Part shown: in pieces, positions 1-55,027 of the stretch | How the letters are laid out: each line of letters starts with the position of its first letter | Position numbering within the stretch: position 1 is the first letter of the stretch | Origin: Podarcis melisellensis | Taxonomy: Eukaryota | DNA length: 55,027 nucleotides | Assembly (NCBI GenBank): GCA_964234715.1 | Contig: OZ174280.1 | Direction: 5' to 3' (one strand) | The notes under the pieces: model-generated | What the model was told of the DNA's origin: nothing | Databases searched by the model: none | The model's input: only the letters and a program-made list of their open reading frames with translations | Position numbers and translations under genes: made by a program

Positions 1-3000
1 ATAAGTGCACACTGTGATGCAAATGTTGCTATAGAAACTACTTTTTTTTTCAATTTAAACTCCATAAACAAGCCTGCAGAACACAGGTGTGCTTCGCATT
101 CATAAGGTGCAACTGTCTGGCTTTACATTTACCTTGCACTTTTCTACACATGCATATTTACTTTGTATTAAGGCACTTGATACCTATTATTTTTCTTAGT
201 TACCAGTATTAGAGTAAAAAAAAAAAAAGGACAGGAGAAGGCTAGATTAGAGTTTATTACAAAGGATGTGACCTGTCTCTGTGCTTCCATGTGTGAAGAG
301 AGTGAAAATGTCCAAGGCTTATTTTTTTGGCAGTTCACCGTTGACACAAATGTGAAGATAATGTGTTCTCCGAAAAAAATTAGTTTTTTTTTTTTTTAAA
401 TGCTTCCCTATGTACTCTCCCCAGTGGCTGGATCTTTAGGAAGACACTATTTTAGAAACATTTTTGCTTCTTCCTACAGAATGATTCCAATTTTCTCCCT
501 GAACAAAAACCTCAGTGTCACCAACCCGGAACCCCATGGCACCTACACAGGCCTTCACTGGCATACCTGGGCAAGGACTCCAGACTCCAAGCTTTTGGAG
601 GTTTTTTTTGGGGGGGTAGAGTAAGTCTCTAGCCCTTCTAAAAAGAAAATTAGAAAATGTGCAGGTACATATCTCTATGATTTCAGTGAAATTAACCAGC
701 CTCCTTATTGCTGTTTTTAATCAATGAATGAAATCAGAGTTGTGATGGATAAGTGAGCTGTTTGGGCACCAGGCAGTAGGAGTCCCTTGAGTCCTAAAGG
801 ACTGCTGTTTCTCCATCCTCTTTAGTGGTCATTTCCTGCTTTTGTCCTGCCATCTTGGAGATTACATGGTCTAGAAATGTCCATAGTTGGCTTTGCATTT
901 CCCCCTAGCAAACAGAATGTATCTTTCCTGTGATGGGTTCATGTGACAGCAGATAGTCCCGAGAATGCTGCTACACAAATACCACTACACAGCTAAGGGG
1001 GTTAAACAACCTCCGCTCCCCGCCAAAGGCAAATGTGAAAATGTTGCAAAGAGGCTTAGGGATGTGACTTGCCTGCAGAAACCAAAGACCACACACTCAT
1101 TAAGAATTAGCTGTATGGTTAATTGTCAGTTGAATGGTATTCATATCTAGTCAGAAGTTTAATGACAGTAACTTCCAGGTAAGAGATGGTAGCCTAGGAT
1201 TTGGTTTAGGGTTGGTTTTGTTAGGGAAGCAAGGTTCTTGTGCCTTTAAAAACAGTATGGCAGGCAGAAATTCAGCAAGCAAGTGAAGCCTTTCCTGGTA
1301 TGGAAAAACAATTGTGAGAAAAGCTTCACTACAGTGACTGCAGTTTCTAATTTTGTGTTATGCCATGCCCCCCACAGCAGCTATTTTGTGGCAGGTGCCC
1401 ACTGCACATTCTGAAAATTATGAAACTGGTCCAAACAGTTTGGTGATCTCTGACCAAGAGCAATGGATAATTTTGAGTTTCAGTGCCTCCTGATGTTCCC
1501 TAGGTATCTCTGTGCAGCCTAGGCCACTTTCTTATTTACTTTTTCCCCTTAATGGTGCACAACTTCCCCTGCTCACCATTCAGTTTGGAAATCTGGTCAG
1601 CTAATCATGCTATTTCCCCCCAAATAGTAGAAAATTTCTTCGTTAATTCCAAGCCCAACTGAGAGTGCGATGGGGTCTGGATTCTGCCCCCAAACCCTTT
1701 ACCTGGATGATGCTTCAGCAGCATGAAGGAACAGAGAGGCCTCAGTCTTTTTTAATTCAATCACTGCCGTCCGTTCCTTTTGCTTTATCCTTTTTCTCTG
1801 TTTATATGAACACATATCATTGCTGCTATTCATCCTGCAGATCAAATCCCAAGAAACATAAGGAAGAAGCATGTGTGTCCAAATAATACAAGATTTTCTG
1901 CATCCATCTCCTACTTTGGGCAAGGTTTGCTATGTCGTATGCTTGATGTCTTCCATTTATGCTGAAAGCTTTATTGTCCACCTATTCTGGAAATTGAGTG
2001 GTGTTCCAGATATTTCCCCTGAATAAGTATCTCTGTGTGTTCACGTTAAGAAGTTCTGCAAGGCTTTTTCTATATGCTTTGTACTTGCTAATCTGCATAC
2101 CAGTTTGCTAAAGCGAAAATGCAACTTGGGAGAAATCGCAAACCAGTGCAGTGGTGACTGCATATATCTGTTACTAATTAAAGGGGAAAGAATGATAAAA
2201 CCTGGGGAAACACTGCAATTCATGAGTCAACCTATTTTGGACTCGAGTCACAGACAGTTATCTAATTCTGTTATCCTTGGTAATTCAACAAGGGTTTTGC
2301 ATCATATCCATGTAATGCAATGAATACATTCATTAAAAAATATTTTTTTACAGCATGTTCATACCATTCTGTGACTGAAGTTTGCACTGAAGTCTACATT
2401 TGGGCTCATCCAAAGCATTCTCCTCCTTTGTGCCATTTTCACACACAGAGCAGAGTCTTGTGCTTACAGTCCTGTTCAGTAAATGTTAATCTCATAGGTG
2501 TCTTCATGGTTCATCACTGTCCTGGGGACATTTCTTATCCACTCTGCCAGAAGTTATATTTCCTTGTTGTTTTCATTCTGGCCTTTATTAACGCACTGCT
2601 AGACATGTCTGTCAAAACTCTGCTTCTGGCTCTGTTATAAATAGATCAGACTAGGGATTCTATGTTGGATTAGTGTGGTTAAAAAGAAAAACAGATATGG
2701 TGAAATAAAAAGAGAATTCCCTCGATGCCTAGACCAGGTTTGGGGGCAAGGACTCTTTGGTCGAACAGCCCCAGCAGAGACTTAAAATCACAAAATATGC
2801 AGCAAAGTAAAGCATGGAAATATAGGCTGTTAGACCTTCAAACTATCCCCTTCTAAGTTGCTTCCAAAGTTCCCAACTTCCCTTAGCGTACAAAGAGGCC
2901 ACACATTTGGTAAGTTAAAAATGGTGTACTTACAAACTCATCAAAGGCCAGATTCATGTGCTTTTCCATACGACAGCAAGAAAATACAGGCAGTATAACT

Positions 3001-3623
3001 TAGGCTCCAAAATGGTGAGAGTTTCCAAATTATTTGTATAGAAACACAAGGATGGCTTGCTTAAGCCACCCGATCAAAGCTTGGAGCATCCAACTTAGAC
3101 CACCTTACTGGTAGAGTTCATATGGTAGAAAGTGAAAGTACAGAGTTTGGCAAGCCTTCCTCCCAAGGTGTTCTTTCACTTTCACTCCAGAGGGACAAAT
3201 AATATGTTTAAAGGCAATATAATCCACTTCATGATGCTAGAGGTCCTGTTTATTGATGAGAGAAAGTGTGGCTTCTCCCTCTTAATTGCTAGTGCCCATA
3301 TTTTTGCATTAATTTCCCCATATTTTGTAAAGCCAGTAAGGTGAGCCTACAGAATTTGTGGCACCCAAACAGCTAGCCAGCCAGCATGCTGTGATTCAGT
3401 TTAATACTAAGTGTGATTTCAGGTTAAGCCTGCAAATAACCTTCTCTTAAAAGGCTACAATTCTACATACACAAGTCCAGCAGCAAGTGCAACTGAACAC
3501 AATAAATCCCAAGTATAAGTTTGGACTGCATAACTATTGCAACCCGCAACTATTGCAACTATTTCATCCATCCTCCTTTTCCCCCTCAGCAGATGGCCTG
3601 AATAAGTCCTGTGAACTTGAATA

Positions 3624-3970
3624 AAATGTAAAGGTAAAGGGACCCCTAACCATTAGGTCCAGTCGCGGACGACTCTATGGTTGCAGTGCTCATCTCGCTT
3701 TATTGGCCGAGGGAGCAGGCGTACAGCTTCCGGGTCATGTGGCCACCATGACTAAACCGCTTCTGGTGAACCAGAGCAGCGCACGGAAACGCCGTTTACC
3801 TTCCCGCCGGAGCGGTACCTATCTACTTGCACTTTGACATGCTTTCAAACTGCTAGGTTGGCAGGAGCAGGGACCGAGCAATGGGAGCTCACCCTGTCGC
3901 GGCGATTCAAACCGCTGACCTTCTGATTGGCAAGCCCTAGGCTCAGTGGTTTAGACCACAGCGCCACCTG
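3624..3970 (-). mobile_element. Sauria SINE (lacertid type), near full length
   Basis: Minus strand has a tRNA-like head (box A TGGCGCTGTGG, box B GGTTTGAATC) and an (ACCTTT)n tail. Flanked by a duplication TGTGAACTTGA(A/G)TA at 3610-3623 and 3971-3984. Confidence 0.9.
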
Positions 3971-4809
3971 TGTGAACTTGAGTATTTTCTCCCTACTTTG
4001 TGATGTTTCCTTTAGACGCACCAAAGGTCTAGCACTACTATTGATGTTCACTGCTTGGATCTAGCACTGAAAAGGCATACCAAGTGATTCCCACAAACAC
4101 GTCTTACTCACTTTCCTGCCCCCACAATGTTTTCAAATACTCCTTCTAGCATGCAAGTCTGAGTCTCGCCAGTAGTGAAAAGTGGGTTGGTCTTGCACTG
4201 CCCCCTCAGCAGCTGCCCTATGACCCTTTCGTCTTGCGAACCTAAAATGGAAGTGCAATATCTAAGAATGCTACAATTGGTCATGGGATGCTTGGATCAT
4301 GACATACAACTCAAGGTATTGTGACCACAAAGGGAACATCCTCAAGCATGCAGATGCTAGGTGTCATTGCAAATCCGTTGACGGTGGCTTCAGTACATGG
4401 TATTTATGGTTCACAATAACCTGGTTGGCTTAAAGTAAAAGGTTTGTTGATGGAACAAGGTCAAGTACGAAATGATTTGCAAACTGCTTTGAGGTTTTAG
4501 TACAGTCAAAAGGTATATTATTTTGTGAAATAAATAAATGCATAGAATAGTGCATTTGCAGGATAGTCATCTAGCATGGTGCTTGTACTTCTTGTACCTT
4601 AATTTCTTGTACCTTTTCAATGAAGAGCTATGGCAATTGTTCCGTCAGCATTTCCACTTGCCAGACTGAACAGTCCCCCTCTCATTGACCTGCACACTAC
4701 TCTGGGGCTGGTTCTCCTCTTCTGACCCCTCCCAGAGCCACTTTGGGGATGGGTGAGAGGATGGGCAGGGAAAGCCCTGTTGTGCTAGTGGAAGTCCTTG
4801 AACAGGGTT

Positions 4810-5490
4810 AATAATAAAAATTTTATTACCGGTATTTATACGCTGTCCATCTAGCTAGTTGCCCCAGCCACTCTGGGCAGCTTCCAATACATATAGAAAA
4901 CATCAAAAACTTCCTGATACAGGGCTGCCTCCAGATGTCTTCTAAAAGTTGTGTAGTTCTTTATCTCCTTAACTTCTGATGGGAGGGCATCCACAGGGAG
5001 GGTGCCACTACCGAAAAGGCCTAGTTCCCTGTAACTTCACTTCTCACAGTGAGGGAACTGCCAGAAGGCCCTTGGAGCTGGACTTTAGTGTCCAGGCAGA
5101 AAGATGTGAGAGGAGACGCTTCTTCAGGTATACAGGGCCAACGCTGTTTAGGGCTTTAAAGGTCAATACCAACACTTTGAATTGTGCTCAGAAACGTACT
5201 GTGAGCCAGTGTAGATCCTTTAGGACTGGTGTTATATGGCCCCAGCAGCCACTCCCAGTCAGCAGTCTAGCTGCCATATTCTAGATTAGTTGCAGTTTCC
5301 AAGTCACTTTCAAAGGTAGTCCCACATAGAGCGCATTGCAGTAGTCCAAGTGAGAGGTAACCAGAACTGTACCACTCTGGTGAGACAGTGCGCGGGCAGG
5401 TAGGGTCTCAGCCAGTGTACCAGATGGAGCTGGTAGACAGCTGTCCTGAACACAGAAGTGACCTGTGCCTCCATGGACAGCTGTGAATCT
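4810..5490 (-). mobile_element. L2-clade LINE, 3' fragment (decayed ORF2 C-terminus and tail)
   Basis: Minus strand translates to TSHLDYCNALYVGLPLKVTWKLQLI*NMAARLLTG, typical of L2 ORF2 after the RT core. AT-rich tail near 4810. Confidence 0.85.
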
Positions 5491-5612
5491 GCTAGCAGGA
5501 CTTGTTCATTGAATCTGCTCCATTGTTTTTATATATATTTTCCCCCTGTATCTTTTTATCTGTTGTAAGCCACTTTGAGATCTTCTGAAGTAAGTGGTCT
5601 TTAAACGGAAAT

Positions 5613-5614
5613 GA

Positions 5615-5666
<52 letters not shown>

Positions 5667-5668
5667 AA
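5613..5668 (+). repeat. (GAAA)14 microsatellite
   Basis: Directly visible; follows a LINE/SINE-like 3' tail. Confidence 0.97.
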
Positions 5669-6926
5669 AGTCAGCTTAATAGCACATAGTGTGAATATAT
5701 TATTAAAACCCAGGAAGGGAAAAACCTGGAAAACTCCAGTAAGCTCATGTCTTAATATACCCTGGGTGTTATTAAACCCTACTCCATAATGAATAGTCCT
5801 TAAACTGGTGCAGAAAGATTTGATCATATTGGTGTATGGAATTATGTTTATGCTTCATCGTCAGATCTGAATCTTGCAAAGTGCTCTGTGACCTTATTCT
5901 ATCAAGGAACCTTTACTTAAAGCCAAGCTCTTCTTGTTGTCAGGCTGTTATGAACCATAAGTATCTTGTACTGAAGCCTTCTCAATTGCTTTGCGATGAT
6001 GCCTAGCATCTGTTAAATACGTGGTGATTGTTTGTTTGGTGATTGCTCAGAGCAGTGCTTGAGCTTAAGAAACTCAACCTCATTTCAAGACAAGTTCAAT
6101 ACTAATAGGCAAGAAAAATGGGGTGGGAGGACAGGAGGATACGGATCTCAGAAAGCGTTTTGTTTTGCTAGAGATGTACCACCTTGCAGAAGAAACAGAT
6201 TAAAACCTTTTATGCTGATCTTTGAAGTACACGTTAATATGCATCTGAGTTTTTTGGAAAAAGTGCACCTTTCACACCTCTTCATTGTTAGTCCTTTCCC
6301 TCAGCTATAACACTGCCTTTATTTTTCTTAAAGAAAGAAAGAAAATCTCTCAGTTGTATTTCTGCAGTAATTGAAGTCCTGTTCCTGAGAAAATGAAAGT
6401 CTGTTGGCCGTGCAGATGGAACTATGGATATGTTAGCCATGTAAATTAAGCCACATTGTAATGAAATACATTTTTAAATATAATTGAAAGTCATTGTGAA
6501 ATACAAATGAGTATGGTCTTGCTAATTTGATGCTGTGTGTCTCAGTGAAGCTATGAAAAGAACATTTAAGCTCTCCTCACTTCCTCTAAGGTAGACAAGT
6601 CCAGAAGCAGTGCTATAGGCTGCATTCAGACATGGCATTTACAGTGTTACAAGGGAGTTTTGCTGATTATCATGCTAGCACTCTATTCCAATTTCTAACA
6701 TTCTATTTACTTTGCAATACCTGTTGCATTATGGAACTGGGGCTAAACAAAAGCTGTGAAGCACATGCCTGCCCTTGCTATATAACTGCCATAGGAGTGA
6801 GACTAGTTATGTATGTGACCTGTCCAGTGTTCTACCACCACCTCCTTTTTACCGCCAGCTCTGGGGCACTCAGGTTGCTATTGCACCAAAGCTAAGAACT
6901 GGATCAAATAACATCACCTTTTAAGG

Positions 6927-7054
6927 TAAGGTTACCAGACGTCCCCCTTTCCCGGGGTTAGTCCCCGGGTTTACAAACTAGTCCCCATACGAAATCCCGG
7001 ATTCATTAAAAAAATGTGTCCCCCAGATTCATTGAAAAAAATCTGGTAACCTAA
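6927..7054. mobile_element. hAT-superfamily MITE (128 bp)
   Basis: TIRs TAAGGTTACCAGA / TCTGGTAACCTAA; perfect 8-bp TSD TTTTAAGG (6919-6926, 7055-7062). Confidence 0.88.
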
Positions 7055-9434
7055 TTTTAAGGGCAGGTGAGAGACATTTGCTTCCATCATCGTTGTTTTG
7101 TTACAGTTCTTGACCACCTTCTAGCTGCTTGGAGGTACACATATTTGCAGCAATTAAGACACCCAGTTTTATTACTTATCCTCATTGCAGGGAAATTCTG
7201 TATCTTGATATAGAGCAAATTGGAGCCCGTGCTCATGTTTAAAATGTGGATACTGGGGAAGGGTGAGCTGGGGATAATATATATACAATCACCTGTGCAC
7301 CCAGGACCATGGGGATATCATTTCACAGTCTGAAAGTTTCAAAGTCACAATTATGTAAATACATGGAAGTGCTACAGGGTTAAAAACTAGCACTCAGTCT
7401 GATAAGTACCCCCCCCCCCCAAAATATTTTTCTGTTGAATTCCTCAGAGGGTGCTTACCATAAGAAGAATGAGGAGATGCACTTCCCCATGGATTATTTG
7501 GCATGTGAGTTAATTTAACTTCCTCCATGTGCAGCCGCTCGCATCAGGAGAGCACCTAATCAATCATCATCTCCCTGATTTTAAGTTGTGGTCTAGCATG
7601 GGGGAAGAACTGTGTAAGAACTGTAGGAAGATTAATGCTATTTTGGAGTTTGTATTAGCCCTGAATATGTCTGGAAAATCAGAGACAATCGTTTACATAC
7701 TTATGCTGATTAAATATCAGGGAGTTTGGGTAAGAGTGCAAGGATGAAATTATTTGATTCCTTGTTATAAAAATGATTAATGGGTGGGTGGGAGAAAGGA
7801 ATGGATCAATCCAACGTTTTAACTGAATGGAGAAGCCCCAGAACATTTTAAACATCCAGAGCATTTCATTTGCAATACAAATGTTAGCTTTTATCCAGCA
7901 GGGATTAACAGAGTGGCAGGGCTAGCTTGGGATCCAATTGATCCTGGACCAGCTGAGACCTCTCCACACCTAGAACGCCCCATTTCAGGTCCCAAGCTGG
8001 CTCTGCGAGATCTAGGCCAGGACTGCACACCAAGAGAAGGAACTAACTGTCCTCATCTCAAATCTCGCTATATGTACAGTATGTATCTATAGGCAACCCA
8101 CCATATGTATAGGCAATCCACCAAAGGTTTTTTTTAGAAAGTGAAACAAATGAGTTTTACACTGGAAAAGTCCTCTACCTCTTTCCCCCACTTCTACTGG
8201 TATGATGCCACTTGAGTGGTATATAAGAAAAATCTGCATCTTTGATATTTGTCTCCTTGAAACTCAGCATCCTTGGAAAACATAATCCAGTAGGAATACT
8301 GAATCACTTTATAAATTGACATGATGTGAGTGAGAGGCACAGCTTTGTAATTCTTTCTGCTACACTATAATACATGAATACGTGGGTATTTAGGCATATT
8401 GCACTGTAAAGCTATGGCCAAAAGTACTTGGATGGAACACCATTTAATTTCTTAACAAATGTTGCTATGGCTTCAAACCAGGTTTTTTCTTCCCACCAGG
8501 CTGCCTTGTTTGGGGAGGGAGGAGCATGAGAAGGTATGCGTTCACAAGATAAATATACTTATTGTATTTCATGCCATTATGTTAATACACAAAATTGTCA
8601 TTGTTCTGGATATTATTGCAAATAAAAACTGAGTTAATGAACTTCAGACAGGTATGTTGACTGACTGGGAGAAAGAGACTTTCAAAACTGAACATTTAAA
8701 CATTTGTGCAGTCTTATTTCCTATTAGTAAGCATTTGTGGATCCCTTGTTTGAATAAATTCAGACGAGAACTGTGTGGCCAAAGCACACTGAAGATATTG
8801 AATATTTTAATATCAAACACTTGCTGTGAACATTTACAATCTTCCACTGAAGAAAGAGGCAGCTACAACAGAGTAACATTATTTCTTATTCATTTTATTG
8901 GAATAAGAGTGCAAACTAATTTACTCACGGCAATTAAGTCTGGTAAATGAATCAACTTAAATAATAGCTGTAGGTATTTAATAGCTATTGCTATAAAGAA
9001 TGGGTGCAAAGTAATTCCCCACCATTGCAGATTAAAATATAACAATTGTGTACAGCTTCTTACCAGAACTGACAATGCAAATGTCTGGTTTGCGTTCTTA
9101 TAATTTTCAGAGGAGAACACAGGTAAGCAATCCTGAATCACATCTCATCATTATATGTTAGATCTCTTACCCATCTTTCACCATGATGTACCAGGGTGGG
9201 TTGCAACAATTTAAAAATAAAATATTGTTGCACATCACCCCAATCTCTGAGTGGTGTGAGGTTCCATGGGTTCCAGGCGTTTACCTGGGGTTCGGTTTCC
9301 TTGAACTGAGGGAGAGCGGAGATGATGGTATCTTTATGATATAAGGTTTATTTACACATGCATGCAACCTGAGCCTAAGATGGAGGGACTCACAGCATTA
9401 ACACCCCAGAAGGTCTTGCTTCTTCCATAGCCAC

Positions 9435-9800
9435 TAAAATATACTCGGAGTTGAGAGTGGATTTCATGGTCTTTATTCAGCTCATAGTGGTGAGGAGGAA
9501 TGAAAGTTCCCCCACAATATCTGCTTTATATATATTATTTACACAATGGGCCGCACGTGATTGGCTAATCCCGGAATTCTCCTGTAGGCCAATCAGGTTG
9601 CGGATTCACTTCCACCTGGAGCTGGATTGGGTGGCTCCTGCAGACCAATCATACTGCTGCATTGTTCTAGGACCAATCAGACTGCTGCATTCTGAATCCT
9701 ATTGTTCTAGGACCAATCAGACTGCTGCATTCTGAATCCTATTGTTCTAGGACCAATCAGACTGCTGCATTTTGGATCCTATTCAACTCAGTACATAACA
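9435..9800 (-). mobile_element. Solo LTR (366 bp) with tandem CCAAT-box repeats
   Basis: Minus strand starts TGTTATGTAC; TATA-like TATATAAA near 9525-9533; AATAAA at 9472-9477; 5-bp TSD GCCAC (9430-9434, 9801-9805). Confidence 0.8.
9643..9783. repeat. 40-bp tandem repeat GACCAATCAGACTGCTGCATTCTGAATCCTATTGTTCTAG (2 exact copies plus 2 partial) inside the solo LTR
   Basis: 9671-9710 and 9711-9750 are identical; partial or variant copies on each side. Confidence 0.95.
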
Positions 9801-10170
9801 GCCACAGTCTTGGATTCAAGCAGAAATTAAGCATGGCTCTCATTCTCTGTTTCTGCCAGCAGTCTGATTCTAGCTCAGCACAAACCAGCCCAACTATGGC
9901 TTTTGTCCTTCTAACTACCAGCCCACCCATTTGCCCTCTGGCACAAAGCAACTTCCTTATACTAACACCCCATACTTAGGGCCGTTGTAGCCCTGGCCTG
10001 GCTAATTCAACAATGGGATTCTCCATTAGACTCCACACACATACACACTCAAACTCACAAAAATATAAAAAGTACTTAAAACAATTATCAAGAAGAAAGC
10101 TTAACCATTAATTTTAATGAATCAAAAATGCTCTCAAAGGTCCTAATTCAGAGAAAGTTAGTGTGATTCA

Positions 10171-10419
10171 GGGCTTATCCACCCCTGTGTTTACCTCACT
10201 GCTTTCCCCCAGGGAAACCTAATCTTTAGTGTTGAATTGGAACAAACAGCAGTGGGGTTTTCTGTAGAATGCCATTTGTTCTGTTTTAGCACCAAATAGT
10301 GTTTTTTTCTGGGGAAATGCAGCTGGGCAAAGGCAAAAACCACTTAGACCCATGCCTAGAAAGTGCAGAAGAAGCAGAAAAACCACTCAGAACCCATGCT
10401 TTCTAGGTATGGACAAGCC
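10171..10419. mobile_element. Degraded MITE, PIF/Harbinger-like
   Basis: Ends GGGCTTATCCA ... TGGACAAGCC; internal similarity to 44188-44431. Confidence 0.5.
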
Positions 10420-10544
10420 AAAGTTGTGTCTGATCTAGAGCCATGGCTTATTTAGAATTCTAAGCTTTAACATTTTTTATGGGAGCAGACACTTAACAGC
10501 TTGCAGCACCTCTGCCAAAACATTTGCACGGGCTGCCCATATGC

Positions 10545-10700
10545 TACCAGGCCAGGTTCAAGGTTCCCCTATTAATATACAAAGCCCTAAACAACTTGGG
10601 TCCAGGATACCCTACAGACCGCCTGAACCCTTGTATCCCAACACAGTCACTAAGGTCATATGGATGAGTGCTGTCAGTTGTCCCCACCACCTCCAGTCTC
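10545..10700 (+). mobile_element. L2 LINE fragment
   Basis: Translates YQARFKVPLLIYKALNNLGPGYPTDRL, matching the L2 ORF2 C-terminal FK..YKALN.LGP.YL motif. Confidence 0.7.
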
Positions 10701-13239
10701 AACAGTAGGAAAGTTACAAATATGCTTGCTTGAAGCACACCATTAGTGTGCACAACATACATACATTAGTGTGCACACTATTAGAAGCACACCATACTAC
10801 AAGTTTCCCTCCTTTTTTGTTCTGAGTTAGTACTTAACTCAGTTAGACCTGCTCTGCTCTACCTCACAAGATAAAGTGCCACAATCAGCTTTGAAACTTG
10901 AAATAGTTGTGTGATGTGACACAGAAGTTGGAGTTAGTGTTGCTATTTGGCAGGTGTGGGTGGGTGTGGGTGTGCATGTATGTATGAGAGAGTATAAAAG
11001 CTGGACTGAGCATGAACAATCTTTTTGACGTGTAAAATGATTTGCTTTGGTTACAGTCTTTGTTTCTGCACCTCTTTTCAGTGGATAGAATAAACTATTG
11101 TTGCTCCTCTTCGTTCTGAAGTGCATTTACATGGTTGAACCTCCTCAACCTATATCTCTCTACTTCTTTTTGCTAGGCTATGCACGCGTAGTTCTCTCTG
11201 CCTTTAACTTGTTAATTTGCTTGGAGTATTTATTTTCTCCCTTCCTCTTACACAAATTCCTGTGGATGCTCATGGGGTTGAGAATTTTATTAGAGCCAGT
11301 GCAAAACAGCTTCTGGTTTGTGCCTGGGCATAGCTAAAAATTACTAAAGGAACACAAAGTGAAACTAAACGAAAGCACATGCCTTGCCCCAAAGCAAGGG
11401 GTAGAACCTTTTTGGCCCACTGGACCAAATCTTTATCTCTCCCCCTCCAAACCGTGGTGGTCAACTTTGACAGGGGAGCAGTGCCACCCACCTGTCAATC
11501 ATTATATATAATGATGGTATTAGGTGACTGATAGGTGGACAAGACCTGTTAAAGTTAACCCATGGGGTTGGGGAAAAGGTCTGCCTATTCCTTCAGGGAA
11601 TACACTGACAAAACAACATGTTTGTCATGGCCAGAGGCTAATACAATAAAGTTATTTAGATTGGATTGGACAAAGCAACACCCAGCAAAATTGAAATCTC
11701 TGCTCACCAGCTGATGAGAAGAGTGTTCAATCCTGTGGGATACAGAGGCCAGCTCTGTAAGCGGAATTGAACACTGCCATGGTGCCCATCAGCTGATATT
11801 ACCCAGTGCCATCAGCTGATGGACAGGTAGGTGTGGTTTGGGAGAAATGGTCCTGTGGGCCAACATGGACTCCCTGGTGAGCCATGACTGGCATTGGAGC
11901 TGAAGATTCCCTACCTAAGGGGTCAGGTCAAAATTACTATATTGTAAGGCAACACCCACAAATTCCCAAATGCAAGCAATACATTCATTGCTGGTCTTAA
12001 CACCATTGCGTGGTCCCTATGACCCTATTCCATTTTCCTAGCAAGTTGCACGATGAGGATTCATGACTGCTACAGTTGGATTAGTAACATTGCTTATAGT
12101 TATAGGTTTAAAATTAGAATTAATCTTAAATGCCGTTTTGTTCATCTTGAATGCAGCTAAGAGTGGGATGTTCAGACCTTGTTTAATGTTTTCCACCATT
12201 CTGCAATAGCATGTCTGCTATTGCAGCATGGATAGCGTTTTTATATAGTTTAATCACTGGATGGCACTAGCCTAAACTGTATCTGCCTAGTCAGGAGTTT
12301 CCCATTCACAAGGAGTTTGCTACTGTGTTATTTTTTCATGAAAATGAAGTTGTTCGTCTAGCTTCCTCAAATAATGTGTTTTGTAAGCATTGCCTTACAC
12401 ATATCATGACTAATACCTTCTGTGTATTGAAAGCATCTAAAATGACTAAGGACTTTTGAGTCACAGCATCACATTGTTGACTAATGTTCAGTTTATTATC
12501 TGGTACAACCTGATAAGCTTTCTCCCTAGGTAGTTACATCATTCATCTTGTGGGAATGTTCAGAATGGCAGAAGAGAATATATTGTTTATTAATAACCTT
12601 CCTAACTTGTGCTAGCAAGTTCCTTTACTTAGCAGAGTTTACATTCCCCTTCTCATGCACAGCAGAAAACTAGTTGCAAACTCGTGTGAGTTTCTTAAGA
12701 CAATACGCAATTCATTCTTGAATTGAAATGTGTTCTAATATTTTCCTGGTAAGACCCCTTGAATCCCTCCTAAAAGAATAAAGACACCACAGTCTTATTC
12801 ACAAGCAATAAAAAAAGGTTTACTCATGAACAGGCAGAGCACAGTGTGATCCCTGAAGGCAGGCTTAAGGCTTAAATATACAAATAGGTTTACCCCTTAT
12901 GTGGATTGACCTAGTGACTGCAAATAGCAGTCCGGGAAGTTCACAGGATGAAAGGAAGATGGGAAAGAGAGAGAGTGGCAGGATGCCTTGTCCTTTTACC
13001 AGGTCTGGAAAGATCATGCCCACCACCCACTAGTCACATGCAAAGAAAGATGCTCCAGGCCATAAGGAACAGGAAGTTTCAACTGGCTGGACCAAACATT
13101 CCCTTGCATGTCCACTCTAGCAAAACAAGGAATGTTGTATTTGACTGCTCCCAGTGGATTACATCCCACACATCTTATATTGGTGCATTTGTTTTTTCCT
13201 GGAACAGGTAGTCTGTTAACAAGTTAGCAAAGCACTCCA

Positions 13240-13930
13240 CAGTTCACAAATTTCATTGAGCATATGTGTAAATATTTCCAGCACACTATTGCTAATATTG
13301 ATGAAACTGAACAGCAAGAAAAAATTGCTCTATTGAATGTAGAGTACAAAACTATCAGAAGAAGTCAGAGACTATGAAAAAACCAATGATGGCACAGCAC
13401 CTTTAGACAAAATTTATCCAAGAGACAAATTTAGGGTAAATTCATTTATTCCTGTCATAGATGCTCTTAAAGCCAACTTAGACAGAAAAGCAACAGGTTG
13501 TAGGAGTCCAGCTGGCAATTTTTCATTTTTGGTGAACCTGCTATCAACAGATTTGCAATGGTGGCAACATGTTAATACAAGAATATCCAAAGAATGTTGA
13601 CCTTAGTCTGCTCAGTGAACTCTTGCACTCCCAACCGTATGTCAAACAAGCTCTCCCAGAAAATGAAAATTTTACCTACCAAGATATATGTATCAAATAA
13701 TATTCCAGTAGAAAATTTGGACAGGTTTTCCAAATGCAGAAACAATTTTCAGATTGTTCCTGTGTTTAATGGTTACAAACTCTACTGGCGAAATATCGTT
13801 TTCTAAACTAAAGAAGGATAAAGTATTATCTGTCAACAATGTCCCAAGATCACTTGTCTGATCTAAGAATTCTCTGCAATGAAAATTATAAACTGTGACT
13901 TACCAGTTTTAATGATATAATGGAAAAAAG
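13240..13930 (+). pseudogene. Fossil hAT transposase C-terminus including the hATC dimerisation domain
   Basis: PRDKFRVNSFIPVIDALKANLDRK near 13418; FPNAETIFRLFLCLMVTNSTGEISFSKLK from 13727; then STMSQDHLSDLRILCNE after a frameshift. Confidence 0.8.
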
Positions 13931-14440
13931 ATCTTGTTCTGACTTTGTATGTAGTTCCTCAAAATATTTTGCTTCAGTTGCCATTTTGTTCCTACCTCTA
14001 CCCTTTACATGATACTGAGAATGCTTGCCTTATGCGGCAGTCAGGTCCCATTGACCTGAAGGGACTGAACTGCTTTATGCACAACGCTTTTTAATGACTC
14101 AGCTAAAAGTAACTAAATTTCTCAATGAAATTTAGGCTTTTTCCTGGCTATTAACAAAAAGTTCCCAGTGCTCAAACCAACTGACTGTCAAGATGGGACC
14201 ACCCTTCAATGGTGCTGTAATCACATCTTGTTGAATTAACTCTTGATCCACTTCTGCCAGCAAGTCATGCAGAAGTTGAGTTACGTTAAGCGATGTAAAA
14301 AAAGATAAAAAGATAACAATGTAAAAAAGTAAATTAAGTAGTCCAGTTGGCTGTGATGTTATCGCCTCCCCTTCCTCTCCGGAGGACAGGCTGAGTCACT
14401 GAAGATGTTCATGGTGAGAAGATGGTTGGTGAGAAGATGA

Positions 14441-14690
14441 GAGCCAGTGTGGTGTAGTGGTTAAGAGCGATAAACTCGCAATCTGGGTAACCGGGTTCGC
14501 GTCTCAGCTCCTCCACCTGCAGCTGCTGGGTGACCTTGGGCCAGTCACACTTCTTTGAAGTCTCTCAGCCCCACTCACCTCACAGAGTGTTTGTTGTGGG
14601 GGAGGAAGGGAAAGGAGAATGTTAGCCACTTTGAGACTCCTTAGGGTAGTGATAAAGCGGGATATCACATCCAAACTCCTCCTCCTCCTC
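14441..14690 (+). mobile_element. tRNA-derived SINE, Squam3-like
   Basis: Head GAGCCAGTGTGGTGTAGTGGTTAAGAGC (box A), GGGTTCGCGTC (box B-like), GTGACCTTGGGCCAGTCAC core, and (CCT)n tail. Family name is from recall. Confidence 0.8.
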
Positions 14691-15734
14691 TCCTTTTCAT
14701 TTTTGAGATGATGTCCAGGTGGAGGAAGAACCAGATCTGCACACCTCCTCTCTGTCCATCTGAATCTTTTTTTCCTGGGCTTTATAGAAAGAGAAGGGGA
14801 GAGAAGCAGTGCTAGGGCCTGTTTAGCATTTTGCTTTGGGAGAGATGAAGCACAGAGGTCAATCCATATGCTGCTGCATTTATTTTGCTGCCTGTTCTTG
14901 CTCTGAAATTGGTTGTGGTGTCAACTCCTCTCTTCTTTGGAGCGAAGGACAAGTCAGGGCAGCTGCACTTCATGCCAGGAGATACTTGCAAGGCAAGCAA
15001 CCAGTTAGGATGGTTGCTACCCATTTTATTTATTTATTTGGAGGGTGTTGGGAGCACCAGGGCTGTCCATCTCTTTATTTTGTCCATGGAAGGGCTTTAG
15101 GAGGGGGAAAAGAGGATAGGAGAAGGTATGCTTTCTGTGGGCTTTTTGAAAAAGAGGGGAGGGAGAAGAAGCACTGGAGCACATTCAGCTCTTGTTTCCT
15201 TTGCTGACCTTGTGGAGCAGGCAGTGGGCAACTGATCTGACCACGGGAGGGAAATGCAGGGCTGGAAGTGATGGAACAAGCACAGGGATCAGCCGTTGGT
15301 TGCTGTATTTGCTCTGCTCCATGCTGGTCATATCAAACAACTACCTGAGAAACTTTTTATAATGTGTGTGTTAGAATGGAGGGGGTGGAGGAAAGAAGCC
15401 TAGGGACTGCTGTGTTTGCTTTGCTGCCTGCCAGCTGTGCAGAGCAAGTAGCAGCCAGCTACTTGAGGGACTTTTAAAAAGGTAGCAGTGGGGGAAGAAG
15501 CAACTGCTTGAGATTGACATCTGCTGAACATTAACGGGTGCGGGTGTGTGTGTTATGATAACCTTTTCTTGTTCCTGCTGCCTGCCCTGTAGCAGGAATT
15601 GTTCCAAAGTTGTAGTGGGCATTGCAGAGGCATCATTATCATCCTGATCTGTTCCCTGATGCTTGCCACCAGCAAGGTCTAGGGATTGCAGCACAAAGGC
15701 ACAAACACCATTGATACCATCAATGTTACTATTA

Positions 15735-15976
15735 CAATGGTACCTCGAGTTAAGAACTTAATTCGTTCTGGAGGTCTGTTCTTAACCTGAAACTGTTCTT
15801 AACCTGAAGCACCACTTTGGCTAATGGGGCCTCCCTCTTCCGCTGTGCCACCGCTGCATGATTTCTGTTCTCATCCTAAAGCAAAGTTCTTAACCTGAGG
15901 TACTATTTCTGGGTTAGCAGAGTGTGTAACCTGAAGTGTCTGTAACCTGAAGCATCTGTAACCCGAGGTACCACTG
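15735..15976. mobile_element. Tc1/mariner (Tigger-like) MITE, copy 1
   Basis: TIRs CA(A)TGGTACCTCG / CGAGGTACCACTG; TA on both flanks. Confidence 0.85.
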
Positions 15977-16967
15977 TATTACTCATCATTATTAGTACGA
16001 TTTCATATTGCTGTCCCTTTCCTTTTTCTGTTTTTATTGAAGGTGGCAGCTATTTTGTGCTAGGCCACTGTTTCTTTTGCAGTCTGTGTACTAAGAAGGT
16101 GTGAGCTGAGGCCTGCAGTACAGTGTGCATGCTTCTGCGGCTTCTTCTCTTGTTCTTTTTTAATATCTTTCACTCCAAATAAAACTTTATTGACCTCTTC
16201 CAAGGTGCCTCGTGAGCAAAGCTTGGCTATAAACCTCTCTGCATTAAGTGCTGCCAAAGTCCCAGTTGTGAGGATTTCCTACCACTCTGTGCAAGTTTCT
16301 AAATGCCATGGGATGCGACACTAAGCAAGCAAGCATTTATGCACACATGAGGGAAACACAGAGGTGTGTTATAGCATTGTGTGCATTGCACACAAATTAT
16401 AACCATATACTGCGCTAGGCAGGTCTAGATTTTCTTTTTTAAAAGCGCTGCCCCCCCATCATATGTTTTAAAAAGCCACTGGCACAGCAACCAAGTCTAC
16501 TAATAAGTAAGTCCTATAGAATTAAATGGGAATGTGGGATTAGGAGTGAGAATCCGAGCGGCTTACAATATGCAAAGTTCTCCCAATCAATCTGTTTATT
16601 TAGTTCTCAGACTTGCATTCATGGCAATTATTTTTATTTTTTGCTCTGAACCTTAACTAATCGAGGAAGCAGCGTTTGGTTGTTGAATGAGGAATGCCTT
16701 TCATTGTTTTTGTGTGTTGACTCTTCATTTTTTGTTTTGTTGTGAGTCCGGGTGTCCAAAGATGGAAATGGACTGGATCTCTGATAGGCCCTAGTCCCAG
16801 CTTCTGTCCTCGTTCTCACAGCAAGCAATATTAGTCAAATAATCCACCATTCCTGGCTATCTGCTGTGTATTCTCTTTGTGTCCCTTAATACCAGTGTAG
16901 ATTTATGTTTTTATGTTTAAAAGCTTGGCGACTACCAATGAAGGAATAAGTAATATGGAACACAGTA

Positions 16968-17175
16968 CAGTGGTACCTCAGTTTAAGAACTTAATTTGTT
17001 CTGGAGGTCCGTTCTTAACCTGAAACTGTTCTTAACCTGAGGTACCACTTTAGCTAATGGGGCCTCCCGCTGCCGCCGTAGCACGATTTCTGTTCTCATC
17101 CTGAAGCAAAGTTCTTAACCCGAGGTAATATTTCTGGGTTAGCGGAGTCTGTAACCTGAACCCAAGGGACCACTG
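16968..17175. mobile_element. Tc1/mariner (Tigger-like) MITE, copy 2
   Basis: CAGTGGTACCTC ... GGACCACTG; TA TSD; highly similar to copy 1 and in the same orientation. Confidence 0.85.
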
Positions 17176-17479
17176 TACTGTATGTCTTACTTTGTCCCTA
17201 CAGTCACCTCAGGGGCAGCTTTTTAGGGGAAATGGAACTCTTGTTTATGTGGTGGACCTATAGTGGACATTTGTCCTCCGTGCGAAATTTCTAAGAAACA
17301 AAATGGCCAGGTCCCCCAAGAATAGTACCAAACTGCTAATGTCCTTTCCCCCCTTACGCTCCTAAGTATTGTGCAATTTAACTTCCTATTATGTGTACTT
17401 AATTTATGCTCTGGAAAACGACAACAACTTTTTTGAAAGCTTAGTGCTGCTCTCCACCGAATACAACTTGGGCTGCTGT

Positions 17480-18660
17480 CACGAGCGTATAGTGCCCAAG
17501 TGGCGGGAAAGGCCAGAGGCGTTGGGTGGCGCTGAAACCGCGCAAGTGTTGGCGGCAGGTGCCGGGAGGTGGCCAAAGCCGTCCTTGGAGACGCCGAGCA
17601 AGGTTCCCACGACCAGCACCAACGGCTGAAGGAGCGCGTTATAAGTCCTGGTAGCGAGAGACTCGGGCGCCACGTGACGCTGGCCCCAGCCTCTGGCCAG
17701 CCGGCGCTTCCCGCGTCCCCAGTAGGGAGTGCTAGTAGCCGCACAGGTAGCGAGCGAGAAGCTGCAGCATTTTCCCGCCCGCTGCTTGTCCTCACCAGCG
17801 CTGCGCGCCCGCCAGCCTCAAGGCTCCTCTGCAGACGGCGCCGACGCCGAGCTGACCGGCTGGCTGGCATAAAGGCCGAAGGGGGCTGGGGGGGGGGAGG
17901 CGGGGAGAGGGAGAGGGAGCTATGGTTCCACTGCCAGCCGGGTGAAGAGCGTGGGGCTTGAGGGGAAAGGGCGCGCGCCTCACAGGAGCGGGAGCAGTTT
18001 CTCCTTCTTCCTTCCCCCTTCTCTCTTCCCCCCTGCGTGAAAAGAGCGGCCGAGATTCCAGCTGGTCGCCACAGCAAAGGTACGTGTTTTCCTTTTCTCC
18101 TTCTTCTGCCTGGCTAGTTCTGGCCGAGGGTCTTTTGGCACTGGCTGCGTTGGGGAGCGCAAGCGTCAGTGGGTGCCTTGGTGCGCCACACCGCTATAAC
18201 CACCGCAGCTCGCAGGAGCTTTAATCGTTGTTATTATTATTAGTATTATTAGCATTGGTATTAATATGGTGTTACTATTTTGGTCGGGTAGGGCTACTTT
18301 CAGTTAACTTTGGGTGGCTCCTAGGTGCTTGGGACGGCAGGTTGGCCAGAGAGTAAGTCTCGTTGAAGCCAGGGAGGGCTTACTTCGGAGTAAACATGGC
18401 CAGGACTGCACTGCATAAAGGGTGCTGCAGGAAGGACCTGCTGAAGTTTGCGCAGAGAGGGGAAAGCGAAGAGCGTGTGAGGTGTTGCGACTGGCTGGGA
18501 GGCGATTTGCCAGGCGATAAAGGCAGGCTTGTGTTTGCGCTGCCGCGGACCAGACTGCGCATCCGCGTCAGTCTTCTTGTCCTCATCGTCTGACAAATGG
18601 GACGTGCAACAGTTTTAGCGGAACCACCGAGGACAGGAGGAACTCGCTCGGAGTTGACAT
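17480..18660 (+). promoter_or_regulatory. LEPR: CpG island, probable LEPR promoter and first non-coding exon (donor AAG|GTACGT at 18079/18080)
   Basis: Only large CpG-rich non-repeat region, ~16 kb upstream of the ATG exon. Contains E2F-type sites (17502-17510, 17771-17779), CACGTGAC (17671-17678), a G-rich tract and a strong splice donor. TSS cannot be determined. Confidence 0.7.
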
Positions 18661-20547
18661 TTACAGCTGCAAGTTGTAATCATTGTAGAGTTTCCTAGGT
18701 TATGTTTCAGATCTCTTCAGTCTATGTCAGTGAAGCTCCTTTTGTCCTTTGGAAAAAGAGAGGCAAAGATGCTTTCAGCTCCTTGGTAGTTTGGCCACCT
18801 TAAACGAGCTATTTGTCTTGTTCTCTCAAAAGTTTTCACGACAAGGACTGCAAACTAAAACAAAAAGCCTGGAAAAATAAATAAATCGAAGAGAAGCTTG
18901 TAATGAGCGCTGGTAAGGTTTTCCTTTGCAAATCTCACCAGAGCTGTAACCTACAACTCTCTTAGTGATCTGCTACCAGTGGCATTTTTGCACATCATAG
19001 TTCCTGTAATGCAGTTGGAAGACTCAACATCTACCACATTTTGATCCTAGCCTTCCTCCAAGGAACTCCTGGTGGCCTAGGCAGGGGTTATCCCATTTTT
19101 ATCATCACAACAAGCTACCAAGGTAGGTTGGTGTATGCGATGCCATACCCTAGGCCACTGCTGCAACTTTGATCATGGCTGTGCAGGGATTTGCATTCAT
19201 GAGTTGCTGCTCCAAGTCCAAATTCTAAAAAGCTTTTGGTACAATGTACTGTTGATTTCAGATTGCCAATTTGGGTCAGAGTGACAGTGTTCTGGTGTGG
19301 GTGACAGAGAGAGAAACAAAGCCACAAGTGCTGGTTCCTATATCATGGTAAACCAAGGCTCATGGTTTGTTCCTCCTGGCTCCAGGGAGGGAGGAACAAA
19401 GTTAGGAGCAATTCAGCAGTGTGCCACTAGCATGCTGCTCATTCACAGCAGGTCATGGCTTATGGCTTACCACAATGTGTCAATGTGTATTTACATCAGT
19501 TGGAATTGGTTCCAGAAATAGGTTTTAAAATGGTGGGAAATGTTAGATTTTGTACAGCCAAAATCTGCTGGTTGATACTAATAAAAGTCTTGCCCAGCTG
19601 TGGGGTTTCCCCCCTTTCATTTTCTTATGTACTAACATGGACCCTTTGCACACACATACACACGCGCACACATGCGCGGCAGTTCTATTGATTTGAAACA
19701 CATTCCTAACTTATCTATTCTTTTGCTTGAAATTACACAAGCAATGTGTTGTTGGCATTAACTTTGTAACAGTCATGTAAAGATGCAGTAGCTATTAAAA
19801 GATAGCATAATTAAGGGTTATGCAATGGGACTGTTTAGGACTTAAGTGTTTTCATTGGCACTTGTTTTGTTTCCTAGTGTAATAACGTTCCATTCATTTT
19901 CAAACCTTGTGGGATTCGCACGACACAGAACAGGGTGAAGAGTCATTTTATTGAGACCTTTGGTTGTTTGCTTAATAAATACAATTTTAAATTATTTTGA
20001 AATATTAGCTGTTCTAATATTTTGGAGAGCAGATGCAAACTGCTCCATGGCTTGTGTTTAGGTGTACGTAATGAAAGAGAGAGAGGGGGAACTCTTCATG
20101 TGGCTATCTGAAATTATTATTTATTATCTACATAGATGAGATCTAAGCAGCTTCCTAGAGTTTCTGCTCACCCAGTGGATTTAAAAAACCCATTTTCATA
20201 GGATAGCTGACCCCTATGCCACATCACAAACTGCTTTTGAAAGTCCTACTACAAAGCAAGCCCATATAGATTTACTCAGAATTTGCACTGTGTCCAGAAC
20301 AGCTTACTCACAGTGTGCATAAAATTATGAGAGGTGCTGCTTGAAAAAAAAAAAAAGCTTCAAAGACTGGCTCCATTTGTTTCACATTTTTTTTGGATCC
20401 TGACTGCAGCGCCTACAAGTACAATTAAGACTAGACAAGATTTCTTCCTGTACCAAATCTGTATAGCAGAGAGTTAATTTGTAAACATTTGAGAGAAAAT
20501 ATTTAATAAAAGTAGGTTAAAAAGTAGGAAGCATTAACAAATAACAA

Positions 20548-20829
20548 TAGGGTTGCCATATTTTGAAGAGCAAAAAAAGAGAATGCCATGATGACTCTAA
20601 TTTTAAATACCCCAAATATATGCAGGCTATAGAAGCTGTGATATATTGCTGGGGGTGGGGCAGGAGAAGAGAAGAGGAAAGCAAGTCTTCAGGCACTAGT
20701 TATGTCTATGTCTCATCCAGAAAGTATAGTCAGAGACATTTTGGCAAATTTTAAAAATCTGCCCAGACAGAAATTTTACCCCTGAAAAAGAGGACCTGTC
20801 CTGGAAAAAGAGGACACATGGCAACCCTA
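20548..20829. mobile_element. hAT-type MITE
   Basis: Perfect 12-bp TIRs TAGGGTTGCCAT / ATGGCAACCCTA; 8-bp flanks match 6/8 (AATAACAA / AACAATAA). Confidence 0.8.
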
Positions 20830-21274
20830 AACAATAACAAATACCAGCAAATAGTGAATTCCAGATATTTGAAAGTTATGAGGGGTAGAAGTCCTGCACG
20901 GCGTGGGGAAGAATGTGTGACAGAGGCACGGGCGCATGCATTCTACCCCTAATTTGCCCTGTGCCGTGCTGAAAAGGAAGTATTTAAATAACCACGTTGG
21001 AAATATCTGCATGGTTCTAAGAATGTTCAGCTGAACACAGTTATAAGTCTCCTTCAGACATTTATGGGGAATGCTTGCCCATGAGACATGGTGGCTTTCA
21101 TCACACATTCACTTTGAATGCCTTGAGACCACAGCAAATAGGGCAAGAACTGACCTTGCATCAAACTAAGAGACATTGACCATAGTACCACATAACTACT
21201 TCTGCACAGCTAAGGAAGCTTTGGGCTATGTCCCCTGCCCCCTGACAACATAATCCTGTGTCACATGGTGAACT

Positions 21275-21514
21275 ACGTTCGAAAATGAGGGGAGTTTGAA
21301 AAGTAGGGCCTTCTCGGTAGTAGCGCCTGCCCTGTGGAACGCCCTCCCATCAGATGTCAAGGAAATAAGCAGCTATCTTTTTTTAAAAGACATCTGAAGG
21401 AAGCTCTGTTTAGGGAAGTTTTTAATATTTAATGCTGTATGGTTTTTAACACTCGATTGGGAGCTGCCCAGAGTGGCTGGGGAAACTCAGCCAGATGAGC
21501 GGGGTATAAATAAA
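21275..21514 (+). mobile_element. L2 LINE 3' end
   Basis: RAFSVVAPALWNALP motif; tail GAGCTGCCCAGAGTGGCTGGGG...TATAAATAAA matches the reverse complement of 4810-4990. Confidence 0.85.
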
Positions 21515-21641
21515 TCTTGCCTTGAATTAAGAGAATGAGGTTTAGTGTAGAGATCAATCAAATAAAAATAAAAATAAAAATTGTGTTCTGCAGGAATTTT
21601 AATACAGAACTTTCAATTTTTTATTTAAGTTTATTTTGTAT

Positions 21642-22848
21642 AAGCTTCACAAGATGATGATATCCTTCAACGATAACAAATGCAGCGCCGAGCAGTATGA
21701 CAGCGTGAAACAGGGCTTGCCCCAACTCTTTTTGGCAAATTCTTCTCCCCAGTGCTCTCATACACCTTCAGCTCAACTGAAAATGGTGTCGCCTTACATT
21801 CGAGGAGCGACAAGGGTCTGTTCGGCCTGGTATGGTCTCTGCACCAAGACAAAAGTGCAGTGGATCCTTATCCAAGAGATGTTGTTTCCAGATAAGGCAG
21901 CCTTGACAGCACACTCTGTGGAAGCTCTGTGGTCATTTGTCCAAGCCTGCAAGGAGTTTGGCCTTTCCGACAGCCTGATGAAGACCAACTTCCTGGATGT
22001 TGCCAGCACTCCAAGCATCAGCAGTGATGACTACATGCTTGAGGTGGTAGACGATTTTGTCTACCTGGGTTCCACCATAACCAGCAACCTCCTCATTGAT
22101 GCTGAGCTGAACACATGTATTTATTGGCAAGGCAGCTACAGCAATGGCTCGCCTCTCCAAAAGGGTATGGGGAAATGTCCAATACCAAGCTGGAGATGTA
22201 CCAGGCTTGTGTATTGTGTATCCTTTACAGAAGTGAGTCATGGGCAACTTACAACCACTGGGAACAATGCCCCAATGCCTTCCACATGCACTGCGTCAGG
22301 AAGATTTTGGGCATCACATTGCAGGACAGAATCTCAAAGAAAGATGTTCTCTCTGAAGCCCATATTCTTAGCATGCTCACATTCTTGTCTCAGGGACAGC
22401 TACATTGGCTTGGTCATGTCCACCAAATAAAAGATGGTAGGATCAGGTTCCCCAAGGATGTGCTCTACAGGGAACAGGCTTCAGGCACCAGGCCCTTTGA
22501 AAGACTAACTCTGTGTTACAAAGATGTCTGCAAATGTGACATGAAGGCTGGCAATATCAGTCTTGTGTGGGAAATCCTTTGCAGATGATTGCAGTGCCTG
22601 GAGACAGACAGTCAAGTCGCACATCTGTAGCAGTGACCAGAGAAGGAATGACTATTGGGAGGAGTGCAGAGAGAAGAAACACCCTGGTGCATCTGCAGCA
22701 GCACAACTGGATGTCTTCATCTGCCCCAGTTGCAGTAAAACATGCCTCTCTACAGCTACATCAGGCGCTGTAACTCCCCAGTAGTTTGACTTCACCCCTA
22801 AAGGCGCACTCTTCCATTGTCTTCCAAGACAGATGGATGCCAACCACA
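21642..22848 (+). mobile_element. RTE-clade LINE (non-BovB), 5'-truncated and frameshifted
   Basis: VKQG..PTLF, IQEMLFPDKAAL (from LFADDAAL), LEVVDDFVYLGSTI, WLGHV, PKDVLY, and a C-terminal FICPSCSKTC zinc-finger remnant. Confidence 0.88.
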
Positions 22849-25800
22849 AGCCGTAAAGTAATGTCCACAATTGCAAATAACAATTATGATTTAAAATTCT
22901 ATGTAAAACAAATTTACTTTCAGTATAATATTGGCATCATGTTAAAAATTATCACTAAGGTCCACAATGAAGACAATTATGTATGTCAAGAAAACTTTGA
23001 TTACCTTTTGTCTGCAATCAATTGCTTCTCAGTCTTTTGACTAAGATCAAGTGTAGTGTAGTGTGTTGTGTTTAATGTAAATGCAACTTAATGGTGGTGG
23101 TAGACTGACATAGTGAAGTTGTGGGTTTTTTGTATTTTGTGTATTCTCTGCTTAGTGCCAGAAGATACTTCTTAAGGAAGCAAATGACCTGAAAGTGAGG
23201 AGCTTTTTCATAGTTGTCAGACCAATTCTAGAAGCTTGCCAAAATGGAACGTTTATATGCTCCATCAACTTCTTCCCTGTAGACAGTTGGAAAACTGAAA
23301 TGTCTATACAGAAAATAAATATTCAGCCAGCAGTACCTTCTTAATCTGTAGAGTTTTATAAGTGTTTTGTTTTGCAGGGTGGGGGTGGGGGAGTGACCTT
23401 GTCCTTTCTGTATTGTCTTTTTGTGTCTACAAAACCTACTCAGTTAAAAATATTTATGTCTAAATGTGATATGCAGCCTGTTCCTCTGTGAGTCACTGTC
23501 TTTGTTTGAAGGCATTATGATATGTGATGATCTATTAAATATATATGAAGTGCTTCTACTAGTGCAAAGATTTCTGCTTGCACAATGGAACTTCCCCTCT
23601 TTCTCCCTATGCACCTCCTGTCCCCGCACGCTCTCAAAATCTGCTCCGGAGGGTTGAGGGAAACCCTAGAACAAATTGGGGTTGCAGGAAGAGGAGAAGG
23701 AGGGGAAGTTTTATTGCACAGCCTTGTGTTGTCAGAACTACTTCATTGGGTATGGCCCATAGTATCAAAATAACCCGTGGTGAGACTTAATATGCTGATT
23801 ATTTATACATGTATTCATGATGGCTTCACTGAAATAATTGATTCAAATCAGGATTTGAATCACTAGGAATGAAAAAAAGCAGTTTGAATAAGTTATTTGA
23901 AGAATCAAATCTCTCTTTTTGTAATCTGTGTTATTTCCTGACAAGCTTGCATAGTAATTTTTTGCCATAAAGACTTAAACATATTGCAGCACAAGCCTGG
24001 ATTTGCCGCCAAGCAACGAACTTGGTTTAAGACTGATTTTTGTTTGTTAGGGAGAAATAAATCACAACCCTGGGTTTGCTAATCCTGGGTTCGTTAATCT
24101 ATTTGCTTCTCAAAGAGGGATGAGCAAAGCAGAAGTGATCAGGATACATGCACCAGAACACAACTCACAGTTTCGTTTCTTAAGCTTACTGTTACATGCA
24201 AACATGACCATGTAGAATCCAAATCATTCCACACCTGTTGCACCCAAAAAGCTATGAGCATGAACTGTGGATTGGAAAATACCTCAGAACTAGGATTGCA
24301 AATCAGGATCAAACAATGATTTCTCCTACTAGTTTGGAGGAGTTATACAAACCACAGTTTTCTGGTTTGTCACCCAGTGGTAAACCACATTTTACACAAA
24401 AGTGGAAATAATGGATTAAAACATAGCATGCAGGTGGAAGAGGAAGTGCTGAAGTTTTCTCTCAGCCTGCCAACCCTGAGCATAGAGCCTGTTGATGCCA
24501 AGCCACGTTTGGATGTTAAATGTGAACCAACCCTCCAAATTACCTTAGCATGGGGTGCTTCCAGTCTGTTGCTAATTTGTGGATGGGATTAAAGTGCATA
24601 TCAGTAAGTTCAAGTTGTACATTTAAAGTGGATATGGTCCTCTTGCGCAATGAAGCTACTTCAGAGAGGGGGAAAATACAAGTCTTTTTTGTCACAAGTG
24701 ATGGGGAAATGCACTGTAAAATGTGGAATAACAATGGTTTGACCTGATGTTGCGTAACATCCCCACAAGCAAATAAGAACGAATGATCAATGTAATCAAT
24801 GGACATCATGTAATCTTTTACAAACTTTGTGGAAACCAGTTGGGATGAATGCACACCTCATCTGGAAGCAACCATGGAAGTTTCATGGACTACTTATGTA
24901 ACATGAAAATAGTTGTTTCTTGGTAAGTGTGTGGCAACTCTGTAATCATGTATGTGTGACAAACCTGTGAATCGATTACTCCAATTCCAGGGATGTGGCT
25001 CCCTTGTTTCACAGCTTACAGAATTTCTCTATCTACCTTAGTCTATTCAAGGTTGGCCTGCTATTGGTGTTGGATAATACTTATTGATAGAAGTGTAAGA
25101 TTGCTATGCTGAAAACTAGGGAGTAATTCCTGCTGAAAACAATGGGATATACTTCTGAGTAAACACGTATAGCATTTTGCTGTATGTTACTCCTTCACTT
25201 TTAGTGGCGCAACCCCAAGGTATCTTGAATGTATATTTGCTTTGTTTGTATTATTATTATTTTAACTTGTATGCTACTTTTCCTCCTAAACGTGGCACAA
25301 CAGCAAAAATACATACCACTACATGCTTACAATAAATACTAATACCCTGCAGCAGATGATTTTTAACAAGCCCCACTCTTGCTCTCATATTCTTGTGCAG
25401 TTCTTAAAGCAACAGAATGGGGAACTCGGTGTTCTGCTGAGCATGTAGAGAATAATTGGGGAAATTACATAGCTTTCTAAAGTTAAGGGTGCAGTCATCC
25501 ATACTTATCTTGAGTGAGTCCCATTTAATATTGTGGGATTTGTTTCCAGGGGGGAAAGGATCAAGCTACAAGCAGAAGTCTTGCTTTGTTTTTAAGGCCT
25601 TTACTTCTTTCAGAACACTTTTTGTAATATACAGCCACATTTCAAATTAAGAAAAAGCTAATTATATGGAGGACCCAATTTTTAGGAGTGTGGAGTGACT
25701 TCTAGCTCTCAAAGAAATTAATAGGAGATCCATGTAGTTAGTTATGAAAATCAGAACACATAGCCATATGCACTATATCCATATGCATTATTAGTAGGAT

Positions 25801-26572
25801 GTTATGCTTTGGAGGCATTTATTTAATATTCAAAAACAGCTGTTTATTTTTAAAGATAGTTTGGGTGTGCACAGTAGTCTGTTCCCATTTCATGTTAACT
25901 AACAGCTGTTGATGTTTTTATTTCACAAGCTTTTTGTCCTGTTAATAGATAAATTGAAGAAGACCCAGCCAGATGTGTGGGGGTATAAATAAATAAATAA
26001 TAAAACAAAGTTTATGTTTTCACTTTCCATTTAGTGCCAGAACTATTGGATGTGTTCCCACTCTTGTATGGTTTGCATTTGATCATTGGTGACTAATTTG
26101 ATATTTGAACTATTGCTGAAAGACCCACTTATATTTTAGTGCTGTTTCATCTATGGCTGTTCTGAAATAGAGTATAACTTCTTCACTCACCCATTGATTT
26201 CAGTGGGTCTGCTCTGAGTATGACCTAGTTGGATACCACCCCATTTCTTCAAATTCAGCATAGGAATGGACTGGATTTTAAAACATAATTAATCAAAAGT
26301 TTCCAGTTCCTGTTGATGTTAAAGAAATGCTACATACATGCTGATATGTCATTAATGGTGGTTGGTTTTTTGTTTGTTTGTTTTTTTAAAGTTTGTTGGG
26401 AAATATCAGTCGGAATATTGATAATGAAAAACAAATTCACATACAGTATCTATGGTTCATGTCAGATCCACTGTGAAGGGGTATCATCTTCTCTGTGGTG
26501 GTATCTCATCTGTGGGATGCCTTCCCTTCAGAGGTACAGTTGCTTCCATTTCCATCTCTCTATTCATTCGCA

Positions 26573-27565
26573 GCAAACTATGGCAAGTTCTTAAAAAAAT
26601 GGGAGGGTCTGATCACCTCATCTGTCTCCTGAGAAATCTCTATGTGGAACAAGAAGCTACAGTTAGAACTGGATATGGAACAACAGATTGGTTCAAAATT
26701 GGGAAAAGAGTAAGACAAGGCTATATATTGTCTCCTTGCTTATTTAACTTATATGCAGAATTCTTCATGCGAAAGGCTGGACTGGATGAAACCAAACCAG
26801 AATTAAGATTGCTGGAAGAAACATCAAGAACTTCAGATATACAGATGACACAACTTTGATGGCAGAAAGTGAGGAGGAGGAATTAAAGAACCTCTTAATC
26901 AGGGTGAAAGAGGAGAGAGCAAAATATGGTTTGAAGCTCAACATCAAAAAAACTAAGATCATGGCCACTGGTCCCATCACCTCCTGGCAAATAGAAGGGG
27001 AAGAAATGGAGGCAGTGGGAGATTTTACTTTCTTGGGCTCCTTGATCACTGCAGATGGTAACAGCAGTCACGAAATTAAAAGATGCCTGCTTCTTGGGAG
27101 AATAGCGATTACAATCCTAGACAGCATCTTATAAAGCAGAGACATCACCTTACCAACAAAGGTCCGTATAGTTAAACTATGGTTTTCCTAGTAGTGATGT
27201 ATGGAAGTGAGAGCTGGACCATAAAGAAGGCGGATCACCAAAGTATTGATGCTTTTGAATTATGGTGCTGAAGGAGACTCTTGAGAGTCCCATGGACTAC
27301 AAGAAGATCAAACCTATCCATTCTTAAGGAAACTGGAAGGACAGATCCTGAAGCTGAGGCTCCAATACTTTGGCCACCTCATGAGATGAGAAGACTCCCT
27401 GGAAAAGACCCTGATGTTTGGAAAGATTGAGGGCACAAGGAGAAGGGGATGATAGAGGACGAGATGCTTGGACAGTGTTCTCGAAGCTATGAACATGAGT
27501 TTGACCAAACTGCGTGCTCTGGTTCATGGGGTCACAAAGAATCGGACACGACTAAACAACAACAA
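26573..27565 (+). mobile_element. BovB (RTE) LINE, 5'-truncated and decayed
   Basis: EQEATVRTGYGTTDWFKIGKRVRQGYILSPCLFNLYAE, RYTDDTTL, GLKLNIKKTKIMATGPITSWQIEGEEME; tail GGACACGACTAAACAACAACAA. Confidence 0.95.
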
Positions 27566-30500
27566 ATTCATTCAAAACTGATGTATGGTTATTGGATTAT
27601 AGCTTCAGGCTGGAAATATAAAGTCTCTTTTGCTGTTGAAAAAATTGTTTTTTAAACATGTAATTTAGTCGTCTATACCTTGTTTCAAAAGTTCTATTGC
27701 TTTTTAACTGTGTTTTAATGACAATGGTTTTATGGGTATTTGGGGTTTTTTAGCTGTTTTGTGGACTTCAGCTGTGCTTTAGCTACAATTCTATCATGTA
27801 CACTCCTGTATTAAATTTCATGGTTTATGTTTAATTTTTATGAATATGGTATGTCAAACATCCTGAGGTTGCTAAAATTTAACACTGGCTTGATTTAAAA
27901 ACAAATGCATAATCTTACCATATTTCAGATGAAGAGTGGCTGCCTTGAAATTTGGTTTCAGCTATAGTTGTGTACCATTGTTGTGACTGAGGGACCTTTC
28001 AGTGGATAGCAGAAGGCTCTGATGAGCTTGAGGCAGCTGTCCCAACTCTGACTCTCCTCCTCAGATCTCAAACTGTCAACATGACTGGAGGTATTAAAGG
28101 CTGTATTAACGAAGTCAGCACAGTATTCCAATGGGTCTACAGGTTACAAGCTAGTAAAGCACAGCAGAGCATGACAGTGCATGAGTAGACTTAGCTAAGA
28201 GGTTGATGCAACATTTGACATGCCCCCTTTTGAAGAGCAGGACAGGCACAGCTATTTGTGCAGTGGATGTCCCAAGCCTCAGGTCTGGATAAATAAATGG
28301 GTAGTCCTCCATCAAGGCTGGGCTTGTATGGTTTGTTTGTGGTGTCACCTCCATGTCCTTGGAGATGGAAGTGACGCTGACGGAGCTAACTTGCTGTCAG
28401 ACTTATCACCAGGTGCCTCCCCAGAAGGTGTTTCACTGACATGGAAAGGTGCCAGTTGGCTTAGTGGCCTGTGACATTGCACTTGGGGTGTCCTGTGTTG
28501 CGGGGTGCAGGCTGTTCTCTTGCTACCTTGCTAGGCCTCTTCCTTGGTTCTGGATCTCCACCTTCCAAGCTGTTGGGACCCTATCCTGGGCCAGAGTCCT
28601 TCTAGGGTCCCATATTTCCATCCCCCAACCTGCTAGGACCTTTCCCGAGATCAGACTTCTCTGAGCATCTCCCACTCCTTCTTGTCATCCCAACTGCCCT
28701 CTTTAAGGCATCGCTGTGGAACTCATGACAGCAACTTTCTCAAGTAGACCATTGCTACCACCCTGTGATTCAGAGGGTGGGTCCTCTGCAGTACTCCTGC
28801 CTCCCCAGCCTCACAGAACTCAAAAGCTACAAAATAAGGCAAGGGCTGTTTGGCTGATCAGCCAGCTGCTCCTGAAGCAGAGCTTACAGCACTTCCGGTC
28901 TGGTTAGGCTACATAACACTTTAGTTAACACTCCCTGCAGTTGTAGCATCTCCTGTGGCTGGTTTAGCAGGGCCATTTAGAGCTGTCCAAGGTCCTGTCT
29001 TCTTGACTGTCTTCCCTTGTGAGTCTTCAAGCTCACATGTTGCTGGGCACATGCATTTTCTAATGCATTTGTGCTAGCTCAAAATGTATCTAAGTTTTGC
29101 AATTTTGATTCTGTCAAAACTTCAGGGATATTGCAGAGGACCTATCTTTTCTGATTTGTTGGGGGGGGGATGCTGCATATCCCTAAAATTATGTTTCAAA
29201 TTTCCTGTTTTGATCAGTCATTTAGCTAAATGCAAATTGTTCAGCACATGAACAATTGGAGAGAACGTAACAATTTTTACAGCCAGTGTCACAATATCCA
29301 TGGTAACACTGCCAACAAACATGGTGCAGCATGGCAACAACAGCTTTATGGCTACAGCCTGTAGACAAAGTAGATTGGGGCTGAAAGAGTACAGGAAAGT
29401 GTGGATACATGGAGACAAAGTTGTTACACTGATGAAACTTTGGAAATTGAATTGTGGAAAAAAAAACATCATAGCTATTACTTCATGCACAAGTGAAATA
29501 AAAACACAACTGAGAATGTGCCCAACTGTCCCTCTGGCTCGGCAATTGAGGGGGAATGTTGGTATTAGTGGATGAACTGTTTCTTTCCAGCAACTTGTTC
29601 ACCATTGGTGAGCTTCCTCATTACAGAATGTTTGACAAGCAGGAAGTCTGTATGAGGGCTATTAAGAGAACATCTCATCCTCTGAATTTTAGAAATAGTA
29701 TGCATGGCTATTATTTTCACAGTTCTTGCACCCTTCTTCACTGGGTCCTCTATTTTTTATTGTAGCATTGAATGAGAAGAAGAGGGGCATCTGCTTTATT
29801 TATTCTTTCAAGACAGATGCTTGCAATAGGTTTGCATTAGATTGGGCAGTGTGCGGCGTTTGACTGCTTTCTTTGTACCCCTGCTGAGAATTGCAACATT
29901 TTTTGAACTGAGCACATACAATTTTGCAGTCAACTTGGCTAATTAGAAGTGTGCGCTATGTAATTCAGAGAGAGATTGCACATAATGCAGTGTGTATTAC
30001 TGCAGTGGCTTTTGCAGACTTTACCTATTATTTCAAATTGCTTGGCTAAATCCATAAAATAGTTTGAGAGATTCAATTCCTTCAAAGTAGTAAATAACAC
30101 TAAAACTGGTTTGGTAAGCAAATAACATTCCTCCAATTCAGAAAAATAACATAGCACACATCTCTTGGGCCTGTGCCTTGGCTTCCTGTTTGGTCTCTTG
30201 GTGCTAATGTCTTCAATATGTCACTGGCAGCCATGACTGATGGGACATTTGTGACTTGCCATGTCCAAGTGAAACTCTAGGGAATGGAAAAGAACAATTT
30301 TTCTTATTTTTATCTTATTTTATAAGCAATAAAATGTGTTTTCACAGCAGCCCTTTTTATTTCATTTTTAGCCTAGTTGTTGTGAATATGAATAATGAAT
30401 TTCAGTTTAATTTCCTGATTTAAAGTGATGGACTTAATGACACTGAGGCTGCATCACATTAAATTTGAATTCCTTCCTAAATAATGTTACAGACCTCGTA

Positions 30501-32985
30501 AGTTCACCCCATGTAAGCAGCTCCCGTTTAAGACTGATCTTGCATTCGTTGTTGGAATGCTGTTGAAAGTGGCATTCAAGTAGTGAATGCTGTACATACC
30601 ACATTTAAAATTAGAAGTTCTTGCCTTGTGGATAGGAACCCACACATTGTGAGCATCCCCACTGCCATCTGCAGCTTCCAGGGTTGGGAAATGGTTGCTG
30701 GTGGTATCGGCATGCATGCAAAATAATAGCTGCCTTCCACAGGGCAATCCTTTAACATTGCAATGGGATGGGACTATGTGTGTGTCCATATACCCTTTGT
30801 GAAGCAAAGTCTGCAGCTGACACCTGCAATCTGCCTTTCCTATCCTCCCTCTGTCAGTGACATAATGCTAATTCGGTTTTAAATGTTTGAAAGCATCTTC
30901 CTCTTTCTATGAGTGCAGATGTGGCATGCACCAAAGCACCCAGTACTTAGCTAAAACTCCCAACTTTGATCTGCATCAGGGACAGTGGGAAATCTTCCCT
31001 GGCCAAAGTCCACCCCATCTAGATGTGATTGCTTCTGCAGTAAATTTCAAAGTCAGCTTCCACATTGACCAGAGAGTTTCCAGTATGAGGTAGGTTTTTG
31101 TGTGTGCCAGACACAGCCAGCTTGTCTTCAATTTGAAAATGCCTTGAGCAACAAATGAACTTTGGGAATCAAATAAGTTTAAAGGACCCTGTCTAGATTA
31201 ATACATTGTCTGACAATGAAGTAAAGAGCTTAAGATACAGTGGATGAGATTCAGAGATGCTTTTCTGCAAATAGACCTTTTCCACAAGCAGAAGAGCATT
31301 TCCCGACCTCACACATGTGAAAAATAAACTAAGGGAGGAAATCAATGTAGCACTATGGCAATTGTCCCATCGGTGCAAGCATTTTTGCTTGCCAGATAGA
31401 ACGATTCCCTACTCTTCCACCCTTGTGCTATTTTGGGGGTTCTCTTGACCTCCCCAGAGCCAATGTTGGGGGCATGCGGGACTTGCTAGTTGAATCTGGC
31501 CCTGAAAGTCCATAGTGTGTGAGGTCTTCCACTGACTCTTGTGCAACAGTTTACAGAACAATAGCACTGCCAGTATTTCTTCTTCTGGAATACATCTGGA
31601 TCCAACTCTCTCTCTCTCTCTGTTTGTGTGTGTTTGTGATGCCAATTTTAGAAGTTCCTTCCTTCCCTTATTTTCAGTGTTGTCAAACCCTTGATTTCCC
31701 TAAATAAATTCAACATTACTATTTAGCTGTAACCATGTGGCATGGATATTTCATGCTCAGTACACCTATGCTGGTGTTGTAGCTATATACTGCTTGAACT
31801 TTTGGCTCTTATATAGGTATATCCAGGCATATTTAGTGTCATGTTTCTTGTGGACTCCAGAAAAGAACTGGGGAGTTAAGCAGGATGTTAAGGAATCACT
31901 CTGCACCCCCAATTTGCCACAGTGGCTTGCTGCCTCAACACTCACTTTCTATGTCTTTACGGGAGCAGATATTGAGAGAGAAGGGAATGTACATGCAAAT
32001 CTGCACAGTAATTTGTGGCATGAGCATTGGAAATATTTCCGTGTTGACTGAAAACAGTGTTGTGGTTCACCCAGGCTTTTATGGGGATTGATTTGTATGA
32101 TCTGAGAGCTTATTCTTTTTTGGACTGCTAAGGGATTAAAGCTCCCTACCCTACCATTGTCCAGATCTGACTAAGCACCAGTTCACTTGCTGTTTACTAA
32201 ATAGAACCCACCCAACCCCCGGACAAATTTTTAACAAATAGCCACATCTAAATTTGCAGAATCCATTTGGGTTACTTGAATTAATTGTTTGCTATGGATC
32301 TGAGATAGCTAAATTTTTCATTTCCTCAGAAGGAGTATCTTCTAAGGTTATTGTAAGATGCATCATAATTATGGTTTGCTAATAGTGAAAGAGAATATGA
32401 AGCAAGGATCCCTGGACGGCACTTTGAGGTCCCAACAATCAGCTGATTATCATGGCATCAAAGCACTCTTTGCAAGAAGCTTCTAAAAAGCCCTTCATGG
32501 TGTTCTGAAGCTCAGATGAGCAAGACTTTAAAGCTCCGTGCAAGGCTCTTTGGAAACCCTTTGTAAAGAGCTCTGCACTGTGCTTTGATGCGCCAGGTGC
32601 ACCAACCTGGCCACCTTTTTACCTGCCTACACCTGATGTCATGTATGAGGTCGAGTGATTGGTAGGTGGATGTAGCTTAGCCAAAATGGCCTAATGTGCA
32701 AAATGTGGAGGCCTTGTGGGCCTAGTTAGACCCACTAGGTCAGAGATTCCCTGTCCCAGATGTATGGGAAGGACAATTTATAAACTCTTGAAGCTGACTT
32801 TAACTGGTTGCAGCTGCTGTCGTGCTAATAACTTAAGGAGTAGTTTTCCTATAAAGGTACATCACATTCTGGCTTTGGCTTTTAAGCAGACAAAGCTATT
32901 TCGGTTTAGTAAATGTTGATAATATATACTACAGGCTGCAGAAGAAATGGATACTGTTTACTTTTACAGAAGAGGTTGAGATATA

Positions 32986-33202
32986 CAGTGTTACCTCTGG
33001 TTACATACTTAATTTGTTCCGGCAGTCCATTCTTAATCTGAAACTGTTCTTATCCTGAGGTGCGCTTTTGCTAACGGCGCCTCCCACTGCGCGCGTGGCT
33101 GCTGCTCACATCCTGGGGCAAAGTTCACAACCAGGAGCAACTACTTCCAGGTTAGCGGAGCTCATAACCCAAAGCGTGCGTAACCAGAAGCGTTCGTTAC
33201 TG
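32986..33202. mobile_element. Tigger-like MITE, copy 3 (more diverged)
   Basis: TA|CAGTGTTACCTC...ACTG|TA; interior similar to copies 1 and 2; right TIR partly deleted. Confidence 0.75.
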
Positions 33203-34254
33203 TAGGACTGGGAAAGAGCACCTTCAAATCCTACAATGGTCTGACTGAGTAGAAGGCAGCTTCCTATGTTCCTTATTCTGGTGAGAAGACAATTCTACCC
33301 ATATTCTGTTTTATTTTCTTTCTGTTTCACATGCTATTAAATAACTGGAGCGTTATATAAAATGTAGACTTCTAATGTGGGGGGACAGGACTCTTGCACA
33401 ATGTATGGCGTTTTTCATTTACTTAAATGGAAAGAGCAGATCTGTGCTTCAAAAAGAATGCGCAAATAGCTCTGCTCTCTCTCAACTGAAATGAATGGTG
33501 GGTGTCTAGTCAGTGCTGTGTGTGCGTTGGGGCTCTCAAGGCCATAGAAAAATGAATGGAAAGGCTAAATATATGTGAGTTCTGTTGACTTTTTCTAAGA
33601 TGCATTGCTTGTGTTTTTCTGCTATATCATTGGCTGCATGTTATAACCACAATGGCTTCTATATTGGTGTTATTCTCAAATGCACAATAGCAGTTATAAC
33701 CACTCCTTTTAAATTGCTGTAATGCTTGACCATGTAAACTTCCTTGTTGGGAGAATAACTAAACTTGTTACAGTTCAAATGCAGAACTGCTGTTACCATA
33801 GCTGAAAGCATCAACTCCTCTGACAAAATGCCTTTGAATTCTAGGTTTCTTTATTTTTCCACAAATGTACAGGATCTCTAAGAACTGCAATTTTAGTAAC
33901 ACAGAAATCCTAATTAGGCAGTGGGGGTGGGAGAAGAGATAAGTGGCAAGTCAATCCATCACTTCCAAAGTGCTGCTGGTTCACTTTGGGAGGGAGGTGT
34001 ATTTTATTTTTATTTTTTTAAAAACCCCACATTTCATTGCTTTCAGTGGGAGGGGGAATTCCTATAAGTATAGGAGCTCAGAACTAGCAAGCAATGGACT
34101 TTGGATCCAGCAGATCCAAGGCTGTCCTTCTCAGTCAGCCTTAAGTAGGAGTTGGTTTGCTGTGTCGTAAATATTCTTTATTCTTCTATAAATGCCAGTG
34201 TGACATTATTTCCCCCTGATTGTTTTTGCCCTCAGATCTGCTGTTTAGACCAAG

Positions 34255-34294
34255 ATGAACTGGTATAATATTTTGACTGGATTTCTACAGCTGA
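34255..34294 (+). CDS. LEPR: Leptin receptor coding exon 1 (exon 34236-34294), signal peptide start MNWYNILTGFLQL
   Basis: Polypyrimidine tract plus CAG acceptor, AAGATG start, 40 coding nt then GTAAGT. Same phase-1 layout as the human ATG exon and in frame with the next exon. Confidence 0.85.
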
Positions 34295-35812
34295 GTAAGT
34301 TGCCGGCTACTCTTTCTAAACAACAGCATAAGAAAATAATCTTAGAAGATGCTAGTCGTCTATTTGGTGCACTTCTTACTTGGCCAGTGTCCCTGAATTT
34401 CTCTGTATCTTTGAGGGATTTGATGCTAGAATTAGTAACAGATTGGCAGACGAATATTATAGCTCAAATCATATCAGAGGAAACATTTTTGTGATGAAAT
34501 CGTTCTAGATAATGTAATAATATAGCAAGCCAAGCATACAGTTGCAATCAAAATTATTCAAAAAACCCCCACCTGGTTGCAAATTTTATAATTTGACCAC
34601 ATACACAGGTGCATGTTCAAAAGATAGGGAACACTATATATTATCTCAACATTAGCAACATGATTCTGTTCTGTTGATTTCTTACAAAATATACATAATA
34701 TATGGTCAGAATTGCCATCTTAAAGTTAATAGCCACTAGGCTTTTATATATCGCCTTCACGTGTCGAACCAATGTGTGGGGCTGTGCTGGCTAACACCAC
34801 CAACAATGTTGCATGTGCTCACTAGCAGTTGTTGCTGTCATCCATACATGCTTCTGCAGCAGGGAGCCTTTGTGTGTTCAGCTGTGTGGATGAAGGTTAC
34901 CACGTGATCTGGAATCCTGTTTAAACACGTGGTAATGATTTGGTTGTTTAATTAAAAGCATTTCTAAACTGTTCAATATTTAAAGATATCTGCGTAGTGG
35001 ACAGAATTACAACATGAAAACAACAAAACAGTATCATAAAAACAGTGATACAACACAGAGAGCAGGAATTCAGTGACTGCAGGGTCCAGTCTTATGGGGC
35101 AAGGCCTAGGCATAAAAGATATGAAGAAGATGAGTGATGCTTTGTTTACTGTAAGAGGAAAGGACATTTAACTGTGCAGGGGGTTCCAGGTCACATGGAA
35201 GGCCCCCTCCCTGCACATATTTGTGCTGTCCCCTCGAGCTCCAGGGGGAAGGGCTGCACATTGCCTGTAATGTTGTGGGCGGGGCTAATAGTTGTCACTC
35301 CTCATACACTGATCTACTGCACGAGGCCTTTATACGTACAGAGACATACTTTTGCAAAGTAAGCACAAGTGGTTTTAGGCAGTGGGGGTGACCAGTATCA
35401 AGACAAAAAAACACCAGTTGCGAAATTTAAAAACTTGACAATATAAAACAATGTAAATAATAATAATAATAATAATTTGTACTCCTGAATTTTGTAACTA
35501 AATTTTACTAAATATAAATATGCTGTTCTATAATACATTCGTTTATAATATATACCCTTCCTTGCTGAAGATGTTTTGTTCATGAGTAATGACAGAATAA
35601 AATAATGGGGTGGTGGGGAACCCAGAATTAAGCTGGTGGCCAAAAAATTATTTAAGTATCAGTGAATATATTTCTGTGATTTTATGCATCTCTTTGGAAG
35701 TGTGCGTTCAGTAATTTTGCCCAGAATTTGTTTTATCTTGTGCTAATAAATGTTCTAGCTCTCAGTTATATGAGGTATTCAGACTAATCCTTTTCCCTCC
35801 CTGTACCCTCAG

Positions 35813-36121
35813 ATTTTCTTCGAATGGTAATTTCCTATTGCATGGTATATCAGATTCCTCCACAGAGCTTTCAGCTACCATGTGTGCCATCAGAGAAGAC
35901 TTCTAACATTTCTTTGCCCGCTGGAATTGCAGAGAATGGTCCTAGCATAAATGAGGAACACGGTACAATTAAAGCCAATGGCACATCACTGGTGACTGAA
36001 GATCATTTCCTATGTTGCCAGTGGAGTGATACACATATTAACTGTTTTGTATATACTTCAGAAATGGAAATCAAGGCATTTACGTACTCGGAAAGCGGTG
36101 CTTTTACATCTCAACAAATAG
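35813..36121 (+). CDS. LEPR: Leptin receptor coding exon 2 (N-terminal domain)
   Basis: AG/GT bounded, 309 bp; FLRMVISYCMVYQIPPQSFQLPC...FLCCQWSD...SQQI resembles avian and mammalian LEPR. Confidence 0.92.
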
Positions 36122-36169
36122 GTATGCTTGGTATGCAATCATTATTATTATTGTAGAAAATCATTGTTA

Positions 36170-36715
36170 TTATTGTTGTTGTTTTGTATACAGCCCTTCT
36201 TCCATATTTCTTCCATGGCGGTTCAAAACATAAAAATACAAAATAAAAACCACAAAATACATAATAAAAGCAATCAAACTAATAACCTCCACCCCTTCCC
36301 ACAAACACATTTAAAAGGGTATAGGACAGGGGTAGGCAACCTAAGGCCCATGGGCTGGATGCGGTCCAATCACCTTCTCAATCTGGACCACGAATCAGTG
36401 TATTTTTACATGAGTAGAATGTGTCCTTTTATTTAAAATGCATCTCTGGGTTATTTGTGGGGCATAGGAATTTGTTCACCCCCCCAAATATAGTCCAGCC
36501 CACCACATGGTCTGAGGGACAGTAGACCGGCCCATGGCTGAAAAAGGTTGCTGACCCCTGGCATAGGATGTTAATCAGCCAAAGGCCTGGTTGAAGAGTA
36601 ATGTTTTTGCCTGGCACCTGAAGGTGTGTAGGTGTGTAAGTGAAGGTACCAACCAACCCCGCCCCCCCCCCGAGAGAACATTCCACAAACAGGGAGCCAC
36701 TGCAGAAAATGTAAG
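36170..36715 (-). mobile_element. L2 3' fragment interrupted by a hAT MITE
   Basis: Minus strand FSAVAPCLWNVL...FRCQAKTLLFNQAF; the same tail occurs uninterrupted at ~53400-53573. Confidence 0.75.
36327..36560. mobile_element. hAT/Charlie-like MITE
   Basis: TIRs CAGGGGTAGGCAAC / GTTGCTGACCCCTG; 8-bp TSD GTATAGGA / GCATAGGA. Confidence 0.88.
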
Positions 36716-36901
36716 AGGATGTTTTGAATTTATTGGTATTGGTACCAGTAAAAGAATTAAGATCGCCCCATAATTTAAGAACACTTGATTATTTAATTGG
36801 GATTGGAAACTTTCTTAGAAATGTGTTCTCTCCGGTACATGGTATTTCAGTGGTTTTGGCTTGCAATGAAGTTCTGAAAAATATGTAAATTTTCCATTTA
36901 G

Positions 36902-37025
36902 ATTCAATATGGAATCTACAGTTTTGGTCTAAAGAAAGCACAGAGGAGTTATTTTGTCTTGTGGAGTTATCTACTAAATCACCATACCTGCATGAAGACC
37001 TTTCAGTGAATCTGTTGTACACATT
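36902..37025 (+). CDS. LEPR: Leptin receptor coding exon 3
   Basis: TAG acceptor and GTAAG donor, 124 bp; DSIWNLQFWSKESTEELFCLVE...VNLLYTL. Confidence 0.9.
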
Positions 37026-37251
37026 GTAAGTATAATCTATGTCAAATGTGAAATTTATGTAGTTTACAATTTTCAGGATATTTTTTTAAATTCTGCTTTA
37101 CTTTTTTTAATACTAGTGGTGGTAATGGGTTTGAGAGAGGAGTATAGGAAATTATCAGCTGCCCCTATATACCAAACTTTAAAATCAAATTGTTACCATT
37201 GGGATTTCCCCCTGCCCTGCTCTATCTTTGTCCTTTTATGAAACTGCTACT

Positions 37252-37355
37252 AACATGAGTTTGACCAAACTGCGGGAGGCAATGGAAGACAGGAGTGCCT
37301 GGCATGCTCTTGTCCATGGGGTCACGAAGAGTCAGAAATGACTAAACAACAACAA
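37252..37355 (+). mobile_element. Short BovB 3' fragment
   Basis: Matches the 3' ends of the other two BovB copies; (CAA)n tail. Confidence 0.85.
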
Positions 37356-39354
37356 AGCATTTTATTTAGATCAGAGGTCTCTTCTGTCAATATACTTATT
37401 GTGCAATATTTCATGGTTTGGCCATAAAGGGTGAACTTAGTCTGCCTCATCATGTTGACATCAGATACTTTATATTTCTTCAGTTACTGTTGGCATGTTT
37501 TCCAGCAGTACCCTTCACGCAGCCCCTTTGGAATTTTTTATTGCTATTCCATGTGTTCTTTTGAATAGTTAGATGTTTTGCTTACATGACCTGGTGTCCT
37601 TTATGTTAAATGCAAAATTTAGTCATAAAAGTGTATGTTTGGTTAACTTTGATGATAGCATTGATCTAAGCATGTTGCTTTTCATATGAATGGTACACAT
37701 TTCTGTTAGGACTTGTAGAAGGACTACCGGTATGTTCTTCTCAGCTACAAACACAACATCAGACACTCATGATACTATAGTAAATCTTTGTCTCCTATAA
37801 TGTAAACTTACTGTGCAAAAACATATAACACAGGATCCAGCATGTTTCCAGTCTTTCCCAATCTCCTATCGTAAGAATACTACAATTGTTGATATGGGCT
37901 GCCCATATTTTATGAAAGCACTGGCTTCTCTGTAAATATGTAATAGCTATTACAGCCTTGGACATTCACCTCTGTGGGGAACAGTGAGCTGAGTATATTC
38001 TACTGAAGGCTGCACTGAGACCTATTGATCTCAGTGGAACTTATTTCTGAGTTAGAATAGAATTGGCTGAAAAATGTATCAGCAAGTAGATTCAAACATC
38101 ACATCCCGCATCATATTTATAGAATACAACATGCTCTCTCAAACATTGCTATGTTAACTGCAGAGAAAAATAATTATAATGTGCCTCCTTTTTAAACAGA
38201 GTGACTCTAACTTTCTTGTGCCGCAACAAGGGTTCTAAAATCAGTCTGTCAAACTAAGGGGAAACCAAGGATTATTTCTTGGAATTTGGTGGTGGAATTA
38301 GGCTGCATGCAGAGTGAGGAGTTCTTGTTCCAGAGTCTTTTGGGTATCTGAATGTTGACTGCAATGCAAGCAGTGTAAGAATTTATTGGGATATAAATCT
38401 ACTGAGAAAAATAGCTGCGTTAATTTTGCTCAAACTTTTGAATAGCTGTCCATGATTTATGATATCTCTTAACAGACAGCTTAACAGACATATATAGCCA
38501 GGATGCAGTCACAAGTACCCTCATAACCATCAAATATGCAGATGCAGCCAGGCAGTTTCTAACTCTGGCCAAGAACATCTCCTTCGCTGTTCAGTAGGAT
38601 GAGCATATTTCCTAAACAACCAATTCATATAATGAACTTTTCTTCAGAAATTTGATATCTAACTCTCATTTCTACCTTTTGGCAATATGAACATATGTCT
38701 TCTTACATTGATCTCTATGGTAGCTGAAAATTAATTACTGAAAGGCTGTTTAAACTCCCAATATACTCAGTTATTTCAAATGCTTCCCTTAAAAAAATAC
38801 TCAAAACATATTTTCCTCAGATGATTTTAGAGTACAATATTTTTTTGGCAAAACTCTAATATGAATAATAGGCAACAATGAAACCTTGCCAAATGCTTTT
38901 TTTAAAACAACAACATTTTTCTTGAGTGCTTCAAAGAATTTTCCATCACATTACAATGCAACTGTAACATATAAAAAAGAGAGAATACAGAACAGTGGCC
39001 AATGAATACCACAGCTGGTTTCTCTTAGAACTACAGAAGGAAATGGCAAGTGGAACAATGCTGACTTTCCACTTTCAACTAGTGTAGTGTAAGCTGAAGC
39101 CAAACCATAAAGAGTATATATTTTTTCACTCTGTTTATCCGAAGTGTGGTCCAGGAAAACATTAATTTTACAACTTTAAAAATAAAGTTCTGCAGTTTCA
39201 TGCCAGTTTCAAGAACTAACCTTTCATGTTGCAAAACTAAGGGAAATATTCTTTGCTGCTGTGAGCTTTTGTCATTATCTCCTCACATTTGTGAACTGTA
39301 AGCACCAACCGAAAAGACCAATAAAGTTTGTGATTGTCTCATAGTAAGCTTGCA

Positions 39355-39663
39355 AGAAGATCAAACCTATCCATTCTTAAGGAAACCAGCCCTGAGTGCT
39401 CGCTGGAAGGACAGATCCTGAAGCTGAGGCTCCAATACTCTGGCCACCTCATGAGAAGAGAAGACTCCCTGGAAAAGACCCTGATGTTGGGAAACAGGGG
39501 GACGACATAGAAGGGGACGACAGAGGATGAGATGGTTGGATAGTGTTCTTGAAGCTACCAGCATGAGTTTGACCAAACTGCAGGAGGCAGGAGTGCCTGG
39601 CGTGCTCTGGTCCATGGAGTCACGAGGAGTCGAACACGACTAAATGACTAAACAACAACAACA
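39355..39663 (+). mobile_element. BovB 3' fragment
   Basis: Highly similar to 27300-27565; 9-bp TSD AAGCTTGCA (39346-39354, 39664-39672). Confidence 0.92.
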
Positions 39664-41427
39664 AAGCTTGCATTCCCTTTCCCCAGACTGCCTTTTAGTG
39701 CTTTCGAAGAAACGATCATTTGGGGGCTCAGTGGATTATTTGGAAGGCTGGCCTTCTCTCATATTTCTGAATTTATTCGCACTGTGCACAATTGTCATTT
39801 TTTTGTTATTAATTTCCTTATCCTAATTTTAATATCCCCCCTCAAGATTGGGAGAAAATGCAACTTGTGTCTACTGCATTCAGTATTGCAGGAACTGAAA
39901 GGATTTAAATTGGGAATGTTGTGAGATGCGTGAACCCAGTACTTCTGGCACATTGCTGATCTATGTGCTCATCTGTCACATAGGCTGTGCTTATTTGAGC
40001 TGTAACTAAGTTGTAAGTGTCAAATATGCAGTGTCAGTGTATGACTCTCCCGCAGCACATTGGCACATATCAGACGAGTCTCAAAAGGGGCTGTGGATTT
40101 GTGCTACTTTTCAGCAAGCACGGAATAGAGTACAGTGAAGGTGCCTGCTTAATCTCAACAGGCAAGGAGTTCCAAAGTGCAGATGCTGCCACAACTAAAT
40201 GACCAAGCTCTTATAAATGTAGAATGGGTATGATGTGGCACCTGTTGTAGTGCCAGTTGCACTGATCAAAGTGGTCCAGTGGGCACATGGACTCAGCATT
40301 TACTTAATGGCAGTGGTGGCTGGTGCATGTTGGAACTGGTAGGGTGGAAGACAAGGAGACCAACAGATGGTAGAGCCATAACCAATGATACGTAGCATCA
40401 ATGGATCCGAATTTTTGTCCCATGCTCCTCCTTGCTGAGTTCTACAAGGGCAGCTCTTGAGTCTGAAGAGTATGCTGGTAGCCACTCCATCTCCTGGGCT
40501 GCTTCTAAGAGAGAAAGCAGGCAAGTGGGGGCTGGCTGATGCAGACAGGTTGGTGGGACAGCGCCCCATTTGCCCCATCCTCTACTACGTGTCACTTTTT
40601 CATGAATTTCAGGATGTTCCACATTCACTTAGATTTGTGGGTCATCATCCAAAGAAGTGTTCCACATGTGCAGAAGAAAACAAGGCTACAGCTGGAGGCT
40701 TTGTTTCCCCCTTGATACAGGGAACATCTGTAGCAAAATAACAACAAATGACCTGGCTGCATATCTGGGTCCTGGCCACAGGGTATCCTCAACAGTGTTT
40801 TCTGCAGATTGGGAGGTCCTTTATCTCAGCTAATAGCCATACTATCACCAAGGCTCAGCACAAGTGACAGAAGTTTAAGATAAAAAACATAGAAACATCT
40901 ATGTTTACATTTCATACACTGATGAATTAATTTAAATTTAAAAAACCTGTGTTTCAAAACAGGGGTCATTGGGCTGGACTGCTGTGTGCGAGGCAAGCTA
41001 AAACCACCATTTGGTGTGTGGAGTTAATTACACAGTTCTCTGGATGGTGGATGGTCTAATGTGAGACTGGTGCCACACTTGCATTAACTATTACGGACAA
41101 TTAAATGAAGGATTGATTTTTCTGCAGCAGGTCTTTAATACACATTAAACTTACATACTTCATACTGTAGTGTTTGTGCTTTACATTTTGGATAGTTCAG
41201 TAAAATAGTACATTTTTTTCAATAAGAGTTTTGCTTGAGTCTATGGGAGTTTTCCAATATATTGAAAAATGCATAAAACCAAATTTATTTGGGGAGGTCA
41301 ACCGAAGATATTTTGGGCTTATTTGAGTTTTGCAGAAGGAACAAAACAGAATGCTAAAAAGCCAGAATATGAATACTTTCCATGGTTTATTCCAAAGCAA
41401 TAGCAGGAGCGATTGGGTTTAAATGAG

Positions 41428-41484
41428 TCTTCTTCTTCTTCTTCTTCTTCTTCTTCTTCTTCTTCTTCTTCTTCCTTCTTCTTC
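41428..41484 (+). repeat. (TCT)n microsatellite
   Basis: Directly visible. Confidence 0.97.
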
Positions 41485-42508
41485 ATGGAATTGGAGAAGC
41501 AAATTATCCAAAAACAGAACATGAACCCCCCCCTCAAATTCTGTGACATTAACGTTAGAGGATTACTTGAGACTAATGAATTTTGAAGTATGCTTTGTGT
41601 GGAAACTATGCTATTGTCTCAATATAAACAGGTTTCAACAAATTTCTGCTGAAAACAAATGTAACCCTGTAAGAGTGAGAAGGCAGTTTGATAGTGCCAT
41701 TGATACCTATAATGTAGACTTATTTACCACCCTGACCTGATGTGTACGCTGTTCAGACTTGTTTTGTGTGAGATTCAGGCTAAACTGAGAAAACCCCATT
41801 CCTCCACCCCAGAAAGGAGACAAAGGGTTGTATCCAATGTTAGTAGAGAAGACCCACTGAATTAATGGACAGGACTAGGTTCATTAATTTCAGCTGGTTC
41901 TACTCTGAGTAGAATTTACATGGCTACAACCCAAAGGCTGTCATTTGCCTCACAGCTATGGTTATCTATTGGCCAGTTTGTAACATCAGTTCCTTCAGTC
42001 TGTATCTTCTATTCTCCAGCCCCAGATTTGTTTTGAAATTATGTTTAAAAGTTTTAGACTTTATATTGCATTTGTGCTTATTATTCTTTTCAAAGTTTTT
42101 TTTTAAAAAATTGTGCAAGTTTATCTACTTGTTCCAAGGCTTTAATCTCACAGTTTGAAAATTAATTTCTTATTGCCTTTCAAAGCATATTCCAGTGAGT
42201 AAAAATGTGTTCTTGTTTTCCGGCACTGTACTTAACATTTTATGGTATGTTTTAAAATACATACTGAGGCTTTTTTCTTGCACAAAGACCATCCTTTAAT
42301 CCCCACAGTAGGACTTCCAACTATGTGACATTTGCTGGCATAGCCAGTTTTTAAGGCTGGATTGAGGGTAGAGCCATACCCAAACATATGTGGGAAATCA
42401 CTTGGAAAATGTTAAGTTTATATGCAGTGTGTAGGTTGTTCCTAAGAAAAGACTAAATGTTGCTATATGGTTTTCCCCCTCAGAATTTTGGATAAATAAA
42501 AGCTGCAC

Positions 42509-43296
42509 AGTCAAGCTACAAATCCCCTCCACTTCCCAGTGGGGAGGTGTTGCGGTGGACCACATGGCCATCCACTTCCCTCTGGGGGCGTGGGACAAAG
42601 TCCTGCGTCACCCGGAGGTTCCTGGTCACATCATTCACCAACCAGCCAATCCACTGGCTAGGGGCGTGGCTGGGACCCATTTAAACTGAGGTGCAAGCCA
42701 GAGAGCTTCCTCTTTACTCGCTTCCTTGATCTCCCACCCTCCCTCCCTATTTTTCAGGTTTCAAATTTGGCCTTGCTATGGACCTCGGTTGGTCGCCCTT
42801 GAGGGGCCTGGTAGGAATTTTTCCACTTGGCAAATTGGCATGGGCCATTTCGCTTTCACCTACCTCATAGCAGTCGTCACAACTTTGTAAGGATTTGTGG
42901 TTAGGCATTGGTTAATCTTATGATGGGGAGGGGAGGTGTGGCCATCACCTGCTCCCCCAAGTTTAAAGGTATTCCGTTAAAGGAATCTGGGGATGTGGAT
43001 CTTGTCCAAAGCCCGGGGCAGGGCTAGGGTCATGCCACGACCCCGTCGGGAACCCAGGGGGAGCTTGAGTTGGTTTGCATCGATGGGGCTCCCCTACCGG
43101 TGGTTGATCCTTACTGGACTCCCTGCATGATGGGCAGGAGTCAGATACAGTCGGGTCAATTCCAATGCCTAAGCCAATACCGCTCACATTCTGTAACCAA
43201 GAAAGTTGTGGCCTAAATTTGCCCAATAACATTAACCTAATATCCGTGTCCTTGTGTCTTATTCATCAGTGAGGGGGTGGTCTCAGGGTCTTGACA
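42509..43296 (+). mobile_element. Probable solo LTR (~790 bp)
   Basis: Ends (A)GTCAAG ... CTTGACA form an inverted repeat. CCAAT, GGGGCGTGG GC boxes and TTTAAA occur in U3 order; GC-rich island in an AT-rich intron. No clean TSD. Confidence 0.55.
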
Positions 43297-43566
43297 TACA
43301 ATGGCATTAACTCCAGTACTCTTGCTTTTTTGTTTGATTAATATGACTAGGCATTGGGGAAAATTTAAACAAAATGATCACAACCTTTCTCTTGTCTTTG
43401 TATGGGTAAAAGTGGCATTCTGGCATGTTCAGCATAGTCTTTCTAGAGAATCTTGATCTAAAATAATTAACCCATCTTAAAAACAACATCTAGTAAAATG
43501 CTTTAGACATGCTACTTCATACAAAATATTCACAACTGATGGGTTTCTTTTTCTTTTACAATTCAG

Positions 43567-43772
43567 AACAGATGTATCATTGGGAAGTACCTCTACACGT
43601 TCCCTAAAGGACAATGTCACGGTCACTCACTGCAATGCTGTAAAAAACCAAAAATACAAATGCCAGATAACTTCAGCAAAGTTCAAGCATATTTACATTA
43701 TGTGGCTCAAGATCACAGATGGAATGACATTGCTTCAGTCACCGCTAATGTTAGTCAAGCCTACAGATATTG
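43567..43772 (+). CDS. LEPR: Leptin receptor coding exon 4 (CRH1)
   Basis: CAG acceptor and GTAAG donor, 206 bp; THCN...KC...YIMWLKITDGMTLLQSPLMLVKPTDI. Confidence 0.93.
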
Positions 43773-44187
43773 GTAAGTTTCAGTTTATTGGCCAAAGTGT
43801 TAAAATCAGAATAACAAAAAGAGTCTGAGGAAGCTTCCAAAATGATGATTCCAGAATATATACTGAGTATACACTATGGCAGAACTTTATTCTATGGAAA
43901 ACACCCTCCCTCAAAGCAACACACAAATACATAAGCTAGTGTAGAATAAAATGTTGGTATTGCAAGGCATTTTTTGCTTTTCCCAACATACTTTAGTTAT
44001 ATAGCAAAATACAATAAGTAAAATCAGTGATGTAAGTCCTGAATGAATTCCCTAAGATACATGATATCTCATCCTATAGTAATTCCAGCAATGTTAAGCT
44101 TGTTCTTGAAGCTGCCATAATTCATAACAATAACGACATAATTCTTTCCCAACATGAAACTGATGGTGGAAACGGTTCAGGATCTTA

Positions 44188-44431
44188 GGGCTCATCCAGA
44201 CTTCCATTTGTACGACTGCTTTTCCTTGGGAAAACTCGATTTTTATCGCTGAATCAGAGCAGACGTCAGTCAGGATTTTCATGGATTTATGTTTGCTACA
44301 ACTCAAGAGCGGGTTTTCCAGGGGAATGTAGCGGAGCATACAGAAAACCACTTGGACCTTATGGCTAGAAAGCATGGGACAAGTGGGAAACTTTTTCTAG
44401 GCACGGGATAAATGTAAGCCTGGACGCGCCC
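44188..44431. mobile_element. MITE, PIF/Harbinger-like
   Basis: Imperfect ~22-bp TIRs GGGCTCATCCAGACTTCCATTT / AAATGTAAGCCTGGACGCGCCC; 3-bp flanks TTA / TTG. Confidence 0.7.
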
Positions 44432-45010
44432 TTGGTATTTTCAGTTTTATGCAGCATTTACTTTTTCTACAAGGTAAATGAAGAGCAATGCTTATTAGCT
44501 CATGGTGTCCTTAAGATTTAATCATACTCTCATTTCCGAAGTAAGAAAATTCTTGGCACAGTAACTTTGATCCCTTTGGTAGGCCGGTTCTGTTCATTGT
44601 ATGGCTGGCATGGAAGCCTGAATGACAGGAGTTTCTAATGTATTGAAATGAATTATCCTGCACAGTTCTTAACCATGCCTGCAAAATCCTTTTCATTTTA
44701 TTTTTAAAAATGTGGTTGTTGTGGCACAGCGCAGAACTACGCAAGATGGTGGCAAGTTCTGTGTGTATGAATATTGAACTGCCTCAGTCACACAGAAAAA
44801 GAGGGAAGTAAGGGTCCAAAAGCAAAAGTGTCATCTGGATAAATAGTGCAGAACTCTCCCTGCACTTCTCCCCCTGCAGCTCCTCTTATGCTGCTTCTGG
44901 TACTGGAGCTCATCTGAGGAGAAGAGTGTATGGGGGAAAGAATTCCCTAAGAGACATGTAGGGAATCTGCAGGCAGGAGGAGTGTCCTGCTTGCGTTCCT
45001 CCCAGGTGAG

Positions 45011-45435
45011 TGTGAGTGTTCAGAACTTAAATGGTTAAGGGTTCTGAGTGTGCGTCACATTCTGACGTCAGACGTAAGCCGGGAGGAGACAGAAGCTTTT
45101 AGAAGCTAAGGAGGAGGAGTTTTTCCCTGTACTTTCACTTCTCTCTGTGTATCTGTGAGAGAGAAAGACGTGCCTTTGGATATGGCTGAAAGAAGCCCCG
45201 GTCTTTGTAGCTGAAATGTTTCAATAAAGAGCTGTAAATAGACGGAGCTGTCTGTGTGTGCTTGCCAGAAGAAGGAAGTAAGTCTGCTTTACACCGCTGT
45301 GTGTTCTACTCTGCTAAGCCGTGACCTGAAGGGAGCAACAGTGGCGCAGCTTTGAAGAAGTGTGCCGGACCCGTTATAAACTGCTGATTGACGATCATAA
45401 AGTAATCAGGTGTCACGGCAGATCGATCTCCAAGA
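45011..45435 (+). repeat. 5' LTR
   Basis: TGTGAGTG...CCAAGA; differs from the 3' LTR only at 45063 and 45244; AATAAA at 45223-45228. Confidence 0.96.
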
Positions 45436-45755
45436 GGTTATGGAAGGTCAGCCAACGCTCGTAAAGCGGTCGGTGTGAGCTCCAGGAATGTCTTTGAAGT
45501 TAGCGTTCTGAGGCTGAGGGGCCGTCGGAGGCCAACGGGAGCTGACTGGATGCCGGAGAGCAAGAATGATTAATTGCCTGCTTCTAAGAGGCAATGAGAG
45601 CTGCTGATACAGAGAGCTGGCTGGAAGCTGAGAAGCAGCTGGAGCTAAAAGCAGCTGGAATCGTTACTCCAAGCAAGGGAGAGCCGTAGGAGCTGGTACT
45701 GAGCACTGAGTACGGAGTAAGTACAGCTTGGGGCACCTTGGGAGAACGGGAGAAG

Positions 45756-48506
45756 ATGGCCAAAAGCCAGAATATACCTCTGGAAAAGCTCACTCTAAAG
45801 AGTTGGGCAATATGGAGCAGAAGAATAAGGGGATGGTTCCTAGTCGAGGGGCTTTGGGAAGCAAGCCAATGGGAGCCAAAATCACCCCTTAGCTGGCCAG
45901 CAGCTGGAACAGGCGTTGCAAGCTGTGGGGCTGCGTGGGCTGAAGATAGCCAGCAGAGAATGCAACTTGAGCTGGATATGCTCAGAGCATGCGTTGATGA
46001 ATCGCTGAAGCCTCATCTTGAGGGCGTTGAATCGGCCCAGGCCGCCTGGCAGGCGCTGAGGAGTGTGTGTGAAAGCTCAGCGGGAGCCAGGCCAGGGGGG
46101 GCTGGAGGAAGCCCAGGAGAGGCTGAAGGATGCCCAGAAAGCCCAATGGGGGCTGGGACAGTGTTGGGGAGCTGTTGTAATGCTTCTACACGTCTGTGTG
46201 ATGGACTGGGTCCTGGAGAGGCTGGACTGGCAGGCCCTGTTCCCGATGTCTTGGCCTCTAGGAGCGCTAGTGAGCAGATCGGGGGGGCGAAGAGTTCCAA
46301 AGGCAAGTTTAAAGGACTTTTCACTTGTGCTGAAGCAGAAAGGAGCTTCAGGGGGGGCCAGGCTGGTGGGAGGCGCCGTTCCAGAAGGAGGAAGGCCAGG
46401 CCAGCTGGCAGCAGCCCCGGGCAGTGTTTTTCCACTGGAGTTCAACGTCTGCGTGGCAGTAGCCCCCACCGGAGCAGAGAGCCGAGGCAGGATGTTGGCA
46501 AGGACACTTCTCATGGGAACCAGACGGGTTTCCGTGGCAACAGGCCTGGGAAGACAGGCAGGCGTGGAACTGAACCAGGTGGTCGTGGTAAACAGGAAGA
46601 GTCTTATCAAGTTTCTGCTAGCATGGCTGTGTTTGAGAACTGTTGTGTGGAAAATTCCGAGCTCTGCTTTGTTATTGACTCTGCAGCTAACCGCAACATG
46701 GTTCCTGAGACACCTGCAGTCACGTTGTGGAATTGCAAAGCAATTTCCACAGGACAAACTGTTTTATTTGCAAATGGACAGCGGAAAAATGTCACTAACT
46801 GTGGTACATTGTTCCTTTCTGTTTTGCAGGAGCAGGTCGAAGTGTGCACCATCCCAGAGATGCCTCACTGTTTGTTATCTGTGCCTTATTTGTTAAAAAA
46901 GGGTTTTCAGGTTTGTTTCCAGGGGGATTCCTGCACAATCTCCAGAGAAGGAAGACGACTTGTTGAAGTGAAACGGGGACAGAATGATCTTTTCGTTCTT
47001 AAAACGTCTCTTGGGGGTGAGGGGAAGGTTGAGAAAGCACAAGCGTCGCGTGCTACAGTTCCCAACCAGCGTACTACAGTTCCCACTCATGATGCCTCAT
47101 GTGCATGCGTATGGCATCAGAGAACAATTCATGGGTCGGTAGAGGACTTGCAGACTCTGCCCGAGGTTGCCAAGGGGTGTAGGATTCAAAATTGTGGAAG
47201 TGCCATTAATTGTGACACTTGCAAGCAGGCAAAGGTGAGAGGGTGCAGTTACCCAAAGGTGGAACGGGTTACCACCAAACCTTTTGAGCTGGTACACATA
47301 GATCTGTCCAATTCTGTCCAGGAACAGAGTCTAGGGGGAGCCAGGTATCTGCTGACTTTTCTGGATGATTTTTCGCAGAATTCCTGGAGTCATGGTCTCA
47401 GATCCAAGGAGGATGCAGCACAGCTGATCAAGAGCTGGATTGAGGGGGTGGAACTAAGGTTCTCCACCAGAGTGCAAGCGATCATCAGTGACAGAAATGC
47501 TAGGTACACTGGTTCTGCTTTGCAGAAGTTCTTTCACGAGAAAGGGATACGTCACACAGTTCAGAGGGGGGTGGCAGAGCTGAGGAGTGGAGCTCTGGTT
47601 CAGGCAGCACAGGTGATGCTTACAGAGTCTGAGTTACCTCCACAGTTTTGGCTGGAGGCGGCTAGAGCTGCATGCTTCACCTGGAATAGGACCTACAATT
47701 CGCTGGTAGGTGACACTCCGTTTTCTCTGTTGAATGGCCGCAAACCCCAGGTTCACTTTCTGCGCAAGTTTGGGTCTCCTGCGATTGTCTCTGCGCCTGA
47801 GGCTTTGCGAGGGCCAGATGGAGCCAAATTCCAGAAAATGATCTTCTGTGGGTATGAGCCAGAAGCCCGTGCATGGCGGTTTGCTTACCCTTCAGGTGAT
47901 CAGAGTAAGGTGCTGATCAGTAAACACGCTGAGTTCTGTGAGGAGGATGTAAAGTCAAAGTCTCCTGTCAGGCGTGATGTTCTATCAGAATGTCTCTCTG
48001 ATCCAGAAGACAGTTCTGATGAGGCGGAAGAAGAGGCTGAGGCTGCTGATGACGACCAGGTCACTGACCAGGGTCAAGAGCAGAATGTGGCATCTCCACA
48101 AGTTGTAAAGAGAGTGCCCAAAAGTGAGCCTAGTTCTCCTGTGAGTGTGATGGAGAGGATCCGAAGACGCTTTAAGTCAGAGGGGGAATCCCATGATGCA
48201 GAGGACACACCTGCTGATCAAAGTGAGTCAGAGGGAACACCTGAGTTTGTGCCTAGGAGGTCCAGTCGCACAACAAAGGGTATTCCACCAGAGAGGTACC
48301 AGGCCACAGGTGCGTGGGTAAGTTTCGCACAGTGCGATTCTGAGAGTTGTGAGGTGGTTCCACAGTTGCCTAACAGGGACGCCAAGAGAGGGCGCAAGGC
48401 ATTGGGGAAGGGATTGATCTCACAGAGTCTTGCTGAGGATGTTCCACAGGTGCAGTCGGAATCCAACGCAAGGGGGGGTGTGAGTGTTCAGAACTTAAAT
48501 GGTTAA
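45756..48506 (+). CDS. Copia-type Gag-protease-integrase polyprotein, 916 aa from the first ATG, no RT/RNase H
   Basis: Copia Gag N-terminus (IPLEKLT..WAIW...EGLW; AQAAWQAL), protease-like FVIDSAA, HHCC (WHQRTIH...CDTC), integrase core (PFELVHIDL...LTFLDDFS...ISDR...GVAE...FWLEA), MIFCGY, RRSSRTTKGIPPERY. Stop codon lies inside the 3' LTR. Confidence 0.9.
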   Translation: MAKSQNIPLEKLTLKSWAIWSRRIRGWFLVEGLWEASQWEPKSPLSWPAAGTGVASCGAAWAEDSQQRMQLELDMLRACVDESLKPHLEGVESAQAAWQALRSVCESSAGARPGGAGGSPGEAEGCPESPMGAGTVLGSCCNASTRLCDGLGPGEAGLAGPVPDVLASRSASEQIGGAKSSKGKFKGLFTCAEAERSFRGGQAGGRRRSRRRKARPAGSSPGQCFSTGVQRLRGSSPHRSREPRQDVGKDTSHGNQTGFRGNRPGKTGRRGTEPGGRGKQEESYQVSASMAVFENCCVENSELCFVIDSAANRNMVPETPAVTLWNCKAISTGQTVLFANGQRKNVTNCGTLFLSVLQEQVEVCTIPEMPHCLLSVPYLLKKGFQVCFQGDSCTISREGRRLVEVKRGQNDLFVLKTSLGGEGKVEKAQASRATVPNQRTTVPTHDASCACVWHQRTIHGSVEDLQTLPEVAKGCRIQNCGSAINCDTCKQAKVRGCSYPKVERVTTKPFELVHIDLSNSVQEQSLGGARYLLTFLDDFSQNSWSHGLRSKEDAAQLIKSWIEGVELRFSTRVQAIISDRNARYTGSALQKFFHEKGIRHTVQRGVAELRSGALVQAAQVMLTESELPPQFWLEAARAACFTWNRTYNSLVGDTPFSLLNGRKPQVHFLRKFGSPAIVSAPEALRGPDGAKFQKMIFCGYEPEARAWRFAYPSGDQSKVLISKHAEFCEEDVKSKSPVRRDVLSECLSDPEDSSDEAEEEAEAADDDQVTDQGQEQNVASPQVVKRVPKSEPSSPVSVMERIRRRFKSEGESHDAEDTPADQSESEGTPEFVPRRSSRTTKGIPPERYQATGAWVSFAQCDSESCEVVPQLPNRDAKRGRKALGKGLISQSLAEDVPQVQSESNARGGVSVQNLNG

Positions 48507-48903
48507 GGGTTCTGAGTGTGCGTCACATTCCGACGTCAGACGTAAGCCGGGAGGAGACAGAAGCTTTTAGAAGCTAAGGAGGAGGAGTTTTTCCCTGTAC
48601 TTTCACTTCTCTCTGTGTATCTGTGAGAGAGAAAGACGTGCCTTTGGATATGGCTGAAAGAAGCCCCGGTCTTTGTAGCTGAAATGTTTCAATAAAGAGC
48701 TGTAAATAGACAGAGCTGTCTGTGTGTGCTTGCCAGAAGAAGGAAGTAAGTCTGCTTTACACCGCTGTGTGTTCTACTCTGCTAAGCCGTGACCTGAAGG
48801 GAGCAACAGTGGCGCAGCTTTGAAGAAGTGTGCCGGACCCGTTATAAACTGCTGATTGACGATCATAAAGTAATCAGGTGTCACGGCAGATCGATCTCCA
48901 AGA
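48479..48903 (+). repeat. 3' LTR
   Basis: Follows the PPT AAGGGGGGG; 423/425 identical to the 5' LTR. Confidence 0.96.
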
Positions 48904-50249
48904 TTTCCCCCTTCTTATAATTGGATGGATGCTCTCCCTCTTTCTGCATGGCTGGAGCAGTGTAAACATAGAACAGCCACTGTCAAATCTAATGTGGCAA
49001 TAGTTAAGATCCTAGAGCCTGCTTCACAGAAACAAAAACCAGCTGAATGGTTGAAGGTGTACTGCCAGCACAAAGTTAAGAATGGGCTTTAAGTTTTGCA
49101 TGGAGGAAATGTTCATCTGAAAGCAGGTAAAATTGCCAAAATTACTAGCTTGAAGAAAACAGCCATTTGACGTGTTTTCCATAAATAACCATTTTTGTAC
49201 CCAGGACTCCTTCCTGAAATCCATGGAATTTTTAAATGCCTAACTCTGGCTGGATCGTGCATACTATGTGCAAATAAATATTCATTTATTGGAATCGTTA
49301 AACTGTTGCATCTTCACAGCACAATGTGGATTTGAAAAAATAAATATGTATACATTAACTCAAATGAACTGCCTGGATTCTTGAGGATGACATCACTATC
49401 AAAAATTATTGGAAAATCTCATTCCAACCCCTAGAATCTTCTTCATTCCAGCTCAATGAAAAAAGACAATTGAGAGAAAAAAAAGTTTTCTAGTACATTC
49501 AGAAGACTCTGAGACTCAATAAAGTTCTAAAGGGTTGCTTATTAATGGGTGTTTTAAAATCAAGGTACAGATTCTTTTAAAATTAGAATTTTAGCATTTA
49601 AAAAGGTGAAAGCTTTGCTTCTGCTTTTTAATCAAGTCATGGGAAATGGTACAATCAGATGGCGGAAGCTTTTAATGCTTTGTTGCTTTCTGGCTGAAGA
49701 AGCAGCTCCTTATGAACATTTGACCATTTATGAACTGTTTAGTGTTTTAACATTCTCACCATAATGAAAAGAACATTTCAGTAGCCTATTTTTCTTAGTA
49801 TCTTTTTTGTAATTAATTGAAACCTTTTAGAATGACCATTTCATGTTGCTTACAAATTAGGTTAATGCTTTTGAAAGATGATGGGATTATAGGAATAATG
49901 CCACAGTGATTCTTTCAAATCATGTCACTGAGTGGCCTGCTACTTTAAAACTGTACTATCTAGCTTAATTATATCTAGAATTAAAAATGGCACTAGGTGG
50001 AGTTCATTTCACATCAAATCCTCTGTAAGGCCTTGAAGGAATATACTCTTGTGTGTACAATCAGTCCTCTGGACCACAGCCATTGACTATATCCAGTTAA
50101 GGTTGCAACCCTGCATCCATATATAGTACCTAGGAGTAACTCCCATTGAACTCAGGGGGACATAGTTTTAAATAAACATGTATAGGACTGTGCTTTCAGT
50201 AAATGCTTGAATTGTACTTTAAGTCCCAATAGCAACTTTTAATTGTTTT

Positions 50250-50990
50250 CTTAGATGTATTTATTCACTGTTTATCATTTCGTAATACCCAACCAATATA
50301 CAAGGCTAGAACCATAAAAAGATAAAAATCACTGAACAGAAAATACCAGTATGTATGGCTGGAATCACTCATCTGAAAGAAAACATCTTGAAGTTTCAGA
50401 AGCCTAGCATTGCCAGCATTCCTCTAACATCAAAATGGAAATCCAGAAGGTTGGTGCTAGAACACTAAAGGTGACCATGCAAACAGATACAGGAGCATAT
50501 GGTACCTCTACGAATGGCCCTCCTGAGGATTGTAGAGACTGCATTGGTCCATGGAGGAAGTTAGACAGTCTCTCAGAAAGCCAGGGCCCATGTTTACGGA
50601 TTAGCCTGGCAGCACATTGGCAGTCAGTGCAGTGCAACATGCTGTTGGTAGGTCTCTTAGGTCAGCTGCTTAGTAGCTGTATCCTGCACCAACTGCATCT
50701 TCAAGACCAACCTTAAGGACAAAGCCCCACAGAGTGCATTGCAGCAAACCAATCCTGTCATCCACCAGTGGACAGACCACTGTCTCCAAGCTATCCCTAA
50801 CCAGTATGGCCATAGCTGCTGTACCAGCCAAAGTTGATAAAAGGCATTCCTAGCCACTGAGGCCACCTGTACTTGAGTAACAAAGATGGAGCTAGGAGAA
50901 TGCCCAGACTATGCACAGGTTTATTTCAAAGGGAGTGCAAGTCCATCCAGCAGAGGCTACTGATCTTTCCAGGACACAGTAAACACTTGG
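50250..50990 (-). mobile_element. Old L2 LINE fragment
   Basis: Minus strand VASVARNAFYQLWLVQQL, CCNAL...KMQLVQ, TFSVLAPTFW. Confidence 0.75.
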
Positions 50991-51724
50991 CCACAGCACC
51001 CACCCTAAGGGCCTCTGCTTATGGAATTTTGCATTCAATATAGGATTGACTAAGGACCAAATGCATGTTTGCATTTAACATATGTGGCTTGCATGTTTTT
51101 GTTTTTTAAAATTAACAACTGTTTGTGGATTGACAATTAAGTCCCCTACAACATCCCCTCTGGCTTTTGTACAATTAAGGGAATGCTGTTAGTCACCCTG
51201 AGAATTAGAAATCATTATGTCATCCTTTTGCACTGTCTTCTTCATCACTGAAAGAAGCGCCTCACTTTTATTGCTTCACCACTACAACTGTAGGCTGAGG
51301 TTCCATTTCATTGTTACATCCCAGCTATGAAGCCTCTCTTCCAAGCCTTCAAATGCTGAATGATAGAGGGATTTTGAATTAATTGTTTTTTCTTCTTTTG
51401 GAAACTGAACAAGCTGCCACCACAGCTCTTCCAGACCACAACCGCAACTCAGGAAAGCATTTATGAATATGTTGAAATACTTTCAGTGAACTGGGGCATG
51501 AGGCAGTAGGTTATCCTTCATAGCTTAAAGCCACGTAAGGTTAAAAAGCATGCTCCAGTTACTGTGTCACTTTGAAAGACGTTTTGCATCATTGTGTGTA
51601 TGCATGTTAATGTATAATATGCATATATTATGAAAAATGAATATAAAATAAAAATGGGAATATAAGTGGCTATTCAGAGTAACCAGCATGCTTAAACTAC
51701 CTTGTTGATTATAATGTTTTACAG

Positions 51725-51870
51725 TAAAGCCTGAACCTCCATCACATCTGCATATGGATATGACAGACGAAGGACAGTTAAAGATATCTTGGTCTCGCCC
51801 AGCATCAATATCACATCCACTTCAGTATGAAATAAAATGCTTTGCAAATTCAACTGAAAATGTTTGGCAG
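51725..51870 (+). CDS. LEPR: Leptin receptor coding exon 5 (FN3 of CRH1)
   Basis: 146 bp, CAG/GT bounded; VKPEPPSHLHMDMTDEGQLKISWSRP...PLQYEIK. Confidence 0.96.
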
Positions 51871-52700
51871 GTGATGCTTTTCTTGTTCCCAAATTCACTC
51901 TATGAAATAAGCAAGCCAAAGATGAAAGTTAAGTTCTGATCTAGAAAATCCTTGTCTTAATATTAACAGCCTTAACATTTCATTTGTGAGAATTTTGTTA
52001 AAAAAAATAAAATATCAATAATGCACTACAAAAGTTTCTGAACACAAATAGAACTATAGACTTTTTCATGTAACTAATACAAACAGTGATAGTTTCATAT
52101 CATGGCATGGTCCAGTAAACATTGCTGCCAAAGTACTATTGAAATCAATTGAATTAAAGTGATCAAAGGGATTAAAACTCATTACTTGAGTTTTACTGGG
52201 TTGCACTAACATGGTTTGTGCTGTAGGGGCACTGATGCACAAGATTATTACTGGGGGTTGGTTTTTTTTTTAAAGTGAGATTAAGGCAAAATTCACCTTT
52301 AATGGGACCACATAACTTTGGCCTAGCTCAAGCTATTTGTAGAAACGCACTCTTTGAATACATTTTGAACTCTCATGCTAAGCAAGCACAGTTTGGGCCA
52401 GAAACCAAACAGATGTGTGAGCAAATAGAAACCACTTCTGTGTGAACACATTAGGATTGGCAATTCCACCTAATGATGTTCCCCATGTACATTAATCCAA
52501 AAACTACTTGGTGGGTGGTGACTTGAAATGGAGATCTGGAAGAACCTCTAGGTGTACATGGAACTCCTACATGCAGTTCTTTGCATTATGGCCATAATAA
52601 GCCCACATCATATCTGAATGTATGTCTTGGCTTCAAGTTAAAGTGTTGCAAGAGTGGCATTAATAGTGTTGTTCTGTTTGTTTTTGACATAATTTAATAG

Positions 52701-52845
52701 GTGGTTGAGAAGACCAGGGAAACGTCATTGATCATAAGCAATACACTATTTGATTCTTCATATGTAGTTCAAGTCCGATGCAAAAGCCTTTACGGACCAG
52801 GCCTTTGGAGCGACTGGAGCACACCTTATAACTTGAATTTACAAG
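52701..52845 (+). CDS. LEPR: Leptin receptor coding exon 6 with WSXWS motif; gene continues beyond the window
   Basis: 145 bp, TAG/GT bounded; [30 protein letters not shown]. Confidence 0.96.
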
Positions 52846-53381
52846 GTTTGTCCCCGGTGGAAATCTGATTTGCTAGTACTGTGGAAGACAAAGAATGGAC
52901 TATGTGACTCTTGGGGTCCTGTCCAAGCCTACAATCCTATGAATCTCAACATATGATCATTATCTGTTTTGAAAAACATATCCCTATTTGTAAGGCATGA
53001 TGTATGAATACATGTTATAGGAATAATATATGTGTGTGGACTTTCTTCACCAGGCCAGGCTGGGTGGCATGGTTCTGCATCTGGAAACCACAGAACAAGT
53101 CGTACTTTCAAAGAGCAAAATGATTAAAGAGTTCCTGGACATTTCTTACTTAATCCAGTCACTATGCGAAACTGCTTTATGCACATACATTCCCCCCACC
53201 TCCAAACTCAGATTCTAGTTCTCTGAGGGCAGAGCCCAGTTATAGGCACTGAGTGACCACTGAGTAGGAGAATGATACAAGGGATCCTTTTTTTAATGGG
53301 ATATTCCCCCATGAGTTCCTTATCCTACTGAGAAGATGGGAAACTCTCCCACAAGTCTGGATGCTTCCAGGGGATCTACAG

Positions 53382-53573
53382 TACTACTACTACTACTACT
53401 ACTATTATTATTATTAATTATTAATATACTGCCCTATATCCACTGGTCTCAGAGCAGTCTACAGAATAAAATAAAAATACAAAACCACAAAATTCATAAT
53501 TAAAATAAAAACAATAACAACCCAATAACCCCCCCCCCAAAGAAACCCCCCCCCATTTTAAAAGGGCATAGGA
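53382..53573 (-). mobile_element. L2-type 3' tail ending in a (TAC)n(TAT)n microsatellite
   Basis: Similar to 36170-36326; ends AAAAGGGCATAGGA. Confidence 0.65.
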
Positions 53574-55027
53574 AAGAAGGAGGCCAATTTTACTTTTCCC
53601 TCTATGAGCAAATAGCTATCCATTATTATGGTGTGGGGAAAGCACTTGGAGAACACCTTTTTTATGGAAACAGAAAGTGCTTAACTTCTCCACCGGTGAG
53701 TGGGCCAACCCCACTGACAGGCATCAGTGTGCATAGTGTGTCTGAAAGACATGTCTCTCTCCCATTTTCTAAGGAAAGAAAAACTTTTAGGGTGACGGAA
53801 GGATGGGCTGTAATTTTTTCATGCTTTAGTTCTGGCATCATGTTCAGGTGTGAGGAAGGAGAAAACACAATTCCTGTGCTTGTGAATAGGAAAGCATTTT
53901 TCAGTTTCTTTACAAGATCTCAAGGGTATGTTCAGTTTGGATGTGCAGTCAAGGAAAAATAGTCCTGGACCCACTCCTTTGTTTGCCTCTAGCAATTGGC
54001 TTTCCGGACTCCATCCCATTTGCCAGTATATTGTAAGAAACTGTTTCTGGCAATGCACACAGAATGTATGGGAAACAATGTAGTAAAGGATTATAAGTCT
54101 CTAATGCATAAGATGAAATATTAATATTCAGCAAACATGTGCTTTACTGGTCACATACCATGTTGTGATGAGCATGACGAGAACCTTAGGAAGGGTAATA
54201 TCTTCCCTGCAGGGAACTCAGATAGGGCTATTCTCTCAATGGCTAATTCTAGTGTTAAACCAATAGAAAAAGAATTAACCCATTAATGAAATTGTGGCAG
54301 CAAAGAAGCTGTTTTGTATTCACCTCAGTGCATTAACACCAGAAGTACAAAATGCTGGAACTAAACAATTATATATTTATGTATTTAATTAGAATTATGT
54401 TCAGACCTATATTTAACACTGAAGGCTGTACTTAGTGTAAATTGGTAATGCTGCATATTGCAGTGCCTGGTTTGTGGGAACTCCCTCTGAACTGAACTGC
54501 ACTGGAAATTTATTCTTTCATTAAAGAGTTACTATGCAGGAGTCAGCAAGCTAACCCTTTATAGTGAAACACTTCATTGTAGTATTTTGCCAATTAGTGA
54601 TCAAATTGGGTTACTCTGGCAGTGTTTTGTCACCCACCAAAGGATTAAGACCAGTGCTATTTTTCCACAAGAAGAGGTGCCAGAACTCACTATGAACACC
54701 TCCATCATTCACTTAGAATGGCAATGGCACCCACCTGGGAAGTGCCAGGACTAAGTTCCAAAAAATAAACCCTGATTAGGACACTAGGGACAACTGTGCC
54801 TCAATACAATTATTTAACTGTTTTTTCGTGTGACATGCACCCTAAGCTGGGAGTACTAGAATCTGAGCTTGGAGCATATGGACATTTGACCTAAATGTTT
54901 CCATACTATGATCACTTATAGTGATCGCTTGTATTATGATGTTCTGTATCTGCACTGTGTTTGTGTGTGTGTTTTGGAGTCCTCTTGAAGAATAGTATGT
55001 GCATAGCTGTGGGCACCAAAGCGGCAC

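Follow-up and report, generated by a model that had tools for sequence, protein, structure and literature searches.

A Ty1/copia lineage of lacertid lizards that lacks reverse transcriptase and RNase H and has probably spread as a semi-autonomous element

How can a retrotransposon that encodes no reverse transcriptase (RT) come to carry two nearly identical long terminal repeats (LTRs)? This question is raised by the element at positions 45011-48903 of the window, a 55,027-nt stretch of DNA from Podarcis melisellensis (GCA_964234715.1, contig OZ174280.1). The initial annotation described a young copia-type element with an open Gag-protease-integrase reading frame, and proposed that it represents a non-autonomous yet protein-coding family copied by an RT supplied in trans. 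Alignment reproduced the reported LTR pair, which is 425 nt long and 423/425 identical, with both mismatches being transitions. The 5′ LTR begins with TGTGAG and terminates in TCTCCAAGA, such that the LTR runs TG...AGA, with ...CCAAGA instead of the usual CA; inside it lie TGACGTCA (45063-45070) and AATAAA (45223-45228). An LTR pair, the primer-binding site (PBS) plus the polypurine tract (PPT), as expected of a Ty1/copia element, are all present, and the internal region spans only 3043 bp. The features are listed below, with reference where needed to a sibling element (L001) in Podarcis muralis.

45011-45435, + strand: 5′ LTR, 425 nt, defined by alignment to the 3′ LTR; the L001 LTR is homologous over its whole length
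45436-45459, + strand: primer-binding site GGTTATGGAAGGTCAGCCAACGCT, in which GGTTATGG abuts the 5′ LTR
45534-45624, + strand: conserved 5′ leader block, 90% identical to L001:3895-3981 (flanking LTR ~74%)
45756-48506, + strand: single open reading frame (ORF) of 916 codons plus stop, comprising Gag remnant, GC-rich filler, protease, integrase, linker and pre-RT stub
45756-46094, + strand: Gag remnant, with no more of the copia capsid domain than its N-terminal third
46095-46424, + strand: GC-rich segment without detectable homology, replacing the C-terminal part of the capsid and the CCHC knuckle
46671-46907, + strand: protease region, from alignment (Pol_BBD under threshold)
47058-47948, + strand: integrase, from Pfam rve and SH3_retrovirus and alignment to four autonomous copia proteins
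47058-47234, 47274-47567 and 47736-47948, + strand: zinc-binding N-terminus, catalytic core and SH3-like domain of the integrase, respectively
47949-48432, + strand: acidic, serine-rich linker with RRSSRTTKGIPPERY and conserved pre-RT stub ...KALGKGLISQSL, homologous to the autonomous protein P0170
48433-48478, + strand: 37-nt tail (48433-48469) and polypurine tract AAGGGGGGG (48470-48478)
48479-48903, + strand: 3′ LTR, 425 nt, holding the ORF stop codon (48504-48506)

The motif GGTTATGG lies immediately 3′ of the 5′ LTR in the window copy and likewise at the loci L001, L002, L003 and L004, and the PBS of the window copy matches what we take to be the anticodon loop of initiator tRNA-Met. Searches of the LTRs and loci with Rfam and ARAGORN returned no tRNA and no known RNA, and folding of the U5-PBS region gave z-scores of -0.3 to -0.8, which do not support a structure there. 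The leader block at 45534-45624, judged by its conservation, is a candidate cis-acting signal for packaging or dimerization.

The ORF extends from an ATG at 45756 to the stop at 48504-48506 (922 codons if an upstream TTG at 45738 is used) and, as originally described, traverses the PPT into U3 and terminates 28 nt inside the 3′ LTR; the linker peptide that had been singled out is encoded at 48255-48299. The reported absence of RT and RNase H was confirmed by Pfam searches, which yielded no RVT_2 match at E up to 1 and no RNase H. The same searches detected rve (6.7e-9) and SH3_retrovirus (9e-12), with Pol_BBD and gag_pre-integrs scoring under threshold. The order of domains, from protease through integrase (rve, SH3_retrovirus) to a pre-RT motif, is copia-like, and phylogeny places the protease-integrase region inside a copia clade. 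In-frame stops number 0 in the protease-to-tail portion (2016 nt), as compared with 15-53 in the other five frames. The integrase retains its D, D and E residues together with HHCC, and adjacent conserved positions are altered: the DxGxE[F/Y] motif, with GE in 153 of 160 relatives, reads N..R in the window copy, and the protease active-site motif is D-S-A (46677-46685), as opposed to D-S-G in 104 of 111 related copia proteins. Such changes at near-universally conserved positions place the activity of both putative enzymes in doubt.

The element in P. muralis (L001:3394-7320) is an independent one at a separate locus, with ~85% DNA identity to the window copy and LTRs that are only ~74% identical to those of the window. 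Its LTRs (426 nt, 0 mismatches, TG..CA ends) are flanked by a perfect 5-bp target-site duplication, ACAGT, and L001 is a proven case of fresh retrotransposition. Its ORF of 954 codons is open, and its tail is equivalent to that of the window copy, with AAGGGGGGGG as the PPT. CpG deamination was considered as the source of the two LTR differences in the window copy and set aside, as the direction of change is ambiguous relative to L001 and the differences can be described only as transitions.

In the window copy, the deletion junction falls between 48432 and 48433. Homology of its ORF to P0170, a 1376-aa Gag-protease-integrase-RT protein encoded at locus L004 of Podarcis lilfordi, continues to approximately residue 946 (942 in the protein alignment, with DNA homology beyond), stopping one to two residues short of the RVT_2 domain, which begins at residue 948 of P0170, and DNA homology to this autonomous locus stops at ...AGTCTTG. 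The initial annotation had allowed that the RT-less junction might be unique to one locus, but the junction in L001 is equal to it codon for codon, such that the same deletion is carried by independent insertions at different loci (n = 2, the two copies on which all comparisons within the RT-less family rest). Because the junction is common to both copies, the deletion is older than the split of the two subfamilies, and a dS of 0.33 at the junction region (window versus L001), which matches that of the remaining ORF, likewise makes the deletion as old as this split. Since the RT-less L001 bears the marks of a fresh insertion, RT-less copies must transpose and need RT in trans; the proposed non-autonomous family copied in this manner is therefore supported by the junction, the identical LTRs and the 5-bp duplication of L001. 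The window copy has near-identical LTRs and no duplication.

When compared with 5.8 billion proteins, the window ORF and its integrase-to-tail piece found P0006, the L001 protein, as the sole family match, and the exact ORFs are absent from the protein collection. Protein patterns and a junction DNA scan returned nothing from metagenome and viral contigs, which hold almost no lizard DNA and are uninformative on copy number.

The reading that we favor, with a probability of roughly 0.65, is that a lacertid Ty1/copia lineage has been without RT-RNase H since one ancestral event and has spread as a semi-autonomous parasite. This event would have removed the whole RT-RNase H segment, from ~1-2 residues before RVT_2 to ~37 nt before the PPT. 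The RNA of the lineage, which would retain its LTRs and PPT, a PBS of the anticodon-loop tRNA-iMet type and the conserved leader, may then be copied in the particles of an autonomous copia by the RT of that element; the lineage itself still encodes a protease-integrase polyprotein, on which purifying selection acts. Sharing of particles with a P0170-like autonomous lineage is suggested by the apparent gain, by L001, of that lineage's Gag capsid domain through recombination. The window copy, judging from its absent target-site duplication, would most likely be a recombinant of two nearly identical family copies and not an untouched insertion.

The protein-coding character claimed for the family holds for protease, integrase and linker, but the Gag of the window copy is degenerate. 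From protease to tail, pN is 0.112 and pS 0.297 between the window copy and L001 (Fisher p = 5.5e-18), and over 612 codons of this region dN is 0.122, dS 0.373 and omega 0.33. Purifying selection on this region between the two copies is thus supported, although this omega value corresponds to moderate constraint only. Approximately 12 stops would be expected among the 283 differences, and 0 were observed. In a tree of protease-integrase sequences, the two RT-less copies constitute a 100/100 clade nested within a 99/99 clade that also includes three autonomous lineages. The stem branch of the RT-less clade measures 1.1, compared with 0.43-0.53 in the autonomous lineages (~2.4 times longer), and of 125 sites without variation among four autonomous copia elements, 33 are altered in both RT-less copies, including the change of protease DSG to DSA. 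The polyprotein of the RT-less lineage is hence shown to evolve faster than those of its autonomous relatives, and on the evidence of these alignments the lineage appears to have a long non-autonomous history.

The Gag region of the window copy departs from the initial description of a Gag. The N-terminal 295 aa are without any Pfam match and lack a CCHC knuckle, and residues 1-113 alone are Gag-like, aligning to positions 3-98 of 284 in a profile of 19 copia Gags (hhalign 97.5%) with 23-30% identity to every Gag tested, including that of L001. The GC-rich segment that follows has a global identity of 33-46% to L001, and tblastn with seven Gags found no match to it in any frame. Little can be read into the openness of the interval 46077-46487, which is 62% GC and lacks stops in two forward frames. 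Three sources for this odd Gag were considered and rejected: a frameshifted Gag, for which tblastn with the seven Gags found nothing in alternative frames; a captured known domain in the GC-rich segment, with Pfam empty in four frames; and RNA or DNA editing, as substitutions of every type occur and the region is down to 33-51% identity with the sibling. A protein atlas offered only weak copia-Gag leads for the GC-rich segment, all below 0.9. We conclude that the window copy is a young member of a subfamily with a degenerate Gag and probably needs a helper to supply Gag as well as RT.

The Gag of L001 contains Retrotran_gag_2 (1e-30) and zf-CCHC. Its residues 1-207 are 95% identical to P0170 in protein and 91% in DNA (dN 0.031, dS 0.40), and past residue 210 the identity falls abruptly to ~40%. 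The 95% identity of the capsid points to recombination with a probable helper lineage. The PBS of the P0170 locus, GGTTATGGAAG, is the same as that of the window copy, and its LTR ends are TGTGGAG...TCTCCAAA, as compared with TGTGAG...TCTCCAAGA in the window; the LTR bodies are dissimilar, and this candidate helper resides in another species. The loci and collections compared yielded no autonomous element whose LTRs are related to those of the window copy, and among 1.84 billion representative proteins there was no full-length relative exceeding ~42% identity in protease-integrase. Taken together, the alignments make a P0170-like lineage a candidate helper of the RT-less copia. A broader reading, which we regard as unlikely, is that lacertids harbor a long-lived multi-component copia system in which an RT-less lineage with a selected protease-integrase would swap Gag modules with its autonomous helper through recombination in shared particles, the partial elements then being cooperative and not one side of a simple parasite-host pair.

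Alternatively, RT-less copies might be recurrent by-products of full-length masters with the same LTRs, whose spliced or internally deleted RNAs, lacking RT-RNase H, now and then enter particles and are retrotransposed. On this account both copies would show one conserved splice junction, and it would be the masters that are under purifying selection. Drosophila copia produces a spliced subgenomic RNA, and the segment that is missing has its 5′ border precisely at ...AGTCT(C)TTG/GTGTGT (slash at the border) in the autonomous L004 and L003 elements; a border of G/GTGTGT allows a spliced-RNA origin and possibly the repeated generation of RT-less copies, and L003 has a polypyrimidine tract and CAG close upstream of its PPT. 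However, GTGTGT is a weak donor that is dictated by the coding sequence L-G-V-F, and any master from which the window copy derived would carry the degenerate Gag as well and hence would not be autonomous. Also against this alternative are the changes at autonomous-invariant sites common to both copies, the elongated stem branch, and the ceiling of ~42% protease-integrase identity among full-length relatives in the representative protein set. We therefore consider it unlikely that the RT-less copies arose in this way.

A further account retains the family reading and holds that the window copy itself is a chimera of two near-identical copies, joined by ectopic recombination or in assembly. The element is preceded by GTGAG and followed by TTTCC, and thus a target-site duplication, like TG...CA ends, is present in L001 and absent here; accordingly, the window copy may have arisen by more than one straightforward insertion. 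No second copy occurs in the 55-kb window, though, and the internal sequence shows no trace of a join; as an alternative, this account is quite improbable. Were it true, the two LTR differences would give no insertion date. That the loss of RT is a deletion at this single locus, or that assembly collapsed an ordinary full-length copia, is favored solely by prior plausibility, in that old LTR elements often carry deletions. This exceedingly improbable account is refuted by L001, a ~15% diverged copy from a separate locus and record with the same junction and its own target-site duplication.

Protein-coding non-autonomous LTR elements are well described in plants and in the case of mouse IAP. 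To our knowledge, this otherwise familiar RT-in-trans lifestyle has not previously been described for vertebrate copia elements, which have hardly been studied past their presence or absence. The semi-autonomous wheat elements RLG_Sabrina_SA and RLG_WHAM (partner RLG_Wilma) likewise lack RT, have an intact ORF for some proteins, and have undergone long co-evolution with an autonomous partner, which is recognized via a common PBS and LTR termini and not by overall similarity (PMC9744471). These wheat elements are gypsy-type and have kept GAG-protease and lost RT and integrase, whereas the copia element described here keeps protease and integrase, lacks only RT-RNase H among its enzymes and, unlike them, has a Gag that is either degenerate (window copy) or borrowed (L001). 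BARE2 of barley is also a copia element that takes one protein, the BARE1 Gag, from a related autonomous family and has chimeric ties to its helper (PMC9744471), yet it retains RT and is without a functional Gag, in contrast with the missing RT and degenerate Gag of the window copy. TARE1 of tomato was rejected as a parallel, as it is not an RT deletion.

Mouse IAP 1-delta-1, another vertebrate LTR element, has an in-frame internal deletion, is non-autonomous with a need for proteins in trans, and is very active, with its own fusion protein aiding retrotransposition in cis (PMC6466679). It differs in being a betaretrovirus-like ERV that has lost parts of gag and pol with RT left, and in having full-length masters in the same genome. 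In squamates, copia elements are present and have been recently active (PMC4350176, PMC4657000). Autonomous squamate copia elements (P0170, the P0160 lineage, Repbase Copia-6 of Anolis and the corn-snake OCA2 insertion; PMC4657000) share with the window copy the GGTTATGG type of PBS, a similar PPT, LTRs of ~410-425 nt, an identical succession of domains as far as the pre-RT motif and the same 99/99 clade, but their polyproteins of ~1380 aa include RT and RNase H, with a protease-integrase that is 38-42% identical to that of the window copy. Drosophila copia and yeast Ty5, which are autonomous and inhabit distant hosts, prime reverse transcription from the initiator tRNA-Met anticodon loop and not from the 3′ end of the tRNA (PMC10886601), a mode that the window copy would share.

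What would be new here is an amniote copia lineage that continued spreading without RT-RNase H while its protease and integrase were under selection, and a subfamily whose Gag was replaced by that of an autonomous lineage, a replacement that offers direct sequence evidence of co-packaging with a helper. An RT-less copia also provides a natural system for asking which LTR-element proteins must act in cis. Dating by LTR identity can mislead for a copy that has no target-site duplication, and ORFs of this kind may be taken for host genes by annotation, as part of L001 is listed by NCBI as LOC144327940.

Repeat comparison, ORF analysis and Pfam searches reproduced the figures of the initial annotation for LTR identity, for the length and end of the ORF and for the absence of RT and RNase H from the element at 45011-48903, which is composed as follows.

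45011-45435, + strand: 5′ LTR, 425-nt direct repeat
Directly 3′ of the 5′ LTR: PBS, GGTTATGGAAGGTCAGCCAACGCT
45756 (ATG) to 48504-48506 (stop), + strand: ORF of 916 codons (922 from an upstream TTG)
46095-46424: GC-rich stretch (62% GC) in place of the middle and C-terminal Gag
Directly 5′ of the 3′ LTR: PPT, AAGGGGGGG
48479-48903, + strand: 3′ LTR, 425-nt direct repeat

The LTRs differ at 2/425 positions, both transitions, and the ORF passes through the PPT to terminate 28 nt into the 3′ LTR. In Pfam it matches the rve integrase core (6.7e-9) and a retroviral SH3-like domain (9e-12); the copia protease barrel and the pre-integrase zinc region score below threshold, and RVT_2 and RNase H stay undetected at a cutoff as loose as E = 1. 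The internal region of 3043 bp leaves too little space for RT-RNase H. From the protease to the end (2016 nt) there are no in-frame stops, versus 15-53 in the five other frames. No second copy of the element occurs within the 55-kb window.

The ORF is colinear with full-length relatives through the integrase, an acidic linker and the motifs RRSxRxTKGxPPERY and KW..AM.KEL..M..LG. DNA homology to L004, the Podarcis lilfordi locus encoding the full-length copia polyprotein P0170, ends with ...AGTCTTG between 48432 and 48433, one or two residues ahead of the RVT_2 domain of P0170 (start residue 948). Only a 37-nt remnant separates this junction from the PPT; the deletion took the original stop codon along with the whole of RT and RNase H.

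When the protease-integrase part was searched exhaustively against 1.84 billion representative proteins, it had a single close relative, P0006 (XP_077785850.1, "uncharacterized protein LOC144327940"), from the Podarcis muralis locus L001, in which we found a complete sibling element.

L001:3394-7320: sibling element, 426-nt LTRs with 0 mismatches
L001: sibling PBS, GGTTATGGAGGTCAGCC
L001: sibling PPT, AAGGGGGGGG

The sibling has TG...CA LTR ends, a perfect 5-bp duplication (ACAGT) and one open ORF of 954 codons. It can be aligned with the window copy from the leader through the 3′ LTR, at ~85% identity from protease to tail and only ~74% in the LTRs, and the two share the RT-less junction codon for codon, save for a 3-nt indel. 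The deletion is thus neither private to the window locus nor an assembly artefact, and, being present in both copies, it is older than the split of the two subfamilies. Since at least one RT-less copy bears all the hallmarks of a recent insertion, RT must have been supplied from elsewhere, as the initial annotation had proposed. The 3′ part of the sibling ORF (L001:6001-6948; P. muralis OZ076959.1) is annotated by NCBI as a host gene, LOC144327940/XP_077785850.1, a gene model that may hint at transcription; the element itself lies antisense within a large RhoGEF/spectrin-repeat gene.

At the window locus no target-site duplication was found: GTGAG lies ahead of the 5′ LTR and TTTCC beyond the 3′ LTR, and the LTR terminus is AGA rather than CA. 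Given that the sibling duplication is perfect and the window LTRs differ at two sites only, it is hardly believable that all five flank positions have mutated. The window copy is most simply explained as the product of ectopic recombination between two near-identical copies of the family, or of an assembly join; each would call for at least one further family copy in the genome. The value of 2/425, which at squamate neutral rates would otherwise correspond to roughly 1-3 million years, is consequently not strictly an insertion age.

The protein-coding character ascribed to the element is borne out by comparison of the two RT-less copies over 612 codons from protease to tail (dN 0.122, dS 0.373, omega 0.33; pN 0.112 versus pS 0.297, Fisher p = 5.5e-18), in which the expectation from 283 differences is ~12 stops and none is present. 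Near-identical LTRs in both copies indicate that this divergence accumulated while the lineages were transposing, rather than through decay in place. With a dS of 0.33, the junction region matches the remaining ORF, making the deletion as old as the split.

Phylogenetic analysis places the two copies in a 100/100 clade, within a 99/99 clade that includes P0170 and two further autonomous copia lineages, P0004 and P0160. Their stem branch measures 1.1 changes per site, versus 0.43-0.53 for the three autonomous lineages, and of the 125 positions that do not vary among four autonomous copia, both copies depart at 33. The protease motif is D-S-A, where 104/111 relatives have D-S-G, and the integrase DxGxE[F/Y] motif is altered relative to 153/160 relatives; the D, D, E triad and HHCC residues of the integrase are retained. 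We read this pattern as constraint that would have been relaxed or altered, not absent, over a long non-autonomous history.

The serious rival account is that full-length masters would generate RT-less copies again and again, for example by splicing. The 5′ border of the missing segment reads G|GTGTGT in L004 and in L003, the locus of another autonomous copia, and in L003 the PPT is preceded by a tract closely resembling an acceptor. Such recurrent production nevertheless seems unlikely to us, as the window copy's Gag is degenerate, both copies share departures at conserved sites together with a long stem branch, and no full-length relative exceeds ~42% identity among the 1.84 billion representative proteins, although the databases searched contain few lizard repeats. 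Origin of an old RT-less lineage, the reading we favor, is compatible with a single spliced-RNA event. In L003 itself (4395-4425), TTTTGTTTTTTGTATTGCCAG comes after the stop codon; this polypyrimidine tract with CAG resembles a splice acceptor, lies 2 nt 5′ of the PPT and, by analogy with Drosophila copia, may point to a spliced subgenomic RNA.

The assignment of Gag to the window ORF did not hold. Its N-terminal 295 residues have no Pfam match, and a 19-protein copia Gag profile aligns with residues 1-113 only, corresponding to the N-terminal third of the capsid domain (hhalign 97.5%). Residues 114 to ~230 have no homologue in any frame, no Pfam match and no CCHC knuckle. The GC-rich stretch at 46095-46424, bordered on both sides by sequence 85-90% identical to the sibling, is open in two forward frames, and its openness therefore carries little meaning. 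The window copy has no real Gag; what it has retained is a very diverged remnant (23-30% identity to every Gag tested), distinct from the sibling's, and it probably relies on a helper for capsid as well as RT.

The sibling, by contrast, encodes a true copia Gag with both a Retrotran_gag_2 match (1e-30) and a CCHC knuckle, and a search with it retrieved P0170, which is a Gag-PR-IN-RT polyprotein of 1376 aa. Over residues 1-207 the sibling Gag shares 95% of protein and 91% of DNA positions with P0170 (dN 0.031, dS 0.40), the DNA match beginning 8 nt upstream of the ATG; identity falls to ~40% immediately past residue 210, and the remainder of L001 resembles P0170 no more closely than it does other copia. 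L001 is thus a mosaic of an RT-less backbone and the capsid domain of an autonomous lineage. Such mosaics usually arise when reverse transcription switches from one RNA template to another packaged in the same particle; if so here, the RT-less RNA would have travelled with a P0170-like RNA, and the P0170-like lineage would be the best helper candidate. The L004 PBS (GGTTATGGAAG) is common to the window element and the LTR ends are alike (TGTGGAG...TCTCCAAA in L004, TGTGAG...TCTCCAAGA in the window), with no similarity between the LTR bodies. The P0170 copy is 3′-damaged: at L004:7080-7131 (P. lilfordi OX395127.1) its ORF leads directly into the final 26 nt of an LTR, and neither the remainder of the 3′ LTR nor the PPT is present.

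Fish, amphibians and reptiles have copia, birds and mammals do not (PMC4350176); in the corn snake, amelanism results from a copia insertion (PMC4657000). The principle of semi-autonomous elements is already known: the wheat families Sabrina_SA and WHAM lack RT, with some proteins encoded and Wilma as partner, and BARE2, a Gag-defective barley copia that keeps RT, is a further case (PMC9744471). The mouse IAP 1-delta-1, deleted and non-autonomous, is very active, and its own fusion protein works in cis (PMC6466679). The novelty here lies in the host group, in an architecture that keeps protease and integrase but has lost RT-RNase H, with Gag optional, and in the Gag exchange.

Elsewhere in the window, a short ORF at 26452-26856 matches RVT_1 weakly (E = 0.0017) and probably represents a LINE fragment; Pfam returned nothing for other long ORFs, at 17.2-18.1 kb and 21.6-22.6 kb. 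At the U5 end of the copia LTRs, just upstream of the PBS, the sense strand resembles the 5′ half of initiator tRNA-Met (window 45352-45392, L003:4720-4779, L004:2770-2813), most clearly in L003 (GGTGGCGCAGCGGAAGCGT); the same tRNA presumably pairs with the PBS via its anticodon loop. Priming of this type is known from Drosophila copia and Ty5 (PMC10886601). The resemblance may reflect a U5-PBS helix; no structure reached significance when U5-PBS was folded (z-scores -0.3 to -0.8). In U3, window positions 45063-45070 form a perfect cAMP-response-element palindrome, TGACGTCA, conserved in the sibling LTR, which in the 3′ LTR (48531-48538) reads CGACGTCA through one of the two LTR differences.
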